From the NCBI GenBank assembly GCA_963727625.1, contig CAVSHR010000004.1:256001-320000 (forward strand): a stretch of DNA of 64,000 nucleotides, in the 5' to 3' direction. Under the pieces are notes generated by a model. It saw only the letters and a list, made by a program, of their open reading frames with translations. It ran no database searches and had not been told where the DNA came from. Shown piece after piece: positions 1 to 64,000 of this stretch. Position numbers and translations under genes: made by a program. This DNA is from an uncultured delta proteobacterium. Its GTDB lineage: Bacteria; Desulfobacterota; Binatia; UBA9968. Every line of letters begins with the position of its first letter. Within the stretch, counting starts at the first letter, position 1.

Positions 1-469
1 AGTGGGAATAATAGGCCAGATTCGCCAGAGCGCAATAGAGTCCTTGCATTTCGAGCAGCGCGGCAAACGTCAGCGACTTGTCGAGCAAGGCCCGATGGAG
101 ATTAGCCAGATGATTCGCCCCCAACTGATCTATTGAAAAGGGTGCGCCCGAAGCCGTGACCGCAAGTAAAATGCCGACCTCTTCGAACAGCTCGCGAATG
201 GCCGCCACCCAAAAGCCCGTCGCTTCACGCGGGGTGCACTGCGCACCGATGATTTTACGGGCCGATTCGGGTGGAAGACCCGCACAGCGTTGCATCATCG
301 CCGGCGAAGAGTCCTCTCTAGTCACCGAGCCGCCCGGATAACAGTACACCCCGCCTAAAATCGGCGCGCCTTGGGGCCGCCGAGTGAGAAACACCTCGAA
401 TCCCATCGGCGCGCGACGGCGCAACAAGATGACGGTGGCGGCTTGCCTCGGTTTAACGTTCTCGCTCAC
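1..469 (-). CDS. NUDIX hydrolase (NUDT19-like), runs off the window edge
   Basis: Manual translation from GTG at 469 (GTGA overlap with the upstream stop): SENVKPRQAATVILLRR...YPGGSV...AAIRELFEEVGILLA, a Nudix box. Not in the ORF track. Confidence 0.85.
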   Translation of the reverse strand, partial: MSENVKPRQAATVILLRRRAPMGFEVFLTRRPQGAPILGGVYCYPGGSVTREDSSPAMMQRCAGLPPESARKIIGAQCTPREATGFWVAAIRELFEEVGILLAVTASGAPFSIDQLGANHLANLHRALLDKSLTFAALLEMQGLYCALANLAYYSH

Positions 470-1233
470 GACACGCCCAGAGTCAGCGCTGAGCCGAAAG
501 AATTACGGCAAGGAGCGCCGGCACAATAGAAGCTTTCGAAGCGCGACTCGGCTTCGCAGAATCGCACGATGCTCGACGACACGGTGCCGGAGCCCTCGCG
601 ATGGACACAGATGGCATCGCCGGGATCATCCGAATCAACCGCCAATGAATGGTCGGCGAGCACGGGCTGCAACGCCGCAATCGCGTCGGCGCCGCTCATT
701 CGAACGATACGATCGTCCTGACCGACGACTTGGGCGAATAAGGAATAGGCTCGATCCGCCTTGGCGGAATGCAGATCGAACTCGGCCGCGCTGCTGAAAA
801 CATGCAGGCCCGGCGTAAGTTGCCGAATGATGATTTGTTCGGCGTTGTTGTAACCCACTAAAGCGCCGCGCCGGTCGGCGACGAGGACAGTAAAAGGATT
901 GTACCGAAACTGATGGTCTGCCAAAAAAGCATTGCCTTCGGCAACCGATCGGCACCTGAGTAAATCCAGGCAGAGCCGGCCGCGTGAACGGACATCGGTT
1001 ATAGGCGGACTTTCGCCGTTCCAGCGTCGGTTTAGGATGGCGGCGACGACGGCCCGGTCGTTGACGCCCAGCCAGGTGCCGCCGGCGCGCAAATCCACTC
1101 CGGCGACGATCTTCGGTTCGCCGGCCAGCAAATCCGGCGGGGCTGAAGGGCGGTCGTAGTGCTCGTCACGATTGGCGGCAAGCACCAACGGAAAGCCTTC
1201 GAACATGCGAAAAAATAACGACAATGTGCACAC
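466..1233 (-). CDS. NRDE/TANGO2 family protein
   Basis: CTL N-terminus after GTG 1233, LAANRDEHYDRP, DLRAGGTWLG, SRGRL, GTVSSS motifs. Confidence 0.9.
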   Translation of the reverse strand: MCTLSLFFRMFEGFPLVLAANRDEHYDRPSAPPDLLAGEPKIVAGVDLRAGGTWLGVNDRAVVAAILNRRWNGESPPITDVRSRGRLCLDLLRCRSVAEGNAFLADHQFRYNPFTVLVADRRGALVGYNNAEQIIIRQLTPGLHVFSSAAEFDLHSAKADRAYSLFAQVVGQDDRIVRMSGADAIAALQPVLADHSLAVDSDDPGDAICVHREGSGTVSSSIVRFCEAESRFESFYCAGAPCRNSFGSALTLGVS

Positions 1234-1339
1234 AGTCCAAGGTTTACAGAAAGAACGGCAGTTCTGCAAATCTGACCAGCGCTGTTGATTGTCGTCAAAA
1301 GTGGTTTGTGTTAGCCTCAAAAGGTTGGAAAGGGTACCC

Positions 1340-2302
1340 ATGTTTCAATCAGTGGATGAGGTGATCGCCGGCTTCGGCGCGCAAAAATATATCTGCAACA
1401 AAAATGTCGCGACGGTGGTCTACCTGGGGACGATGCTGCAAAAACCCATTCTGGTGGAAGGCCCGGCCGGCGTCGGCAAAACCGAGTTGGGCAAAGTGCT
1501 GGCGGATGCGCTCGGCATGGAGCTGATTCGCTTGCAGTGCTACGAGGGCCTCGACGAGGCCAAGGCGCTTTACGAGTGGGAATACGCCAAGCAGCTGCTC
1601 TACACGCAAATTCTCAAAGAGAAAATCGGCGATATCTTGCAAGGTTCGCAGACCCTTCAAGAAGCGGTGGATTGCGTTGCCAAGCAGGACGGAGTGTTTT
1701 TCTCGGATCGCTTTCTCTTGCCGCGCCCGTTGCTGCGCGCCTTGCTTTCCGAGCAGCGCAGCGTTTTGCTGATTGACGAAATCGACAAATCCGACGCCGA
1801 GTTCGAGGCCTTTTTGTTGGAACTGCTGAGCGATTTTCAAATCTCCGTGCCGGAAATCGGCACCCTCAAAGCCAAACATATTCCGCTGGTGATTTTGACC
1901 AGCAATAACAGCCGGGAGATGTCCGACGCGCTCAAACGCCGCTGCCTGCATCTCTACATCGATTTTCCCGAGGCCGAGCGGGAAATGGAAATCATCAAGC
2001 TCAAGGTCCCCGATGTCGGCAAACACCTCGCCGATGAAGTAGTGCGGTTGCTGCACCGCTTGCGCAAATTGGATCTGAAAAAGACCCCGAGCATCAGCGA
2101 AACCCTCGACTGGGTGCGCGCGCTCACGCTGCTCAATATCAAGCAATTGGACCACGAACTGGTGCAGGAGACTCTCTCCACGCTGATGAAATACGAGGCC
2201 GACGTGCGCAAGGCGCATCAGGAGCTCAAATCCTATCTGGCGGAAAAACAAGCGCAACGCCCAGCTTCCGAGGGCGGCAGCGAAAAAGACCATCTGCACT
2301 AA
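1340..2302 (+). CDS. MoxR family AAA+ ATPase (CoxD-like)
   Basis: Walker A GPAGVGKT, RLQCYEGLD, LLIDEIDK, SDALKRRC. Confidence 0.93.
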   Translation: MFQSVDEVIAGFGAQKYICNKNVATVVYLGTMLQKPILVEGPAGVGKTELGKVLADALGMELIRLQCYEGLDEAKALYEWEYAKQLLYTQILKEKIGDILQGSQTLQEAVDCVAKQDGVFFSDRFLLPRPLLRALLSEQRSVLLIDEIDKSDAEFEAFLLELLSDFQISVPEIGTLKAKHIPLVILTSNNSREMSDALKRRCLHLYIDFPEAEREMEIIKLKVPDVGKHLADEVVRLLHRLRKLDLKKTPSISETLDWVRALTLLNIKQLDHELVQETLSTLMKYEADVRKAHQELKSYLAEKQAQRPASEGGSEKDHLH

Positions 2303-2327
2303 AATTCCTGCCCGACGGATTTTCCGC

Positions 2328-3734
2328 ATGGAAGAGCGTATTGTCGAATTTGCCACGGTTTTGAGACGCAACGGCATTCGTGTGTCGCTTTCGGAAAACA
2401 TGGACGCATTTCGCGCTCTCGGACTGGTCGGCGTCGCCGATCATTCGCTCTTCCGCCATACGCTGCGCACCACGCTGATCAAGCGGGCCAGCGACGTAAA
2501 ACCCTTTGAAGAGCTGTTCGATTATTTTTTCCTGGGCATCGGTCAGGCGCTAGATGCTCTGGACCGGCGCATCATGGGCGAGCTCGGCTTAACGCCGGAA
2601 CAGTTCCAAGAGATGCTCGAACAGACCCAACGGTTGGTCAAGCAAATGGAAGGAGAGCTCTCGGAGTTGACGCGAGCTCTGCTGAACAACAACCGCGGCG
2701 AGCTCGAGCGCCAACTGCGCGAGGCCATGCAACAGGAAACGGAGCAGGGTACGCCGGACAGTTTTCGTCTAACTCCTTACACGCGCATGTCGGCGCGTTT
2801 ACAGTTTGATCGGGTTCAAAGCGAAATCGAGCGCTTCCGGGGCACGCTGCAGATGCTCGGCGAAAACGGCGAAGATCTGCAAAAGGTCCTGCGCTATCTC
2901 GACGAGCGCGTGCGCGACTTAAACCGCCTCCTGCGCGAAATCATCCAACAGGAGCAGCGCAAGAAAGGTTTGGAGCCGCGGGATTCTACGCAACGGAGCT
3001 CGTTGGCGGACAAGAGCTTCGCGTTTTACACCGAGGACGATATCCGGCGCATGAACGACGCGGTGGCGCGCTTGGCGCAGCGCCTGAAAAACCGCCTGTC
3101 GGTAAGGCGCAAAAGAGCCGCGCGGGGGCGCTTCAACGTCAAAGAAACGCTGCGCAAAAATCTCCAATTCGGCGGTGTGCCGTTCAATATCCAGCTCGAC
3201 CGGCGCAAAAAATCCAAGCCGCAAGTGATGGTGCTATGCGACATTTCCGACTCGGTGCTCAACGCGTCGCGCTTCATGTTGCAGTTCGTATATTCGGTGC
3301 AAGATCTCTACTCCAAGGTGCGCAGTTTCGTCTTCGTCGCCGAAATCGGCGAGGTGACGAAACTTTTCGAAGATCACGACATTCAAACCGCCGTGGAGAC
3401 GGCCTTGAAGGGCGACGTCATCGACGTTTTTTCGCATTCGAACTTCGGCCGGGCTTTCGATCAGTTTTACCGCAGCTTTTTTTCGGCGATTAACGGCAAA
3501 ACCACCGTGCTGATCATCGGCGACGGTCGCAACAACTACAACCGACCCAACGATTGGGTATTGCGCGAGATCCAGCAGAAAGCCAAACAGCTGATCTGGT
3601 TGAACCCCGAGAGCCGCATGACTTGGGGCATCGGCGACAGCGAGATGCCGCGCTACGCGCCCCATTGCCACGTCGCTGAGGAATGCCGCAGCATCAACCA
3701 ACTCTATCATATCGTCGATCTGATCGTGCCATGA
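2328..3734 (+). CDS. VWA domain protein (CoxE-like), MoxR partner
   Basis: MIDAS-like CDISDS, IIGDGRNN, WLNPE; directly downstream of the MoxR gene. Confidence 0.9.
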   Translation: MEERIVEFATVLRRNGIRVSLSENMDAFRALGLVGVADHSLFRHTLRTTLIKRASDVKPFEELFDYFFLGIGQALDALDRRIMGELGLTPEQFQEMLEQTQRLVKQMEGELSELTRALLNNNRGELERQLREAMQQETEQGTPDSFRLTPYTRMSARLQFDRVQSEIERFRGTLQMLGENGEDLQKVLRYLDERVRDLNRLLREIIQQEQRKKGLEPRDSTQRSSLADKSFAFYTEDDIRRMNDAVARLAQRLKNRLSVRRKRAARGRFNVKETLRKNLQFGGVPFNIQLDRRKKSKPQVMVLCDISDSVLNASRFMLQFVYSVQDLYSKVRSFVFVAEIGEVTKLFEDHDIQTAVETALKGDVIDVFSHSNFGRAFDQFYRSFFSAINGKTTVLIIGDGRNNYNRPNDWVLREIQQKAKQLIWLNPESRMTWGIGDSEMPRYAPHCHVAEECRSINQLYHIVDLIVP

Positions 3735-5098
3735 ACAAGAAACTCTATATTCAAACCTATGGCTGCCAGATGAACCAATATGATTCGGAGCGAATCGCCC
3801 GGGTCATGGCTCGACAGGGTTATCTCCTGACTGACCGCATCGATGCGGCCGACTTGATTCTGCTCAACACCTGCAGCGTGAGGGACAAAGCGGAGCAGAA
3901 AGTCTACAGCGCTCTGGGGGGTTGGAAAGAGTTCAAAGAATTTCGCGACGATGTGATCATTGGCGTCGGCGGCTGCGTGGCGCAGCAGGAAGGAGAGAAT
4001 CTTCTCAAGCGGGTGCCGCACCTCGACCTGGTTTTCGGCACCCACAACATCCACAAACTGCCGGCGATGGTGGAACAGGTTCAACTGGCGCGCGCCCGCC
4101 CGGTGGAAATCGCTTTCTATCGCGACCCTGCTTACATGGAGGAGATTGTCGGCCGAACCGAAGTGCGCGGCGTCAAGTCCTTTGTCACGATCATGCAAGG
4201 CTGCAACAAAGTTTGCAGCTTCTGCATCGTGCCCCATGTGCGTGGCCGCGAGCTCAGCCGTCCGAGCGCCCATATCGTCGCCGAAATCGAATCGCTGGCC
4301 AGTCAAGGCGTGATCGAAGTCATGCTACTGGGACAAAATGTCAATTCCTACGGCAAGCTCACACCGGGGGAGTTGAGCTTCGCCGAGCTGCTCGCGCGCG
4401 TTGATCGGATCGACGGGATTCAGCGAATTCGTTTTACCACCTCGCATCCGCAGGATCTTTCACCCGAATTGATTGAAGCGTACGCCACGCTGAATCAACT
4501 TTGCGAGCATCTCCATCTACCCGTTCAGTCGGGCGCCGACACGGTTCTCGAACGGATGCGCCGCGGCTACACGCGGGCGGAATATTTAAATCGCATCGAT
4601 CGCCTGCGCCGGCGCCGGCAGGAAGTCGCGTTGAGCACGGATATCATCGTCGGTTTTCCCGGCGAGAGCGACGCGGAATTTGTCCAAACTCTAGAATTGC
4701 TGGAACGAGTGGAGTATGATGAAATTTACTCGTTTCAATATTCGCCGCGGCCGCAAACCGTCTCAGCAAAGATTTATGCCGATGATGTTCCCGAAAATGT
4801 TAAAAAGGTGCGTCTAAAAGAAGTGCAGAGTTTGCAGCAGGCGATATCGTTGCGGAAAAACCGCCGGCGCATCGGGGATCTGGAGGAAATATTGGTGGAG
4901 GGGCCGTCCAAACTAAAGAATGGGCAAATTATGGGCCGCACGCGCAGCAACCGAATCGTCAACGTGGTTGCGCCTGACAGTTTGGTCGGCCAACTTGTCG
5001 CCGTTAGAATTAGCGGGGCCACCGCCAATTCGTTGCTCGGCGAAATTTTGTCGGATAAATCGGAAATGAATTCCCAGTTAGAAGAGGGCACGGCATGA
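3731..5098 (+). CDS. miaB: tRNA-2-methylthio-N6-dimethylallyladenosine synthase
   Basis: TYGCQMNQYDS, NTCSVRDKAE, radical SAM CNKVCSFC, C-terminal TRAM; ATG 3731 overlaps the upstream stop. Confidence 0.96.
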   Translation: MNKKLYIQTYGCQMNQYDSERIARVMARQGYLLTDRIDAADLILLNTCSVRDKAEQKVYSALGGWKEFKEFRDDVIIGVGGCVAQQEGENLLKRVPHLDLVFGTHNIHKLPAMVEQVQLARARPVEIAFYRDPAYMEEIVGRTEVRGVKSFVTIMQGCNKVCSFCIVPHVRGRELSRPSAHIVAEIESLASQGVIEVMLLGQNVNSYGKLTPGELSFAELLARVDRIDGIQRIRFTTSHPQDLSPELIEAYATLNQLCEHLHLPVQSGADTVLERMRRGYTRAEYLNRIDRLRRRRQEVALSTDIIVGFPGESDAEFVQTLELLERVEYDEIYSFQYSPRPQTVSAKIYADDVPENVKKVRLKEVQSLQQAISLRKNRRRIGDLEEILVEGPSKLKNGQIMGRTRSNRIVNVVAPDSLVGQLVAVRISGATANSLLGEILSDKSEMNSQLEEGTA

Positions 5099-5622
5099 TG
5101 AAAAAGGAAGATACCATCCAAATGTCGGTCGGAGGTTTGACCCTGGACCCGGTGACTAAAACGCCGATCGTTATCCTCAAAGACACCGAAAACAAGCTCA
5201 ATCTACCGATTTGGATCGGTCTGCTGGAAGCGACCGCCATGGCCACAGAAATCGAAGGCATCAAAATGGCTCGTCCGATGACCCACGATCTGCTCAAAAC
5301 TATTCTTGGCGAGGTCGGCTGCTCGGTCGAGTCCGTGGAAATTACCGAGCTCAAAGAAAACACTTATTATGCCTTGGTCAACCTCACCCTGGCCGGCCGC
5401 CAGGTCATGATCGACTCACGCCCCAGCGATGCGATCGCCTTGGCGCTGCGCACGAAGAGCCCGATTTACGTTGCCAAAGCCGTCTTGGAAGCCTCCAGCA
5501 CGTTACAGCAAAACGAAGAAGGCAGTGATCGCTCGGTCGAGAATGTATCGAACGTTTCCAAAGAAAAGTGGGCGGACATCTTGGAAAAAATGACTCCGGA
5601 TGATTTTAAATATAAACAATAG
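5095..5622 (+). CDS. Bifunctional nuclease family protein (DUF151)
   Basis: LPIWIG, RPMTHDL, DSRPSDAIALA. Confidence 0.92.
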   Translation: MMKKEDTIQMSVGGLTLDPVTKTPIVILKDTENKLNLPIWIGLLEATAMATEIEGIKMARPMTHDLLKTILGEVGCSVESVEITELKENTYYALVNLTLAGRQVMIDSRPSDAIALALRTKSPIYVAKAVLEASSTLQQNEEGSDRSVENVSNVSKEKWADILEKMTPDDFKYKQ

Positions 5623-5708
5623 GCAAGGCTTCATTTCGTCCTGAGAAGGTGCGTACGACTATCGAACGACTCGGTCGAGATTTCTCCCTGCGCGTTTCAA
5701 AATAACTT

Positions 5709-6392
5709 ATGGCAACCGCAAGCAAGCGAATAACTAGGAAACAACTGCGCCAGCCTGACTGGTTTCAAGTGACCACAGAAAATGCGCTGGAATATTTTAA
5801 CCACCACCGATCCCTGGTGTTCGCCGCGGTCGCCGGAGTCTTGCTTTTAGGCGCGCTCGTTTGGGGTTGGCAGCTGTTCAAGCAAAAGCAAAATCTTGCC
5901 GCTTCGCAGGAGTTCAGCAAAGCGCTCGCGCTGTATCACAGCGAAAAATTCGGCGATGCCGTCAACGCCTTTGAAAGGGTAAAAAGCTATCGCTGGTCGC
6001 GTTATGCGGTCTTGGCCCACCTTTATTTGACTAACAGCTACCTGGCGACCAACGCCCTCGATAAAGCTGTAACCGAGGGGCAACGCTCCGTGGCGGCAAC
6101 CAGCCCGGATAGCCTTTATCGCCAGATCGCGCTTATCGATCTCGCCACTGCCGAAGAACAAAAGCAGCAGTGCAAAGTGGCGATAGGCCGCTATAGCGAA
6201 GCGCAAAATATCCCTGGTCCCTTGCAAGCCAAGGCTCTGCTCGGCAAAGCTCGCTGCGCCGAACAACTCGGGGAGGTGCCGACCGCAATCGCTGCTTATA
6301 AGGAGTATGTCAAAGACAACCCCGGCTCGCCGTATGCTGTGAGGGTAGCTGAACTAGAAGCCAAAGCGGCCGCGACTGCGGCGGCCAAGTAA
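5709..6392 (+). CDS. YfgM-like membrane-anchored TPR protein
   Basis: RKQLRQPD N-terminus, one TM helix, TPR-like helices. Confidence 0.75.
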   Translation: MATASKRITRKQLRQPDWFQVTTENALEYFNHHRSLVFAAVAGVLLLGALVWGWQLFKQKQNLAASQEFSKALALYHSEKFGDAVNAFERVKSYRWSRYAVLAHLYLTNSYLATNALDKAVTEGQRSVAATSPDSLYRQIALIDLATAEEQKQQCKVAIGRYSEAQNIPGPLQAKALLGKARCAEQLGEVPTAIAAYKEYVKDNPGSPYAVRVAELEAKAAATAAAK

Positions 6393-6411
6393 GTTTGCGG
6401 GTTTATATATA

Positions 6412-6439
6412 ACGTCTGATAAGATATAGAAAATTTGAT
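6412..6439 (+). other. Hybrid dif-like attL: intact XerC arm and spacer, degenerate XerD arm
   Basis: ACGTCTGATAA-GATATA-GAAAATTTGAT. Confidence 0.75.
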
Positions 6440-6459
6440 TTTCAGAGTAGGGTAGTATC

Positions 6460-6489
6460 ACGTCCGATCGTCCTCCAATTATGTAACCC
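6460..6489 (+). other. Second Xer-like site with 8-bp spacer (cer-like geometry)
   Basis: ACGTCCGATCG-TCCTCCAA-TTATGTAACCC; 8/11 and 9/11 matches to the two arms of the dif at 8306. Confidence 0.55.
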
Positions 6490-6492
6490 TTA

Positions 6493-7140
6493 CTAATTTT
6501 TCTTATCTCTTTTTTCTACTGCATTTTTCGCCCCAGCCGGGAGTGTTTCATATAAGTTCCCCACTCGCATTGGCATGGATATCATGTACTCGACAATGAG
6601 ATTTACTAAAGGGAAAAGCTTGTCTGCCACCCCTACGTCATCCGCATCGATCTGACCCGGATGTACGGCATTGTTTCCTATAACGCGAACACTATCCAAC
6701 GCTTTTTGCATGGTTGCAGGTAAACCTTTTGACACCAACATTCCAATATCATCATTGAGATTGGTACCCGCACCCCCGAGATGAATGCACAGTTTCTGTA
6801 TTGCTAGACGAAGCAATGCAGCTGCCCCTCTCGGTGAGATCAGCGCGATTTGTGCCGCTTCTTCGTAATCAGCTTTCACCGCCGGTGGCATGTCTGCGGG
6901 TGGCAAAGGAGCCGCGCCCCGATTCGGATACACTATCGAATGCGCGTGCCATATAGATAATTCCCCGCAGTGTTCGCACTGCCCCAAGGATACGTCGGCT
7001 TCAAAATAATTCGGATGGCCTTCTGGAACTGCAGGACAATTGCGAGAGTTCCTGTACCCCCATTTGTAAGACCGGGCATACACGCCACAATGCGGGCAGG
7101 TGAATGCTTTGGTATCACGATCCGGCGCCACGTAGCTCAT
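6493..7140 (-). CDS. Zn-ribbon + DUF4145 (HEPN-like) domain protein
   Basis: CPHC and CEHC; DYEEA...SPRGAAALLRLAIQKLC...RVIGNNAVHPG. Confidence 0.85.
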   Translation of the reverse strand: MSYVAPDRDTKAFTCPHCGVYARSYKWGYRNSRNCPAVPEGHPNYFEADVSLGQCEHCGELSIWHAHSIVYPNRGAAPLPPADMPPAVKADYEEAAQIALISPRGAAALLRLAIQKLCIHLGGAGTNLNDDIGMLVSKGLPATMQKALDSVRVIGNNAVHPGQIDADDVGVADKLFPLVNLIVEYMISMPMRVGNLYETLPAGAKNAVEKRDKKN

Positions 7141-7221
7141 GAATCAAGATCCCCATTCGTGCCGAACTTTCTCAATAATTTTTAAGTCCCTAATTTTAGT
7201 ACTCCAACTATCGGTATCCGC

Positions 7222-7410
7222 GCAAGGCCGTGCCCGAGGAAATATTGAGCGACGATCAAACAGCAGCGCGTGCACTTGCCTTGCAGTGCTCCGCCACATG
7301 AACCTTTTTCCGGACCCGGGAAAACCCTCGGGCACGTAAGAGGGTTTTCCATCGAGTGCTTACCACTCCGAGGCATCGCGCGCCTGGATGCTCCGGGCGC
7401 ACGGTGCCTC
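7222..7410 (-). ncRNA. Candidate structured RNA or ssDNA element (tandem hairpins, two loop-target pairings)
   Basis: Hairpins at 7272-7289, 7319-7350, 7354-7368 and 7370-7410; two loops are complementary to 7222-7228 and 7229-7235. Strand assumed from flanking genes. Confidence 0.4.
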
Positions 7411-7684
7411 AATGAACTCTCACCGATGAATCTGAGAGATTCAGCTTTGAAACTTTTCCGCCACCCTCAATAACAGCATCAGCGATCTCATTGATTACAG
7501 ACGGACCGCCAAGAACGAGAGTAGAGTCACAGAACACGCAATGAATCTCTAAATCGTCCGAACCGAGATCAAACCGTTGAACCCTCAACTTATGGTCGGC
7601 TTCAAGATGACGCCTGATAGCCCGGCGGATCTGTTTTCCCGCTAATCTCATGCTAGCCCTCTGTAACCCTTTGATTTTATTCAC
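7409..7684 (-). CDS. Hypothetical protein (91 aa, basic N-terminus, HCxxC)
   Basis: ORF co-oriented with neighbours inside the dif element; no family recognised. Confidence 0.55.
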   Translation of the reverse strand: MNKIKGLQRASMRLAGKQIRRAIRRHLEADHKLRVQRFDLGSDDLEIHCVFCDSTLVLGGPSVINEIADAVIEGGGKVSKLNLSDSSVRVH

Positions 7685-7733
7685 TCGGTTCTAAAACGTT
7701 TAGCAATCAAGATTAAAGAGAGAATTCCACCGT

Positions 7734-8021
7734 TCACTCTGGCAGTCCTCCCTGTTCGCGATCTGCAGCGCCCTTAAGCTGAGAGATCAGCCGCTTTAGA
7801 CGATCAATGCTCTGGAATTCATTATCGCGCAGAACGTCTTCGAAGAATCGCGCCGCATAGATCAGCACGCCATCCTTAAACTTGATCACACTCTCCAGAC
7901 GTTTGATTTCTGCGTGCAGGCGGGCGAGCTCGCTGCAGAGCGCTCGGTGATTATCTTCAACAGTCCGGTGTTGAACTGTTGCCTTATATTCAGGTGGAAG
8001 AAGCTGGATACGACGGCTCAC
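7734..8021 (-). CDS. Hypothetical coiled-coil protein (95 aa)
   Basis: GTG start with AAGGGG upstream; heptad-like LCSELARLHAEIKRLESVI. Confidence 0.6.
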   Translation of the reverse strand: MSRRIQLLPPEYKATVQHRTVEDNHRALCSELARLHAEIKRLESVIKFKDGVLIYAARFFEDVLRDNEFQSIDRLKRLISQLKGAADREQGGLPE

Positions 8022-8305
8022 GGCAAATTTACCCCTTGGATAAATTCACCGTCACCATTTGCACGGCGTTCAGGTCCTAGTAGACTCTGCGGACCTGTTT
8101 TCTCCGGACGCACCGGTGGAAACTTAACACAACTAGAACGGCGAGGTATTTGCCTTAAGCCCCTCAACAGGCGCGATGTACTTTTCGAACTAGCCGGCCA
8201 TTGTGAGTCTAGCCGCCCCTTAGATAACACAGGGGGGAGACCCTTACAAGAGGCCCTAAACAGGGCGCTTTGATAAAAAGGGCGCTTACCAGTCCGCCAT
8301 AGCTA

Positions 8306-8333
8306 ACGTCTGATAAGATATATTATGTAAACT
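8306..8333 (+). other. dif: Chromosomal dif site (XerC/XerD dimer resolution)
   Basis: ACGTCTGATAA-GATATA-TTATGTAAACT: 11-6-11 layout with a XerD arm close to the conserved TTATGTTAAAT; intergenic; core-gene strand flips here. Confidence 0.9.
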
Positions 8334-8487
8334 TTAATAGATAGCTTCAGTTTGATTCGCTTAAAGATGCCGAACTCTTTCCTGTTTCGCCTTCCCCGCC
8401 ATCTCGTTTGAATATTGACTCGCTCCATCCATGCACGACTCGAAAGCTCATTTCGCCCTCGCGCCCGACCATTAAAGCTACGCTGGA

Positions 8488-9645
8488 TTAGAAATAACGC
8501 CAGAGCCACCATTTCTCGAAACCGAGCTTAGCCCAGTAGATCAGTTTCGACGGGCCCCAGGTGCGCGGCTCGGTGGCGCCGAACGGTGGCCAGCCGGTAG
8601 GATAAATGGTTCGATTAGCAGCGGCGCGTCCAGCACCGTATGCCAGCAGTCATATGGTGTGGAGCCACAAGTCTACCGGTCTTCCTTTGCCGGTAATCTC
8701 AGCGGCCAGGTTGTGCGCAAGCACGTCGGCTTCCTGATGAGCTACGCCGCCGGATTTGGACGCCGGCATGTCGGCACAATCGCCGATCGCGTAGACGTTG
8801 TCCCATTTCGTCCGGAGCGTGTCGTAATCGACACGAATGCCGCTTTCACACTCCGCCAGCCCGCAATCGAATAGCACTTTAGCTGGGCGATGCGGCGGTA
8901 CCATGACCAGCAAATCATACGGAATCCTGTAGTCGTATAGCCCCTTGACTTCCTTGGCTTGGGGATCGATCGACCGGACGACAAATTCGTAATGCTGCGT
9001 GATGTTTCGGCGCCGGCTTTCCTCATCCATCCAGACAATCGGATTACGGTGTTCACCGGTGGGTTCCGGGTCGCGGGTGAAATATTCGATTTGCACTCGG
9101 TCGCGGATACCGCGTTTCTTGAAGTAACTGTCCAACATCCACTGCGCTTCGTATGGCGCCGGCGGACAGCGATATGGCCCGAGCGGGATCCCGACGACGA
9201 CTCGTCCGCCGTTGAATGTTTCAAGCGTACTGCGCAAGCGCATGGCACCGTCGAGCTCCCAGGGATGGATCGACGCTTCGGCAAAACCGGGAACCAGATC
9301 GGGCCTTACCTGCATGCCGAGGGAAACGATGAGATAGTCGTAATCAAGTTTCTGATCCCGCAGTTCAACTTCTTGACGTTTTGGATCGATACCCAAAACT
9401 TCGGATTGGATAAACTTGACGTTGCGCTTTTCCAATAGGCTCAAACTGCGCGTGATGTCGCGTGGTTGGCGCTCACCGACCATGACGAACAAAAATGCCG
9501 GCATGAACAGATGATCGGCCCGCTTGTCGACAAGGATGACGTCATGGTTCTCGCCGAGCTTCCGGCCAAGATTCGTCGCCGCTACCACGCCGCCGCTGCC
9601 GCCGCCCAAAATGACTATTTTTTTTCTCCCGTTGACGGCCGTCAT
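8488..9645 (-). CDS. sqr: Sulfide:quinone oxidoreductase/FCSD-like flavoprotein, probable selenoprotein (Sec at codon 332; 385 aa)
   Basis: GGGSGG FAD motif, YRCPPAPYE, YAIGDC; the UGA at 8652-8650 is followed in frame by LLAYGAGRAA...PSKLIYWAKLGFEKWWLWRYF-TAA. Confidence 0.85.
8616..8645 (-). promoter_or_regulatory. Putative bacterial SECIS element
   Basis: mRNA UGA-CUGC-UGGCA-UA-CGGUGC-[UGGAC]-GCGCCG-C-UGCUA; two-part stem, apical loop 17 nt after UGA with G at loop position 2. Confidence 0.75.
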
Positions 9646-9828
9646 CTACTTCTTGCCACCATGCCGTTGCTGCCAGCGCAGCGTCAAACCTTTGAGATTC
9701 CTCATCCGTTGCTCACGCCACAGCTCCTGTTCGCGCCGGCCTTCGCGTGTGAGTTCCTGGCCGAATCGCGATGTGGCATAAAGAAACCAGAGAATGAGTT
9801 TATCGGATAAATCTCTGAGCCGTTCCAT
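9646..9828 (-). CDS. Small hypothetical protein (60 aa)
   Basis: Its TAG directly abuts the ATG of the SQR-like gene (TAGATG). Confidence 0.5.
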   Translation of the reverse strand: MERLRDLSDKLILWFLYATSRFGQELTREGRREQELWREQRMRNLKGLTLRWQQRHGGKK

Positions 9829-9938
9829 ATTTTTTAATAGGGCGCCGCCTGTTCGCGGCGACGCGAAGTAAAAATTTTCATTTATCCTTAAGTGGATACT
9901 CCGACAACCGCTTGAAGCAGTAATGCTGAGCCGTCTCT

Positions 9939-10906
9939 CTACCGAAGGAAGGTATCTTCCTGCCGGAGTTTCTCCCCCGCGGCCAACAACCCCTGCGGCG
10001 TCGGCCCCGCTTCGCCGATGAGTCCAACCTGGCGCAGAAACTGTCCTATCTGCTCATGGTCGCGTGGACTTACCGGCGCGTAGGGACGGCAAGGATTGCC
10101 GAGATCGACGCCGAAGTGTTTCATCGCGGACTTCATCACCGGCGGCAATCCGTACGCTGCCCATTTTCCTGGAAACAACGCGTAGCAGCGCGCCCAAAAG
10201 CGCGCGGTCTCGAGATCTCCGGCGCGAAATGCCTTGACGATTTGTGCGCCGATTCGCGTTCCCGGCGGCGGCATGGTCGCGCCGGAGCCGCCCAACATAA
10301 GCGTGACCAGCAGCGGTTGCATCGTTGTGAAATAATGCCCCCGCCCGGCGATGTCGATTTGCTCGATCAACCTGGAGATTTTAGTTATATCCCGCGAACT
10401 TTCCTTAAAGTACCGGATGTTGCCGATCTCACTGATTTTGACAAAGGCATCTTGGGGCGGGTCGGCGCCGGGTCCAGGGTTATGATAACAAGTGACCGGC
10501 AGCGGGCTTGCCGAAGCCACTTGAGTATAGAACTCCATCAATTCGGCGATGGTCGGCTGCCCCCCCAAGGGCGTAGCGGCATCAGCACTTGCACCAGATC
10601 GCCGCCCACTTTCGCGGAATAATCCGCGAGCTCGATCACCTCGCGCGGCGACGGGCTGGAGCAACCGAGAATGACCGGCACACGCTTGTTCACCATTTCC
10701 GTCGCAACTTTCAGCACCTCTTTGCGCTCGTCGCGTGTAAGCATGGTGTATTCGGCCGCTTCGACGGCGGCGATAGTGACGGCGTCGCAGTCCGCAACGA
10801 GAAATTCGATCTCTTTTTCCAGCGCCTTGTAATTCACCCGGTCATTGTCATCGAACGGGGTCAGGCAGGCGCCGATGATTCCTTTAATCGGTTTTTCCAG
10901 TGCCAT
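9939..10906 (-). pseudogene. Dihydrodipicolinate synthase-family aldolase, frameshifted at a G7 run (or sequencing error)
   Basis: N-half KGIIGACLTPFD...VPVILG (10538-10906) and C-half CYHNPG...YFKESS (9939-~10560) join if one G is added at 10560-10566, giving PLRPWGGQPT. Confidence 0.85.
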
Positions 10907-10911
10907 AGTAT

Positions 10912-11568
10912 TTAGCTCAAAAGCTCCGCAATAATTCGCGCGTGTCCGGCATCGCTTCCCTTAACGCGCAACGGTAAAGCCATGATGCGGGTGCGTTTGC
11001 CGACGATGCTGCCGAGGTTGGCGACGTTTTCGGCGATCAAAATTTCGTTGCCGAGGAGCGTCTTGTGCACTGGGAAGTCGAATCCCTTCGGTCGTAGCGG
11101 TGTCGGTAAATCGACCGTGATGCAGTCGATGCCGAACATCTTTATGCCCTTCTTGACCATCCATTCGGCCGCGTCGACCGATAGATAAGGGTGCATATTA
11201 TAGTCCGGGCTGTCGAATTTTTCGTCCCAACCGGTGTGCAGCATCAAAATATCACCGCGATTGACGGGGACTCCCGAAGCCTCCAGATCTTTGGCTGTCA
11301 CCTCTTCTCCGCCTTTCTTCTTCACCCCGATCACGGCGCCGGGTCCGACAAAGGCATCCAAGGGCAGCTCTTCGATCGACTTGCCGTTAGGCATAATATG
11401 AATCGGCGCGTCGACGTGAGTCCCCGCGTGACAGGGCAAGGACAATTCGGTGACGTTGAGCGGATGGCCTTTTTCCAGGCTCAAGAATTTTTGCACGTGG
11501 ACGTCCGGCAGTATCGGAATCTTCGGCATGCCGTCATAGATCAGCCGCGACAGATCGACCATTTCCAT
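10912..11568 (-). CDS. Cyclase family (kynurenine formamidase-like) metallohydrolase
   Basis: HAGTHVDAPIH, GIDCITVD, VHKTLL, IAENV. Confidence 0.92.
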   Translation of the reverse strand: MEMVDLSRLIYDGMPKIPILPDVHVQKFLSLEKGHPLNVTELSLPCHAGTHVDAPIHIMPNGKSIEELPLDAFVGPGAVIGVKKKGGEEVTAKDLEASGVPVNRGDILMLHTGWDEKFDSPDYNMHPYLSVDAAEWMVKKGIKMFGIDCITVDLPTPLRPKGFDFPVHKTLLGNEILIAENVANLGSIVGKRTRIMALPLRVKGSDAGHARIIAELLS

Positions 11569-11585
11569 AGGATTATCCCCTTTCC

Positions 11586-12326
11586 TTATTTTCCGTTGCA
11601 CCAGCGGGCATAAAGTGGATCCTTGTCAACATAGGCGCGCTTGATTCCGTCAAAGGCAAGCCAGAATTGGTCCAGTGTTTTTTGCACCGCCGCGCGCACT
11701 CCCGCTTGCTGAGGCTCGCTCACCGCGTAGCGCTCCACTGCGAGCGGTCCGACTTTCATGTGCTCTTCATCGACACCCATATGCAAGGTCCAATAGCGAA
11801 TATCCTCGGACTCTCGGTCAAAGCCGTAATGTTTGGTCAAACCGTTGACGATACGCGTCATTCGCTCACTCGCCGTGCCTTCGAGACAAAATCCCTGGCA
11901 AGCGTAAAGCTCGAGCCAGCTTCGCTGAAACATCAATAGCTCGCGCCAATCCAGAAACGCCTGGGTCTCCGGCAGCGCCTCGACGCGATCCAATTCTTCT
12001 CTGGTGTAGCCACAGGCCTGAGCGAACCGAATAAAAAGCCCTTTATGACTGTCCGTTCCCGTGATCTCGCCGGTGCCCTCCTCGACCACGTTTTCGATCC
12101 ACATCTTTTCGAGCTCTGGATCATCCGGACATCGACTCAGCATCGCGGCGATCGGCTTGGGAAAGGGCTTGGGGAAAAAAAGATAGAATTGACCGATGAA
12201 ACCTTTCAGCTGGTCGCGATCGAGCTTGCCCTCTTCGATCATGCCGATGACCGGGTGGTTTTTGGAGTGCTTGTTGCGCACCATCCCCTGAATTTCCTTG
12301 ACAAACTCGCTGCTAGAAATGGTCAT
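11586..12326 (-). CDS. Heme-oxygenase-like diiron enzyme (CADD/PqqC/TenA fold)
   Basis: ENVVEE...SH...LEG...LHMGVDEEH ligand pattern. Confidence 0.85.
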   Translation of the reverse strand: MTISSSEFVKEIQGMVRNKHSKNHPVIGMIEEGKLDRDQLKGFIGQFYLFFPKPFPKPIAAMLSRCPDDPELEKMWIENVVEEGTGEITGTDSHKGLFIRFAQACGYTREELDRVEALPETQAFLDWRELLMFQRSWLELYACQGFCLEGTASERMTRIVNGLTKHYGFDRESEDIRYWTLHMGVDEEHMKVGPLAVERYAVSEPQQAGVRAAVQKTLDQFWLAFDGIKRAYVDKDPLYARWCNGK

Positions 12327-12379
12327 AAGTTCTTGCTCCCTGCCCTATTCTACTTGCTCATCAACTGCGTAAAAATAAT

Positions 12380-12453
12380 TGCCCCCGGCGAGATTCGAAC
12401 TCACGGCCCCAGGATTAGGAATCCTGTGCTCTATCCACCTGAGCTACGGGGGC
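12380..12453 (-). tRNA. tRNA-Arg(CCT)
   Basis: GCCCCCGTAGCTCAGGTGGATAGAGCACAGGATT-CCT-AATCCTGGGGCCGTGAGTTCGAATCTCGCCGGGGGCA folds as a cloverleaf; CCA not encoded. Confidence 0.96.
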
Positions 12454-12529
12454 GCATGGGTTGGTGAACCAACCTTCGCTTTGTTGTTTTCCCGTCTCTT
12501 TGTTACCATCAATGTTAAAGTCGGGTCAA

Positions 12530-12811
12530 ATGCCATTGGTAAACAATCCCCAATCATCGTCATTCTCCTTTTGCCCGCTGACGGGTCTCCATGCCATCGG
12601 GCTGTTGCTCGGTTGCGCCGTTGTGCTTTGCCTGTCGAGCTGTAGCTCGGCATCCGCGCCACTGTCGATCACCCTGTATAATGCCGAGACCAACCAAACG
12701 CTCACTTGCGCCGCGCGCGATCGAACGGGCCGGGCCGATCTCTCGGTCCTCGCCGTTACGGTTGAGAGTTGCGCAAAACAGCTGGAGGCGCGGGGCTTTG
12801 TCAGACAATAA
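12530..12811 (+). CDS. Small putative lipoprotein (start uncertain)
   Basis: Hydrophobic stretch then LSSC lipobox-like motif; paired Cys in the mature part. Confidence 0.55.
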   Translation: MPLVNNPQSSSFSFCPLTGLHAIGLLLGCAVVLCLSSCSSASAPLSITLYNAETNQTLTCAARDRTGRADLSVLAVTVESCAKQLEARGFVRQ

Positions 12812-12909
12812 AAACCCCCTTTCCGTCTTTGCTCATCTTGACGCTAAGGAATTTTTCCGGCTAATCTCCAATGCGGTAGACTTGTCATCGCAATTGGCAG
12901 GGAGGAATA

Positions 12910-13266
12910 ATGAATTACCGTTTGGATCACATCGCGCTCAATTGCAAGGACCTAGACGAGTCGGTGCGTTTCTACGAGACCCATTTCGGCGGCAACCCCA
13001 CGGCGTTACGCCAAGGTGGCGACGGCCACAAGTTCTGTTTCGTCAATATCAGCGGCGCCGCGGCGATACAGTTGATCGAATCTCCGGGTGAAACTGGCAT
13101 CAACCACTACGGTTTTGTCGCTGACGACATGGATCAAGTGGCGGCCGAGCTGCGCGCCAAGAATGCCGAGATTATCCGCGAGATTCGCGACCCCAGCGGC
13201 AAGCTGACCACGCTGTTTGTCAAGGATGGCACCGGTCTCAAGATGGAGGTTCGGCTACCCCGTTGA
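12910..13266 (+). CDS. VOC/glyoxalase family protein
   Basis: LDHIAL...FYE...NHYGF...KDGTGLKME; GGAGG RBS. Confidence 0.9.
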   Translation: MNYRLDHIALNCKDLDESVRFYETHFGGNPTALRQGGDGHKFCFVNISGAAAIQLIESPGETGINHYGFVADDMDQVAAELRAKNAEIIREIRDPSGKLTTLFVKDGTGLKMEVRLPR

Positions 13267-13366
13267 GGCCGACCGGACGTAAGGAATAACGTCGTGCTTG
13301 AGTTCATCTTGACATCCATTAGGGTGAGGCTTAATTTGGACCTACAAGGTCCATCTAGGAGGAATC

Positions 13367-14536
13367 ATGGCCAAGAGCTTTCAGGAGATTATGGCCGAAG
13401 CGCGCAAGGAAATTCCCGAAGTGAGCGTGCAACAAGTCAACGAATTACTTAAGAATAACGGCAAATCGCCGGTTTTGCTTGACGTTCGCGAGAGCGATGA
13501 GTGGCGCCAGGGGCATCTGGAAGGAGCCCTGCCGTTGCCACGCGGCTTTCTTGAGATCAAAGTCGAGAGCGCGGTCCCCAACAAGGATGCTCCGATAATC
13601 GCCTATTGCGCCGGCGGCGTGCGCTCGTTGTTGGCCGCGAAGGTGATGAAGGAAATGGGTTATCGGAACGTTTCTTCGATGGCGGGCGGTTACGCAGCGT
13701 GGAAAAATGGCGGATTCAAATGGGTGCAGGATTTTCAGTATACGCCGGAGCAATTGATCCGCTACAGCCGCCATTTTCTCCTGCCCGAGGTTGGCGAAGA
13801 CGGCCAGGCGAAATTACTTCAAGCCAAGGTGCTGATGGTTGGAGCGGGCGGTTTGGGCTCCCCCTCCGCCTATTATCTGGCGGCGGCCGGGGTCGGAACG
13901 ATCGGCATCATCGACAACGACGTCGTAGATATTTCTAACCTACAGCGCCAAATCCTTCACGCCAACGACCGGGTCGGCATGCCAAAAGTCGAATCGGCCA
14001 AGAAGACTCTCGAGGCGCTCAACCCAGACGTTAAAGTGATTCCTTACCAAGCCAAATTAACCTCCGAAAATATCATGGAGATCATCAAAGATTACGACTT
14101 GGTCGTCGACGGTTGCGATAACTTTCCAACGCGCTACCTGGTAAACGATGCCTGTGTACTGACGGGAACGCCTAACGTGCACGGCAGCATCTTCCAGTTT
14201 GAGGGCCAAGCCACGGTATTTTATCCCGGCAAGGGCCCCTGCTACCGCTGTTTATATCCGGAACCGCCGCCCGCCGAGATGGCGCCCAGTTGCGCCGAAG
14301 CCGGTGTGCTCGGCGTGCTGCCGGGCTTGATCGGCGTGATCGAGGCCCTCGAAGCGGTAAAACTCATTCTCGGCAAAGGCGATAGCTTGGTCGGCCGCTT
14401 GTTACACTTCAACACTCTGACCATGGAGATCAACACGCTCAAGCTGCGGCGCGATCCCAATTGCCCAATGTGCGGCGATCATCCGACGATCCACCAGTTG
14501 ATCGATTACGAAGAATTTTGCAGCTTGCGGCACTAG
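13367..14536 (+). CDS. moeB: Rhodanese-MoeB fusion (sulfur-carrier adenylyltransferase/sulfurtransferase)
   Basis: LDVRE...YCAGGVRS rhodanese; RYSRH, GAGGLG, SNLQRQ, two CxxC. Confidence 0.92.
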   Translation: MAKSFQEIMAEARKEIPEVSVQQVNELLKNNGKSPVLLDVRESDEWRQGHLEGALPLPRGFLEIKVESAVPNKDAPIIAYCAGGVRSLLAAKVMKEMGYRNVSSMAGGYAAWKNGGFKWVQDFQYTPEQLIRYSRHFLLPEVGEDGQAKLLQAKVLMVGAGGLGSPSAYYLAAAGVGTIGIIDNDVVDISNLQRQILHANDRVGMPKVESAKKTLEALNPDVKVIPYQAKLTSENIMEIIKDYDLVVDGCDNFPTRYLVNDACVLTGTPNVHGSIFQFEGQATVFYPGKGPCYRCLYPEPPPAEMAPSCAEAGVLGVLPGLIGVIEALEAVKLILGKGDSLVGRLLHFNTLTMEINTLKLRRDPNCPMCGDHPTIHQLIDYEEFCSLRH

Positions 14537-14563
14537 TTCGGGTATTTATCTCAAGGGGTTACT

Positions 14564-14590
14564 AAAGGGCGGCCAAGTGGCCGCCCTTTT
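14564..14590. terminator. Bidirectional intrinsic terminator
   Basis: AAAGGGCGGCC-AAGT-GGCCGCCCTTT between convergent moeB and rluB. Confidence 0.8.
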
Positions 14591-14653
14591 AAAATTTATT
14601 GCCCGGGTCCGTCTTAACATCGGCGCCGGTGAGGCGATCTGCACGGCAATTTG

Positions 14654-15382
14654 CTAAAGACCGACGGCTTTCTTGAGCGAATCGACTTCGCCCCGGCTGA
14701 GCGGCCGGAGTTCGCCCATCGGCAATGCGCCAAGGGCCAGCGAGCCGATACGAATGCGGATAAGTTTCTCGACGAAATAACCCAGCGCCTCGAACATGCG
14801 CCGCACCTCGCGCTTGCGACCTTCCTGCACTTCGATCTCGACCCAGGCATTTTTTCTGAGCTTGGTGACCACTCGAGCATGTGCCGGAGCGCTCATGCCG
14901 TCCTCCAAACGAATGCCTTTGCGCAAGCGGGCGAGATCCTCTTCGCCGGGACAGGCGCTGAGCTTGGCCCGATAAACTTTTTTCACGCCGTAGCGCGGAT
15001 GGGTCAGGCGGAGCGCGAAGTCGCCGTCATTGGTTAGAAGTAAAAGCCCGGTAGTATTGTAATCGAGGCGCCCCACCGGAAAGAGCCGGCGCCTTTCGCC
15101 CAGGCCGGCGAGATACGGAGTCAAGTCGGGGCGATGCTCGGGATCGTTTAAAGTCGTGATCACCCCGGGCGGTTTATGAAATGCATAGTAAAGCAGCGCG
15201 GCAGCGGGTTTGATCCGCTTGCCGTCGACCTTAATGCTGTCCTTCGCCGGGTCCGCCTGTGAACCGAGCTTGCGCACCACGGTTCCGTTGACCATGACTC
15301 GGCCTTCGGCAATCCAGCGCTCCGCCTCGCGCCGGGAAGCCAGTCCCGCCCGCGCGAGAATTTTTTGCAGACGCTCCATCAT
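14654..15382 (-). CDS. rluB: rRNA pseudouridine synthase (RluB/RsuA family)
   Basis: S4 domain ERLQKILARAGLASRR, GRLD, EGRKREVRRM; follows scpB. Confidence 0.9.
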   Translation of the reverse strand: MMERLQKILARAGLASRREAERWIAEGRVMVNGTVVRKLGSQADPAKDSIKVDGKRIKPAAALLYYAFHKPPGVITTLNDPEHRPDLTPYLAGLGERRRLFPVGRLDYNTTGLLLLTNDGDFALRLTHPRYGVKKVYRAKLSACPGEEDLARLRKGIRLEDGMSAPAHARVVTKLRKNAWVEIEVQEGRKREVRRMFEALGYFVEKLIRIRIGSLALGALPMGELRPLSRGEVDSLKKAVGL

Positions 15383-15391
15383 CCGACCGGA

Positions 15392-15967
15392 TCAACTCTC
15401 TCCGAGCTGATCGAAAGAGATCGTGTCACCGGGAATTTCCGGTAGCGATATTTCTTCCATTTCCTTGAGGGTGGGCAGTTGGGACAGATCCTTGAGATTG
15501 AAAAGTTGGAGGAATTCCACCGTAGTGCCGTATAGAAACGGCCGGCCGGGGACATCCTTGCGCCCAACGGCGCGAATCAAGTTGCGTTCCGTCAGTGTGG
15601 CGATCACACCGTCGATATCGACGCCGCGGATCGCTTCCACCTCCGCTTTCGTGATCGGTTGGCGGTAGGCGATAATCGCCAGGGTTTCGAGGGTTGCTTT
15701 ACCCATCCGAGACGGGCGGCCGCCGAGAAATTTTTTGACCCAGTCGGCGTTGGCTTTCACGGTCCGTAGCTGGTAACCGCCGGCGACCTCGACCAAACGG
15801 ATGCCTCTACTCTGACTTTCAAATTCGCCTTGGAGCTCGCTCAACACGTCCTGGAGGGTTTTCTTGTCGACTTGATCGAGGATCTCGGCGAAGCGTTGCA
15901 AAGGCTGCGGCCCATCGGCGACAAACAAAAGACTCTCGATGATCGATTTTATTTCTTCACGCTCCAT
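15392..15967 (-). CDS. scpB: SMC-Scp complex subunit ScpB
   Basis: IIESLLF, VAGGYQLRT, LETLAIIAYRQPIT, GRPFLYGTT. Confidence 0.95.
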   Translation of the reverse strand: MEREEIKSIIESLLFVADGPQPLQRFAEILDQVDKKTLQDVLSELQGEFESQSRGIRLVEVAGGYQLRTVKANADWVKKFLGGRPSRMGKATLETLAIIAYRQPITKAEVEAIRGVDIDGVIATLTERNLIRAVGRKDVPGRPFLYGTTVEFLQLFNLKDLSQLPTLKEMEEISLPEIPGDTISFDQLGES

Positions 15968-16727
15968 TTTGACTTTCCTCGGCATCGTCGAGGACGATTC
16001 GCTCGACGGCTTCATCCATATCTGCCGCCGCTTCGATCACGATCGGCCCGGCCATCTCGTCTTGAGAGATCCGGATCGCCCTCACCTTCACCAGCTCCAG
16101 CATCGCCAGGAAGGTCACGACGACTTCCATGCGGCTTTTGACCTCGTCGAACAAGGCTTCGAACAATATTCTGCCCTGGCTGCGTAGCTTGTCGAGCAGC
16201 ATGGTCATCTTCTCGCGCACGGTGATCTTCTCCAGGATGACCTCATGGGCAACGTCTTTGGGCAAACGATCGATGACTCGTTTAAGCGCGCCCAACAGCT
16301 CGAAGACGGAGATCTCGCGAAATTCGCGCGGCCCGGCTTCTTCCAGCGGCGCCGAGGCGCGCACAAATACGTCGCGGGTGAGAACTTCGCGCTGCTCCAA
16401 CTCGATCGCGGCATCTTTGTAGCGCTGATATTCCAACAAGCGCCGCACCAGCTCGTCGCGCGGGTCGATGCCCTCCTCTTCCTCGTCGTCGTCTACTCCC
16501 GCCGGCAACAGCATGCGCGACTTGATATGAATCAGGGTCGCCGCCATGACCAAAAACTCACCGGCCATGTCGAGATTCAGGCTCTGCATAAGCTCTAACG
16601 TGGCGAGATACTGTTCGGTAATCGTGGCGATGGGGATTTCGGTGATGCTGACTTCGTTTTTCTTGATGAGGTGGAGCAAGAGGTCCAAAGGCCCCTCAAA
16701 AATCTCCAATTGAACTCGCGTGCTCAC
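15957..16727 (-). CDS. scpA: SMC-Scp complex subunit ScpA
   Basis: FEGPLDLLLHLI, EFLVMAATL, TFLAMLEL. Confidence 0.95.
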   Translation of the reverse strand: MSTRVQLEIFEGPLDLLLHLIKKNEVSITEIPIATITEQYLATLELMQSLNLDMAGEFLVMAATLIHIKSRMLLPAGVDDDEEEEGIDPRDELVRRLLEYQRYKDAAIELEQREVLTRDVFVRASAPLEEAGPREFREISVFELLGALKRVIDRLPKDVAHEVILEKITVREKMTMLLDKLRSQGRILFEALFDEVKSRMEVVVTFLAMLELVKVRAIRISQDEMAGPIVIEAAADMDEAVERIVLDDAEESQNGA

Positions 16728-17701
16728 AGCCCCAAAGTCTCGCGCACTTCGGCCATTGTCGCGCCGGCTTTTTCTTGCGCGGCCCGGTTGCCGTCAGTCA
16801 GAATCGCTTCGACAACTTCGGGATTCTTCTCGTAGGACGCGCGCCGCTCGCGCACCGGCGCCAACTCTTCGATGACGTGTTTGATCATGACCTTCTTGCA
16901 ATCCAAGCAGCCGATACCAGCCGTGCGGCAGCCTGTGGAAACTTCTGTGATCTCTTCCGCCGTCGAATAGATTTTGTGGAATTGAAAGGCCGGGCACTTT
17001 TCCGGTTCGCCCGGGTCGGTGCGCTTGACGCGGGCTGGATCGGTCATCATGCGGCTGATTTTCGTGTCGATTTCCTTGGGCGAATCCGAGAGAAACACCG
17101 CGTTGCCGTAGCTCTTGCTCATCTTGCGGCCATCCGTACCGGGCAATTTTTGCGTCTCGGTCAACAAGACTTCAGGCTCCGGAAAAATTGGTCGGTACAC
17201 CTGGTTGAAGCGCCGGACGATTTCCCGGGTCAACTCGACATGGGGCGCCTGGTCGACACCGACAGGAACTTTGTTGGCCTTGTACATCGTGATGTCCGCC
17301 GCTTGCAACACCGGATAACCGAGAAATCCGTAGGTCGAAAGATCCTTGCCGACGATCTCTTTGATTTGCTCTTTATAGGTTGGATTGCGTTCGAGCCATG
17401 GCACCGGCGTGATCATCGAATAAATCAAGTGCAGCTCGGCATGCTCCTTGATGCGCGACTGGCGGAATATAGTCGATTTTGCCGGATCGAGGCCGACGCT
17501 CAACCAATCCATCATCATTTCGACGGTGCTTTGCCGGATGCCTTGCGGCGTTGCGTAATCGGTCGTCAAGGCATGCCAATCGGCGACGAAAAAATAGCAA
17601 CGAAACTGCTCCTGAAGCCGAAGCCAGTTGCTGAGCGCGCCATGAAAATGGCCGAGATGCAGTCTCCCCGTGGGGCGCATGCCACTAACGATGGTTTCCA
17701 T
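16724..17701 (-). CDS. trpS: Tryptophan--tRNA ligase
   Basis: SGMRPTGRLHLGH, YPVLQAADI, KMSKS; true start at ATG 17701. Confidence 0.97.
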   Translation of the reverse strand: METIVSGMRPTGRLHLGHFHGALSNWLRLQEQFRCYFFVADWHALTTDYATPQGIRQSTVEMMMDWLSVGLDPAKSTIFRQSRIKEHAELHLIYSMITPVPWLERNPTYKEQIKEIVGKDLSTYGFLGYPVLQAADITMYKANKVPVGVDQAPHVELTREIVRRFNQVYRPIFPEPEVLLTETQKLPGTDGRKMSKSYGNAVFLSDSPKEIDTKISRMMTDPARVKRTDPGEPEKCPAFQFHKIYSTAEEITEVSTGCRTAGIGCLDCKKVMIKHVIEELAPVRERRASYEKNPEVVEAILTDGNRAAQEKAGATMAEVRETLGL

Positions 17702-17712
17702 GGTTTTCCAAC

Positions 17713-18390
17713 CTAGAAGATACCCAAATAGAGTTTCAACAGGAACTCGGTCGGCGGATCGATAATATGATCCAACGTGCGCGTCATCAACAGCACGATC
17801 AGAATAATGAAGCCGAAGGGCTCGACCCTCGCCACCTTGAGCGAGAGGGTACGTGGCAACAGGCCGACCAGCACGCGACCGCCGTCCAGCGGCGGCAAGG
17901 GCAACATATTGAACACCGCCAACGTGACGTTGATCAAAATCCCGTTCTGCGCCATCAGAACGATCGGCACAAAAAAATTGGCGATCCCGGAAACCGAAGT
18001 CGATTGGGCTTGGAACCCGGTCATGGGCGCCAGCAGTTTCCAAATGATCGTGAACAAAGCGGCGAGCAAAAGATTCATCGCCGGGCCGGCGGCCGCGACC
18101 CAGATCATATCCCGCTTGGGATTGCGCAGATTGTGAAAGTTCACCGGAACTGGTTTGGCGTATCCGAAAACGAACGGCGAATGGGCCAAGATCAGCATCA
18201 AAGGCACGAGAATTGTGCCAAAAAGATCCACGTGAGCGAACGGATTGAGCGTCAATCGGCCGAGCTTCTTCGCGGTCGGATCGCCGAGCCGATTGGCTAC
18301 CCATCCATGGGCAACCTCATGGAACACCACCGCCACCAGCACCGGCAGGGCCCAAATAATAATTTGACCGACGATTTCTTCCAAGACCAT
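17713..18390 (-). CDS. Site-2 protease (M50)
   Basis: HEVAH, AGPAMN, FNMLPLPPLDG. Confidence 0.93.
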   Translation of the reverse strand: MVLEEIVGQIIIWALPVLVAVVFHEVAHGWVANRLGDPTAKKLGRLTLNPFAHVDLFGTILVPLMLILAHSPFVFGYAKPVPVNFHNLRNPKRDMIWVAAAGPAMNLLLAALFTIIWKLLAPMTGFQAQSTSVSGIANFFVPIVLMAQNGILINVTLAVFNMLPLPPLDGGRVLVGLLPRTLSLKVARVEPFGFIILIVLLMTRTLDHIIDPPTEFLLKLYLGIF

Positions 18391-18530
18391 CTCACGGGAG
18401 AGTTACTTAGTATGAATACGGCAAGCGTGGGCAAAAGACAAGGCGGAGAACAAAGCCATTCGAGCGCTGGAGTATCGGAAAATTGGAGTAAGCATGACCC
18501 AGCCCCTCTTCCCAACTCTCCAACGCTCGA

Positions 18531-19478
18531 TCACTCAAGGACTCCACCACCCCTTTGCCCTCTGCCGTCCTTCTCTCTCGGATGAAACTCCCGGTGAACT
18601 TTTTTCAGCCGCGCACCGTCGACATGGGTGTAAATCTGCGTCGTGGAAATATCCGCATGGCCCAACATCGATTGTACGGACCGCAAGTCCGCGCCGCCTT
18701 CGAGCAAATGGGTGGCGAACGAATGGCGCATGGTATGCGGCGTCACGCGTTTCTCGATCCCCGCAAGCAGCGCGTAGCGCCGAATAATCTTCCAGAAACC
18801 TTGGCGGGTCAAAGGATTTCCCGAGCGATTGGTAAAAATGAACGGGCTGCTTTTGCCTTTGAGTAAAATCGCTCTTCTCTGGTTCAAGTAGCTCCAGAGT
18901 TTGTCCCTGGCCCATTTGCCGAAAGGCACCGCCCTCACCTTCGATCCTTTGCCTTTGACCGTAAGATAATTGCCCTGGAAATTGATTTGTCGGGTCTCAA
19001 GCCGCACCAGCTCCGAAACCCGCAGGCCGGTGGCGTACAAAAGTTCCAGCATCGCCTGGTCCCGCGCGCCGAGTAGCTCGATTGGGTCGGGCGCGCTCAA
19101 TAGCTTTCGCACATCGTCGCCGGACAAAGTCTGCGGCAGCTTTCTTGGCCCGGGAGGGAGAAAGATAGTCGGTAACGGGCTTTCTTTGAGCAACCCTTCG
19201 CTCACGAGAAAAACCAGGAAGCGGCGCAGCGTGACCACGTGACGGGCGATGCTTCTCGGATTTAAACCTCGAGCGCGTAGCGAGCTCAAAAACGCGCGCA
19301 GCTGCGCGCCGTCCACGTCACGCCATTCGGCTGCGCCGTGCGCAAGCAGAAACTCCGCAAGCCCGGCGAGGTCACGTGCGTAAGCGTCCACGGTGTTTCG
19401 GGCCAGCCCCCTTTCCACCGTCGCCACCGCCAGGAATGCGTCAATGGAGGGGCTGATCGAGTCTTTCTTCGGCGTCAT
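18531..19478 (-). CDS. xerD: Tyrosine recombinase XerD
   Basis: RDQAMLELLYATGLRVSEL, TRQGFWK, HTMRHSFATHLL, LGHADISTTQIYTH. Confidence 0.93.
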   Translation of the reverse strand: MTPKKDSISPSIDAFLAVATVERGLARNTVDAYARDLAGLAEFLLAHGAAEWRDVDGAQLRAFLSSLRARGLNPRSIARHVVTLRRFLVFLVSEGLLKESPLPTIFLPPGPRKLPQTLSGDDVRKLLSAPDPIELLGARDQAMLELLYATGLRVSELVRLETRQINFQGNYLTVKGKGSKVRAVPFGKWARDKLWSYLNQRRAILLKGKSSPFIFTNRSGNPLTRQGFWKIIRRYALLAGIEKRVTPHTMRHSFATHLLEGGADLRSVQSMLGHADISTTQIYTHVDGARLKKVHREFHPREKDGRGQRGGGVLE

Positions 19479-22158
19479 TTTGGGGCAGCAAATTTTCGCG
19501 CAGAAATTCACGAATATGTTCGACCCGGACGGCATCCAAGATTTTATCGCCCTGCTCCTCGGTAACGTAAAAGACGTCTGCTACTTGGTCCACGTTGGTG
19601 GAGATTTTGGCGACATGAATCGACAGAGCGAGACGGTGCAGCGCGTAAGCGATCGTAAAAAGAATGCCGATGCGATCTTCCGTGAAGACCTCGATGATTG
19701 TGAAATCATCGGACGCCTCGTTGTCGATATTGACGACGGTGGACACCTTCGGCGCGCGTCGTTGCAGAAACACCGAGGGCTTGGAGGAAGCCACCAGATT
19801 GGCCACATCGATTTTGCCCTCTAAAACGCCTTCAAGCACGATGCGGAACTTCGTCCACTTTTGCTCCACCATCACCAATTCCGGCCGGCCATGATGAGAA
19901 ATTCGAAACACGTCAAGAATCCGACCGTCGCTGGCGGTGAAAATCCGCGCATTAAGAATATCGAGGCGAAGCGAGGTTAAAACGCCGGTGATCGACGCGA
20001 ACAGCCCTGGACGGTCTTCGCAGCACACGATGACCGAGGTGCAGTCGCGCTCGGGATAGTGTTCCACCGACACGGCCGCCTTCTTGCCGCGATTCCGTTC
20101 CATCAGCTCAAAATGACCGGGAATCTCCTCTTCCGGCGTTGCCAGGAAATAGCGCTCGGGCATGGCGTCGAGAAAACTCTCGACTCTTTCTTCTTTATGA
20201 TCTTTGAGCAGCAGCCGACGCACGCGGGCCTGCGTCCTGCGGATCGCGGCGCGCACGTCCTGGCGCTGGAACTCGCCCTTCTCGACCTCTTCCAAGAGAT
20301 TCAAAGCCTTGACGTAAAGCTCGCCCAGCAATGAAGCCTTCCAGGGATTCCAGACATCGGGGCCGACTGCTTTCACGTCGGCGAAGGTCAGCAGAAAAAG
20401 CATCTTCAGATTATTCACGCTGCCCATCGTCTTGGCAAAGTCGAAGATGGTTTTGTCGTCTTCCAAGTCGCGGCGAAACGCCGTGTGGGTCATCAGCAGA
20501 TGATGGCGTACGAGAAATTCGACCAGGGCACCGTCGTCGGCATTGAGGCGCATGCGGTGCGCGATCGGCCGCACCATGCGGGCGCCGATATCGGAGTGGC
20601 CGCCGCCAAAGCCCTTGCCGATATCATGGAACATCAAGCCCAGATAAAGCAGCTCGATCTTTTCCGCCTCGCGGGCAAGCTGAGTCAGCAAGGGCAAACT
20701 TTCAGCATAATCACCGGCGCGCAACCGCTCTATCTCTTTGATCAAACGCAAGGAATGCTGATCAACGGTGTAGATATGATAGGCGTCATGCAGGACCATG
20801 CACAAAAGCCGGCCGAATTCAGGAAGAAAGGCGCCTAGGACGCCGGCGCGGTGCATTTCCAGCAACGTCTCATACACCGATTCCTTCCATTTAAGGATGC
20901 TGAAAAAAGGCAGATTGGCGGCTGCCGAGCGGCGAAACTCATCGTCGACCAGATCAAGGTTTTGGCGCAGCATCTCCCGGGTTTCATGAGCTAATTGGCA
21001 GTTGTACTTCTGCATGTCATCGAAGATCCGGATGAGATTATCGGGACTGCTGCGAAGGACTTCCGGTTTGGTCACTGTCAGGTGGCCCTTTGACAAACGT
21101 ATTCCCTCGCGCAAGTTCCGGCCGAAAACGTAGGATGCGCCGAAGCGTGGCTTGTCGCACTCGGTGACACGGTGAATGATCAGCGACGATAGCCGGCTGA
21201 TCTGCGCCGCATGCAGATAATAGGTGCGCATGAACACTTCGACGGCGCGCAGGCTGCCTTCACGGGCGAAGCCCAGCGCGACGCTGACTTTTTCCTGCTG
21301 CTCAAAGGTCAGCTGGTCTTGATGTTTACCGGTGGAAAAATGCAGTTCGTTGCGTACCCGCAGCAAAAAATCCTGCGAGTCCTTTAGGTGCGCGATGTCG
21401 TCGGTGCCGACGATGCCGGCGAGCGCCAGGGCGTCCAAATCCTTGGCTTTGAGCATGGCTCGAGCGATCCAATGCGCCGTTTGAATATCTCTGAGTCCGC
21501 CCTCGCCTTCCTTCACTTCAGGTTCGAGCAGGTACACCGAGCTGCCGTATTGCTCATGGCGCGCTTGATTCTCGGCGAGCTTCTCGCGGAGAAAACGCTT
21601 GATGCCGTTTTTGAGCAGCCGTGACTCTACCTTTTTCTCGAATTCCTCGTAGAGCGAAAAGTCGCCGCATAAAAAGCGCACATCGAGCAAGGCCGTGCGC
21701 ACCCGCATGTCGCTTTCGGCTAGGCTAATGCAACCGGCCACGCTCCGAGTAGCGTGCCCGACTTGGAATCCGGCGTCCCACAGGGTGTGGAGCAACTGCT
21801 CCGTGAGGGCCTGAACGTCCTGGGACATTTTCCACGGGTAGAGAAACAAAATGTCGATGTCCGAGTGAGGATTCAATTCGCCGCGGCCGTAACCGCCCTG
21901 CGCGATCAAGGCAAACCGCCGGTTAGGCTCGGAGAACTGCTGGCCGCGGTCGGCGCTGATCGCCGTGAACAGATGGCGAATCAAGTGATCGATGACGGTA
22001 GCCCAAGCCGAAGCGACCTCCACGCCGCCGGCCCCCGCGCGGTGTCTTTCAAACAGCAAACGCCTCCCGTCGTAAATATACTTGCGCGCCATCGCCTTAA
22101 GGTTCTGCTCGCGTTGCGCGTCCTTGAGCAAGCCCAGTGAAATCGCTACGGCGTCCAT
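19441..22158 (-). CDS. glnD: [Protein-PII] uridylyltransferase
   Basis: GGYGRGELNPHSDID, KEGEGGLRD, HD domain (FHDIGKG), two ACT domains. Confidence 0.96.
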   Translation of the reverse strand: MDAVAISLGLLKDAQREQNLKAMARKYIYDGRRLLFERHRAGAGGVEVASAWATVIDHLIRHLFTAISADRGQQFSEPNRRFALIAQGGYGRGELNPHSDIDILFLYPWKMSQDVQALTEQLLHTLWDAGFQVGHATRSVAGCISLAESDMRVRTALLDVRFLCGDFSLYEEFEKKVESRLLKNGIKRFLREKLAENQARHEQYGSSVYLLEPEVKEGEGGLRDIQTAHWIARAMLKAKDLDALALAGIVGTDDIAHLKDSQDFLLRVRNELHFSTGKHQDQLTFEQQEKVSVALGFAREGSLRAVEVFMRTYYLHAAQISRLSSLIIHRVTECDKPRFGASYVFGRNLREGIRLSKGHLTVTKPEVLRSSPDNLIRIFDDMQKYNCQLAHETREMLRQNLDLVDDEFRRSAAANLPFFSILKWKESVYETLLEMHRAGVLGAFLPEFGRLLCMVLHDAYHIYTVDQHSLRLIKEIERLRAGDYAESLPLLTQLAREAEKIELLYLGLMFHDIGKGFGGGHSDIGARMVRPIAHRMRLNADDGALVEFLVRHHLLMTHTAFRRDLEDDKTIFDFAKTMGSVNNLKMLFLLTFADVKAVGPDVWNPWKASLLGELYVKALNLLEEVEKGEFQRQDVRAAIRRTQARVRRLLLKDHKEERVESFLDAMPERYFLATPEEEIPGHFELMERNRGKKAAVSVEHYPERDCTSVIVCCEDRPGLFASITGVLTSLRLDILNARIFTASDGRILDVFRISHHGRPELVMVEQKWTKFRIVLEGVLEGKIDVANLVASSKPSVFLQRRAPKVSTVVNIDNEASDDFTIIEVFTEDRIGILFTIAYALHRLALSIHVAKISTNVDQVADVFYVTEEQGDKILDAVRVEHIREFLRENLLPQNDAEERLDQPLH

Positions 22159-22165
22159 AAAGATC

Positions 22166-23452
22166 TTACAGCGTCTTCGCCATCATGTTTGATTGGCCGA
22201 ACTTTTGGATGCCCGAGAAGAGCGATTGCACCAGGGCGTCCTGATAGCTATCCCGGCTCATCGCCCGGCCTTCCTTGCGGTTGGTGATAAAAAACATTTC
22301 CACCAAAACGCTCGGCATGCGCGCACCGACCAATACGTAGAACAGCGCCTTTTTCACGCCCAAATCTTTGGTATCGCCCATGATTTTCGCCATGCCCTCG
22401 ACCAGCCCCCCCTGCAAGCGGTGCGCGAGAGTAATCGAATCTTCCAACTTCATGTTCTGCGTCATGTCGCTCAAGATAAATTGCAAATCGGAAATATTGC
22501 GGCGCGAGGTGCTGTTCTCTCGGGCGGCGAGCCGAATCGCGGCTTCGTCGGTGGTGTTGTCAAGGTAGTAGGTTTCGATTCCCTTGGCTTCTCTATTTGG
22601 GCTGGCATTCATGTGCAGCGAGATGAATAAATCCGCATCCTCGGCATTGGCCGTCGCCGTGCGCTCCTCAAGCGGCACGAAGCGATCGTCGTTGCGGGTC
22701 AAAACCACCTGCACACCCATCTCGTTTCTGAGTTTGCGGGCCAATTTTTTTGCAATCCTGAGCACGATGTCCTTCTCGGCGACGCCGCCGACGCCGATCG
22801 CGCCGGGATCCTTGCCGCCGTGGCCTGGGTCCAGAACAATTTTGCGCAAGCCGTTAACCGGCGGCGCGGGGTCCGACCGTTTCATCGTTGCAAGCGTTGC
22901 TGGACTCGCCGGTAGCGAAACCGCAGCCGCGTCGCTCACCGAGTTTGCCGCAGTCGTATTCTTGTTCTTGCCGAGTATATCGATGACCAGCCGCGACGGA
23001 TTCGGCAACATAAAAGCGTTGTGTGCCAGCAGCTTGTCCATGTCGAGAACGACACGGACAACGTCTGCGCTGTACTGTCCGACGCGAACTTGACGCAACA
23101 GGCCCTTGTCGACCGCGATCGGCTCTTTGAATGCCAACGCCAGTTTCGCCTTTTGCAAGTCGACATAGACGCGCGCCGGCATTCCCATTGCCGGATTTTC
23201 TTTCAATTGGCGCATGTCAAATTGTGTTTCCCGGGAGAGGTCGAGTAAAATGCGCGCGGAGTCTTTGCCCGTCTCGAGTCGAAGCCCGGTGACCTGGGCC
23301 ACGCCGTCGTTCACCGCAGCCGTGCTGTTTTGAGCCAGCGCAGATTGCATGAACTCGGCTACCGGCATCACCGCCAACAACAAAACGCCGGCAAACATCA
23401 GGATCGCGATCTTATGACATTTCATAGGCACTTTTGCCTCCGGGTAAGTCAT
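22166..23452 (-). CDS. N-acetylmuramoyl-L-alanine amidase (AMIN + Amidase_3)
   Basis: Signal peptide, VVRVVLD/PSRLVID AMIN, LDPGHGGKDPG, SLHMN, VLVE. Confidence 0.93.
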   Translation of the reverse strand: MTYPEAKVPMKCHKIAILMFAGVLLLAVMPVAEFMQSALAQNSTAAVNDGVAQVTGLRLETGKDSARILLDLSRETQFDMRQLKENPAMGMPARVYVDLQKAKLALAFKEPIAVDKGLLRQVRVGQYSADVVRVVLDMDKLLAHNAFMLPNPSRLVIDILGKNKNTTAANSVSDAAAVSLPASPATLATMKRSDPAPPVNGLRKIVLDPGHGGKDPGAIGVGGVAEKDIVLRIAKKLARKLRNEMGVQVVLTRNDDRFVPLEERTATANAEDADLFISLHMNASPNREAKGIETYYLDNTTDEAAIRLAARENSTSRRNISDLQFILSDMTQNMKLEDSITLAHRLQGGLVEGMAKIMGDTKDLGVKKALFYVLVGARMPSVLVEMFFITNRKEGRAMSRDSYQDALVQSLFSGIQKFGQSNMMAKTL

Positions 23453-26013
23453 TTCTTAGCTTCTTCAGTCAGACGATGAAGCGCATTGAGAGCTTCGATC
23501 GGCGTCATCGTGGAAACGTCGAGTTGGTTTAATTGGTCGAGCAGACGCGCCTCGGGAAAATCGAATAGGCCTATTTGCGCCGGCGATTCGGGTGCGCCGG
23601 TTGCATCCGCCAAATCGCCGCGGCGGTCCTGGCTGGTTTCCAAGCGCGCGAGAATTTCCTTGGCCCGGGCGATGACCTGTGTCGGCATGCCAGCCAAGCG
23701 CGCGACATGAATGCCGTAACTGTGGCTGGCGGCGCCATCGAGCAAATTGCGCAGGAAGATAATATCGCCGCGCCACTCCTTTACGGCAAAGTGAAAATTT
23801 TTAAGGCGTTCCTTGGTCTCGGCCAAATCGGTAAGCTCGTGATAATGGGTCGCGAACAACGTACGTGGCCGATGCGTCGAGTCATGCAGCGCTTCGGCGA
23901 CCGCCCAGGCGATCGAGATGCCGTCGAAAGTGCTCGTGCCGCGCCCGACTTCATCGAGCAAAATCAAACTACGCCGGGTCGCGTAATGTAAAATATTCGC
24001 GGTCTCTTTCATTTCGACCATAAAAGTCGATTCGCCGCGCGCCAGCGAATCGGCAGCGCCGATACGGGTGAAAATCCGATCGACGACGCCGATGGAAGCG
24101 TCGGCGCAGGGCACGAAGCTGCCCATCTGCGCCAAAATAACCAGCAATGCCACTTGGCGCATGTAAGTCGATTTGCCCGCCATGTTGGGGCCGGTGAGCA
24201 GAATAATTTGTTGGGATTCGGGATCGATGGCGCAGTCGTTGGGCACGAAGGCGCCGCGCCCCACCGCCGCTTCGACCACGGGGTGGCGGCCCTCGATAAT
24301 CGATAGACAACTGCCGCCGTTGACCCTCGGTATGACAAAGTGACCCGCTTCGGCGACTTCCGCCAAAGAGTTTAAAACGTCGATGACTGCCAGAGCATGG
24401 GCGATAGCTTTCAAAGCGGCATAATGGCCGGCGATTTGCACGCGCACCCGGGTCAACAGCGCTGCTTCCAATTTCTCGATCAAGCTCTCCGAGTTGAGCA
24501 CTTTCGCTTCGTACTCTTTGAGCTCCGGAGTGATATAACGCTCGCCGTTGGCTAGAGTTTGCTTGCGTAAGTAATCGTTCGGCACCGACTTGAGATTGGC
24601 TTTGGTCACTTCGATGTAGTAGCCGAACACGCGATTATAACGTACTTTGAGCGAGGAAATACCGGTGCGGCGGCGTTCGCCGAGCTCGAAGGTTTGAATC
24701 CAATCTTTGGCATGGGCGCGCATCCCGCGGATTTCGTCCAGCTCTGCATCGAATCCGGCGCGAATGAAACCGCCGCCTTTAATCACGAATGGCGGATCGT
24801 CGATGATCGCGCGCTCGATCAGGCCGATGACTTCCGGCAGGTCGCTCAAAGCATCCCGCAGATTCAAGAGGATCGGTGACTGAACCCCATTGAGTCGCTG
24901 GCGCAGCTCACCCACCCGGCGCAAAGTTTCTTTGATCGCGACCAGATCTTTGGGCACTGCGGTGCCGGCGACCGCCCGCGCGGCCAGCCGTTCGAGATCC
25001 TGGATTTTGGCCAGTCCTGCGCTGAGCTCTTGACGCAGCGCGTAGCTTTCCACCAACTCCTGGACGCCTTGGTGGCGTCTACGAATTTCCCGCTCGTCGA
25101 TGAGCGGATATAAAAGCCACTGGCGTAAACGGCGCGCGCCCATGGGCGTCAAGGTTCGGTCGAGTATAAACAACAGCGAGCCCTTGCGTGTGCCCCGATA
25201 ACTCGTGACGAGCTCCAAATTGGCGCGCGTGGACTCGTCCAAAACCAGATAATTCGACGCTTCGTAGGAGTCGAGCTCGCGCAACAGCTGAACAGACTCC
25301 GTCGCGTTGGCTTCCAGGTAGTGCAAAATCGCCGAAGCGGCGCGCACACCGTCCGATAGCGTGATCTCGGCAGTCGCCAGTTTGCCGGCTGCAGCAGCGT
25401 CGAAACTCTCGTCCGCAACCGCGGTGTAATGAATCGACGGCTGTTCCTTGTACAGCCGCTCGCGCAGACGCGCGTCCCGTCCGGGCAACAACAGCTCGCT
25501 GGGCTGAATGCGCCCCAGTTCGTCGAGCAGCGCCGCTTCTTCGACGATTTCCGTGCAGCGAAATTCGCCGGTCGTAATGTCGCTGACGGCCAGCCCAAAA
25601 ACGTCTGGCCCTTTGCATAAGGCCGCGAGAAAGTTGTTGCCGCGCGCATCTAGCGCCTCTACGGCGGTCACGGTCCCCGGCGTGATTACCCGCACGACTT
25701 CCCGTTTAACCACACCCTTGGCCATCGCCGGATCTTCGATCTGCTCACAGACCGCGACTTTGTGGCCGGCGTCGAGTAGTTTCTGGATGTAAGGCTCGGC
25801 CGAATGATAGGGCACGCCGCACAGGGGCACTCCGCCATCCTCGCTCTTGTGGCGCGAGGTCAGCGCGATGTCGAGAATTTTCGATGCCGTGTGGGCATCT
25901 TCGAAGAACATTTCGTAAAAATCGCCGAGACGAAAGAACAAGATGGCGTCGCGGTGGCGCTCCTTGATCTGCAGATATTGCTGCATCATCGGGGTGATTT
26001 TGGCCGCTTCCAT
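23449..26013 (-). CDS. mutS: DNA mismatch repair protein MutS
   Basis: TPMMQQY, GDFYEMF, TGPNMAGKST, STFMVE, DEVGRGT. Confidence 0.97.
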   Translation of the reverse strand: MEAAKITPMMQQYLQIKERHRDAILFFRLGDFYEMFFEDAHTASKILDIALTSRHKSEDGGVPLCGVPYHSAEPYIQKLLDAGHKVAVCEQIEDPAMAKGVVKREVVRVITPGTVTAVEALDARGNNFLAALCKGPDVFGLAVSDITTGEFRCTEIVEEAALLDELGRIQPSELLLPGRDARLRERLYKEQPSIHYTAVADESFDAAAAGKLATAEITLSDGVRAASAILHYLEANATESVQLLRELDSYEASNYLVLDESTRANLELVTSYRGTRKGSLLFILDRTLTPMGARRLRQWLLYPLIDEREIRRRHQGVQELVESYALRQELSAGLAKIQDLERLAARAVAGTAVPKDLVAIKETLRRVGELRQRLNGVQSPILLNLRDALSDLPEVIGLIERAIIDDPPFVIKGGGFIRAGFDAELDEIRGMRAHAKDWIQTFELGERRRTGISSLKVRYNRVFGYYIEVTKANLKSVPNDYLRKQTLANGERYITPELKEYEAKVLNSESLIEKLEAALLTRVRVQIAGHYAALKAIAHALAVIDVLNSLAEVAEAGHFVIPRVNGGSCLSIIEGRHPVVEAAVGRGAFVPNDCAIDPESQQIILLTGPNMAGKSTYMRQVALLVILAQMGSFVPCADASIGVVDRIFTRIGAADSLARGESTFMVEMKETANILHYATRRSLILLDEVGRGTSTFDGISIAWAVAEALHDSTHRPRTLFATHYHELTDLAETKERLKNFHFAVKEWRGDIIFLRNLLDGAASHSYGIHVARLAGMPTQVIARAKEILARLETSQDRRGDLADATGAPESPAQIGLFDFPEARLLDQLNQLDVSTMTPIEALNALHRLTEEAKK

Positions 26014-26020
26014 CTTGAGC

Positions 26021-26497
26021 TTATGCCGAGCCGCTGGGTTTTTCCTCGAAGCGCTGCGGGCGCCGGCGCCGGCGCAAACTGAGCATGGCGCGCTTGGCCT
26101 CGATATCCAGCTCACGCACCAAGCTGCCGATGCCGAGTGACAAGACGAATTGGCGCTTCATCGCGTCGAGAATCTTTTGCCGGTCGTTGGTAAGCACGAA
26201 CAGTTCTTCGCCGTCGGTCAAATATCGCAGAGACTCGACCGGCCGCACCGTGCTCGAAGTATTTTTCTTGAGCGGCCGCAGGCAGCGGCGGATCATCTGC
26301 AAACTGAAGCCATGATGGGCGAGATCTTTGACAACCTTGAGGCAGACCAGATCGTTAAACGAGTAAAGTCGCCGGGTGCCCCGTCCCTCTGCGAGCTTGA
26401 CCGACGGCCGGATAAAGTCTTGCTCGTCCCAATATTGCAACTGGCGCAAACTCACTCCGACGATCCGGCTCGCCGTCTTGCTATCGTAGGTTTCCAT
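26021..26497 (-). CDS. MerR-family regulator, Rv1830/McdR-like
   Basis: GVSLRQLQYW...IRPS...GRGTRRLYSFNDL...G.SLQ.IR...TDGE...QFVL. Confidence 0.85.
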   Translation of the reverse strand: METYDSKTASRIVGVSLRQLQYWDEQDFIRPSVKLAEGRGTRRLYSFNDLVCLKVVKDLAHHGFSLQMIRRCLRPLKKNTSSTVRPVESLRYLTDGEELFVLTNDRQKILDAMKRQFVLSLGIGSLVRELDIEAKRAMLSLRRRRRPQRFEEKPSGSA

Positions 26498-26514
26498 GAC
26501 GATCTCTTCGTGAA

Positions 26515-26566
26515 ATGAAAACAAGGATGTTTTCATGAGGGTAGACCGCAGGGCCGGAATTGTCAA
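26515..26566 (-). promoter_or_regulatory. Sigma70-type promoter with palindromic operator at the start site
   Basis: TTGACA(26566-26561)-17 nt-TACCCT(26543-26538), then perfect IR ATGAAAACA-N4-TGTTTTCAT (26515-26536). Confidence 0.7.
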
Positions 26567-26606
26567 TGAAACCTCTATTGACCGCTAACTGCGGTTATGG
26601 TGAAGA

Positions 26607-27422
26607 ATGTTTATGGCGCTTCCGGAAAATCTCTTGGTCGGTACGTCGAGTTGGTCAAGCAGCGATTGGCTCGGGCCGTTCTATTCTCCCAATCTCAAAC
26701 CGGGACAGTTCATCGAAGCCTATGCGCGCCGCTTCCGTGCCGTCGAGATCGATTCGACTTATTACAGCATTCCGTCGCCCCATGTGGTAACGAGTTGGCG
26801 GGAAAAAACACCGCAGGGCTTTGTCTTTACGGCGAAAATTCCCGGCGTGATCACCCATGAAAAAGTCCTTAAAGACTGCCAGGCCGAGTTTACGACTTTC
26901 CTGAAAAACATTGAATTGCTCGGGGATCGGCTCGGGCCGTTGCTTTTGCAGTTCCCCTACTTCAATCGTAAAGTCTTCCCGTCACGTGAACCTTTCGAAA
27001 GGCTGCTCAAACCGTTTCTTCAAGCATTACCAAAGGACTTTAAATTCGCCCTGGAGATCCGTAATAAAAATTGGCTTAGCTGGGATTTTCTCGAGCTTTT
27101 GCGCGACCACTCCGTGGCCTTTGCATGGGTGGCCCAGGCGTGGATGCCGCGCATCGATACCCTCGCCAAAGCGCTGGATTTGTTGACCGCCGACTTCGCC
27201 TACGTGCGCTTTATCGGCGACCGCAAGGGCATCGAAGCAAAGACAAACAAATGGGACAGGCTGATCGAAGACAAGTCTCCCGAAATGGCGGTGTGGATCA
27301 ACGAGCTTAAAAAAATCGTCAACAAGGGAGTCAAAACTTACGCGTTCTTCAACAATCACTACGCTGGTTTCGCTCCAGGCTCGGTCAAGCAGTTTGAAGA
27401 TCTGTGGGATAAGGTTGCCTAG
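26607..27422 (+). CDS. DUF72 family protein
   Basis: VGTSSW, VEIDSTYY, LLQFP, YVRF, FNNHYAG. Confidence 0.93.
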   Translation: MFMALPENLLVGTSSWSSSDWLGPFYSPNLKPGQFIEAYARRFRAVEIDSTYYSIPSPHVVTSWREKTPQGFVFTAKIPGVITHEKVLKDCQAEFTTFLKNIELLGDRLGPLLLQFPYFNRKVFPSREPFERLLKPFLQALPKDFKFALEIRNKNWLSWDFLELLRDHSVAFAWVAQAWMPRIDTLAKALDLLTADFAYVRFIGDRKGIEAKTNKWDRLIEDKSPEMAVWINELKKIVNKGVKTYAFFNNHYAGFAPGSVKQFEDLWDKVA

Positions 27423-27511
27423 GCGAATTTTTACTTGACCCGCGGTTGGGCATCGACGTATGTTTTGAGCCGATGGTTCGAGAAAAATAACTCTTGCCAC
27501 GGAGGTGATCC

Positions 27512-28489
27512 ATGACAAGCAACGAGACAAGCGATCGCGCGCTGCATCTGGCGACCCATTCCGGCTGGTACCGCTTCGAACGGCGCGGCGAGAATTGGGA
27601 ACAAGTCGACCGCGCGTTGACTTACTGGCAGATGAGCTGCATTCAGGTCGATCCTGACGATCCCACGCGCGTCTACATCGGCACGGAACACTCCGGCATG
27701 TTCGTCACCAACGACGGCGGCAAGGATTGGACGCGGGCAAACCCCAACGTGCCATGCCTGACGATGTCGTCAATGTTGGCCCTTTCCGGAAAAATCATGG
27801 TCGGCACCATGCCGGCAGCATTGTATGTCACATCGGAAGGAGGCTCATGGCAGGAAATCAAAGGCGTCCGCCAAGGCGCCATCGGCGGGAGTTTTCCGCC
27901 GAATCCCGACTTTGCGCCGCGCACGCGGGTGCTGGCTCGTGAGAAAACAACCGGTGGACGGCTCTTCGCCGGCATCGAAGTCGGCGGTATCCTGGTCAGC
28001 GACGACGAGGGACAAAACTGGTCCATGGCAAACGATGGGTTGACCGATCCCGATATTCACCGAATCTTGCCGTCGAAACAGAAAAGCGGGCTGGTCGTCA
28101 CCGCTTGCGGAGAAGGCGTCTCGCGCAGCACGGATCGCGGCTCCCTCTGGCAAACAGTAACCCCGGCAGGCGGTAGGACTTACGGCAATGCGCTTGCGGA
28201 AGACGACAACGGCAACATTTATTTGGGTATCACCCAGGATCGACCGCGTACCTGGACACGCTCGGGACGCGCACGCACGGCGATTTTCAAATCCAACGAC
28301 GGCGCCAACTGGCAGTTTTTGACCGAGAAATTGAGCGGCGGAGTGATGGACATCTGTAGCGCCGCAGCGGGTAATGGGGTGCTGATCTCAACTGCTGACG
28401 GTGAAGTAGTCAGTGTCGATCCGTCGGGCGAAACCCGCATCCTTATCCGCGGGCTGCCATGCATCACCGCGATCGCGCTCGGAGCCTAA
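27512..28489 (+). CDS. BNR/Asp-box beta-propeller protein
   Basis: Repeated SxDxGxxW motifs. Confidence 0.85.
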   Translation: MTSNETSDRALHLATHSGWYRFERRGENWEQVDRALTYWQMSCIQVDPDDPTRVYIGTEHSGMFVTNDGGKDWTRANPNVPCLTMSSMLALSGKIMVGTMPAALYVTSEGGSWQEIKGVRQGAIGGSFPPNPDFAPRTRVLAREKTTGGRLFAGIEVGGILVSDDEGQNWSMANDGLTDPDIHRILPSKQKSGLVVTACGEGVSRSTDRGSLWQTVTPAGGRTYGNALAEDDNGNIYLGITQDRPRTWTRSGRARTAIFKSNDGANWQFLTEKLSGGVMDICSAAAGNGVLISTADGEVVSVDPSGETRILIRGLPCITAIALGA

Positions 28490-28572
28490 GACAATCTGGC
28501 GCTGGGAGTTTTGTATCTCGCGTCCCCGACCTAAACTCTAGACTCTGGACGCAGGCCCCAAACTACTGCCGC

Positions 28573-29052
28573 CTACTGGGTAGGCAGGCGCTGATATTTT
28601 CCCTTGAAAAAAAGCAGTGGCCGGTCGCCGGTGGCGCTGGCGTTGACGATCTCGCCGACCACGATGGTGTGGTCACCGCCGTCGTAACACTGGGTGATTT
28701 TACATTCCACATGGGCTAGCGCGCCGTCGAGGATCGCCGCGCCGTTGCTGCCGGCGCGCCAGCGAAGATCGGCGAATTTGTCGATGCCTTTGGTCGCAAA
28801 GCGTCGCGAGATCTCTTCCTGGTCTTCACTCAGAAAATTGACAGTGAAGCCGTTTTCCAATTCAAAGCAAGCGTAACAAGTAGCGCCCTTATCGACGCTG
28901 ATCAGAACCAGCGGCGGATTGAGCGACAGGGACATAAACGCATTGGCCGTGAGCCCGTTGGGGTTGCTGTCTTTGTCCTTGGTGGTGATTACGGTGACGC
29001 CGGTGGCGAAATGGCCCATCACCCGGCGCAGCTCTTGCGGTTCCAGTGGCAT
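28573..29052 (-). CDS. Flavin reductase (HpaC/RutF family)
   Basis: MGHFATGVTVIT, SLSLNPPLV, GDHTIVVG. Confidence 0.93.
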   Translation of the reverse strand: MPLEPQELRRVMGHFATGVTVITTKDKDSNPNGLTANAFMSLSLNPPLVLISVDKGATCYACFELENGFTVNFLSEDQEEISRRFATKGIDKFADLRWRAGSNGAAILDGALAHVECKITQCYDGGDHTIVVGEIVNASATGDRPLLFFKGKYQRLPTQ

Positions 29053-29197
29053 GGTCTTTCTCGATCTAATCAAAGTTTTTCCAACAGGTACCAGAGCCCG
29101 CCTCGGGATGTCAATCACCTCGCCATTTTTGCCCTCGCCCTAGACGAGCGCGCGCGGAAAATGCTAAAGATTGTCGTAACGAAGGGAGGAATCTTCA

Positions 29198-29752
29198 ATG
29201 GCTGTACAAGAACACAAAGCGGATAATTCTTTTGACCGTTATATCGCCGAAGTCAGGGCCGCCTGGGGCGACGGCAAAGATCCTCAGTTGCCCTTTAAAG
29301 TGGCGGCGCTGATGGAAAAACTATTCAATTCGACCAGCCCGGATGATCCCTGGATGGCCGAGCTGATTCGCGACGGCAAACCCTCGCGCGAGCTCTATCG
29401 CGATCCCGAATTGGGATTTATTCAGATGGGCCATATCCACAAGCAGGGCCACGGCAACAAACCCCATGATCACGGCCCCTGCTGGGTGGTGTACGGCTCT
29501 TTCAAAGGCGTCACCGAGATCACCAAATACAAACGCACCGATGACGGCTCGCGGGAAGGCGTGGCCAAGTTGGAAAAGGAACGCCTCGATCGTCTGTCGC
29601 CCGGTGTCGTAGTGCCTTACCTCCCCGGCGATATTCACTCCACCAACGCCGTCGAAGGCCCCGGCGTAGTGTTTCGTTTCCTAAGTTACGATCTGGATAA
29701 GATCGACCGCTATCGCTACAACATGGAAAAAAGCACAGTCGTAAAGGTCTAG
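29198..29752 (+). CDS. Cysteine dioxygenase-like cupin
   Basis: PHDHGPCWVVYG...GDIHS 3-His pattern. Confidence 0.75.
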   Translation: MAVQEHKADNSFDRYIAEVRAAWGDGKDPQLPFKVAALMEKLFNSTSPDDPWMAELIRDGKPSRELYRDPELGFIQMGHIHKQGHGNKPHDHGPCWVVYGSFKGVTEITKYKRTDDGSREGVAKLEKERLDRLSPGVVVPYLPGDIHSTNAVEGPGVVFRFLSYDLDKIDRYRYNMEKSTVVKV

Positions 29753-29760
29753 CTTCTCAA

Positions 29761-29844
29761 GGATGAAGGCAAAAGGATAAAGGACGAAATGAATGACGCG
29801 GGTACACGTGCTCATGCTTATCCTTTTGCCATCTTCCGTCATCC
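29761..29844. repeat. Intergenic inverted repeat (REP-like)
   Basis: GGCAAAAGGATAA (29768-29780) / TTATCCTTTTGCC (29818-29830). Confidence 0.6.
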
Positions 29845-29865
29845 ATTTATTCAAAGAGGTCGCTG

Positions 29866-30579
29866 ATGGGCGGTGAGGAGATTTTTTTCGAGCAAATTCG
29901 TTCCGCCGGCTGTTTGTCATACATTCTGGGGTGCGCCCAGGACAAAGTCTGTGTCGTCATCGATCCCGAGCTGGACAAAGCCGACGATTACGCCGGCTTA
30001 GCCGAATTCTTTAAAGCGAAGCTTCTCTACGCCCTTGACACTCACACCCACGCCGACCACAATTCCGCTTGCAAGGTCATGCGCGAGCGCTATGGCGTAA
30101 AAGTCATCATGCACCGCGCCACCGACGCCCCTTACGTCGACTTGCCGGTCGAAGACGGCGATCAAATCAAGTTCGGCCAGCAATCGCTCAAGGTCGTCTA
30201 CACGCCGGGCCACACCCAGGATTCCATGTGCCTGCTGTTCGGGGATAGAATTTTTACCGGCGATACGCTGCTGATCGGCGGTTGCGGCCGCACCGATCTC
30301 CCCGGTGGAAGCGCGGAGTCGCAATATCAAAGCCTGCTAAAACTCAAGGCGCTCGGCGACAAGATTCGCGTCTATCCCGGCCACGACTACCGCGAAGCGG
30401 TCTCGACCCTTGGCGACGAAAAACAAAATAACGCGCGCATGCTGATCCCGACCAAAGACGAATTCATTCACTTCATGACTTCGCGCAAACCTCCCCTGCC
30501 GCGCAAGATCCAAGAAGCACTCGAGTGGAACCGCACGCCTATACAAGGCACACAGCGCGGAATGGGCGAAGGGATTTGA
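29866..30579 (+). CDS. MBL-fold persulfide dioxygenase-like (ETHE1/glyoxalase II family)
   Basis: CLSYILG, DTHTHADH, TPGHT, TGDTLLIGGCGRTD, YPGHDY. Confidence 0.85.
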   Translation: MGGEEIFFEQIRSAGCLSYILGCAQDKVCVVIDPELDKADDYAGLAEFFKAKLLYALDTHTHADHNSACKVMRERYGVKVIMHRATDAPYVDLPVEDGDQIKFGQQSLKVVYTPGHTQDSMCLLFGDRIFTGDTLLIGGCGRTDLPGGSAESQYQSLLKLKALGDKIRVYPGHDYREAVSTLGDEKQNNARMLIPTKDEFIHFMTSRKPPLPRKIQEALEWNRTPIQGTQRGMGEGI

Positions 30580-30750
30580 AGAGTTGACAGCGAGCAGTTT
30601 CCAGTCGTCAGTTCTCCGCAAAGATTCTCCGGACCCGAGATGTTGCGTACCCGGCCTTAAAGGCCTCGTTTAGCGCCCAAGGCTTTGCGCGCAATACACG
30701 GTTCTGCGTCTTACTGTTGCCTGATATCTATTGCGCTCTTGCTTCCCCAT

Positions 30751-32604
30751 ATGAATTCAGCAAATAACGACATCACCGCAGGCATCCTTGACTCAGTGCG
30801 CCGCTACTGGGGCTACACCGAGTTGCGCCCGCTCCAAGAGCAAGCCATCCATGCCGAACTGGAGCAAAGAGACTCGCTCGTGGTCATGCCGACCGGCGGC
30901 GGCAAATCGTTGTGCTATCAAGTTCCGCCCGAGCTGGCGCAGCGCACCGATGTCGTCGTCTCGCCGCTGATTTCCTTGATGAAGGATCAAGTCGACGGCC
31001 TGCGCGAATGCGGCTATCCGGCCGGAGCACTTTACAGCGGCATGCCGGCGCACGCGGTTCACGAGACCGAAGAGCAGTTTGCCGCGGGCCGTTATCGACT
31101 GCTTTTCGTCGCGCCGGAGCGTTTGCTGACGCCGCGTTTTTTACAGCTGATGGAACGGGTCCATGTGCGCGCCTTCGCCATCGACGAAGCGCACTGCATC
31201 AGCCACTGGGGCCATGATTTTCGCCCCGAATACCGCCAGCTCGCGAGTCTTAAACAGCGCTTTCCGCAAACGAGCGTGCACGCCTACACCGCCACCGCCA
31301 CCGAGCGCGTGCGCGCTGACATCGCAGCGCAATTGCGTTTGAAGAATCCGGTGACACTGGTCGGCACCTTCGACCGCTCCAACCTCGTTTACCGCGTCAT
31401 TCCGCGAGTCGACGCCCGCTCGCAGGTGCTGGAAGTTTTGCGGCGCCACCCGAAGCAGGCCGCGATCGTTTATTGCATCAGCCGCAAAGACACCGAATCG
31501 ATGGCCGCGTTCCTTCAAGCGAATCGTCTGCGTGCGGCTTACTACCATGCCGGCTTGGAAGCCGACGAGCGCCGCCGTACCCAAGATGAATTTGCATCGG
31601 AAGCACTCGACGTCGTCGCCGCCACCGTGGCCTTCGGTATGGGCATCGATCGCAGCGACGTGCGCTGTGTCATCCACGCCGCTATGCCCAAGTCTATCGA
31701 GCATTACCAACAGGAAACCGGCCGCGCCGGCCGCGATGGCTTGGAAGCCGAGTGCGTTCTCCTCTACTCCGCCGCCGATGCAATGCGCTGGGAATCTCTA
31801 GTCGAACGAAGCGCCGCCGAGGCCGGCGCCGCGCCGGAGATTATCGCCGCATCTCGCGAGCTGCTCAATCACATGCGCCGCCTCTGCTCCGGTGCACACT
31901 GCCGCCATCGCAAGCTCTCCGAATACTTCGGCCAGGCCTATACCAAAGCGAACTGTGAAGCTTGCGATGTCTGTTTGAACGAAGTCGAAGGGTTAGCCGA
32001 TGCGACGGTGATCGCGCAAAAAATCCTTTCTTGCGTCGCCCGCGCCGGTGAAAGCTTCGGCGCCGAACACATTATCGATATTCTTCTAGGCGCCAGCACC
32101 GAGCGGATTCGCCGTTGGCGTCATGAGGAACTGAGCACCCATGGTTTGATGAAAGGCACCGACCGCAAAACTCTGACGAATCTGCTTTACCAGCTAATCG
32201 ACGAGGGCCTGCTCGAAAGAACCTCGGACGAACGCCCGGTGCTGCGTCTGAACGATGCCTCACGCGAAGTCCTGCGCGGCAATCGCACCGTGAAGTTGCT
32301 CCAGCCGAAGGTGAAGGTCCGCAAAACCCGCTATGCCGAGAAATCCTGGGAAGCCGTCGACACCGGTCTTTTCGAGGTGTTGCGAAACCTGCGGCGCCGG
32401 CTCGCGGAAGAACGCGGCGTCCCCGCGTATGTCTTGTTCAATGACGCCACGTTGCGCGATATGGCCCGACACAGACCCAGTTCACGCGACGCACTACTCA
32501 GCATCCGCGGTGTTGGCGAACGCAAGCTGGCCGATCTTGGAGAACGGTTCCTGGAAGCGGTTTTCGACTATTGTCGCGAGAAGCGCTTACCGTTGGACGT
32601 GTGA
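30751..32604 (+). CDS. recQ: DNA helicase RecQ
   Basis: MPTGGGKSLCYQ, DEAHCISHWGHDFRP, QETGRAGRDG, Zn/RQC and HRDC domains. Confidence 0.95.
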   Translation: MNSANNDITAGILDSVRRYWGYTELRPLQEQAIHAELEQRDSLVVMPTGGGKSLCYQVPPELAQRTDVVVSPLISLMKDQVDGLRECGYPAGALYSGMPAHAVHETEEQFAAGRYRLLFVAPERLLTPRFLQLMERVHVRAFAIDEAHCISHWGHDFRPEYRQLASLKQRFPQTSVHAYTATATERVRADIAAQLRLKNPVTLVGTFDRSNLVYRVIPRVDARSQVLEVLRRHPKQAAIVYCISRKDTESMAAFLQANRLRAAYYHAGLEADERRRTQDEFASEALDVVAATVAFGMGIDRSDVRCVIHAAMPKSIEHYQQETGRAGRDGLEAECVLLYSAADAMRWESLVERSAAEAGAAPEIIAASRELLNHMRRLCSGAHCRHRKLSEYFGQAYTKANCEACDVCLNEVEGLADATVIAQKILSCVARAGESFGAEHIIDILLGASTERIRRWRHEELSTHGLMKGTDRKTLTNLLYQLIDEGLLERTSDERPVLRLNDASREVLRGNRTVKLLQPKVKVRKTRYAEKSWEAVDTGLFEVLRNLRRRLAEERGVPAYVLFNDATLRDMARHRPSSRDALLSIRGVGERKLADLGERFLEAVFDYCREKRLPLDV

Positions 32605-32868
32605 AGACGGCAGCTGCCATGCTTCAGGCATACATCATTGATCGATGAGGAGGAGGAACATTGCTTCGTCCGCTCTCGGAATTGAGTTACTTGTCAAACC
32701 CCGATTCTCCGCCCAACAAAAGTGGTGTTTTGCGTTGCCTAAGGTGTGCTTAAGACCAGCAGATCATTCGTCCTCTCCCCGCCGCAACACTTTACGGCTC
32801 AGGCGACGAAGTCATTGATTGGGTTTACCGGACTATCCCGCAACCGATCGCACCTCCATTCTTGTCCT

Positions 32869-35694
32869 TTATCCCTTTTTAAAATAGTACGCTTCCGGCG
32901 CCGGCTTGTAGGAGCGCGGCAGCCAGAGCGGGCGGCGCAGATTGTCCGGGCCGGGCGCCGGGCGGGTTTTGAGCAGCCATTTTTTGTAGACTTCGTGCGA
33001 CTTGTTGGTGTCGACGTAGATGTCGCCGTACTTGTCTTGCGGTCCGGGCTTGGAGACGCGGACCTTTTGGTGCCAGCAATGCTGGCCGCTGATGTAGTCG
33101 GGCTGCACCGGGAAAGTCAGGTTCTGATGCACGCCGCCGTCTTCCCAAAAGATTCGCGACGAGTCGGCATCGTCACTTTTGAACGGCTTGATGCCATGGA
33201 TCGTGCGCATCATCCACTTGCCTTGACCGACTTGTTTGAGATCGACCAGCGCCGTCGACCAGCGCTCGCCGCCCTGCTCTTCCGCCAAGCGCCAGCGGCC
33301 GAGGTGATGCGAGCAGGCGATGACGCCGGGCTTGATCCCTTCCGTGACCCAAACTTTGTCGATGAAGTAGCCGATCTCGGTGTTAATTTTTAGCAGATCT
33401 CCGGTCTTGACGTCCAAATTTTGCGCGTCTATGGAGTTGAGCCAAATCGGATTGCGATGGGAGATCTCGTATAACCACTTGGCATTTCCCGAGCGCGTGT
33501 GGATCAACGTCGGCAATCGAAAAGTCGGCAGCAGCAGCATCTCGCCGGCGTTGAGCTCGATATTCTCCAGGTGCACGTGGCTTTTGATATAACCGGGCAG
33601 CGCGTGCTCGGGCCATTTCCAATCCTTCAGCGTGCGCGAATAAAATTCGAGTTTGCGCGACGGCGTCGGAAAACCGACGCAAGCCTTGCCGTCGATTTCG
33701 ATACCGATGGCGCCGCCGTTCTTTTTGATTATGTTCGTACGCGTATCGGTCTCGGCGTCAGCCAGATCGCTCGCCTTAAGCCCGGTCTCGTGGACTTTAT
33801 AAACGTTGTCGTCGATCAGAAACGCACCGTATTTGCGCATATATTCGAGCGGCGTTAAACCCTGTTTTGCCGCAGTCTCCGGCAAGCCCGGCACGCTGTT
33901 TTCAAAGATCCAACCGTAGTAATCGTCGACGGTCATCTTTTTGCCTGGTTCGTTCGGCGACTCGAAATATTTGCGGATGCCGAGCGAGCCGTCGGGATCG
34001 ACACGCCACGAAAGCTCGATCCAGAATTCATCTTCTTCCCAAACCTGGCCGATGCCGGCGGCCTCATGAGCCTCGTAGGTGGTGTTGAATTTTTTGCCCT
34101 GCTGTTCCAACGCCACGCGCAAAATCGGCTGGCGAAAGCCAATCCAGCGCGCCGCTTGAGTCTCCTGGCTCATCAGATCGTGGCGCTCGGAACCGTGGCC
34201 CATCGGCAACACGTAGTCGGCGAACCACGCGGTCTCACTCCAGGTCGGCGTCAAGCAGGCGTGGCGCTCCACCTTGCTTTCGTCGGAGAGCATCTCGATC
34301 CAGCTCATGCCGTCGGGGTTGGTCCACACCGGGTTGTAAACCCGGGTGAAATACATCGCCAACTTGCCGCGCCCCTCCTTGAGAAAGTGCGGCAAAAGGT
34401 AGCTCATCTCGAAAAATGCGAGCGGATACTCCGGTGGAATCAGCAGCTCGTTCCAAACCTTTGACGGCGGCGGCATCAGCGGCGGCGCGGGGATATATTT
34501 ATTCGCCGCGTTGGGCGCGGTGCCGCCGACGGTTCCAACCGCGCCGGCCAGCACGGCGAGAAACTGTAGCGCGCGGGCGACCTGCCAGCCGCCCAAATTC
34601 CCCGCCGCGGTGTTGCGCCAGACATGGGAGGAAAAAGCCGAGCCGGCTTTGGCGATCTCGTGGGCGACTTCGACGATCACTTTAGAATCTATACCCGCTT
34701 CCTTGGCGGCGAATTCCGGGGTGTACTCCGCGTAAGTTTCCTTGAGGATCGCGACGAAGCTGTCAAAGGTCTGCGGCTTGTCCAAATGTTCCTCGCGCAA
34801 GAACTCTTCCCAATTGACCCACCGGCGGACAAATTCACGGTCGAAAAGATCCTCTTGCAGCAAGATATTGCACATCGCCAGCAAGACCGCGGCCTCGCTG
34901 CCGGGCCAGGAGGAGATCCAGTAATCGGCTTTTGATGCCGTGTTCGACAACCGCGTATCGATGACGCAGATTTTGGCGCCGCGCTCCTTGCCCTCGATGA
35001 TTCGTTGTGCGTGGGGATTGAAGTAGTGGCCGGCTTCTAAGTGCGAGCTCAGGAGCAGCATGAAGCGTGCGTTGGCGTGGTCCGGCGACGGCCGGTCGAT
35101 GCCGGACCAGAAGGCGTAACCGGCGCGCGCGCCGGCGGAGCAAACGTTGGTATGGCTGTTGTGGCCGTCGATGCCCCAGGAGTGAAAGATGCGTTGATGA
35201 TAGAGCAGCTCATGACCTGGCCGGCCGACGTGGTACATGATCTCGTTGCGTCGGTCTTCCTGCAGCGCCTTTCGAATGCGCGCTGCGATATCATCTAACA
35301 CTTCGTCCCAACTCACGCGCTCCCACTTGCCCTCGCCCCGATTGCCGGAGCGTTTCAGCGGATAACGAATGCGCTCGGGATCGGTGACTTGATTGAGCGT
35401 CGCCGGACCTTTAGCGCAGTTACGCCCGCGGCTGCCGGGATGCTCGGGATTTCCTTCGAAGCGGCGAATCTTGCTGGTGTCTTTCTCGACGACCGCTACC
35501 AGGCCGCAACCGGCCTCGCAGTTAAAACAAATCGTCGGAATGATCCGGCAGTGCTTTTCGACTTTGCGCGGCCACTGGGCGGTATCGTACTCCGTCCAGT
35601 CGTCCCATTTTTCCACGGGCGGATAAGCGGCCAGGCCGTTGGGGGCATCGAGCCGTTGCGCCGAGGGATTGAGCGGTGTGAGCGGGTCAGACAT
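32869..35694 (-). CDS. Mo/W-bisPGD oxidoreductase catalytic subunit (polysulfide/thiosulfate reductase-like, no Tat signal)
   Basis: CFNCEAGC...RNCAKG Fe-S motif, HTNVCS putative Cys ligand, ETAWFADYVLP, C-terminal dinucleotide-binding domain. Confidence 0.88.
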   Translation of the reverse strand: MSDPLTPLNPSAQRLDAPNGLAAYPPVEKWDDWTEYDTAQWPRKVEKHCRIIPTICFNCEAGCGLVAVVEKDTSKIRRFEGNPEHPGSRGRNCAKGPATLNQVTDPERIRYPLKRSGNRGEGKWERVSWDEVLDDIAARIRKALQEDRRNEIMYHVGRPGHELLYHQRIFHSWGIDGHNSHTNVCSAGARAGYAFWSGIDRPSPDHANARFMLLLSSHLEAGHYFNPHAQRIIEGKERGAKICVIDTRLSNTASKADYWISSWPGSEAAVLLAMCNILLQEDLFDREFVRRWVNWEEFLREEHLDKPQTFDSFVAILKETYAEYTPEFAAKEAGIDSKVIVEVAHEIAKAGSAFSSHVWRNTAAGNLGGWQVARALQFLAVLAGAVGTVGGTAPNAANKYIPAPPLMPPPSKVWNELLIPPEYPLAFFEMSYLLPHFLKEGRGKLAMYFTRVYNPVWTNPDGMSWIEMLSDESKVERHACLTPTWSETAWFADYVLPMGHGSERHDLMSQETQAARWIGFRQPILRVALEQQGKKFNTTYEAHEAAGIGQVWEEDEFWIELSWRVDPDGSLGIRKYFESPNEPGKKMTVDDYYGWIFENSVPGLPETAAKQGLTPLEYMRKYGAFLIDDNVYKVHETGLKASDLADAETDTRTNIIKKNGGAIGIEIDGKACVGFPTPSRKLEFYSRTLKDWKWPEHALPGYIKSHVHLENIELNAGEMLLLPTFRLPTLIHTRSGNAKWLYEISHRNPIWLNSIDAQNLDVKTGDLLKINTEIGYFIDKVWVTEGIKPGVIACSHHLGRWRLAEEQGGERWSTALVDLKQVGQGKWMMRTIHGIKPFKSDDADSSRIFWEDGGVHQNLTFPVQPDYISGQHCWHQKVRVSKPGPQDKYGDIYVDTNKSHEVYKKWLLKTRPAPGPDNLRRPLWLPRSYKPAPEAYYFKKG

Positions 35695-35706
35695 GATGAA
35701 TTTCCT

Positions 35707-37248
35707 TTAACTGAGCGGCACCGCTTGGCCGGCCTTGATCCAAAGATAATCGTAAAACCACAAACCGAAGAGCGCCAGCAAAGAGGCGGCGACATTCGGC
35801 AACAGCGAGCCTAGCGGCAAAAAAATCAAGATCGCCGGAGCCACGACGCCGAGGCCGACGGCGAAAAGCCAAAACGATTTCCACAGCGGTCCTTTCAACA
35901 GCAGGTCGCCGGCGCGAACCGCTTCTTCGGCGCCGTGTTTCATGAACAGCTCGCCGAAGACCATCGCCAAGCCCGCGAGCAGCGAAACCACGAGAATATT
36001 GACCAGCCAAACAAACAGCGTCGCGCTCATGAACTGATACGGCGTAACCAACTCCAGAGAACCGATCAGAATCAACGTGGCGGCTCCGGCGCTGACGGCT
36101 TTAAGCACCAGGTGCCAGAAGAGCATCGGGCTCTGCCAAAAATCGCGCCCGCGTGCCTGAGCGAAAAGAAACGCCGAATAACCGGCCGAAGCGATAGCAA
36201 AAAGCGCAGTGGCCCACATGATCCCCGGCGACACTCGCCCCAGGTCGTACATCTGATACAGCCAGACCCCGATCAATGCGCCAAAGATCATCAACACGTA
36301 ACCGCCCAACACCAACCAGGAGTTGAGGTTGGGTTTGGACAGCAAAAAGAAAAATCGCGATGGTTTCTTTAGGTCCAGCACCAGCAACGCCATGGTGGCG
36401 GCAAGGAATACCAGGGAGAGCAACGGGCTAATAAGACCGAGGAGTACGCCGTCCTGCTCGAAACCCATATTCAAAAACAGCGCCGACAAGAGCATCACGC
36501 CGGCTGAAATCGATTTGGTCCAGAGATAAGAGGCGATTTTTTTGCCCCAGGGAATCCTGTGCGGCACGTCGTACACCTCCCGAGCCACGCCAGGAATCGT
36601 GCGACCGGGAGTGCCGCTTTTGAGCGCGTAAAGATCTTCACCGGGATTTTTTTCGGCCCAGAAATGGCTTGCCTGCGGTTCCATCATGGTCGGATTCAAC
36701 AGGTCGCCTTCGACCCCGACGTAGAACAATTTGGGTCGAGTCCCCTTCTCCGCTTTGCGCACACTGACCTTTTCCAGCGCGATGCGCTTGCTTATAGCGC
36801 TTGTGGGATCGTCTAGATCACCGGAGAGAATCGCCTGGGTGGGACAGACTACTTCGCAGGCGGGTTTGTAACCCATGTCGACACGCGAGGCGTCGAAGTT
36901 GCATTTCGCCGCCGTGTTGCGCTCCGGGTCGATGTATAGAGCGTCGTAGGGACAGGCTTGCATGCAAGATTTGCAGCCGATGCAGCGCTCGTTGTCGAAG
37001 TCGACGATGCCATCGGACCGGCGAAACAGCGCCACCGTCGGGCAGATCTCGACGCACGGCGCGTCGTCGCAGTGATTGCAGCGCAGCACCGCGAAGTGAC
37101 GGCGCGCGTCGGGGTAATGACCCTTTTCGATGTACTTGACCCAAGTGCGGTTTACGCCAACCGGGATGTTATGTTCTTCTTTGCAAGCCACCGTGCAGGC
37201 GTGACAGCCGATGCAACGGTTTTGGTCGATCACGAAGCCGTAGCGCAT
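35707..37248 (-). CDS. Fused 4Fe-4S ferredoxin (NrfC/PsrB-like) + NrfD/PsrC membrane anchor
   Basis: CIGCHAC, CNHC, CIGCKSC motifs followed by multiple TM helices with DLKKPSRF. Confidence 0.9.
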   Translation of the reverse strand: MRYGFVIDQNRCIGCHACTVACKEEHNIPVGVNRTWVKYIEKGHYPDARRHFAVLRCNHCDDAPCVEICPTVALFRRSDGIVDFDNERCIGCKSCMQACPYDALYIDPERNTAAKCNFDASRVDMGYKPACEVVCPTQAILSGDLDDPTSAISKRIALEKVSVRKAEKGTRPKLFYVGVEGDLLNPTMMEPQASHFWAEKNPGEDLYALKSGTPGRTIPGVAREVYDVPHRIPWGKKIASYLWTKSISAGVMLLSALFLNMGFEQDGVLLGLISPLLSLVFLAATMALLVLDLKKPSRFFFLLSKPNLNSWLVLGGYVLMIFGALIGVWLYQMYDLGRVSPGIMWATALFAIASAGYSAFLFAQARGRDFWQSPMLFWHLVLKAVSAGAATLILIGSLELVTPYQFMSATLFVWLVNILVVSLLAGLAMVFGELFMKHGAEEAVRAGDLLLKGPLWKSFWLFAVGLGVVAPAILIFLPLGSLLPNVAASLLALFGLWFYDYLWIKAGQAVPLS

Positions 37249-37426
37249 TCCATACCTTTCTAGTCAGAAAAGTTAACTATCTGAATTTAAAGTTTAATTT
37301 TTGATAGCAGGAAAAATTGTCCGCGGTCAATTGAATTGGAAAAATAAAGCCAAAGAGGAAAGAAAAAAAATTGACTAGAGCAAACGAAAGTTGAAGTCAA
37401 AGATCCGGCGATGCCCTTGCCGGCCA

Positions 37427-37525
37427 TTTCTGTCCCTACTTGCGGGAAGATCAGGATGGGGGTGACGCTTCGATGCTACGCTCATCACCCTCTCTCTGAC
37501 TCTGCCCTATCAAGGGGTAGAGAAC
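37427..37525. repeat. Degenerate palindromic intergenic repeat (REP/CIR-like)
   Basis: Imperfect long IR AGATCAGGATGGGGGTGA / TCACCCTCTCTCTGACTCT flanked by short CCC..GGG hairpins. Confidence 0.45.
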
Positions 37526-37596
37526 CGTTCGCGCTTACCCCGTGAGAGAGTCTGCCGCCACATTGGGTTGAATCGATAACTAACGTACTACAAAGC

Positions 37597-39045
37597 TCAG
37601 CTTTTCCGCGTCGGAAACGCCGGTGGAATAATTTGCTCGACGGTGCGGCTGTTCCAGTCGCGCGCGGACCAGTTGTCCCAGGCCCGCGTTGCACCGGCCT
37701 CGGCCTGCGCGAACAGCTCATCGTCGTTGAGCCGCGTCGACCGGCCGTTCTCTACGACCACTTCGCCGTCGACGATCACGGTTTCGACATCGGCGCCGCT
37801 GCCGTACTCGACCAAGGCGTTGATCGGATCGCGCATCGGACCAAGACGCGTGCTGCGTAAATTGATGACCACCACATCCCCTTTCGCGCCGACTGCGAGG
37901 CGCCCCAAATCCGAGCGGCCCAGCGCATCTGCCCCTCCGATGGTCGCGGCGTTGAAAACATCCGCTGCGCGCGCGCCGGAAGCGTTGCGGTCGACCAGCC
38001 GGGAAATCAGCGAGGCGTAGCGCATTTCGGCGACGATATCGAGCGGATAGCTGTCCGTACCCAAACCAATGCGGACTCCGGCGGCGCGGTACTGATCGAA
38101 AGACTCCATGGCGAAGGCCATCTTGGCGCATTTGTGCGGACAATGGCCGATGGTCGCGCCGGTTTCGGCGAGAATTTTCAATTCATCGCCGCGGGGATAG
38201 TCGACGCGGGAGTGACCGCCGGTAATCGCCATGTGGCCTAGTATGGTGCGGGGTCCGAGGATGCCGTTATCGGCGAGATATTCCGCTACAGGCTTGCGAT
38301 ATTTATTCAGGATCTCCAGGAACTCGCGGAAATTTCCGCCCGCGTGAATATGGATCGGCACATCCAATTCTTTTGCCGCGGCCACGCTCTCCCTGAGCAG
38401 CGACGGCTCGCAGGTCTCGGCTTGCGCCGGATTCAAAATTCCCTGCAAACGGCCTTTGTGCGCACCGTGAAATTTTTTAATGAAGTCGACCGCGACCTTT
38501 AGTCCCGGACGCCCCTTGTCGGCGCGCTCCTCGTAATAGTGCCGGCCCTGGGCGTCGGTGAAGATATCGTGGCTGCGAAACGGCGGGCTGAAGAAAACAC
38601 GCCCGCCGGTTTGCCCGACGATGGCGACGTAATCATCCAGCGCGCCGGGGCCTCCGCCGGGATCCAAAACCGTGGTCGCGCCGTTACGCAGCGCGCTGTA
38701 GAGCGCGTACTTTCGCCCTATGGCGACCGACGGTGGAGGAGGAGGTTGGATTTTTTCCTTGAGCGGCGCGCCGAACACGAACCAGTTCGCGGAAAGGTAG
38801 TCTTTCTTGGTAACGTCGGTGAGCAGGTAATCGCCGACGTTGAGTTGCGTGTGCACGTGCAAATTGACGAACCCCGGCGAAACGATCTTTCCCGACGCGT
38901 CGATGACCCGGTCCACCGGCTCGGACCGATCCGTGCCGACGGCTTTGATGCTACTGCCGTCGATGACCACCGATCCGTTGGGGATGATTTCATGCCCGGC
39001 GCCGGACCAACCCACCACGGCGCCGCCGTCAATGCGAATTTTCAT
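37597..39045 (-). CDS. Amidohydrolase (chlorohydrolase/SsnA-like)
   Basis: PGFVNLHVH, IHIH, LGH, GLGTD, GRLAVGAKGD. Confidence 0.9.
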   Translation of the reverse strand: MKIRIDGGAVVGWSGAGHEIIPNGSVVIDGSSIKAVGTDRSEPVDRVIDASGKIVSPGFVNLHVHTQLNVGDYLLTDVTKKDYLSANWFVFGAPLKEKIQPPPPPSVAIGRKYALYSALRNGATTVLDPGGGPGALDDYVAIVGQTGGRVFFSPPFRSHDIFTDAQGRHYYEERADKGRPGLKVAVDFIKKFHGAHKGRLQGILNPAQAETCEPSLLRESVAAAKELDVPIHIHAGGNFREFLEILNKYRKPVAEYLADNGILGPRTILGHMAITGGHSRVDYPRGDELKILAETGATIGHCPHKCAKMAFAMESFDQYRAAGVRIGLGTDSYPLDIVAEMRYASLISRLVDRNASGARAADVFNAATIGGADALGRSDLGRLAVGAKGDVVVINLRSTRLGPMRDPINALVEYGSGADVETVIVDGEVVVENGRSTRLNDDELFAQAEAGATRAWDNWSARDWNSRTVEQIIPPAFPTRKS

Positions 39046-39080
39046 GACAACTTCCTTTGCAGTTTTGAAATCGCCGGCGC

Positions 39081-39791
39081 TTATGCGGCTAGGGTCGGCG
39101 TATTGTCCGCTTTGCCTTCCAGCGCGTACCAGAAGATATCGTTCATGTAACGCCAGCGCCGCACCGTCGCCTCTTCCACTTGCTTGAGCGCCTGCGCTCG
39201 CAGCTCAGGGATATTGCAATACTTCTCGACGATGGCGAAGCCCTTCGAGCCGTGCACCTCGTCGGCATGGATATGCTCTTCGAAGAAGCGGATTTCGCGA
39301 GCTCCAGGTTTGAAACCGTAATGCTGATGCAGAGCCGGGACAATCTTTTTGCAGATGTCGAGAAACTGGGATTCGAGACCGATGAACATGCCCGCCAAGG
39401 CCACCGGCCAGGGCTTCTGGTACATCATCCGCCAACCCCAGTTTTGCAGTCCTTCGGTGGCCGCAAGCAGGATCGAGCTTTCAACGCTGTCGCGATTGAC
39501 GCCGCAGGCGGTGACAAAGTCCTTGAGCATGTCCAAATGCCGATCGTCGGGGTTCTCCTCATCACCGAGGTTCTCGAAGAGATAATTTTTCACGTCGCGC
39601 TCGCGAATCTGCGATCCCTGATAGGCAAGCCAATTGAGGAACTCGCCGACGAAATGATAGTGCTGCGTACAATAAAAAGCCATCTGTTCCTTAGTCAGCT
39701 TGCCTTGCGCCCAAAGCTCGAAGAACGGATGATTTTTGCTATGCTGCTTGTCACGTGCCGCGACCAGCAGTTGGTGGAAATTACCGCTCAT
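39081..39791 (-). CDS. Heme-oxygenase-like diiron enzyme (CADD/PqqC-like), second paralogue
   Basis: ENLGDEE...RH...LESQ...FEEHIHADEVH. Confidence 0.85.
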   Translation of the reverse strand: MSGNFHQLLVAARDKQHSKNHPFFELWAQGKLTKEQMAFYCTQHYHFVGEFLNWLAYQGSQIRERDVKNYLFENLGDEENPDDRHLDMLKDFVTACGVNRDSVESSILLAATEGLQNWGWRMMYQKPWPVALAGMFIGLESQFLDICKKIVPALHQHYGFKPGAREIRFFEEHIHADEVHGSKGFAIVEKYCNIPELRAQALKQVEEATVRRWRYMNDIFWYALEGKADNTPTLAA

Positions 39792-39876
39792 GACGATTCC
39801 TCCCTCGGGTCATGCTGGGCAACATTTTTTGGCCGCGTCTTTAGCGGCCTCTCGAATACATAACCGTCTAACTTTC

Positions 39877-39900
39877 GTGGCAATTGGCGAAAATTGCCAC
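39877..39900. promoter_or_regulatory. Palindromic putative operator
   Basis: GTGGCAATT-N6-AATTGCCAC about 85 nt upstream of the HDO start. Confidence 0.4.
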
Positions 39901-39962
39901 TCCTATCTAATTCAACCGGTAGTGTGGGTCAATACGATCGAGTGATATTCTTTTTCCACAGT

Positions 39963-40009
39963 AAAAACGACAACGTCGGCCCAGGGAACGAGCCCGGGCC
40001 GACGTTGTC
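39963..40009 (-). terminator. Intrinsic terminator
   Basis: 14-bp stem GACAACGTCGGCCC/GGGCCGACGTTGTC with a U-tract on the minus strand. Confidence 0.8.
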
Positions 40010-40038
40010 TTGTTAATCCGGGTTGTGATGGATCTACG

Positions 40039-41775
40039 CTATCCTTCACCCCGCTCGACGATCGCTTCGACCGGTTTTAGCCTGATATCGAGCAGCGCCG
40101 ATTGACCGCCGGCGACCGCGCGCAGGCCGCGTTCCACCGCCTTGCGCACTTCGGCCGGCTCTTCGACCTTTTCGCCGTAACCGTCGAATGCCTTCATGAT
40201 CTGGGAATACTCAGGACAGGGCACGATGTGCAGCCCGGAATAGTTTTTGGACTGGACCGCCCAACCGTTCGGGTAATATTTCGGTATGCCCGACTTCTGC
40301 GAGAGATAACCCTGGTTGTTAAACATGATCGTCAGAAACGGCAGATTGTGTTCTTGCGCGGCGCCGTAGACGGCGGGAGCTGGATCGTAGTTGAACGAGC
40401 CGTCGCCGATCATACAGATGACCGGCCGCTTCGGATTGGCGGCCTTCACGCCCAACGCCGTCGAGAGCCCGGTGCCTAGACCGCCGATGCAACCGTTGAA
40501 AAATGACCCGGGCTTTAAGCCGTCGAGATAACGATGCAGCGCCAGACGGTGAGTGATCGTCTCTTCCACGACCATGGCGTCGGCCGGCAGCACCTGGCTG
40601 ATCTCGTGCGCCACCCAGCGCGTATCCATCGGTTTTTGATTCGCGAGTGCCTGCGCTTCATCGCGCCAAGCCTTTCTAGCGGTGTTGTTCTTCTTTCCCA
40701 GCTCCTCGGCGCGTTGCTTGCGCGAAGCATCGTTGGCGGAGACTTTCTTCTTGAGCGCTGCCAACAGACTCTCCAGCGAGCTCTCGATTTCGCCGGTTAA
40801 ACAGAGATCAGCTTGGTAGCCGTAGTACGGCATATCGTGGCGCAGGGGATTTTCATCGAGTATCGCCACCGTCGCCCCCGGCGACGGCGTAACCGAAGCC
40901 GGATGCCAAGGCGCGATGACCGATAGCAAAAGGATCACATCGGCGCCCGCCGAAGCCCTTTTTGGATCATAACCGCCATGGAGCGGATGTACGCGCGGGA
41001 AGTTGAGCGCCCCCGTGCTCCGGGTCTCGCATACCGCGCAACCCAAAAGCTCGGCGATCTCTACCAGGCAATGCACCGACTTTTCCGTGCGGCCGGAATC
41101 TTCCGCGATGATCACCGGATTCTTCGCCCCGGCCAGCAAATTGGCCAGCTCTTCGATGCCCTTGGCATCTGCGGTCGCACCGGGCGCAAAACCGTGATCT
41201 CCCGGAACATCTCTAATCATTTCGGCGAACAGATATTCCATCGGCAAAGAAACAAACGTCGGCCCCTTGGGCGCGGCCATCGCCAGTTGGCAGGCGCGTT
41301 GAATCGTCGCCGGTAAAACCGCTTTGTTATTTACTCCGAAGCTCCATTTCACCGTCGGTTCGACCAACTTCGCGGGCCCACCGATGTTGGAGAGATGACC
41401 CAGCCACTGCCCGCCTGGATCGGGGCCATCGTCTTCGCCGAAACCGACCGACTCGCCAGTTAAAACCACCATGGGCACTTGCTCGCGCACCGCGGCGCGC
41501 ATCCCCATCGTCGCGTGCAAAGAGCCGACCGTGGTGTGAATCATGACCGCCGGCAGCTTGCCGGTGGATTTGGCATAGCCGCTCGCCATGCCGACGGCAA
41601 CTTCCTCATGGCGCGTGCTCAAATATTGCGGCATGCCTTCGACGCCCGGCTCCGCGAGCGCCTCCCAGACCGGGGACCATTCCGAGCCTGGAGAAGCAAA
41701 AATTTTCTCCACGCCCATTTTTGCCAGCACGCGCAACATGGTTTGCGCTCCGGTCAATCCTTTGGTTTGAATCAT
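40039..41775 (-). CDS. Thiamine pyrophosphate-dependent enzyme (benzoylformate decarboxylase/ALS-like)
   Basis: PGSE, RHEEVAVGMA, GDGSF...NNQGY. Confidence 0.92.
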   Translation of the reverse strand: MIQTKGLTGAQTMLRVLAKMGVEKIFASPGSEWSPVWEALAEPGVEGMPQYLSTRHEEVAVGMASGYAKSTGKLPAVMIHTTVGSLHATMGMRAAVREQVPMVVLTGESVGFGEDDGPDPGGQWLGHLSNIGGPAKLVEPTVKWSFGVNNKAVLPATIQRACQLAMAAPKGPTFVSLPMEYLFAEMIRDVPGDHGFAPGATADAKGIEELANLLAGAKNPVIIAEDSGRTEKSVHCLVEIAELLGCAVCETRSTGALNFPRVHPLHGGYDPKRASAGADVILLLSVIAPWHPASVTPSPGATVAILDENPLRHDMPYYGYQADLCLTGEIESSLESLLAALKKKVSANDASRKQRAEELGKKNNTARKAWRDEAQALANQKPMDTRWVAHEISQVLPADAMVVEETITHRLALHRYLDGLKPGSFFNGCIGGLGTGLSTALGVKAANPKRPVICMIGDGSFNYDPAPAVYGAAQEHNLPFLTIMFNNQGYLSQKSGIPKYYPNGWAVQSKNYSGLHIVPCPEYSQIMKAFDGYGEKVEEPAEVRKAVERGLRAVAGGQSALLDIRLKPVEAIVERGEG

Positions 41776-41864
41776 ATCTCGTCCTTTCGATGTTTAATTA
41801 AGAAGCAGCCGCCAGCTCCAAGCATAAATCGAGTTCGCGCAGAGCTGACAGCCAGATCTCGAGT

Positions 41865-42884
41865 CTACGACAAATTGTAAAAACGTTTGGCGTTGTTGAG
41901 CAGAATGTCCTTCTTTGCATCCAATGACAGATCCTCGCGCCCCCAAAGGATGCTGCCGGATTCCGGCCAGCTCATGTCCCAGTGCGGATAGTCCGACGCG
42001 TACATGAGCGTCTTGGAGCCGATCTCGTTGACCACGTAGCTGATCATCTTCTCTTCGGGCTCGCAACCGAAGTATGAGTTTTCGCTGTAGAGATATTCGC
42101 TCGGTTTCTTTTTGCAGAGCGGAGCTTCCACCTTGCCGCGCTTCTCCCATTCTTCGTCCATGCGTTCGGCCCAGTACGGTAGCCAACCGCAGCCGACTTC
42201 CAGGTACCCGACTCTCAGCTTGGGAAACTTTTCCGGAATACCGCCAAACACCATGCCGGTGAGCTGGCGCAACACCGGAAATGGGTGCCCTGTGGTATGC
42301 AGGCAGATAAACTGGTCGAACACCTCGCTGCCCGGCTCGTCGCCGCCGAAGGCATGAATCGTGATCGGCGTGTTGAGCCGCTGCGCCTCTTCGTAGAGTG
42401 GATAGTATTCCGGGCTGCCGAGGTTTTTTCGATGGGCCTGAGCCGCCAGCATGCCGCCGCAAAGCCCCAGCTTGGTCACCGCCCGGTTGAGCTCCTTGGC
42501 GCATTCCGCTGGATTATTGACCGGCAAATTCGCCACCGCTTTCAAGCGCGGCGATCCCTTGCAATAATCCGCGATGAAATCATTATAAGCCCGGCACAGC
42601 GCGGTCTGAAAGTGTGCGTCGCGTACCCGCCCGACACCCAAGCCGCTGGTTGGGAACAGCACCGCTGTATCGATTTGCTGCACATCCATCGCCGCCAACC
42701 GCTCCTCAACCTTTGCGCCCGAGCGGCCTAGGGTGCCGCCGAGGTTGCGGTCGTAGTGCTCGCCAGGAATGAACGACGCCTTTTGATTTCGATAGGGCTC
42801 AGGCAGGTAGGGTCGAATCTCGTTGTCGAGATCGCGCGCGTGCGCGTCGGAATCCAAAACTTTTATCGCCTCACGTAATTCCAT
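41865..42884 (-). CDS. Amidohydrolase_2 family protein
   Basis: LDSDAH, CRAYNDF, TIH, LEVGCGW, ASDYPHWD. Confidence 0.92.
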   Translation of the reverse strand: MELREAIKVLDSDAHARDLDNEIRPYLPEPYRNQKASFIPGEHYDRNLGGTLGRSGAKVEERLAAMDVQQIDTAVLFPTSGLGVGRVRDAHFQTALCRAYNDFIADYCKGSPRLKAVANLPVNNPAECAKELNRAVTKLGLCGGMLAAQAHRKNLGSPEYYPLYEEAQRLNTPITIHAFGGDEPGSEVFDQFICLHTTGHPFPVLRQLTGMVFGGIPEKFPKLRVGYLEVGCGWLPYWAERMDEEWEKRGKVEAPLCKKKPSEYLYSENSYFGCEPEEKMISYVVNEIGSKTLMYASDYPHWDMSWPESGSILWGREDLSLDAKKDILLNNAKRFYNLS

Positions 42885-42937
42885 AGCTCTCTCCTGTTTT
42901 ATTGAGCTGCTACTAACGCCGGTCTTGGACGCTGCGG

Positions 42938-44074
42938 TTACGCCGCTTTTGGCAGGGACGCCGGCGCGTTGAGCTTATAGAGCTTTCTTACATTGCTGTT
43001 CAGCAACTTGTCGCGGCTGGCAGCCGGCAGCTCGGCCATGTCGCGGGCGATCACGTCGCGCGAGTGCGGCCACGTCGAGTTCTGATGCGGGTAGTCGTTG
43101 GACCACATGCAATTATCCACGCCCCACCAGGAAAACATTTTGCCGCCGATATGGTCGTTGAAAAACGTCGCATAAATCTGCTCGGCGAAATATTCGCTTG
43201 GCAGCTTGGACATAGGCACTTTTTCCGAGTGACGGTGGCGTTTGTATGCCTTATCGCACTTATCGAGCCAGAACGGAATCCAGCCGACTTCGTTCTCGAC
43301 CGAAACGATCTTGAGCTTGGGATGGCGTTCCAGCACGCCGGAAAAGATCATGTCGAAGAGCGCGTCCTCGATCTCGCGGGTCTGCTGCACGCCGATACGG
43401 TAGCGGTTAATGCCGTGGCTCGTCTGGCGGTTCATGCTCGCCCCGAAGCCGGTAAGAATATGCAGGTGTACCGGTAAGTCGAGATCCTGCGACGCGGCCC
43501 AAAAACGCTCGTAGTGATCCGAGGTAAAGGGGAGATTCGCATGGGGCACCTGCCAGATCATCGTCCCGACGATGCCCTGCTTCTTGCACCGTTCCATTTC
43601 GGCGATGGCATGATCGACGTCGAACATTGAGATCAAGGCGATTCCGTAAAGCCGGTCCGGCACTTTCTGGCAATAATCGATTACCCAATCGTTGTAGGTC
43701 CGGAACAGTGCTTCCTGCAGAGCCACGTCTTCGATGCAATATAAACCGAGACCCAGGCTTGGATAAAGAACTTCGGCGACGATGCCGTCCGTCACCATGT
43801 CCTTCATGCGTTCCATTGGATCCCAACCGCCGGGACGCGCCACGGAAAAACCCGCCCGGCGAAAACTCTCCACCTGTTCGGGTCGCTGGCCGGCCATGAA
43901 CAAGCCGCCCACCGCTTGAGTTGGCACGTCCGGCGAGCCGAACATCCAGGCGTCGCGCTTTTCGTCAAAGTAGGCTTTCGGGGCGCGCTCTTTGAACGAT
44001 GCCGGCATGCCCTTTTCCCATAGGTCCGGCACTTCGATCACGTGAGAATCCGACGAAATAATGGTTGTTTCCAT
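42938..44074 (-). CDS. Amidohydrolase_2 family protein
   Basis: ISSDSH, YNDW, HLH, ENEVGW, WSNDYPH. Confidence 0.92.
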   Translation of the reverse strand: METTIISSDSHVIEVPDLWEKGMPASFKERAPKAYFDEKRDAWMFGSPDVPTQAVGGLFMAGQRPEQVESFRRAGFSVARPGGWDPMERMKDMVTDGIVAEVLYPSLGLGLYCIEDVALQEALFRTYNDWVIDYCQKVPDRLYGIALISMFDVDHAIAEMERCKKQGIVGTMIWQVPHANLPFTSDHYERFWAASQDLDLPVHLHILTGFGASMNRQTSHGINRYRIGVQQTREIEDALFDMIFSGVLERHPKLKIVSVENEVGWIPFWLDKCDKAYKRHRHSEKVPMSKLPSEYFAEQIYATFFNDHIGGKMFSWWGVDNCMWSNDYPHQNSTWPHSRDVIARDMAELPAASRDKLLNSNVRKLYKLNAPASLPKAA

Positions 44075-44091
44075 AACGTTCTCCTTCCGGG

Positions 44092-45111
44092 CTACTTCTT
44101 AGCCCAAAGCCTATTAAAAAATCCACTCTTTTCCATATCATCTAAATACCGGCTGTCGATCAATTCCTGCGGCTTGATCTTTTTGGCTCGCGGGTCGCGT
44201 CCAGCAAGCTCATCGAGAATCGCCTGCAACGATTTCGCCTTGATCGCCAGACGCGGTTCGAGCACTTTGATTTCCGCGTTATACGCTGACTCCAGGACCT
44301 TGCGATCGGTCACCCGCAAATACTTGCCCAGGACTTTATAAACGAACTCGCGGTCGGTGTGCATGATCTTGGCGGTTTCAGCCATGGCCCGCATAAAACT
44401 GCCGATGACCTGCGGCCGCTTGGCGATCACCGAGCGTTTGGTGACAAACGCCGTGGCGGCGTAGGGGATCTTAAGATCTGGACCGTAAATCACGTAATGA
44501 TAACCTTTGGCGATCGCCAGCGCGTCGGTGGGTGGCGTCAGGTTGGCCACGTCGATCGCGCCGCTGACGAACGCTGCAAAGGTCTCGGGATCGCCGCCGG
44601 TTTGAACGAACTGGACGTCGCGATTGGCGTCCATGCCAAAGCGCCGTAGCGCCTGGATTGTAAAGTAATGCGAGTTGCCGCCGATCCTGCTGACACCGAT
44701 CTTTTTGCCTTTGAGATCTTCCGGTTTTTTGATATTGCCGCCCGCCACCAAGGTTTGGGTCATGGTGTTTTTAATCCCGCCGACGAATACAACGTCGGTG
44801 GAGCCGCGGACATAGGCGGCAACGTTGCCGACCCCGCCGGTGACGGTCATCTCGGCGTCGCCGCCCAAAAGTGCCGCGGTGACAATGCTCGATGACGCAA
44901 CAAACACCAGATTGAAGTCGAGATTGTAATTTTTGAAGACCCCCGCTTCCTGCGCGATCCAAGGCATGGATTGCGACATGACCCGGGCCGAATGGATGCC
45001 GATCAATTGATCCGGCGCCGACGCCGCCTGAAGGAGATTTCCCTGAAAACCGATCAGCAGCGCCAACAATAAAAACCCAAATTTTGCCAAAAGCTTCTGT
45101 TTCATCGTCAC
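44092..45111 (-). CDS. ABC transporter substrate-binding protein (NMT1/SsuA-like)
   Basis: Signal peptide, IAQEAG.F, DLKGKKIGVS. Confidence 0.9.
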   Translation of the reverse strand: MTMKQKLLAKFGFLLLALLIGFQGNLLQAASAPDQLIGIHSARVMSQSMPWIAQEAGVFKNYNLDFNLVFVASSSIVTAALLGGDAEMTVTGGVGNVAAYVRGSTDVVFVGGIKNTMTQTLVAGGNIKKPEDLKGKKIGVSRIGGNSHYFTIQALRRFGMDANRDVQFVQTGGDPETFAAFVSGAIDVANLTPPTDALAIAKGYHYVIYGPDLKIPYAATAFVTKRSVIAKRPQVIGSFMRAMAETAKIMHTDREFVYKVLGKYLRVTDRKVLESAYNAEIKVLEPRLAIKAKSLQAILDELAGRDPRAKKIKPQELIDSRYLDDMEKSGFFNRLWAKK

Positions 45112-45289
45112 CTGCCCTCAAACTGTCCGTAAAGTTGTCGAATAAATCCTGTATCTTCTACCTCCTTTAGGAACCTATTGTCAAAAAAATCCTTGGGCTG
45201 GTCGGTAACCGCAAGCACAGACTCGATCTGCTCCTTAGCGGATTGATATGGAGACATTGGAAACAATAAATCGAACGTCACACTTCAAG

Positions 45290-46315
45290 CTACGCCCAAA
45301 AGCGCTTCTTCCAACCGGCAATCGCTTGCGGATTGACCACCGTGTCCGGAACTATGCCATCGAGAATCGCCAACATGCTCGCCGCCGCCATCCGCTGGCC
45401 GGCCTCGATGGAGCCCGGATTGGTGCCGATGATATGCGGCGTGAAGATCAACCGGCTCGGATCGACTTGGCGTAGCGGGCTATCGGCGGCGAGCGGTTCT
45501 TGGTCGAAGACGTCGAGCGCCGCGCCGGCGATGACGTTTTCGTTTAACGCCTGAACCAGATCGTTTTCCTTGAGCGCCGGACCGCGCGAAGTATTGACGA
45601 TGAACGCGGTCGGCTTCATCATTTTCAACTCGTTGAGGCCGATCATGCCGCGGGTCTCGCGGGTCAAGATCACATGCAGGGTCACCAAATCGGAACCTAT
45701 GAGCAGGGTCTCCAACGAGACCATGTTGACGCCCAAGGCCGACACGGTTTGCTGCGTCACGTAGGGATCGTAGCCGAGAATTTTCATGCCCCAGGAGCCG
45801 AGCCGCTTGGCGACGTTCTGGCCGATGCGGCCGACTCCGATGATGCCGACGGTCTTGCCGACCATGAGCACGCCGCGGTTCTGCGGCTCCTTCCAGCCGC
45901 CGCCGCGCAGGAACGCCTCGTTGAGCCTGAGACGCTTGAACAGCGCAACCATGAAACCGACCGTCGCTTCAGCCACCCCCAGGTAGTTTTCCGGCGTCGG
46001 GCTGTTGCAGCAAAGAATACCAAGGTCGGTGGCGGCGTCGACGTCGACGCTCTCGATGCCGATGCTCGATTTCACCACCGCCTGCAAATTCACGCAGGAG
46101 TCGAGTATATCGGCGCCGATGTAATCCCGCCCGTTAGGATAAAGAATGGAGCAGTCGCCGATCAGATCGAGCAGCTCTCGTCGCTCGTAGCGGAACTCGG
46201 GAAATTCATCCGCTGATTTGCCGAGGCGCAACTCGCAGCCGGCCGCGCGCAGGATATCCTGGGCGACCTTGAGGCGAGCGGGACCGGTGATGCAAATATT
46301 TCGTTGCGCGGTCAT
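45290..46315 (-). CDS. D-2-hydroxyacid dehydrogenase family
   Basis: GVGRIG, NTSRG, LDVFDQEP, TPHI. Confidence 0.9.
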   Translation of the reverse strand: MTAQRNICITGPARLKVAQDILRAAGCELRLGKSADEFPEFRYERRELLDLIGDCSILYPNGRDYIGADILDSCVNLQAVVKSSIGIESVDVDAATDLGILCCNSPTPENYLGVAEATVGFMVALFKRLRLNEAFLRGGGWKEPQNRGVLMVGKTVGIIGVGRIGQNVAKRLGSWGMKILGYDPYVTQQTVSALGVNMVSLETLLIGSDLVTLHVILTRETRGMIGLNELKMMKPTAFIVNTSRGPALKENDLVQALNENVIAGAALDVFDQEPLAADSPLRQVDPSRLIFTPHIIGTNPGSIEAGQRMAAASMLAILDGIVPDTVVNPQAIAGWKKRFWA

Positions 46316-46327
46316 GCCAAAAACTTT

Positions 46328-47347
46328 TTAAAGATTATAGAGCCGCTTGGCCGTCTCGGCGAAAAGCCATTTCTTGGCTTCGTCGTTCAAGTCCTTGCGC
46401 CGGCCCAGGTGCTCGATGTTCTCCGGGAATTCGGTGTCCCAGTGCGGATAATCCGAGGCGTAGTAAATCACCTTGCGGGTCAAAATCTCGGCGGCGGCGC
46501 CGATCATCGGCTCGTAATCTTCGGCGTGAAAATAGATCCGCCCTTCTTTGAGATATTCCGTCGGTTTCTTCTTGCACATGGGCGCTTCGACCTCGCCGCG
46601 CTTTTCCCATTCTTCATTCATCCGGCCGAACCAGTAGGGCGCCCAGCTGCATCCCGCTTCCATGAACGCCACCCGCAGTTTCGGAAAGCGGTCGAAGACG
46701 CCGCGAAACATCATACTGCACGCTTGCATCATTTGCGCAAAGGAATGGGACAGCGTGTGCACTTCGATGAACTGATCGAACATGTCGCCGGCAAAATAAT
46801 GCGGCCCGCGCACCGTGGCATGCACGCCGACCATGCAATCGAGCTTCTCCGCTTCTTCGTAGATCGGCCAGAAGCTCTCATGCCCGAGCGGCAAACGGAG
46901 CCCCACCGCGGGCAGCATCAGGCCGACGAGGTTCAGCTCTTTGATTGCGCGGCGCAATTCTTTGACGGCTTCCGGAACATCTTGAAAAGAAACCAGGGCG
47001 ACGCATTTGAGGCGGGGACTGACCTTTTGAAACTCTTCGGCGCAGAAATCATTCCAGGCTTTCGCATAGGCCACGGCGACATCGGGCTCGCGGATCCAAC
47101 CCACGCTCAAGCCGTTGGTCGGATAGAGCACGGCAGTGGAAATTCCGCCCTTATCCATAGCGTCGAGCCAGCTCTTGGCGTCCCTGGCGCGCGTGCCGAG
47201 CTTCCCGCTCAACGAACGGTCCCAGCTATCGCGCGGGGTCAACGTCGCGGCGCGTTTGGCGTACTTCTCCGGCATGTATTTTTTTAGCTGGGCGTCTTCC
47301 TCGGTGATATGGCCGTCGGCATCGATGACTTCGAAATTTCCCGCCAT
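46328..47347 (-). CDS. Amidohydrolase_2 family protein
   Basis: IDADGH, AWNDF, MEAGCSW, ASDYPHWD. Confidence 0.92.
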   Translation of the reverse strand: MAGNFEVIDADGHITEEDAQLKKYMPEKYAKRAATLTPRDSWDRSLSGKLGTRARDAKSWLDAMDKGGISTAVLYPTNGLSVGWIREPDVAVAYAKAWNDFCAEEFQKVSPRLKCVALVSFQDVPEAVKELRRAIKELNLVGLMLPAVGLRLPLGHESFWPIYEEAEKLDCMVGVHATVRGPHYFAGDMFDQFIEVHTLSHSFAQMMQACSMMFRGVFDRFPKLRVAFMEAGCSWAPYWFGRMNEEWEKRGEVEAPMCKKKPTEYLKEGRIYFHAEDYEPMIGAAAEILTRKVIYYASDYPHWDTEFPENIEHLGRRKDLNDEAKKWLFAETAKRLYNL

Positions 47348-47618
47348 AGCTCAACCCTCCGTGCGTGCGCTGTTTGACTCCCCTCTACGCCTCGCCCCTG
47401 CTATGTGTCAAGGGAAGCTGGGCCGAGCGAGGAAGCGAAATTATCGACCACTTCTTGAGTCAACCCAGGAATAGGTTTAAGCAGTCGTCAATGGGCCAAA
47501 GCAGCTCAGCGTGAGTCGAGACGGCGCGAGCGGCGAAATTTTAACGGAAGAATGGGGCTAAGGCGATGACAAACGGTTACGGTCGCGAAATTGACTTTAT
47601 CGAAAGGAGCGGTACGTA

Positions 47619-47897
47619 ATGGTAAAAACCGGCGGGGTCATTTTCGTGCTCGCCTGGACCCTGTGGATCCGCACCCAGACGCCGACCTCGGACACCTGGA
47701 ACGCCGCTCCGGGATTGCCGAGCCAAGAAAAATGCCAGGCCAGCATCAAAGAAAAATTGGACGTATGGCGGCAATTTAAGGATGCCGTGTTCAGCGGCAA
47801 CAGCGTGACGTTTACCGGCAACAGCAGCACGATGATCTATCTTTGCTTGCCGGAAAGCAAAGACCCGCGTAAAACCCGCAAAAGTGCCGAACCTTAA
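47619..47897 (+). CDS. Small hypothetical protein
   Basis: AAGGAG RBS; LAWTLW...C...YLCLPESKDPR. Confidence 0.65.
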   Translation: MVKTGGVIFVLAWTLWIRTQTPTSDTWNAAPGLPSQEKCQASIKEKLDVWRQFKDAVFSGNSVTFTGNSSTMIYLCLPESKDPRKTRKSAEP

Positions 47898-48069
47898 AAA
47901 TCGCAGCGCATCGAAGCCGGGATCTGATATCCCGCACTCTACGGCGCAATCCAGTCCGAAACCAGTTAGGACATTTCCGCAGGTGGTTAGTGCCGTCTAA
48001 TTCACCGAGCGAACCGTCCGACGGATGTTTAGGAATTTAGCTCTTGAACGATTGAAACCTTTCTAGCCC

Positions 48070-48666
48070 CTAGAACGTATCCACCAATTCCCGCAGCCGG
48101 TCTTTCGCTGACGATAAAATCGGCACGCCGTCACCGACCAGTAGAATAGCGAAGTCTAGCCCCAGCAGCCCCCTCACGCTATCACGCAAGCGCGGCGGAT
48201 CGTCCACGACCTTGTCCGGTAAGAGCCTGCACCTCCCCGGCGGATCGCCGACCGCTGCATCCCCAACCAAGAGGATTCTTCGCTCCGGCCAATGCAGCAC
48301 AACTTCGCCCAACGATTTACCCGGGGCGCCGACCACGACGAACGGCCCCACCTTGATGCCGATTCTCAATTCGTCATCCAGCTCCGCGCCCTCGCTGCGC
48401 GCGTGCGCCGCGTCCGCAGGGTGGATCGCCGTTCGCGCGCCCGTCCGGGCGCGAATCTTGTTCGCCGCGCGTGAGTGATTGCGATTGGTGATGAGAATAC
48501 GCGCGACCCCCTCCCGCTCCATTTCCGCCAAGTCCTCGTCGCTGGGCTCCACGGGATCCACGCAAAGATTTCCATCAGCGTACTTAATGAAGTGGCCGTT
48601 AAAATTGTAGCCATGCGGCTCGGAAAACCACGGCCAGGTGTAAATGCCCGTCAGGATCTCATACAT
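48070..48666 (-). CDS. MBL-fold protein with degenerate metal motif
   Basis: VDP...ILITNRNHSR...VGDA...LLVGDG. Confidence 0.75.
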   Translation of the reverse strand: MYEILTGIYTWPWFSEPHGYNFNGHFIKYADGNLCVDPVEPSDEDLAEMEREGVARILITNRNHSRAANKIRARTGARTAIHPADAAHARSEGAELDDELRIGIKVGPFVVVGAPGKSLGEVVLHWPERRILLVGDAAVGDPPGRCRLLPDKVVDDPPRLRDSVRGLLGLDFAILLVGDGVPILSSAKDRLRELVDTF

Positions 48667-48772
48667 TTTAACTCCAGCTCGCTCCCTTCTATGGCTTGTA
48701 GCGATATCACAGCGTCATACTAGCACGGTTCCACGATCTTTGGGTCATAGTCATGGCGCCGTGTAATGTGCC

Positions 48773-49525
48773 TTAAGGGTTCGCCACAACGTTCCCCAAA
48801 GGCCAGGTGGAGCCGTCGCCGCCGATCTCCAGCTTGATATCGACGGCGACGGCGGCGTCCTTTAGAATTACCGGCAGGCCGGCGCCGCGGGTGGCCAGAA
48901 ACTCAATTCCGCCGTAGGACCAATACCTGTCCGGAACGCTCACGCCGGCGCCGTCCGGATGCGGCGGCAGGATCTTAATCGGCCGCCCATCATAGAAGCC
49001 CAAAATGTTGCGCTTCTCTCGCCACTCTTTGACTGCCGGGTTTATCCTGCCGGTGTTGGGATCAAACGCCTTCAGGTGTTCGGCGCTGTGGTAGAGCGCC
49101 ACCAATTGCGGATCGTTGATCATGGCCGGCAAGATCATCGCGCTGGGAAGCTTGCTGTATTTCTCACGCCAGGAAGTTCTTGGAATTGCCAGATGCGCGT
49201 GATTGAGGTCCAATGGAAAAAAGTACCGTGCGGCGCCCGCTTGCAAAATCTCCTTTAGGTGCCGGAGTGTTTCACTGACAAACCGGCACGGCAGCCGGCG
49301 TTGTTTGCCATAGAACACTGCGCTAAAGTCCGAGGCTCCAAAAAAGCAACTCGCGGCCTTGAGCGGTTGTTTCAGGCGTTTTCCGTAATTTATCTGGTAG
49401 CGATAAGCGATTTCAATTTCCTTGGCGGTGAAGTGCCACGGGTTACGATAGGGCTGTGCACCAAGAAGGGAGCCATTGCTGATAACCAGCGCGAAAGACG
49501 TGAAAATTACAGCGGCGAGCAGCAT
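48773..49525 (-). CDS. Hypothetical exported protein
   Basis: Signal-like N-terminus after GGGGG RBS; HAH and YHSAEH motifs; family not recognised. Confidence 0.65.
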   Translation of the reverse strand: MLLAAVIFTSFALVISNGSLLGAQPYRNPWHFTAKEIEIAYRYQINYGKRLKQPLKAASCFFGASDFSAVFYGKQRRLPCRFVSETLRHLKEILQAGAARYFFPLDLNHAHLAIPRTSWREKYSKLPSAMILPAMINDPQLVALYHSAEHLKAFDPNTGRINPAVKEWREKRNILGFYDGRPIKILPPHPDGAGVSVPDRYWSYGGIEFLATRGAGLPVILKDAAVAVDIKLEIGGDGSTWPLGNVVANP

Positions 49526-49905
49526 ATCCGAATCCCCCCTTTCATCATACACCCTAAGACGTTCTCCCCTATCAAGATAAATTCCGGCACCTTTAAGTCA
49601 ACCGGAAAAAGTAGAATCCGGAATCATCAGACCTTTCCGGCCCGACTCTGTTTATTGAATTGTCGAAGTCAGCTCTTTTGTCTGAACCATGCGGTCATGT
49701 GAGAGTAGGCAAACTTCTGAGGTAAACACGGAGTGACAACGTCGTTGCCGCTCGATGCGTTGCGCAACGTGAAAAATTGACAGAGAAATTGTGTCTGCTT
49801 CGCTAATGTTGTGAACTTAATTTCTCCAGCTTCAAATAACCGCAAATCCTAATGGCTTGCGCTCCCAATCATGCGTGATTTAAACGGGGAAGCCGGCGAG
49901 TCCGG

Positions 49906-50577
49906 TTAACGAAATAACGATCGCGCAGCACCGCTGACTATTGCCATATAGGTTCCCAAAAGCAGCAATGTGATCAGAAAATTCCTTTTCCAATGACCGC
50001 TCAGGGCGATTCCGAATGGCAGCCCGGTGAGGAAACCAATGATGTGAGCCGCGTAGGCGACGTGCGGGTCGTAGCCGGGAATCCGGCTCTTTTCGTAGAC
50101 CACGACGAGGTTGTAAATGAAGTAAAGAATCGCGATCAATCCCTGTGGCGCGAGAAAAAGCCAGGAGAACTTGAGCGGCCGGACGAGCATGACACAGCCT
50201 GCAAGCGCGAAGATTGCCGCCGAGGCGCCAAGCATTCCGGTCCCAAAGGGCATAAAGGCCACGCCAAGGATGAAGCTTGCGACGCCGCCGGTGAAGAAGA
50301 TCGTCAGGAGCATTTGTGATCCGAGGGATTTCCCCAACGTGCTTCCGAAGACAAATAAAAACAGCATGTTTCCGAACAGGTGGATGACGTTGGCGTGAAC
50401 AAACAGCGCCGCGACCAGAGTCCAGACTCGGCCCCTTTCGAGGTTCGCCAAATTAAAGACAAGGTTTCTTTGGGCAAACCCCGGGTCCTGTTGCCATGCC
50501 CAGAGACTTGCCGCGATGCAAGCGATTATCAGCAGTAAAGTCGTTCTCAAATAATTGCCTCCGGGCAGATCATACAC
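49906..50577 (-). CDS. Rhomboid intramembrane serine protease
   Basis: HAN..HLFGNM, GAS, AH..G. Confidence 0.9.
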   Translation of the reverse strand: MYDLPGGNYLRTTLLLIIACIAASLWAWQQDPGFAQRNLVFNLANLERGRVWTLVAALFVHANVIHLFGNMLFLFVFGSTLGKSLGSQMLLTIFFTGGVASFILGVAFMPFGTGMLGASAAIFALAGCVMLVRPLKFSWLFLAPQGLIAILYFIYNLVVVYEKSRIPGYDPHVAYAAHIIGFLTGLPFGIALSGHWKRNFLITLLLLGTYMAIVSGAARSLFR

Positions 50578-50880
50578 AAATTCATTTCAATCCGCTCGCT
50601 TGCCCTGTGTCGTCGTCGCCGTAAATCGCAATAGGATCAGGAAAGTAAATTCGGGCAGATGGATGAGGGCCTCGCTCTGGCCGCGTCTTCCCTCTTTGCC
50701 TCGATCGTGGAGAAAATCAGCGGGATCGGGCTATTACGACTGGACTATTTCTTTGATTTGTCAAAGTTTGAGCCGGTCGAAGCAACGGCAGCGGAGCAAT
50801 GGTACCCACTTCACCTCGAACATGCTGCTGGTAGCGTCAATCGGCGTTGAAATGCCAAACTCGCCCGCGTTGGCGTTAAA

Positions 50881-51129
50881 ATGGTTGATAGCGCGAGCTA
50901 CGAAAACAGGGAAAAAATCGGAGAAGCCCAGCGGCCCGACCCGTTCATTTCACACCCCAGTGGAAATCCGAAAAACGTCGCCTACGATGTCCAGACCTAC
51001 GCGGTTCCGGCGGAATCCGGTGGAATGTTTGAGTTCAGGGTCCCCGAAGCGGGCAAATATCTACTCGTCGACCAGGACAAGCTTTCGCAACTTCCCAAGG
51101 GTCTGGTTATTCCGATCGTGGCTCGCTAG
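50881..51129 (+). pseudogene. Possible remnant of a cupredoxin/NirK-like C-terminus
   Basis: SGNPKNV...VQTYAVP...FEFRVPEAGKYLLVD resembles the last strands of Cu-nitrite reductases; no upstream part seen. Confidence 0.45.
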
Positions 51130-51279
51130 ACGGGGAAATCATTCGAGTCGGGCGATTGGCTTACCATCAACTCGGATTTACGAAAGAACTCGGCGGCTCA
51201 GCTCCTACGATGCAACTATATTGAGAAGTCGAAATCGGCCCCCGTTTGCCTGATCGGTCCGCTCACGCGTGCCGTGCTG

Positions 51280-52218
51280 CTAGACGCGGGGAAAGACTTC
51301 CTTCGCCATCCACTCCATCCGTTCCAGTGTTTCGGTTATGTTCGGCCGGCGCACATCGAAGATCATCGTGTCGACCCCCGCGGTGCTATAAGCGCGGATG
51401 TCCGATGCAACTTCTTCAGCGCTTCCGATAAATCGCCGGCGTTTTCCCGGCGCAATTTGTTTTTCGCGGTCGAAGAGCGAGCCCTTTAACGCGACGCGAA
51501 TTTCCTTGGGATCGCGGCCGGCTTTTTCGGCGTATTCCCGCAGCATCGACCTGTCCTTGACGATGTCCTCGGGTTCGAGCGGTATGGTCGGCACGCCGCC
51601 GATCGGGTGCCAGCCGTCGCCGAGGCGGGCGGCGCGGCGGATCGCATGTTTGCTGTGACCGCCGATCCAAATCGGGATCGCCGGTTTCTGCACAGGTTTA
51701 GGCAAAAAAAGAATGTCGGAGAAGCTGCAATACTTGCCGCTGAAGCTCGGATTATCGCTAGTCCATAACTCGCGAAACGCCGCGATGTATTCGTCCGTGA
51801 CTTTGCCGCGCTCTTTGAAGGGCTCGGTGCGGATAGTTTCGAATTCTTCCTTCATCCAGCCGACGCCGGCGCCGACGATCACGCGCCCGTTCGACAAAAC
51901 GTCCAGGCTCGCCAGCATCTTGGCCGTGACGATCGGGTTGCGATAAGGCAGAATCATGACACTGGTCACGAAGCGAATCCGTTTAGTCGCGCCCGCAAGA
52001 AAACCCATCGTCATCAGAGTTTCGAGATGATAACCCGTGCCGGGATATTTTCCGTCTACGGTGTAGGGATAGGGAACCGAAATATTTTTCGGCACGATGA
52101 CATGGTCGGCGACCGTCAGGCAGTAAAAACCCAAGGCCTCGGCTTGTTGCGCGAAACGAACCAACTCTTCGGCTTTAACGGTCGCGCTGGATGCCGGGAG
52201 GTGTAGTCCAAAATCCAT
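51280..52218 (-). CDS. LLM-class (probably F420-dependent) oxidoreductase
   Basis: ADHVIVP, LPYRNP, SNGR...GVGWMKEEF, PKPVQ, IWIGG. Confidence 0.9.
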   Translation of the reverse strand: MDFGLHLPASSATVKAEELVRFAQQAEALGFYCLTVADHVIVPKNISVPYPYTVDGKYPGTGYHLETLMTMGFLAGATKRIRFVTSVMILPYRNPIVTAKMLASLDVLSNGRVIVGAGVGWMKEEFETIRTEPFKERGKVTDEYIAAFRELWTSDNPSFSGKYCSFSDILFLPKPVQKPAIPIWIGGHSKHAIRRAARLGDGWHPIGGVPTIPLEPEDIVKDRSMLREYAEKAGRDPKEIRVALKGSLFDREKQIAPGKRRRFIGSAEEVASDIRAYSTAGVDTMIFDVRRPNITETLERMEWMAKEVFPRV

Positions 52219-52337
52219 GCTTGTTCATCCTTCGCATTACTTGTTACAGCGGCGCGAAGAGCGCGGAAGAAATAATTTTTGTCGAGACTTTTTCGGACGC
52301 ACCGAGCTCTGCGCCTTTGTGGTGACTGGTTTTTGCT

Positions 52338-52898
52338 CTAACCAACCGCCGCCGCGGCGACGGGTTCAAGCGAAATTCTGTCGCCGACACTGATCACGCC
52401 GTCGCTCAAAATTTCTGCTTTAAGTCCGCTGCGATGATGCAAGGCCGGAAAGATTTTCGGCAGCTTGGTGACACTTACTAAATGACCGCAGGGCTCGAAT
52501 AAGCGGATGCCGCGCATGCGCACACCGCCGATGGTAAATTCCCGATGCAATAAACCGATCAGCGGCACGCCGCGGGTGACGACGTTGCGCCGGGTCAGGT
52601 CGGCAATGGATTCGACGCCCAGCTCCCGTGCGGCAAGCTCGAGAGTTTCGGCTTCGATCAGGCTCAACGCCTTGTCCGGCCGCTTGACTTGGTTCCAGGA
52701 GTCGCGGAAGAACCTATCCCCTTCCAAGCCGCGGTCGGCAAATGCGCGCACGCTGGACCGTGACACCATCGCTCCGGCGGATACGGGCGCGATGAATAGC
52801 GCCGCCACTCGGCCCTGCCAGGCCGGTGTGGCGGATTTGAACCCGCGCCACAATTTTGGATCCATTTCTTCCGGCATCGCTCGGATTTCTTGCGCCAT
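52338..52898 (-). CDS. MOSC domain protein
   Basis: GLEGDRF, RRNVVTRG, EPC, G.ISVGD. Confidence 0.88.
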   Translation of the reverse strand: MAQEIRAMPEEMDPKLWRGFKSATPAWQGRVAALFIAPVSAGAMVSRSSVRAFADRGLEGDRFFRDSWNQVKRPDKALSLIEAETLELAARELGVESIADLTRRNVVTRGVPLIGLLHREFTIGGVRMRGIRLFEPCGHLVSVTKLPKIFPALHHRSGLKAEILSDGVISVGDRISLEPVAAAAVG

Positions 52899-52909
52899 AG
52901 AGTCTCCTC

Positions 52910-52947
52910 AAAACGACGCCGGCCACTGAAAGATCAGTGGCCGGCGT
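52910..52947 (-). terminator. Hairpin/intrinsic terminator
   Basis: ACGCCGGCCACTGA-AAGA-TCAGTGGCCGGCGT with a short U-tract. Confidence 0.7.
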
Positions 52948-52980
52948 AGGCAACATATGGTTTAACCGCGCCCTCGACGC

Positions 52981-53463
52981 TTACCCCGCCGAGTTGGCAA
53001 AAAACCTCGTGTCTTCGATCGGCGCCACAGTCTTATTTTCCGCGGAATCGGCGAGCAGCGGCTTGCCATCCGGACGCACGCGCATCTCGACGCCGCCCTG
53101 AGGTTTTCCCTTGATGCCCGCTCCGACGCGGATCACGACCAAATTTTCCTTGCCGGTATTGTGATAGCGATAGTAGGCGCCTTTGGGAATCATCACGCCC
53201 TGGTGTTTTTCGACCTTGATCTCGTTGCCCTTTTCATCGAAGACGCTCATCTGGCCCTCGAGCACGATGAACGAATGGTCTTCGTCGAGATGACAGTGAA
53301 TCTCGTTCTCGCCGCCCTCGTAGTTGATCTTGGTATGAATCCACAGATTTTCGGTTTCCGCCACCAGCTGGGTGATTCGACCCTGCTTCATGTACGGGGT
53401 GCGCAGCGAAAATTTTTGCGTCTTCGGTTTCTCAGTAGGTTCTAATTTTCTTGCGGTTTGCAT
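52981..53463 (-). CDS. Cupin domain protein
   Basis: HCHLDEDHSFIVLEG...IPKGAYY. Confidence 0.88.
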   Translation of the reverse strand: MQTARKLEPTEKPKTQKFSLRTPYMKQGRITQLVAETENLWIHTKINYEGGENEIHCHLDEDHSFIVLEGQMSVFDEKGNEIKVEKHQGVMIPKGAYYRYHNTGKENLVVIRVGAGIKGKPQGGVEMRVRPDGKPLLADSAENKTVAPIEDTRFFANSAG

Positions 53464-53491
53464 GATGGCTCCCTTCAAATTGATTTCTGCT

Positions 53492-54553
53492 TTAGGCGTT
53501 TACGCCGTCGACCTTTAGGTGGTAAAGGTCGATCACATTGCTGCGCACGACTTTGTCGATGACTGGCTTCGCCAGATGGCCGAGCTCATCGGCGATGACC
53601 TGGCGCGAATGCGGCCACGTCGACGCGGCATGCGGATAATCGCTCGACCACATAAAATTATCTTCGCCGAACCAGTCCATCATACGCCCGCCCGCCGGGT
53701 CGCTGAAGAAGGTCGCGAAAACTTGCTCTTGCACGTACTCGCTCGGGAGTTTCTTCATGTAAGGCAGCGGCGCTTTGGGGCTGTGACGGATAAAATACTT
53801 ATCCCACTCGTGGCAATAGAACGGAATCCAGCCCACTTCATTTTCCACGTAGACGAGTTTTAGTCTTGGAAACTTTGCCAACGCTCCGCCGAAGACGAAA
53901 TCGAACAAGACGTTGGCGGCGTCGGTGAGTTTCTGGTTTACGGTCATGCGGTAAGTGTCCAAGCCCTTGCGATCGAAACGGCTGTAATTGAATCCGGTCA
54001 GGATGTGCACGTTGACCGGCATGTCGAGCTCGGAGGCCGCCTCCCAGAAGGGGTAGTAGTAGTCGCTCGTAAACGGCAAATGCTCGGGCGGCACCTGCCA
54101 TATCATGCAGCCGATCATCCCCTGCTTCTTGCAGCGCTCGAGCTCCTTGATGGCATTCGGAATGTTGTACATCGAGATCATCGGAATCCCGAATAGCCGC
54201 CCCGGGGCGGATTGGCAATAATCGATCATCCAATCATTGGCGATTTGAAAACAGGATTCCTGCAGATCGGCGTCTTCCAACGCGTAAAGCCGAAGTCCGT
54301 GCGTTGCGTATAAAACTTCGGCGCTGACACCGTCTACCGCCATCTCATCCAAGCGCGCTTTTGGGTCGTGACCGCCTGGCTTCTCACCCGCGGTGTTTCG
54401 AGGCGGAAACTTTGGAAATTTAGTACGGAGGCTAGGTGTCAGGTTGGCATCCCAAAGATCTGGCGGCTCCATGATATGGGAGTCTGAAGAGATAATTTTG
54501 TCTTTTCCTAAAACTTGTTCCGCGGTTCGTTTAACCGCAGCGGCCGTGCTCAT
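53492..54553 (-). CDS. Amidohydrolase_2 family protein
   Basis: ISSDSH, NVH, ENEVGW, WSSDYPH; GGAGG RBS before ATG 54553. Confidence 0.92.
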   Translation of the reverse strand: MSTAAAVKRTAEQVLGKDKIISSDSHIMEPPDLWDANLTPSLRTKFPKFPPRNTAGEKPGGHDPKARLDEMAVDGVSAEVLYATHGLRLYALEDADLQESCFQIANDWMIDYCQSAPGRLFGIPMISMYNIPNAIKELERCKKQGMIGCMIWQVPPEHLPFTSDYYYPFWEAASELDMPVNVHILTGFNYSRFDRKGLDTYRMTVNQKLTDAANVLFDFVFGGALAKFPRLKLVYVENEVGWIPFYCHEWDKYFIRHSPKAPLPYMKKLPSEYVQEQVFATFFSDPAGGRMMDWFGEDNFMWSSDYPHAASTWPHSRQVIADELGHLAKPVIDKVVRSNVIDLYHLKVDGVNA

Positions 54554-54701
54554 AGATTGTCCTCCTATAGTAGGCGTTAGGTCCGTAATTTCTTTAACCA
54601 TTATTCCTTTTTGCGATTTTTGTCCAGCGCCGTGAAGCGGCAGTAAGGATACGGCCCCAAAGCAAGTGGACATTGGCCATGGCATACGTTAAAGATTTTC
54701 A

Positions 54702-55553
54702 GTGATGGTAAAGACGACCCTAATTTTTGGCAGCTGGCTTTTCCTTGCTCTTCTTATTACGCCCGCAGCGCACCCCGGCGAGGCCCAAAACGCCTTTAAC
54801 GAAGGCGTGAAATTTTACCACGCGGGAAAGTTTAAAGAAGCTGTCAGTGCATTCAGCCGCGCGATCAAAGTCTCGCCGAAGGCGGACGAAGCCTATAACA
54901 ACCGCGGCCTGGCCTATTTCAAACTCGGCCAAATCGACGACGCGATCAAAGACTACGACGAAGCGTTGAAGCTCAACGGCAAATTGACCGACGCATACTT
55001 CAACCGCGGCAACACCCATTTCGCAGGGAAACAGTACGCCCGCGCCTTGGCGGATTTTGACGAGGTCGTAAAGCTCGACCCCAAGACGCCTAAGGCCCAC
55101 CGGCAACGCGGCCTGACGTATATAGCCCTCGACCAGTTCGAAAAGGCGATCGTGGATTTCAATCAGGCGCAGAAGTTGGATCCCAAAGACCCTGAAATTT
55201 ACTACAGCCGCGGACTCGCCTACCGCCGTCTAGGCAAATACGAACAGGCCTTGCAGGACTATTCCGCGGCGATCAAGCTCTCGCCCAAAAACGCCGAAAC
55301 CTATAACAACCGCGCCAATGTCTACTCCCTGCTCGGAAAGTATGACGCCGCGGTCAAGGACTACGACGAGGCGGTCAAGCTAGAGCCAAAGAACGCGCGC
55401 ATCTACGCCAACCGCGGCGCGATCAAATTGCGTCAGCAAAATAACGATGATGCGCGAAAAGACTTCAAAAAAGCCTTGGAGTTGGAGCCGGGACTGAAAG
55501 CCAAACTAAACCCGCTGATAACCGCCGCCGAAAAGGCGCCGGCGCGACGGTGA
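54702..55553 (+). CDS. Exported TPR-repeat protein
   Basis: Signal peptide plus 34-aa AYxNRG...DY..A repeats. Confidence 0.92.
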   Translation: MMVKTTLIFGSWLFLALLITPAAHPGEAQNAFNEGVKFYHAGKFKEAVSAFSRAIKVSPKADEAYNNRGLAYFKLGQIDDAIKDYDEALKLNGKLTDAYFNRGNTHFAGKQYARALADFDEVVKLDPKTPKAHRQRGLTYIALDQFEKAIVDFNQAQKLDPKDPEIYYSRGLAYRRLGKYEQALQDYSAAIKLSPKNAETYNNRANVYSLLGKYDAAVKDYDEAVKLEPKNARIYANRGAIKLRQQNNDDARKDFKKALELEPGLKAKLNPLITAAEKAPARR

Positions 55554-55560
55554 TGGTCTC

Positions 55561-56613
55561 ATGAGAAATACCTCGATTTTTCTGTTGCTGGTTGTGGCGG
55601 CACTCTGCGGTTTAAGCAAACCGAGTTGGCCCGCCGAAGCGCGGGACCCCCTCAAAACCGCCCTCGATCTTCACGATGCCGGCAAACTAAAAGAAGCAAT
55701 CATCGAATACAGCAAGTTGATCACAAGCGATCCTAAGCTTGGCGCGGCTTATTTTAATCGCGGCAACGCATACTACGATCTTGGCGAGGACCGGCAGGCA
55801 ATCAGGGATTACACCCAGGCGCTACGCATCAATCCAAAGGACGCCGAGGCGTTTTATAATCGCGGCAACGCCTATCGGCGCTTGAAGCAAGCGCAGGCGG
55901 CGCTCAACGACTACGGTGCCGCGATCAAATTGAATTCCGACGACGTTCGCAGCTACACCAACCGGGGCAGCCTGTACTTCGACGCCCGCCGCTACGAGGC
56001 GGCGGCGAAAGATTTTAGCGAAGCGATCCGCATCGATCCCAAGGACGCGCAGAACTATTACAACCGCGGCAACGCCTATCTTGCTCTGAATAATAAAGAT
56101 CAAGCGATCCGCGACTACGACGCCGCCTTGAGCCGCGACCGCAAGCTCGCCGAGGCCTATTACAATCGCGGAATCGCCTATGCGGAGATAAAAAAATATG
56201 AAGACGCCATCCGTGACTTCGATGCGACGCTGCGTTTTCGTCCGCAGTCGGCCGAGGCCTTCTACAATCGTGGTTTGGCGAAGATGAAGCTCGGCAAGTT
56301 CGAGGATTCCATCGAAGACTACAGCGAAGCGATGCGCATCAACCCCAAGGACCCGGAGGCGCCATTCAACCGCGGCTTGGCCTATTTGCGCGCCGACAAA
56401 TACGATTACGCCGCGCGTGACTTTACCGAGGTGATTATGCTGCAACCCAAGAACGCCGACGCCTACGTATACCGCGGCATTATTCGGGTTTATCAAGGCA
56501 AAGAAAAAGAGGCGGACGGCGATTTCCAAAAAGCCTTCCGCCTCGAACCCGGCCTCAAGAAGAAAATCCAACCGATCGTCGACGAGGCGAAGGCCAAAGC
56601 AAAGGTCAAGTGA
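55561..56613 (+). CDS. Exported TPR-repeat protein
   Basis: Signal peptide plus 34-aa AYYNRG repeats. Confidence 0.92.
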   Translation: MRNTSIFLLLVVAALCGLSKPSWPAEARDPLKTALDLHDAGKLKEAIIEYSKLITSDPKLGAAYFNRGNAYYDLGEDRQAIRDYTQALRINPKDAEAFYNRGNAYRRLKQAQAALNDYGAAIKLNSDDVRSYTNRGSLYFDARRYEAAAKDFSEAIRIDPKDAQNYYNRGNAYLALNNKDQAIRDYDAALSRDRKLAEAYYNRGIAYAEIKKYEDAIRDFDATLRFRPQSAEAFYNRGLAKMKLGKFEDSIEDYSEAMRINPKDPEAPFNRGLAYLRADKYDYAARDFTEVIMLQPKNADAYVYRGIIRVYQGKEKEADGDFQKAFRLEPGLKKKIQPIVDEAKAKAKVK

Positions 56614-56771
56614 TGTGCGCTCGAGCGCGGGCTATAAAAACTACGCTATCGCGCTTTGAAGTTCGGTTATCGTCGCGATGGCGCGACCGATGAGAAAAAT
56701 CGCTCTAAAATCAATCAACCGTCGGCACGCTTAAACGACCGCGACTCGTCAAGCGAAGAAAGAAGTCATCG

Positions 56772-58364
56772 ATGGGTGAAACTCGCGTCGATTTATTACA
56801 CCTTCTAGAAGATTTGCGGGATGCCTACCCCGGCTCGCTTGAGGAAACCATTCTGACCGAGATCATGGCCAACGCCCTGGATTCAGGGGCATCGATGATT
56901 TCGTTTTTTCCCGATCCCGCGCAAAGCGCAATTACGGTCATCGATAACGGCTCTGGCATGCAACGGCGCGACCTAGCGCGGTTTCATGACATCGCGGCAA
57001 GCCGCAAGCTGCGCGGCCAGGGCATCGGCTTCGCCGGTGTTGGGATCAAGCTCGGCCTGCTGGTTTGCGACGAAGTTTTAACTGAAACCCGACGCGGCAA
57101 AAATCATGTCGCGACCAGTTGGCGCATGGCATCGCGCCATCGGGCGCCGTGGAAGTGGACGCCAACTGCCGATCTGGTCGCCGAACGCGGCACCGCCGTG
57201 CGCCTCAAGCTGCGCAATCCGCTCTCCCCTCTGCTTGATCCGGGATTTGTCGAGGCAACCATCCGACGCCACTTCGAGCCGCTGCTCAATCCCGCTTTCG
57301 AAGACTTTCTCTTGTCGCATTATCCCAAAGGCATCGCGATCCAAATCAACTTCCGCCGCATGGAGCGACGCCGCACATCGGCGCCGCTGCATGCGCCGCT
57401 GGAAATCCGCATGCTGCGCAAACGCAAGCCCTCGGCGCTCGGTTATTTATTTCGCGATGACAACGCCCTTCCGGAGTATCGCCGCGGCTTGGCGATCAGC
57501 ACCTACGGCAAGGTGATCCGGCGCGGCTGGGACTGGCTCGGCATGACACCGGCTGCGCCCGAACGAATCGGCGGCTTGATCGAAGTACCGGCATTGGCCG
57601 CTTGCCTCACTCTTAACAAAGGTGACTTTATCCGTACCGGTGCGCGCGGCGCGACTTATTTGGCCTTTCGCAAGGCGATTCAGCAGGCGCTGGCCAATCA
57701 GCTTGCCGAATGGGGCGACGCGCAGCCGATCAACCAACAAGCGCCGCCGCGCGAAGTGCGGCCTTTGCAGCGCGATCTGGTGCATCTGCTCGAGGAGCTA
57801 ACTGTAGACTTTCCGTTGCTATCCAGCCTGGTTGAACGGCGGGCCGGCGGGCAAAAACGCTTGCCGTTCGGTGGCCGAGGAGATAATGCGGACGGGCGCA
57901 GCTTCGTCGCCGCTTCGGTCAGCTCGATGGGAGAGCCCGGCGAAAATCAGAGAGCCGAAGAAACTCCTGACGGCGCACAGAGGACCCAGACGGAAAACCC
58001 AAGCGTAAACGAACCCGAGACGGATATGAGCCATCCGAAGTCAGACGTACAGCTGCCGGGTCAAACCGCCGCGCGCCGCCCGGCGCACTATGGGCTGGAT
58101 ATTCAATTCGACGATCGCCCGGAAGATCCAAATCTCGGCCGCTTGATTGAATCGACTGTCTGGGTCAATCGCGCTCATCCGGCGTACCGGCGCGCGCTCG
58201 CATCACGCTCTATCGGTTATCACATTGCGCTCACCGTCGCGTTATCCCTGGCGCCCCTCGCCGTGGAACTGGCCCAGCAAACTGAGTTCGTGCTGGCTTT
58301 TCTGTCCCGGTGGGGTGAAGCCATCGACAAGCGTGTTGCCGGGCGTCGCTTCGGACCAGGCTAA
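56772..58364 (+). CDS. GHKL (HATPase_c, MORC/Hsp90-like) ATPase of unknown function
   Basis: EIMANALD, DNGSGM, GFAGVGIK, GTAV motifs; C-terminal VWVNRAHP. Confidence 0.85.
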   Translation: MGETRVDLLHLLEDLRDAYPGSLEETILTEIMANALDSGASMISFFPDPAQSAITVIDNGSGMQRRDLARFHDIAASRKLRGQGIGFAGVGIKLGLLVCDEVLTETRRGKNHVATSWRMASRHRAPWKWTPTADLVAERGTAVRLKLRNPLSPLLDPGFVEATIRRHFEPLLNPAFEDFLLSHYPKGIAIQINFRRMERRRTSAPLHAPLEIRMLRKRKPSALGYLFRDDNALPEYRRGLAISTYGKVIRRGWDWLGMTPAAPERIGGLIEVPALAACLTLNKGDFIRTGARGATYLAFRKAIQQALANQLAEWGDAQPINQQAPPREVRPLQRDLVHLLEELTVDFPLLSSLVERRAGGQKRLPFGGRGDNADGRSFVAASVSSMGEPGENQRAEETPDGAQRTQTENPSVNEPETDMSHPKSDVQLPGQTAARRPAHYGLDIQFDDRPEDPNLGRLIESTVWVNRAHPAYRRALASRSIGYHIALTVALSLAPLAVELAQQTEFVLAFLSRWGEAIDKRVAGRRFGPG

Positions 58365-58398
58365 AGCTCTCCCGCTCCGCGATTGTTCGGCGCTGGCT

Positions 58399-59556
58399 TC
58401 AATCGCGCACGACGCTACCGGCGCTCGTGGTGATAAACGCCGCTTTCGCCGGGTCGCGGAGAACTCCTTTGGGGTCGTCTCCCCGCAGCGCTGCTTGAAT
58501 CGCTTTTCTTAAAATTCCTCGAAATATCAGCACGCCTTTGTCGGAACTGACGAGATGCTCCAGGCCGTGCAGCGCAATCGGCCCCTGCCCTTCGACCGCT
58601 TCCTTATCGTCGGGATGGCGCTGGGTGTACTCATAGCTTGTGTTCTTGCGTCCGCCGGGCGCCAGCTGTTCGCGACCGGTAAGAGTGTCGCCTTCGCCGT
58701 CCGCTATCCAGCGAATGCTGGCGCCGAGCTGATGGCTATCGTCCACCGGCACGCAGTAACTCACCGCCCGCACCCGTTCGGTATGGGGCTCGTCGGTGTA
58801 GACCAAATGGATGTTGAGCGGCATGATCATTTCCCAGATGAGTTCCCACCACTTGCCGTTTTCCAATCTGCGCGTGAGCGTGAAACGCATGCCCATCTCG
58901 GTCTCTTCATATTGCAGGGCATCGGGATCGATACCGTACGCCGGCGAAGGGAACTGCGCGCCGCTGTGGCGCGTATGCAGCCAGAAGGTGTGCAGCGCGT
59001 CCATTAGATTTTCTTCGGCCTGGAGCCAATTGCAGTTCACCGGCCCGCCGACCCGCGGCCCCATGCGCGCCTTGAGCTTGCCGCCGGCCATTTGCCAGAC
59101 ATCGTAAAGCGGAAATTCCGGCAGCTTGTCGAGCGGCCCCAGGTAGGCGAATACCAATCCGGCGAACTCGCGCACCGGGTAACAAGGATGCTGGACCTGT
59201 TTTAAATAGGGATTGTGGGCTGGTTCCAGCGGCATTTCCAAGACTTTCCCTTCGACGTCATAGAGCCAGCCGTGATAGCAGCAGCGAAGCCCGCGCTGCT
59301 CGACGCGGCCGTACTCAAGCGAGCTGCCGCGATGGCTGCAGCGCGGAAACAAGACCCCGGCTCTCCCTTCGCCGTCGCGAAAGACGACCAAATCTTCGCC
59401 GAGAATGCGGACTGGTTTTGGCAAATCTCCGAGATCCGCCGATAAACAAACCGGCTGCCAGTAGCGGCGCATCAGCTCGCCGCACGGCGTGCCCGGCCCG
59501 ACCCGCGTGAGCGTGGGATCGGGTTCGGGAATCTCCAGGCCGTAAGCACTTTTCAT
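58399..59556 (-). CDS. Rieske non-heme iron oxygenase alpha subunit (phthalate dioxygenase-like)
   Basis: CSHRG...CCYHGW; ENLMDALHTFWLH. Confidence 0.92.
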   Translation of the reverse strand: MKSAYGLEIPEPDPTLTRVGPGTPCGELMRRYWQPVCLSADLGDLPKPVRILGEDLVVFRDGEGRAGVLFPRCSHRGSSLEYGRVEQRGLRCCYHGWLYDVEGKVLEMPLEPAHNPYLKQVQHPCYPVREFAGLVFAYLGPLDKLPEFPLYDVWQMAGGKLKARMGPRVGGPVNCNWLQAEENLMDALHTFWLHTRHSGAQFPSPAYGIDPDALQYEETEMGMRFTLTRRLENGKWWELIWEMIMPLNIHLVYTDEPHTERVRAVSYCVPVDDSHQLGASIRWIADGEGDTLTGREQLAPGGRKNTSYEYTQRHPDDKEAVEGQGPIALHGLEHLVSSDKGVLIFRGILRKAIQAALRGDDPKGVLRDPAKAAFITTSAGSVVRD

Positions 59557-59732
59557 CTCCGCCCCCCTTGGTCGCCGGCTGCCGATGCCGCTCATTGTGC
59601 CGAAAACCGTCGGCTTGCGCGACGGACGAATGATTCAACGGTCAATAAGGCTGGCTGCCTCTGCCACCCCGACCCTATTACTGCAAGCGTGGCAGACAAG
59701 TCAAAGCACGAAGCCAATCAGCAGAATGTTAA

Positions 59733-61004
59733 CTACTTGCGGAGTTGAGAAACCCGGAAGTCTCCATCACGCAAGCCAGCAAGCTGTTCGTCGCGTGTGA
59801 TATCGAAGCGCCGCAATTCCGTACCGGACAACCTTTCATCCGCGAAAATTCGCGCGACGAGATAATCCAATTTCTCCGAGTCTCGTGAAAATTCAAAATG
59901 AAGATGCGGTCCGGTGCTGTGACCCGTATCGCCGACATACCCGATAACATCACCGGCTTTCACTCGTTTGCCGGTCCTCACGTTATCACCAAACGACGAG
60001 AGATGCCCATAGGACGACACGTAGCCGTCGCCGTGATTAATTTCGACGAGATAACCAAACCCACCGTGCCACCCGGCAAACTCGACGACGCCTTGTCCAA
60101 CGGCAACGACGGGCGTACCTTCCACCGCGACATAGTCGATGCCTTCGTGAGGTCGAATTTTGCCGGTCATGGGATCTGGTCGTGCGAGGCCAAAGGTCGA
60201 GGAGATGCGATCGTATTTGAGCGGCGCGGCCAAAAATCGATGCGGCAAGCGGATGCCTTCCGCGTCAAAATATCGTGGTTGGCCACCGATTTCGCCATAT
60301 TCGAACGCGCTGTAGTATTCCCCCGCAACCTTTAACGATACCGCGGCGATGGGCCCAATCGAACGCTGCCCGTCCGCATAAAACCGCTCGGTTACGACAA
60401 TGGCAAACGCGTCGCCTCGCTTGGCAACCTGCAGCAGATCGATGTCAGACTCAAAAATTTTTTGCAGTTGGGTTACGTGTTCCGGGGCAAGGCCGGCACG
60501 CACTGAACTATGCGCGAAGTCATCGCTGACTGTGCCGCGAACCGCTTTGAGCCGCGAGGTGAAAGGCAATGCCCATTGGTCAACCAGCCACCCATCTGCG
60601 CTGGCGTCTGCCCGCACCACTCGTTTCCACACGACCATTTCGAACCCACGCACGCTCGCGTCCTCCGTATCGATCACCAGATCAACCTTTTGTCCAGCGG
60701 GTAGCGTCCGGACATTAAAGAACGGGCGTAGTTTGTCAATCAACTCTTGCGCCGAGGGCAGCTTCAATCCGTGGCGAACCAACAAACTCGCCAGGCTGTC
60801 CCCCGGCGTTATGCGCAAGCTGACTCGTTGTTGGCGCTCATCGGGATTCTGCCCAAAGTTAGAGCTCGTCTGCGCGGGCAAAACCGCCGGGACAGTGGCG
60901 CGGAATAGCAGCCCGAGCAGCGCGAGAAACAGCATCAATATCCGCGCCAGCGAGGCACAAAACAATCGGGCAGGAAATCCGTCGTCCGGAGAAAGCTGCG
61001 TCAT
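59733..61004 (-). CDS. M23 family murein DD-endopeptidase (MepM-like; start uncertain)
   Basis: HEGID, YGHL, STGPHLHFE. Confidence 0.9.
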   Translation of the reverse strand: MTQLSPDDGFPARLFCASLARILMLFLALLGLLFRATVPAVLPAQTSSNFGQNPDERQQRVSLRITPGDSLASLLVRHGLKLPSAQELIDKLRPFFNVRTLPAGQKVDLVIDTEDASVRGFEMVVWKRVVRADASADGWLVDQWALPFTSRLKAVRGTVSDDFAHSSVRAGLAPEHVTQLQKIFESDIDLLQVAKRGDAFAIVVTERFYADGQRSIGPIAAVSLKVAGEYYSAFEYGEIGGQPRYFDAEGIRLPHRFLAAPLKYDRISSTFGLARPDPMTGKIRPHEGIDYVAVEGTPVVAVGQGVVEFAGWHGGFGYLVEINHGDGYVSSYGHLSSFGDNVRTGKRVKAGDVIGYVGDTGHSTGPHLHFEFSRDSEKLDYLVARIFADERLSGTELRRFDITRDEQLAGLRDGDFRVSQLRK

Positions 61005-61273
61005 TAGGCCTGACATCCTCGAAGATTTCGCACTTTTTGTATAAGACTTTGTCCGAGCGTTCAACCCGTGACAAGTAATTTCTCTTATCGCTTCTAGGAA
61101 TTAATAAGGTTGCCAAAGATTTCATAAAACTGCCAGGTTTTTCATTATCGAACTGTTTAGTCAGTATAGATGGCTTAGCCGGGAAATGGACATTTAGCGA
61201 CATGCTTGACAGGTTTAAAGACTCGGCCTAACGTCTGGGCAGCTCGCCAGACACGGTCATGAGGAAGCGCATA

Positions 61274-62356
61274 ATGCCCAACAATTTGACCATTATTGAT
61301 GCGGACGCCCATGTCATCGAGACCGGCAAGACATGGGAGTACCTCTCGGCTTCAGAACAGAAGTTTCGACCGAAACTCTATTCCACTCCCGAAGATCCGA
61401 CTCGGCAATATTGGGTGATCGATGACAAGGTCGCGGGGTTTCGCTTTTCGACTTTAACCGAGCGCGAGCTGCACGAATTCGCCGAGCGCGCGGGGAGAAA
61501 TTTTGAAACGCCGCAAGCGGCGCGTGAGCTCGATGACGTCGATCTGCGTTTGAATCACATGGATGAGTTAGGCATCGATATCCAGGTGCTCCACAACACC
61601 TTTTGGATCGAACGAATCACAACGAGACCTGATGCCGAGGTCGCGCTGTGCCGCAGTTGGAATCGCTGGCTGGCGGATATTTCGAGAAGAAGCCACGGTC
61701 GATTATTTTACTCCTGCGTCGTACCGGCGATGAATATTAATGCAGCCATCGAAGAAGTGAAGTTCGCCAAGGTAAACGGCGGCGCGGCGGTTTGCATGCG
61801 GCCGCTGGAAGGCGACCGTCATCTCTCGGACCCCTATTTCCATCCGCTCTACCGAGTCGCCAGCGATCTCGAAATGGCAATTGCCGTGCACATCGCCAAC
61901 GGCAATCCGGAGAACGCCGATCTCTACCGTCTGGCGCCCGCCGGCCGCTTCGCGCAGTTCCGCGTACCGACCGTGACCGCTTGTTTCGATGTCATTATGA
62001 GCGACCTGCACGACAAGTTCCCCACGCTCCGCTGGGGCTTCATCGAAGCTTCGGCCCAATGGGTGCCATGGATCTATCGCGAGGCGAAAATCCGTTACCG
62101 CGTCGCCAATCGATTTTTTCCGGAAAACCTCTTTGACGCTTACAATATTTTCGTCACCTGCCAAGTCAATGATGATATTCCGTATATCGTACGCTGCGCC
62201 GGCGAAGACCGCTTGGTGATCGGTACCGACTACGGCCACACCGACCCGTCCAGCGCGGTGACCGCGTTAAATGAATTCCAGCGCATGGAAGGTCTCGGCC
62301 CGGCGATCAAAGAAAAAATCCTCTCGCTCAACGCCAAGGCGCTGTACGGGTTCTGA
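61274..62356 (+). CDS. Amidohydrolase_2 family protein
   Basis: IDADAH, CRSWNRW, AVH, FIEA, GTDYGH. Confidence 0.92.
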   Translation: MPNNLTIIDADAHVIETGKTWEYLSASEQKFRPKLYSTPEDPTRQYWVIDDKVAGFRFSTLTERELHEFAERAGRNFETPQAARELDDVDLRLNHMDELGIDIQVLHNTFWIERITTRPDAEVALCRSWNRWLADISRRSHGRLFYSCVVPAMNINAAIEEVKFAKVNGGAAVCMRPLEGDRHLSDPYFHPLYRVASDLEMAIAVHIANGNPENADLYRLAPAGRFAQFRVPTVTACFDVIMSDLHDKFPTLRWGFIEASAQWVPWIYREAKIRYRVANRFFPENLFDAYNIFVTCQVNDDIPYIVRCAGEDRLVIGTDYGHTDPSSAVTALNEFQRMEGLGPAIKEKILSLNAKALYGF

Positions 62357-62473
62357 TTAAAGACGAGGAGAGGAGAATCTAGTCGGCCACGTGCGAATCA
62401 CGGCAAGACGCCCGAGGAACGGCGCGCGAAACGAACCGCGGATCACTCTAACGGATGCGGGAAGCGGTGAGAT

Positions 62474-63568
62474 TTATCCGATCCCGTAAAGCCTTCTCGG
62501 GCTCTCGCACAAGATTTTTTCGATCACGTGCGGCGCCACGTCCTCGCGCGAGCGCATGTTCTTTACGAATTCGGGCTCCTTCGACGGATCGTTGTGACCG
62601 TAGTCGGAGCCGATGACCAAATGATCTTCCCCAACGTAATTGAGCAAGTGTGGCAACTCTTCGTCGGCTTCGCACGCGATCCAAAAGCGGTAGTCGCGAA
62701 ACAGATCCTGCGGATTCTGCTTTTTTAAATCCGATCTAACCGAGCGCCGCAGCACATGAAAGATATACGGCACCCAGCTCGCCGCCGCTTCGATGAAGCC
62801 AAAGCGCAATTTAGGGAACTGCTCCGGGATGCGGTTGGCGACGAGATCCCGAAAGGCCACCACCGGCAAGACTCGGTTGTGCGCAAAGGTATGATTGCGC
62901 TCGACGTCGAAGAGCTGCATCAAGTAGCGGCTGCCCGAACCGGTGTGGATGCAAATGGTCAGATCGAGCATTTCCGCCTGGGCGTAGATCGGCGCGAAGT
63001 ACGGATTATCCAGCGTAAGATTGCCTTCTATGCCGCGGAAGAAGATCCCCACTGCGCCCTGATCCTTGGCCCATTTCATTTCCTGCAACGATCCATCGAT
63101 AGTGCGCAGCGGCAAGATCGCGACCCACTTGAGCCGATCCGGCGCCTTGGCGCAGGCGGCGGCGACAAAACGATTGTAAGCGCGGCAGAGCGCGACCTCC
63201 AACTTGGCATCGTCGGTCAAGTAAACCAGGAACAGCGTCGGATAGATGACTTGCACGTCGACGCCGATCTTGTCCATATCTTTAAGGCGGGCCAGCGGAT
63301 CGGTGAGCTCGCGCACTCCGAGGTGAATATCGCCGCGGCCCGATTCCTTCTTTTGCGCCGACGGCGTGATCAGGCTGAAGCTGGCCTTGCCCGCCGGTTT
63401 GGGAAAGATCTCGCCGTCGATCAGCCAGAAAGCATTGCGGTCCTTGTACCAGGTGTCATCGGGGATTTTTGCCAGCACCGGCCGGCGCGGGTACATTTCT
63501 TGGTCGATGTAGCCCCACATCGCGTCCGACTCGGCAATGTGGGTGTCGGCGTCCAAAACTCCGGGCAT
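62474..63568 (-). CDS. Amidohydrolase_2 family protein
   Basis: LDADTH, CRAYNRF, CIH, FIEA, GSDYGH; GGAG RBS before ATG 63568. Confidence 0.92.
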   Translation of the reverse strand: MPGVLDADTHIAESDAMWGYIDQEMYPRRPVLAKIPDDTWYKDRNAFWLIDGEIFPKPAGKASFSLITPSAQKKESGRGDIHLGVRELTDPLARLKDMDKIGVDVQVIYPTLFLVYLTDDAKLEVALCRAYNRFVAAACAKAPDRLKWVAILPLRTIDGSLQEMKWAKDQGAVGIFFRGIEGNLTLDNPYFAPIYAQAEMLDLTICIHTGSGSRYLMQLFDVERNHTFAHNRVLPVVAFRDLVANRIPEQFPKLRFGFIEAAASWVPYIFHVLRRSVRSDLKKQNPQDLFRDYRFWIACEADEELPHLLNYVGEDHLVIGSDYGHNDPSKEPEFVKNMRSREDVAPHVIEKILCESPRRLYGIG

Positions 63569-63634
63569 CTCTTGATCTCCTAAATTCCGTTCAAAACGTT
63601 TCAGTCGTTCAAATCCCCGGAGGGTAGACATATT

Positions 63635-63898
63635 TCATCGTTTAAACTTGTCGATGAAACCGCTCTTTTTTATTTCGTCGAGCACGCTCGAATCCAACAC
63701 ACTCAGGCTCTGCGGCGTCTGCCCTTTCGTCTTCGGCTTCGTGCCGACCCGTTGAGAGAGAAGGAAATCGAGTCTTTTACGGTCGAGCGTCACTATCACG
63801 CCCTTGCCATTCCTAGCTCAATAATAATCCCAGCCGATATTGATGTCCTAATCGCTCGCGCCAATATATTTATTGATCAGCTGCAAATCAAAAACAGG
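63635..63898 (-). pseudogene. Degraded C-terminus of an NMT1-type substrate-binding protein
   Basis: LINKYIGASD*DINIGWDYY*...TKPKTKGQTPQSLSVLDSSVLDEIKKSGFIDKF resembles the end of 44092-45111 (LIDSRYLDDMEKSGFFNRL); two in-frame stops. Confidence 0.65.
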
Positions 63899-64000
63899 GT
63901 TGAGCGAAAATTTTGCCAATTTGGAATCGGCGGCGGCGGAAAATCAAATGACCACAAATGGAGACGGGGTCGCGAAGAAACTCTGGTGCGCATCAGACTT

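Follow-up and report, generated by a model that had tools for sequence, protein, structure and literature searches.

A 1.9-kb element carrying a RAZR homologue at the dif site of an uncultured "Candidatus Binatia"-labelled bacterium, most likely inserted by host XerC and XerD

A 1.9-kb piece of foreign DNA carrying a homologue of an anti-phage gene occupies the chromosomal dif site of an uncultured soil bacterium and was most likely inserted there by the bacterium's own XerC and XerD. It lies within the 64,000-nt stretch that was analyzed (the window), to which all positions refer unless a contig is named. The insert is probably an IMEX that integrated at dif via host XerC/XerD and that belongs, as a Rep-less, RAZR-carrying member, to a small TLC-like family; the best reading is a Rep-less, defence-carrying variant of TLC-like elements, in bacteria whose records are labelled "Candidatus Binatia." What can be read directly from the data are the insertion with its exact junctions, the empty sites, the related elements and the identities of the genes. 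As in IMEXs, the insert is found at dif, flanked by dif itself and by a dif-like site of the same orientation, and relatives have a single dif with no insert; the insert has no recombinase of its own, while the host genome provides xerD and an XerC candidate.

An exact 19-nt direct repeat, TAACGTCTGATAAGATATA, is present at 6410-6428 and 8304-8322. No further copies were found in the window with up to three mismatches allowed (0 of 100 shuffles matched), and the whole 6.62-Mb assembly contains the repeat just twice. The right copy runs into TTATGTAAACT, producing the 28-mer ACGTCTGATAA-GATATA-TTATGTAAACT on the plus strand at 8306-8333. This is attR, a complete dif with an XerC arm (8306-8316), a central region (8317-8322) and an XerD arm (8323-8333). 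The left copy is followed instead by GAAAATTTGAT, which mismatches the XerD arm TTATGTAAACT at 8 of 11 positions. The attL site (plus strand, 6412-6439) is a hybrid in which the XerC arm ACGTCTGATAA (6412-6422) and GATATA (6423-6428) precede the non-canonical 11-mer GAAAATTTGAT (6429-6439) in the place of an XerD arm. The span between the repeats (6429-8303; 1,875 bp) has a G+C content of 50.4%, compared with 56.5% for the window. An earlier note on this DNA had described an AT-richer insert with a complete dif on its right and an odd XerD arm on its left, all of which held. Its repeat is also real, but does not cover "exactly" the XerC arm plus central region: these make up 17 nt (6412-6428), and the repeat adds TA.

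By its conservation, its uniqueness and its position at the GC-skew peak, the 28-mer at 8306-8333 is the dif of this lineage. It is identical in four genus relatives and differs at two positions in a fifth, with the same two flanking genes. The 17-mer, with at most one mismatch, was found in 62 of 90 family genomes, mostly in single copy, and a reversed-pattern control gave 0 matches in these genomes. Double matches in G105 and G005 were rejected as insertions, being overlapping contigs. The cumulative GC skew of contig C4 (1.65 Mb) is maximal in the 10-kb bin ending at 260,000 of that contig, and dif lies at 262.4 to 264.3 kb, placing it at the terminus as the earlier note had expected. Every bin before the peak is positive, and negative values follow in 33 of the 34 post-peak bins printed in full and in 13 of 13 bins sampled further out.

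Empty sites were found in close relatives, as would be expected for an insertion that is not core sequence of the lineage. In genus relatives, the TPR gene and the right-flank gene are joined via a single dif, with 175 bp (G006), 129 bp (G018) or 217 bp (G013) between them versus 2,061 bp in the window. There is no full copy of the insert among the 89 other family genomes, only three short matches of 24 to 82 nt. Further junctions came from assembled Logan contigs of four soil runs, which have a depth of 2 to 3 and leave most of the insert uncovered. In one contig, from a strain about 99% identical (2 differences in 359 nt), TTATGTAAACT follows the left flank directly; this empty form contains 11 31-mers not present in the window. 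A second contig covers 6268-6524 with 0 differences and represents the left junction of the occupied form. The empty-site contig may come from a sister strain that never carried the element rather than from excision, and neither a circular attP junction nor an excision joint was seen in the contigs of the four runs.

The host recombinases are encoded outside the element. The xerD gene (18531-19535, minus strand) scored 345.9 bits against TIGR02225 (cut-off, 329.6) and lies about 10.2 kb from dif, in agreement with its assignment in the earlier note. An XerC candidate on contig C8 reached 331.5 bits, just under the curated cut-off of 335.15, and XerD and this candidate are the presumed catalysts of integration. 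XafT, from gamma- and betaproteobacteria, is the sole known Xer activation factor according to the relevant part of PMC6744903. No DUF3653/XafT match was obtained for ORF A, ORF B or ORF C (below) or for the proteins of related elements, and a search with PF12375 against the six-frame translation of the genome (G000) returned nothing at E<=0.01. The lack of such a factor for FtsK-independent Xer activation counts against the Xer reading.

The insert encodes three minus-strand genes, and searches for integrase, replicase and capsid families within it came back empty, as its earlier reading had suggested. The largest gene, ORF A (6493-7140; 215 aa), proved in the database searches to encode a homologue of RAZR (PD-T7-4). 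ORF A matched PADLOC PD-T7-4 over its full length (5.2e-77), PDB entry 9y9c_OA (6e-50, with the RxxGNxAVH stretch aligned), Pfam DUF4145 (1.2e-15) and phrog_1305 (3.3e-30). Its N terminus contains a Cys4 zinc ribbon (C15, C18, C55 and C58), and its DUF4145/HEPN-like domain contains R152-x7-H160. RAZR/PD-T7-4 is described, in the portion of PMC13017515 consulted here, as an N-terminal Cys4 zinc finger joined to a C-terminal DUF4145/HEPN domain with catalytic Arg and His residues. Judged by its sequence, ORF A is an apparently intact homologue of this abortive-infection anti-phage RNase.

The region between ORF A and ORF B (7141-7408, minus strand) is predicted to form two strong hairpins, with a single-strand DNA fold of -49.3 kcal/mol (z = -2.26), and may be a replication origin or terminator. 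Part of it (7264-7349) has a 78% identical paralogue in the same genome at G000:C4:1359683-1359770, adjoining a paralogue of ORF B, and Rfam gave no match at E<=1 for positions 6000-8800. ORF B (7409-7684, minus strand) encodes a small His/Cys protein that likely starts at the ATG at 7651, giving 80 aa. Two His residues and a CxxC motif (H26, H31, C49 and C52) are invariant in five sequences; a 26-sequence alignment shows no variation at H31, C49 and C52 and very little at H26. A profile search recovered 32 representatives at E<=1e-3, while a word-based search found no match other than ORF B itself; homologues are encoded by the related elements L188 and L185. The structural model of ORF B (pLDDT, 78.8) had no Foldseek match in the PDB at E<=1e-3.

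ORF C (7734-8021, minus strand; 95 aa) encodes a conserved helical protein with 19 other metagenome homologues that are 63 to 78% identical. Its differences from the L186 homologue are distributed over the three codon positions as 28/21/62, and its model consists of helices at residues 21-66 and 72-89. ORF C is known just from this element family, in which it lies directly upstream of the Rep gene in relatives. It had no match at the curated or significant level in Pfam, PHROG or NCBIfam, no relatives in genome and viral contig collections, and only unnamed clusters in the Atlas. A search for longer forms of ORF C yielded the ORF C-Rep fusion of L188 alone. The non-coding right-hand end upstream of ORF C (8022-8305, minus strand) has no family-matching ORF and presumably holds the promoter. 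Its likeness to L188 is limited to the 33 nt adjoining ORF C; no sigma-70-like site was found on its minus strand, and a promoter/terminator scan gave nothing above shuffle expectation.

Related elements, found either at the same dif or on short contigs from soil, combine ORF C, a rolling-circle Rep and ORF B-like genes with different cargo. The gene order of the family is ORF C, HUH Rep, ORF B, hairpin region, variable cargo and attP. In L188, which has the same host synteny, a 2,168-bp element lies between dif and an attL with the odd arm GAAAATTCGAC, and it encodes the ORF C-Rep fusion and an ORF B-like gene, with an HTH protein as its cargo. The slot adjoining attP is filled by RAZR in the window and by the HTH protein in L188. 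The same kind of attL is present in G011, at a contig end. An HUH Rep is encoded by L185 and L188; the Rep matches in relatives scored 32.0 and 30.3 bits against PF23343 (cut-off, 27.8) and 2.6e-30 and 3.7e-33 against phrog_3419. The L186 protein has an HUH-like motif, read by eye. In L189, ORF C and Rep are frameshifted and no dif is found within about 900 nt upstream, so not every member of the family has a clean architecture. A different insertion occupies the same dif in G012, with ACGTCCGATAA as its attL arm and ATGTCTGATAA as its attR arm; the two arms differ as expected if one is host derived and the other element derived. Nine other RAZR-like loci were considered as elements of the same type and rejected, since 0 of 9 had a dif-like site or the end motif described below.

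A Xer-mediated insertion would account for this arrangement. The attP of the element would have carried an XerC arm and central region identical to those of dif, followed by non-canonical sequence replacing the XerD arm. Strand exchange by host XerC and XerD at either edge of the 6-bp central region would have produced two sites: attL, a hybrid of the host XerC arm, the central region and element sequence, and attR, a functional dif made up of the element XerC arm, the central region and the host XerD arm. Xer catalysis and the order of strand exchange, like the roles of ORF B and ORF C, are what we infer. The positions of the junctions, at the boundary between the central region and the XerD arm of dif, support Xer-type insertion. 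The sites agree at 17 of 17 positions and then mismatch at 8 of 11, the attL/attR asymmetry of TLC- and GGI-type IMEXs that the earlier note had recognized. With no XerD arm next to the central region of attL, FtsK should drive excision poorly, and chromosome dimer resolution should be preserved. Together with the empty sites, the terminus, the nearby xerD and the lack of integrase and replicase genes, the asymmetry upholds the earlier proposal of a minimal IMEX or satellite, or the remnant of one.

The family to which the element would belong is one of rolling-circle replicons, from which the window copy departs in that its Rep gene was either lost or never present. Searches for both types of Rep were negative for the window and for the assembly, which is 98.45% complete. 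The window copy therefore cannot replicate on its own, and so it may be a dead remnant. Since relatives carry Rep, it is a Rep-less derivative, which fits the word "remnant." Its RAZR homologue would benefit the host against phages. It is also possible, though clearly less probable, that the element is a still-mobile, non-autonomous satellite that depends on a Rep-encoding relative or some other element, acting in trans, to be excised, replicated and transferred, with ORF C and/or ORF B contributing to integration or regulation. In favor of this, none of the three ORFs is disrupted, ORF C and ORF B are members of conserved families, nearly identical strains have either the occupied or the empty form, and the hairpin region and ORF B have paralogues, again as one module, in an islet of the same genome that also encodes an integrase. 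Against such mobility stand the missing Rep in a nearly complete assembly and the soil contigs of four runs, in which no circle junction was seen. A 230-aa protein of the islet was rejected as a trans-acting Rep, having no significant likeness to the small L186 Rep and no Pfam or PHROG match.

The inferred attP is bordered on its XerD side by a conserved non-coding end of the element (6429-6489, plus strand). This end contains AGAGTAGG at 6444-6451, 7 nt, CACGTC at 6459-6464, 14 nt, and TTATGTAA at 6479-6486; the last block is an XerD-arm-like motif displaced to 50 nt from the central region. The blocks and their spacing are identical in four of four related elements (the window, L188, G011/L046 and L189), and 11-mers similar to GAAAATTTGAT follow the same 17-mer in L188 (GAAAATTCGAC) and G011 (GTTTTTTCGAT). 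A half-site search in a phylum draw of 401 genomes gave one more 17-mer match (G369), without the end motif and in line with chance expectation. An attP hairpin was rejected, as RNAalifold gave -2.5 kcal/mol and one compensatory pair.

A more speculative reading of the conserved end, to which we give a rather low probability, is that attP is bipartite. The XerC arm and central region, serving the crossover, would be combined at a fixed distance with a second, cer-like XerD-recruiting site made up of an ACGTC-type half arm, an 8-nt spacer and a good XerD arm; ORF C would act as a Xer activation or synapsis factor unrelated to XafT/DUF3653, and the cargo slot would be swappable. ORF C is confined to dif-integrating elements and is kept even by the Rep-less copy. 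If true, this would be a new way of hijacking Xer, with the slot adjoining attP serving to pass RAZR and other defence genes between uncultured soil bacteria. If ORF C is an activation factor, it could also serve as a marker for finding such elements in metagenomes.

Arrival by a route other than Xer is unlikely. DNA with an already occupied locus could have entered by homologous recombination, or an integrase could have acted in trans, with the dif-like repeat marking an older event elsewhere; flank homology of 70 to 83% among genus members makes allelic replacement conceivable, and the genome has other tyrosine recombinases. However, this merely shifts the original integration to another host and still requires a crossover inside dif, and three different elements (of the window/L188/G011 type, and G012) follow the same junction logic at dif. 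It is highly improbable, and already largely refuted, that the repeat arose by local duplication or mis-assembly or belongs to conserved core sequence: repeats at the terminus can break or mis-join assemblies, and contigs do break at dif in several relatives, but the insert is missing from 89 other family genomes, has a lower G+C content and foreign genes, is crossed at attL by an independent soil contig with 0 differences and is matched in architecture by the independent assemblies L188 and G011.

IMEXs have been described mostly from pathogens among the Proteobacteria, including Vibrio, Xanthomonas, Neisseria, Enterobacter and Legionella. A single paper, which analyzes tyrosine recombinases in general, reportedly connects "elements exploiting Xer" with Deltaproteobacteria, and a full-text literature search gave none in which Binatota appears with XerD or Binatia with Xer. 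An insertion by XerC/XerD, the reading favored here, would place the same Xer-exploiting lifestyle in an uncultured soil lineage. Because the family is very small, lacks XafT and has an oddly built, conserved attachment region, it offers a compact test case for Xer activation without FtsK. With a single-gene defence homologue, RAZR, on a 1.9-kb dif passenger, the terminus also becomes one of the sites of defence gene exchange.

Among known systems, the Vibrio cholerae satellite TLCphi is similar in several respects to the extent that its features are given in PMC6744903, PMC5357621 and PMC9226527. Both elements lack an integrase, are integrated at dif and keep a functional dif at one junction; in both, attP has the XerC arm and central region of dif with a divergent XerD arm and an ORF-free stretch on its XerD side. 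The HUH rolling-circle replicase and small regulatory ORFs of TLCphi have counterparts in relatives of the window element. Unlike TLCphi, the window copy has no replicase, neither the element nor its genome has DUF3653/XafT, and the element is much smaller, at 1.9 kb. Its end has conserved blocks with an XerD-arm-like motif 50 nt from the central region, its host is neither a gamma- nor a betaproteobacterium, and its cargo is an anti-phage RNase homologue.

The comparison extended to other types of Xer-dependent elements. In CTXphi-type IMEXs, two inverted attP sites fold into a forked hairpin in single-stranded DNA, whereas no inverted dif-like copy was found at 5500-9500 and there is no conserved attP fold (-2.5 kcal/mol). 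The pdif modules of Acinetobacter are plasmid-borne cassettes bounded by oppositely oriented XerC/D-like sites, in contrast with the direct repeats found here on the chromosome at the terminus. The GGI differs in its size of 57 kb and its type IV secretion system, and rolling-circle relatives have not been described for it. In the VGJphi type, as we understand it partly from PMC5357621, a canonical XerD arm accompanies a central region whose match to dif is limited to the XerC side; here, 6 of 6 bp of the central region are identical, and the arm next to it is the non-canonical one. Vibrio inovirus and double-jelly-roll prophage IMEXs, as far as they are covered in the relevant sections of PMC12715192, have dif-like attP sites that include 17-bp "left-armed" forms and, close to the attP end, a variable slot whose cargo is often an anti-phage system. 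The latter resembles the slot adjoining attP here, which RAZR occupies in the window and an HTH protein in L188. Those elements, however, are full phages with structural genes and xafT or rstR terminal genes, whereas the window element has neither structural genes nor xafT. Finally, ORF A resembles E. coli RAZR (PD-T7-4) over its full length, in its Cys4 zinc ribbon and in the DUF4145/HEPN Arg/His pair, as these are set out in part in PMC13017515; what differs is the carrier, here a mini-element integrated at dif.

The 19-nt direct repeat TAACGTCTGATAAGATATA lies at 6410-6428 and again at 8304-8322 (read of 6200-8600). These are the only copies in the window with up to three mismatches allowed (0 of 100 shuffled sequences gave any match) and the only ones in the entire 6.62-Mb, 15-contig assembly. 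The right copy continues into TTATGTAAACT, giving a 28-mer laid out like a Xer site (8306-8333; ACGTCTGATAA, GATATA, TTATGTAAACT). The left copy is followed by GAAAATTTGAT, which differs from TTATGTAAACT at 8 of 11 positions. An earlier note had described a complete dif on the right and a scrambled arm on the left, and both descriptions held, as did that of an AT-richer insert of ~1.9 kb: G+C content is 50.4% in the 1,875 bp separating the repeats, versus 56.5% in the window. Its repeat was likewise found, but not the claim that the repeat covers exactly the XerC arm and central region, which make up 17 nt and leave 2 further bases.

Cumulative GC skew was calculated in 10-kb bins along the 1.65-Mb contig that holds the window. 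It climbs in each bin through 260,000; past that point, 33 of 34 fully printed bins have negative skew, as do 13 of 13 sampled further out. The dif-like sites are at 262.4 and 264.3 kb, and the switch is visible within the window too. The 28-mer is dif, and it is located at the terminus, as the earlier note had proposed. Its host xerD was also where the note put it, about 10.2 kb from dif (18531-19535; TIGR02225, 345.9 bits; cut-off, 329.6). A XerC candidate on another contig, C8, scored 331.5 bits, below its cut-off of 335.15.

The flanks, but not the insert, are shared by nearly all the genomes compared. When 4.55 kb around the site was compared with 40 relatives and the source genome itself, the flanks matched in 39 of the 41 genomes; the insert was unmatched in them except in the source genome and as one 86-nt paralogue. 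From the end of the left flank to the start of the right flank there are 175, 129, and 217 bp in relatives G006, G018, and G013, respectively, versus 2,061 bp in the window. The empty sites predicted in relatives were thus found: a single complete dif lies between the flanks, identical in G006, G013, G008, and the unpublished G005 and with 2 differences in G018. The alternative that the insert is core sequence of the whole lineage is contradicted by a search with the insert alone against 90 family genomes, in which only the source genome matched in full and the other 89 gave three pieces (82, 38, and 24 nt). Site contexts were read at 33 loci plus 30 more, leaving out G005:C160 and the unpublished G076. 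A half site (arm and central region, no XerD arm) was present in three genomes alone, the source genome, G011, and G012; all 30 contexts of the later batch had a complete dif, as did the unpublished G005, G059, and G062 among the 33 loci.

Both forms of the site were recovered from soil. Contigs (not reads) of four metagenome runs were aligned to 5800-8900, at a depth of 2 to 3. One 370-nt contig from run X1 covers 6070-6428 and then passes into TTATGTAAACT, with 2 differences in 359 nt; 11 31-mers of this empty form are missing from the window. A 257-nt contig from run X2 spans the occupied left junction (6268-6524) with 0 differences. The contigs of these four runs, at that depth, showed neither a joint nor a circular junction. 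The insert is a real insertion at dif.

A separate, unrelated insertion occupies the same dif in the genus relative G012, split over two contigs (G012:C134:55055-56217 and G012:C42:1-1500). The contig with the TPR gene ends in an attL made of ACGTCCGATAA, GATATA, and the noncanonical AAAGAAAGTAC; the right-flank contig opens with foreign DNA ending in ATGTCTGATAA GATATA TTATGTAAACT. The XerC arms of the two junctions differ, as expected if one is host derived and one element derived, and the attR arm is unlike the host's. The foreign DNA holds a putative ParB-like gene, recognized by eye, and several ORFs without known identity. In another family of the phylum, G369 has a half-site-like 17-mer, CGTCTGATAAGATATAG (G369:C1:2533007-2533023), without the element-end motif; chance accounts for it about as well as a further IMEX junction would.

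The dif sequence itself is widely shared. The 17-mer, with at most one mismatch, occurs in 62 of 90 family genomes, mostly as a single copy (reversed-pattern control, 0), and the exact 28-mer is in more than 116 public genome records among the matches listed, many labelled Desulfobacterales, Deltaproteobacteria, Candidatus Binatia, or Nitrospirota. At loci L062 to L141, again among the matches listed, the 28-bp dif is common to records labelled Desulfobacterales, Syntrophobacteraceae, Candidatus Binatia, Nitrospirota, and others. Such wide sharing of one dif sequence is unusual, and it would open a broad range of potential hosts to such elements. The best matches to the dif flanks (L090, L098, L100, L131, L135, and L140) carry titles that vary by phylum (Candidatus Binatia, Chloroflexota, Verrucomicrobiia, and delta proteobacterium); depositors' labels for the lineage are therefore inconsistent, and the host's own label is tentative. 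In several family genera, an XerD-arm palindrome lies beside dif (L229, L233, L240, L241, and L244, in G071, G075, G088, G089, and G096, respectively): dif ends in TTATGTAAACT and is followed after ~10 nt by an inverted (reverse-complement) XerD arm ending in TACATAA.

The insert has three credible ORFs, all on the minus strand, and no integrase. ORF A (6493-7140; 215 aa) matches the PADLOC PD-T7-4 family over its whole length (5.2e-77), as well as Pfam DUF4145 (1.2e-15) and phrog_1305 (3.3e-30). According to PMC13017515, PD-T7-4 is now called RAZR and acts by abortive infection; it combines a Cys4 zinc-finger domain with a DUF4145/HEPN RNase whose catalytic residues are R146 and H154. ORF A has C15, C18, C55, and C58 and R152-x7-H160. 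It aligns (6e-50; residues 9 to 214 with 10 to 209) with 9y9c_OA, a solved chain named "DUF4145 domain-containing protein" and present in 24 copies in its entry; the Arg/His stretch is conserved in that alignment.

ORF C (7734-8021; 95 aa) is conserved among metagenome proteins, with 19 other relatives at 63 to 78% identity, almost all of ~95 aa; none was found in 185,579 species genomes or the viral collection. Differences from the L186 copy, a metagenome contig, fall 28, 21, and 62 by codon position, as expected of a real gene; the L185 copy was left out because an indel puts the alignment out of register. Its predicted model (pLDDT, 75.5) has a disordered N terminus and then two helices. 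ORF B (7409-7684, start probably at 7651) gave no relative in a word search but is alignable with small ORFs of metagenome contigs L188 and L185 and with a paralogue in the source genome, and H26, H31, C49, and C52 are invariant in five sequences. A profile search of 1.84 billion representatives returned 32 proteins at an E value of ≤1e-3, 2 of them at ≤1e-10, and one match is 64% identical. The ORF B model (pLDDT, 78.8) had no PDB fold match at an E value of ≤1e-3. The paralogue (37 to 39% identity) lies in an islet flanked by an aminotransferase gene and a sigma-54 activator gene (G000:C4:1355500-1361500; L184, ~3500-9500), together with 86 nt that are 78% identical to window 7264-7349. The islet also has a tyrosine integrase, a NikA-like gene, a split trypsin-like peptidase, and a 230-aa ORF without known identity, but no ORF C. 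The ORF B and hairpin module is thus common to an integrase element and a dif element.

A scan of metagenome contigs with the ORF C alignment gave five related loci. L188 has the host genes of the window (MiaB, BFN-domain, TPR, and pyridine-nucleotide oxidoreductase genes; flank DNA identity, 74 to 78%) and a 2,168-bp element between a complete dif and an attL with the odd arm GAAAATTCGAC. Its 252-aa protein, the only longer form of ORF C that a search returned, is ORF C-like in residues 1 to 57 and otherwise a rolling-circle Rep (PF23343, 30.3 bits; cut-off, 27.8; phrog_3419, 3.7e-33). The element also carries an ORF B-like gene and a hairpin region, with a 111-aa HTH protein where the window has RAZR. 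L185 has a separate ORF C, a 268-aa Rep (PF23343, 32.0 bits; phrog_3419, 2.6e-30), and two ORF B-like genes; L186 and L187 have ORF C, a different 152-aa ORF with an HUH-like and a Tyr motif read by eye alone, and an ORF B-like gene. L189 (887-3357) is a decayed relative: ORF C and Rep are both frameshifted, an attL-like site (TTGTCCGATAA GATATA) is followed by the conserved end blocks, no dif was found in the 900 nt upstream on the other side, and the AT-rich flanks are unlike those of the window. These sequences give the family order as ORF C - Rep - ORF B - hairpins - cargo - attP. Since Rep is present in relatives but was not found in the window by tblastn, nor either Rep type in the 98.45% complete source genome, the window copy reads as a Rep-less member.

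The family's most unusual feature is its attachment region. The window, L188, G011 (L046), and L189 share a conserved stretch of 60 nt on the element side of attL, next to cargo that differs. All four have GATATA, G plus a run of A or T, TTYGAY, AGAGYAGG, 7 nt, CACGTC, 14 nt, and TTATGTAA, with equal spacing from AGAGYAGG to TTATGTAA (6444-6451, 6459-6464, and 6479-6486 for AGAGYAGG, CACGTC, and TTATGTAA in the window). Together, CACGTC and TTATGTAA may be taken as a putative second Xer-like site, in which 8 nt separate a half-conserved XerC-type arm (ACGTC...) from a good XerD arm; in L188 and G011 the latter is a perfect TTATGTAAACT. An exact three-block scan of species genomes returned one record, titled Candidatus Binatia bacterium. 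A CTX-like hairpin at attP is unsupported, as RNAalifold found no conserved fold in the region (-2.5 kcal/mol).

We propose that host XerCD recombined dif with an attP composed of XerC arm, central region, and odd arm. The fully identical 6-bp central region would allow both strand exchanges; lacking an adjacent XerD arm, attL should be refractory to FtsK-driven excision, and attR would keep dimer resolution working. TLCphi and GGI offer precedents (PMC6744903, PMC5357621, and PMC9226527). The known activator XafT (DUF3653) was not found in the element ORFs, and PF12375 had no match in the source genome. ORF C is a candidate replacement, because it occurs only in dif-integrating elements and is missing from the islet, which has its own integrase.

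Full-text literature searches returned no paper linking Binatota with XerD or Binatia with Xer; "elements exploiting Xer" and Deltaproteobacteria both appear in a general analysis of tyrosine recombinases (PMC8138268). The best interpretation of the earlier note's minimal IMEX, satellite, or remnant is a Rep-less member, carrying RAZR, of a small rolling-circle IMEX family. Among known kinds it comes nearest to the TLC-type IMEX, which its proposed site logic matches; unlike that kind, it carries no recognizable XafT, and the replicase missing from the window copy is present in relatives. For Vibrio, PMC12715192 brings together IMEX, XerC, and anti-phage functions and describes inovirus and DJR IMEXs with defence-gene cargo slots adjoining attP.

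Follow-up and report, generated by a model that had tools for sequence, protein, structure and literature searches.

Human SQOR carries a trisulfide on Cys201 and Cys379, and the type I SQRs use a third Cys; to our knowledge, no SQR with selenocysteine (Sec) has been characterized biochemically or purified, and on that point the initial annotation of the locus described here, which proposed such an enzyme, stands. What needs correcting is its estimate of novelty, since the kind is already catalogued: NCBIfam curates a model, NF049943, for type III SQRs that are selenoproteins, and a 2026 review (PMC13188914) lists the subtype. The idea of a Sec-SQR is not new; it was first predicted in 2025, and the subtype can be traced to the deep-Sep paper of that year (PMC12013277). 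The initial annotation had also allowed that bioinformatic lists might hold related enzymes, as indeed they do: the NF049943 subtype is already curated, and the present gene is a relative that falls below its cut-off. A literature search on Sec-SQRs and on Binat* selenoproteins yielded the review and, by way of it, the deep-Sep paper and nothing else; some of the TGA-containing homologues compiled in the latter may already belong to the clade described here.

The locus lies on the minus strand of the window, by which we mean the whole 64,000-nucleotide stretch of DNA that was analyzed, and its features are collected in Table 1. Translation of 9645..8650 gives an open reading frame of 331 residues that ends in ..LWLHTI at a TGA (8652-8650). 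Past this TGA, just as the initial annotation had described, the same frame remains open for 53 codons (LLAYGAGRAAANRT...FEKWWLWRYF) to a TAA at 8490-8488, for a total of 385 residues. The full product has an FAD-binding GGGSGG at residues 14-19 and cysteines at positions 160, 261, 266, and 290, in addition to the putative Sec at position 332 (U332). The CPxAP motif that had been claimed is present as RCPPAP, with Cys160, and the extension is free of Cys in this copy, again as claimed; 23 of 77 relatives have a Cys four residues past the Sec. In total, the comparative evidence set out below strongly supports a reading in which the gene is mis-annotated but real and would encode an SQR-like flavoprotein with selenocysteine in place of the second catalytic Cys.

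Table 1. Positions in the window of the predicted selenoprotein gene, its elements, and the gene upstream
Feature	Position	Strand	Basis
Full CDS of the predicted selenoprotein, SQR/FCSD-fold flavoprotein, 385 codons plus TAA	8488..9645	-	Translation, Pfam, AF2, Foldseek
In-frame UGA, putative U332, motif H-T-I-U	8650..8652	-	TGA conserved; column is C in 146/166 homologues
Codon of Cys160 (RCPPAP), predicted redox partner of U332	9166..9168	-	Alignment to human SQOR (Cys of PVKCAGAP)
53 codons after the putative Sec	8491..8649	-	pN/pS, AF2 secondary structure, fixed length
Conserved core of the candidate SECIS: 6-bp stem (CGGYGC/GCGCCG), 5-nt loop N-G-G-N-C	8622..8638	-	Consensus fold; encodes G-A-G-R-A
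Extended hairpin seen in this copy, with 5 more pairs as a lower stem	8616..8645	-	RNAfold; lower stem not conserved
60-aa ORF directly upstream, two predicted helices, no known family, clade-specific	9646..9828	-	Its TAG abuts the ATG of the Sec gene

What kind of enzyme would the full frame encode? Pfam assigns Pyr_redox_2 and FCSD_central to the protein, and the best NCBIfam model is NF049943 (E 2e-78; 264.1 bits, and 259 bits on the genome), well short of its curated cut-off of 525 bits; no NCBIfam model reaches this gene at cut-off. The AF2 model (pLDDT 94.6, pTM 0.93) adopts an SQR fold, and its best Foldseek matches are the human, Aquifex, and Acidithiobacillus SQRs (TM 0.83-0.86). In the model, the tail contributes strands at residues 328-337, 340-348, and 358-366 and a predicted terminal helix at residues 367-384 (nucleotides 8547-8494), the latter rich in W/F/Y/L interspersed with K/E/R. 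By sequence, the best solved relative is human SQOR (E 6e-34), with U332 falling on the Cys of ytsCplvtG and C160 on that of pvkCagap; in a hand-picked alignment of 79 sequences (A2), both columns are invariant or nearly so. By residue count with an offset of 40 residues, we take C160 to be Cys201 and U332 to be Cys379 of human SQOR. The question of whether the UGA lies on the catalytic Cys column, raised by the initial annotation, is answered in its favor, with U332 at the position of human Cys379 in a redox column where 146 of the 166 homologues aligned have C.

We put at roughly 0.85 the probability that the product is a monotopic flavoprotein with the SQR/FCSD fold, 385 residues long and with Sec at UGA 332, acting in sulfide oxidation. 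In this model, SelB and Sec-tRNA(Sec) would be recruited by a stem-loop 11 nt past UGA 332, and Sec332 would take the place of the second redox Cys, paired with Cys160 beside the FAD. We posit that sulfide would attack a bridge, Se-S or Se-S-S, that links Sec332 to Cys160, that the FAD would then relay electrons to a membrane quinone, and that the sulfane sulfur would finally be released from the selenium side to an acceptor, a selenolate being expected to surpass a thiolate both as nucleophile and as leaving group. It is from the comparisons presented here that we infer selenium incorporation, the sulfide and quinone substrates, the kinetic role of Sec, and any role of the 60-aa protein. An enzyme of this type would probably be central to sulfide handling.

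A real selenoprotein of SQR fold could, however, catalyze a physiological reaction other than sulfide:quinone oxidation, a reading that we consider unlikely. It might work as a persulfide, polysulfide, or sulfane-sulfur reductase in the direction of sulfide, it might act on selenide or another selenium species, or it might use a soluble acceptor as FCSD does. FCSD flavoproteins (TM 0.86) and NDH-2 (TM 0.77) match the model nearly as well as the SQRs do, the short C-terminal domain contains a single helix where most SQRs have two according to PMC9666304, and solved SQRs bind selenide, judging from the title of PDB 3sz0. Nevertheless, both redox residues occupy SQR positions, the nearest curated family is an SQR, and the Cys sisters end in sequences similar to the terminal helix FEKWWLWRYF. 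An FCSD-like function in particular is disfavored on two counts: with GGGSGG starting at residue 14 there is no room for a signal peptide, and no cytochrome family occurs among the neighbors scanned in the window or in relatives.

The gene neighborhood bears on the same choice from both sides. The genes conserved upstream (haem-oxygenase-like, cyclase, and DHDPS-family) show no obvious connection with sulfur, which favors some other reaction, as does the lack of a persulfide-dioxygenase-like gene in the 1- to 1.5-kb flanks of the genus loci or adjacent to the gene in this genome, where the nearest candidate lies 20 kb off (window 29866-30579) and scores below model cut-offs. Against this, a fusion of an MBL domain (GloB/persulfide-dioxygenase-like) to a rhodanese adjoins the Sec gene in 32 of 112 loci, all of them from the families of 67-72% identity, and it lies immediately downstream in two sister families of the same order. 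Such a neighbor fits the heterotrophic route of sulfide detoxification that runs from SQR through persulfide dioxygenase to rhodanese. (A ThiF-rhodanese, MoeB-like gene in the window was considered as an orthologue of this fusion and rejected; the shared rhodanese domain alone had caused the two to cluster.) The 60-aa ORF accompanies the gene at 110 of 112 loci from genomes and at 78 of 80 from metagenomes, whereas none of 29 loci of distant homologues has it. It has no Pfam match, and its 37 database matches with a name are all called "hypothetical protein," except one that is evidently mis-named. AF2 predicts helices at residues 2-20 and 28-57 (pLDDT 82).

Sulfide oxidation by a Sec enzyme presupposes that the UGA is decoded, and here the hairpin is the first point to consider. 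RNAfold returns the SECIS-shaped structure that the initial annotation had pointed out, at 8645-8616, with the loop UGGAC (8632-8628) 17 nt downstream of the UGA. Considered by itself, the hairpin does not exceed chance: its stability in this copy is not significant against shuffles (z = 0.57; 143 of 200 are equally or more stable), and an Rfam scan of 8400-8800 at E <= 10 found no SECIS family and a chance snoRNA match only. Its significance comes from conservation in relatives only. The core is a 17-nt stem-loop that starts 11 nt past the UGA, within the CDS. The minimal E. coli SECIS is likewise a 17-nt stem-loop 11 nt from the UGA, a geometry that this hairpin would match. In the consensus fold, every one of the 32 sequences forms all 6 pairs; wobble changes number 5 and compensatory changes 0, and variation in the stem is limited to changes that keep G-U pairs; the lower stem of the extended hairpin is missing from the consensus structure of the relatives. 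Because the stem hardly varies, the shuffles are uninformative for covariation, and the covariation test itself gave 0 compensatory pairs. With no compensatory double changes, covariation does not contribute to the case for RNA structure, which is founded on conservation and on the suppression of synonymous change.

That suppression is pronounced. Synonymous entropy is the lowest of the gene at codons 323-335 (in a numbering of 378 codons with the UGA at 325), the stem codons rank first among 225 windows, and codons near the UGA hardly change (the preceding ATA in 31 of 31 sequences, a CGC in 31 of 31, a GGC in 30 of 31). Codon use of this kind demonstrates, at the level of sequence comparison, a constraint on the hairpin that acts on the RNA. 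The bSECIS criteria in section 5 of PMC13188914 are a loop of 3-9 nt, a stem of 4-16 bp, a G in the first two loop positions, a distance of 16-37 nt from the UGA, and an MFE <= -7.5. The present hairpin has a 5-nt loop whose position 2 is G (the next base also being G), a 6-bp stem, a spacing of 17 nt, and an MFE of -8.7 kcal/mol, and it thereby agrees with all four.

Could the UGA instead be read as Cys, Trp, or Gly, whether by a near-cognate tRNA or under a reassigned code? Conservation of the tail by itself directly proves that the frame is read through and nothing more; all the same, we regard the reading as an ordinary amino acid as highly improbable. TGA serves as the true terminal stop in 25 of 77 orthologues, which rules out a reassigned code. 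The genome carries selA, selB, a selD that itself has an in-frame TGA, and a tRNA-SeC with the anticodon TCA, which together enable the host to decode Sec; the presence of this machinery, which the initial annotation had proposed to look for, extends to the relatives, where the Sec system recurs (selA above cut-off in 38 of 41). The column is that of a catalytic Cys, the expected place for Sec, and the hairpin both fits the SECIS model and is constrained as RNA. The one Cys-form within the clade, P0019 (385 aa, 71% identical), has Cys at the Sec column and reads EPGK where the stem-loop encodes GAGR; that is, the sole Cys lineage has lost the hairpin-encoded peptide. The Cys of P0019 is known from its protein record; its contig is not among the loci returned by the metagenome scan, in which the best locus is 76% identical. 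When relatives are searched for the UGA and the hairpin, essentially all have both, and P0019 provides the exchange to Cys. The machinery, the Cys column, the UGA and hairpin of the relatives, and the independent assemblies all favor Sec, and we consider the proposed decoding of the UGA as selenocysteine to be supported by these comparisons.

The gene is present in 35 of 41 related genomes, with TGA in all of them wherever a match covers residue 332; 36 matches do so, and 32 are full or near-full, with 67-100% identity through residue 385. The column LHTI-U-LL was identical in 20 of 20 loci and later in 32 of 32 orthologous loci. Among public loci that reach the column, TGA is found in 79 of 79 from genomes, and it is found in 79 of 80 from metagenomes. 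A tail of 53 codons is found in 76 of 77 loci from genomes and in 78 of 79 from metagenomes, and its pN/pS is 0.163 against 0.225 for the body (30 pairs), values which demonstrate, as far as substitution patterns can, that it is translated and under purifying selection. Nor is the codon an assembly error, given that TGA is kept in independent assemblies and in short metagenome contigs. Contigs of three sequencing runs cross 8650-8652 with no listed difference, although at 151-213 nt and a depth of about 2 they lend weak support; six DNA runs match the sequence, each with under a fifth of the sampled words, and no RNA sequencing run is listed as matching it. A decaying gene whose UGA is a nonsense mutation or an assembly error, or a genuine stop yielding a functional 331-residue protein and leaving the tail untranslated, would accord with public annotation, in which 119 of the best 120 database proteins terminate at the residue just before the Sec column (the truncation by standard pipelines that had been anticipated), but it is refuted as far as comparative data allow and has a negligible chance of being right, because all orthologues examined, from three families and five genera, share this TGA, the tail keeps its length under selection as strong as that on the body, and the fragment is predicted to lack the catalytic second redox residue, three strands of the C-terminal domain's beta sheet, and the only membrane helix.

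What follows if the UGA does encode Sec in an SQR? Relatives of the gene are encoded at 121 genome loci and 250 metagenome loci; given a truncated public annotation and no NCBIfam model at cut-off, the selenoprotein goes unrecognized in a widespread uncultured group. Exchanging Sec and Cys in this scaffold would be a direct test of what selenium gains in sulfane-sulfur transfer, and the one reversion to Cys would reveal what the RNA constraint had imposed on the protein. The conserved 60-aa partner protein is a separate lead. We speculate, at somewhat less than even odds, that the clade represents a second SQR lineage with an independently acquired Sec, its own SECIS dictating an invariant G-A-G-R, and a clade-specific 60-residue, two-helix subunit or assembly/membrane-docking factor; the two genes would then form an unrecognized module, common in uncultured soil and sediment bacteria and truncated in every public annotation.

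How does this protein compare with the systems already described? The Sec-containing CoA-disulfide reductase type (TIGR03385, motif UGxP), as given in PMC13188914, shares the FAD superfamily and the use of Sec for a redox Cys; it belongs to another subfamily, however, with the Sec elsewhere, and its model scores 41.9 bits here over residues 9-113 only. The likeness to type VI SQRs such as Thiocapsa SqrF is architectural only: PMC9666304 gives them a short C-terminal domain that ends in a single helix, and one helix is modeled here. The type I SQRs of Aquifex aeolicus and Acidithiobacillus ferrooxidans (PDB 3hyv and 3t2z) align with residues 8-383 of the query, reaching the C terminus, at TM 0.83-0.86, but their sequence match is weaker (E 1e-17 to 1e-20) and they end, according to the same paper, in two amphipathic C-terminal helices, where a single terminal helix is predicted here. 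Human mitochondrial SQOR, a type II enzyme (PDB 6oi5 and 8dhk), aligns at both catalytic Cys positions with TM 0.83; it differs in having Cys rather than Sec, in being eukaryotic, in its longer C-terminal domain, and in an identity of about 25% by structural alignment.

The closest system remains NF049943, with which the present clade shares the fold, the position of the Sec, an HxxU motif in the same column (H-T-I-U here, H-A-T/V-U in members), the occurrence of Cys-forms beside Sec-forms, the same phylum, and the status of a prediction only. The differences are nonetheless considerable. The protein scores 264 bits against the NF049943 model, compared with 643-665 for true members, to which it is about 31-36% identical, and it has 53 residues after the Sec where members have about 92. 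The SECIS of members reads CGAGAAGG-GGUC-CCUUCUCG, whereas that of this clade reads CGGCGC-NGGNC-GCGCCG, and the 60-aa upstream gene is absent from NF049943 loci (0 of 29 distant loci). In the tree, the two form separate clades (support 1.0 and 0.995); 84 of the 160 tips descend from their common ancestor, and most of these are Cys forms. Thus, the identity of about 35%, the different SECIS, the shorter C terminus, and the separate branch suggest that Sec was probably acquired here independently of the NF049943 lineage. If that independent origin holds, the two would constitute a case of convergence, with Sec at the same residue in two SQR lineages under the control of unrelated SECIS elements.

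The minus-strand reading frame opens at an ATG at position 9645 and reaches a TGA at 8652-8650 after 331 residues ending in LWLHTI, and past this codon the same frame holds 53 sense codons up to a TAA at 8490-8488, giving a product of 385 residues. RNAfold places a hairpin with the loop UGGAC at 8645-8616, 17 nt 3' of the UGA. Since translation and folding agree with the ORF, the UGA, the 53-codon extension and the hairpin of the initial annotation, its coordinates are all right. So is its assignment of the product to the flavoproteins related to sulfide:quinone oxidoreductase (SQR): Pfam matches Pyr_redox_2 and FCSD_central, a domain of flavocytochrome c sulfide dehydrogenase (FCSD), the nearest solved structure is human SQR (SQOR; E 6e-34), and the top Foldseek ranks are the human, Aquifex and Acidithiobacillus SQRs (TM 0.83-0.86), with FCSD at 0.86 and NDH-2 at 0.77. 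In the alignment to human SQOR, the selenocysteine (Sec) position, U332, is aligned with the Cys of "ytsCplvtG" and its partner C160 with that of "pvkCagap"; going by the alignment count and a 40-residue offset, we take these to be the catalytic pair, Cys379 and Cys201. The Sec column is C in 146/166 aligned homologues, and U332 thus lies in a catalytic Cys column, as had been proposed. In an AlphaFold2 model from a 79-sequence alignment (pLDDT 94.6, pTM 0.93), the post-UGA residues are predicted to make three strands (328-337, 340-348 and 358-366) followed by a helix at the C-terminus (367-384), which would make them integral to the fold.

How widely is the UGA kept? Among 41 related genomes, our own included, the gene is present in 35; the six without a match are 60-97% complete. 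Each of the 36 matches covering residue 332 has exactly one TGA; 32 are of full or nearly full length, and the matches come from three families and five genera, all within one order, with 67-100% identity through residue 385. The TGA column, LHTI-U-LL, is common to 20/20 loci, and to 32/32 with twelve more added; 31 of these 32 orthologous loci align without gaps over 378 codons. A species-representative genome collection, which overlaps the 41 related genomes and is not an independent sample, gave 121 loci; among the best 80 of the 121, a pattern search found the TGA in 77, inspection confirmed it in L163 (which has a 1-nt frameshift upstream) and L164, and L162, ending short of the column, was left out, so that 79 of the 79 loci reaching the column have TGA. 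A metagenome scan found it in 79 of 80 loci, L226 alone not being resolved by pattern. Among the best 120 protein-database matches, 119 stop one residue before the Sec column, and one, P0019 at 71% identity, continues past it and has Cys in that column. Relatives thus bear out the conserved UGA and also supply the UGA/Cys exchange that the initial annotation had envisaged. These counts include one unpublished genome (G005, locus L026), and no claim hangs on it alone.

TGA is the terminal stop codon of 25/77 orthologues and is therefore an ordinary stop in these organisms. Purifying selection on the tail is at least equal to that on the body, with pN/pS of 0.163 in the tail (0.179 without the SECIS codons) versus 0.225 in the body over 30 comparisons with the window copy. 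As for the codon in the reads, short metagenome contigs from three runs span 8650-8652 with no listed difference, which lends weak support to the TGA. The flanks of the codon have features of their own: the rare codon before it (8653-8655, minus strand) is ATA in 74/77 genome loci, and the base 3' of it (8649, minus strand) is C in at least 90%, UGA-C being a context in which E. coli terminates weakly. A Cys stands at U+4 (U-L-L-S/A-C) in 23/77 orthologues, such as loci L043, L073-L084 and L037, where the window copy has Tyr; in some lineages this Cys might act as a resolving residue.

The own genome encodes the Sec machinery that the reading calls for, namely, selA, selB and selD along with tRNA-SeC(TCA), and its selD itself has one in-frame TGA (a Sec-containing SelD). 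selA scores above its cut-off in 38/41 relatives, the three exceptions being 60%, 65% and 93% complete. Judged singly, the window hairpin is unremarkable (z 0.57; 143/200 shuffles fold at least as well), and Rfam has no family matching it. The consensus core of the 32 orthologues begins 11 nt past the UGA, pairing columns 21-26 of their nucleotide alignment with columns 32-37, and all 192 of its 192 paired cells (6 pairs x 32 sequences) are kept; five stem departures are all C-to-U with G-U pairing retained, and there are no compensatory double changes in the stem among the 32. The hairpin agrees with every criterion of the published bacterial SECIS model (PMC13188914, section 5): an apical loop of 5 nt (model, 3-9 nt), an upper stem of 6 bp (4-16 bp), a required G at loop position 1 or 2, as a rule with G or U after it (here G at position 2, then G), a UGA-to-loop distance of 17 nt (16-37 nt) and an MFE, computed on the upper stem only, of -8.7 kcal/mol (<= -7.5 kcal/mol).

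The strongest evidence for the SECIS is constraint at synonymous sites. Over 229 eligible codons in 31 sequences (225 windows; 378-codon numbering, with the UGA as codon 325), synonymous variation has its gene-wide minimum in the windows over codons 323-335, with the stem codons in first place among the 225. The ATA before the UGA is fixed (31/31), and the codons GGC (30/31), GGA (29/31), CGC (31/31) and GCC (29/31) are kept in the SECIS region; all four synonyms are used at the Ala codon that supplies the first loop base with its third position, as well as at the two Ala codons right after the stem. Together with the pairing and the published criteria, this minimum upholds the SECIS-shaped hairpin of the initial annotation. 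Sec-forms encode G-A-G-R here (78/79 metagenome loci), whereas P0019, the clade's one Cys-form, has E-P-G-K, which is what release from RNA constraint would look like.

Features in the window, in the own genome (contig C5) and at sister-family loci
Feature	Location	Strand	Remarks
60-aa ORF	window 9828..9646	minus	TAG stop abuts ATG of Sec gene
SECIS core	window 8638-8622	minus	6-bp stem + 5-nt loop N-G-G-N-C; consensus of 32 orthologues
Stretch downstream of Sec gene	window about 6400-8480		DUF4145 protein 7140..6493; small unannotated ORFs 7684..7409, 8021..7734
MoeB-type adenylyltransferase, N-terminal rhodanese domain	window 13367-14536	+	NF006444, 571 bits
GloB/persulfide-dioxygenase-like metallo-beta-lactamase (MBL) protein, 237 aa	window 29866-30579	+	adjoins recQ
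MBL-rhodanese fusion, 345 aa	L073-L084, e.g. L078:5206-6243		two sister families
selA-selB-selD cluster	C5:715112-719466		consecutive
tRNA-SeC, anticodon TCA	C5:768830-768920		~50 kb from selA-selB-selD

Gene order is kept across three families: haem-oxygenase-like, cyclase, DHDPS-family, 60-aa ORF and Sec-SQR. A profile search found the 60-aa ORF at 110/112 genome loci and 78/80 metagenome loci, the four loci without it having cut upstream flanks, and at 0/29 loci of distant homologues. It has no Pfam family, its 37 named database matches are "hypothetical protein" bar one evidently mis-named, and its product is predicted as two helices. The DHDPS-family gene of the window (9939-10906, minus strand) is split between overlapping frames at 10906..10538 and 10664..9939; with the intact 321-aa orthologue from L078, a sister-family locus, as query, tblastn recovers it in two pieces, frames -2 and -1, reflecting either a frameshift in the assembly or a pseudogene.

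Immediately downstream of the Sec gene, two sister families (67-72% identity) carry a fusion of a GloB/persulfide-dioxygenase-like MBL and a rhodanese domain. In one family the fusion shares the strand of the Sec gene, in the other the two genes converge; it adjoins the Sec gene at 32/112 loci and scores under the GloB and Blh model cut-offs. The MBL-rhodanese type is the usual SQR partner in heterotrophic sulfide oxidation, and this neighbor is the best contextual support for such a function. At the loci of the window's genus, flanks of 1-1.5 kb showed no MBL-rhodanese gene; the window has a 2.2-kb stretch there instead, which includes a DUF4145 gene. The own genome's best match to the sister fusion is the window's MBL protein (38% identity over the MBL part). 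The MoeB-type gene was rejected as a relative of the fusion, having only the rhodanese domain in common.

In total, the support for the Sec reading is about the most that comparative genomics can give. The finding is real but belongs to a known kind: the literature search found no biochemical work on a selenoprotein SQR, consistent with the initial annotation, but selenoprotein SQR is an already catalogued type. The deep-Sep paper (PMC12013277) predicted it, under the description NAD(P)/FAD-dependent oxidoreductase, in two Desulfosediminicola species, with homologues that contain TGA or Cys, and NCBIfam has a curated model of Sec-containing type III SQR, NF049943. The window gene and its close orthologues (the present clade) are missed by this model and truncated in every public annotation seen. 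Their hosts, by public record titles, are uncultured MAGs, labeled mostly Candidatus Binatia, Deltaproteobacteria/Thermodesulfobacteriota or Syntrophobacter(aceae), while a few carry other phylum labels.

The window protein matches NF049943 at E 2e-78 and 264 bits, under the curated cut-off of 525; the present clade and likewise its Cys sisters score 248-272 bits. Among 401 sampled genomes from the same phylum there were nine true members with U at the catalytic column, four of which were scored (652-665 bits), along with Cys-forms at 643-654 bits. These members have Sec in the same column (motif D-G-H-A-T/V-U), but they are 31-36% identical to the present clade, have about 92 residues after Sec versus 53, and carry an unrelated SECIS, CGAGAAGG-GGUC-CCUUCUCG. 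Their genes at L050-L067 show an 8-bp stem and a GGUC loop ~17 nt past the UGA, L050 having a third, different hairpin variant. In a FastTree LG+gamma tree (160 sequences, 374 columns, six fragmentary or frameshifted rows left out; midpoint rooted and in substance unrooted), 22 tips make up the present clade (support 1.0), and a separate group of 27 tips (support 0.995) holds the NF049943-like sequences; under the midpoint root, the node joining the two takes in 84 tips, most of them Cys-forms. The simplest reading would be independent Cys-to-Sec replacement at the same site in two lineages, the present clade being a second, and probably convergent, lineage of an enzyme type whose first prediction dates from 2025.
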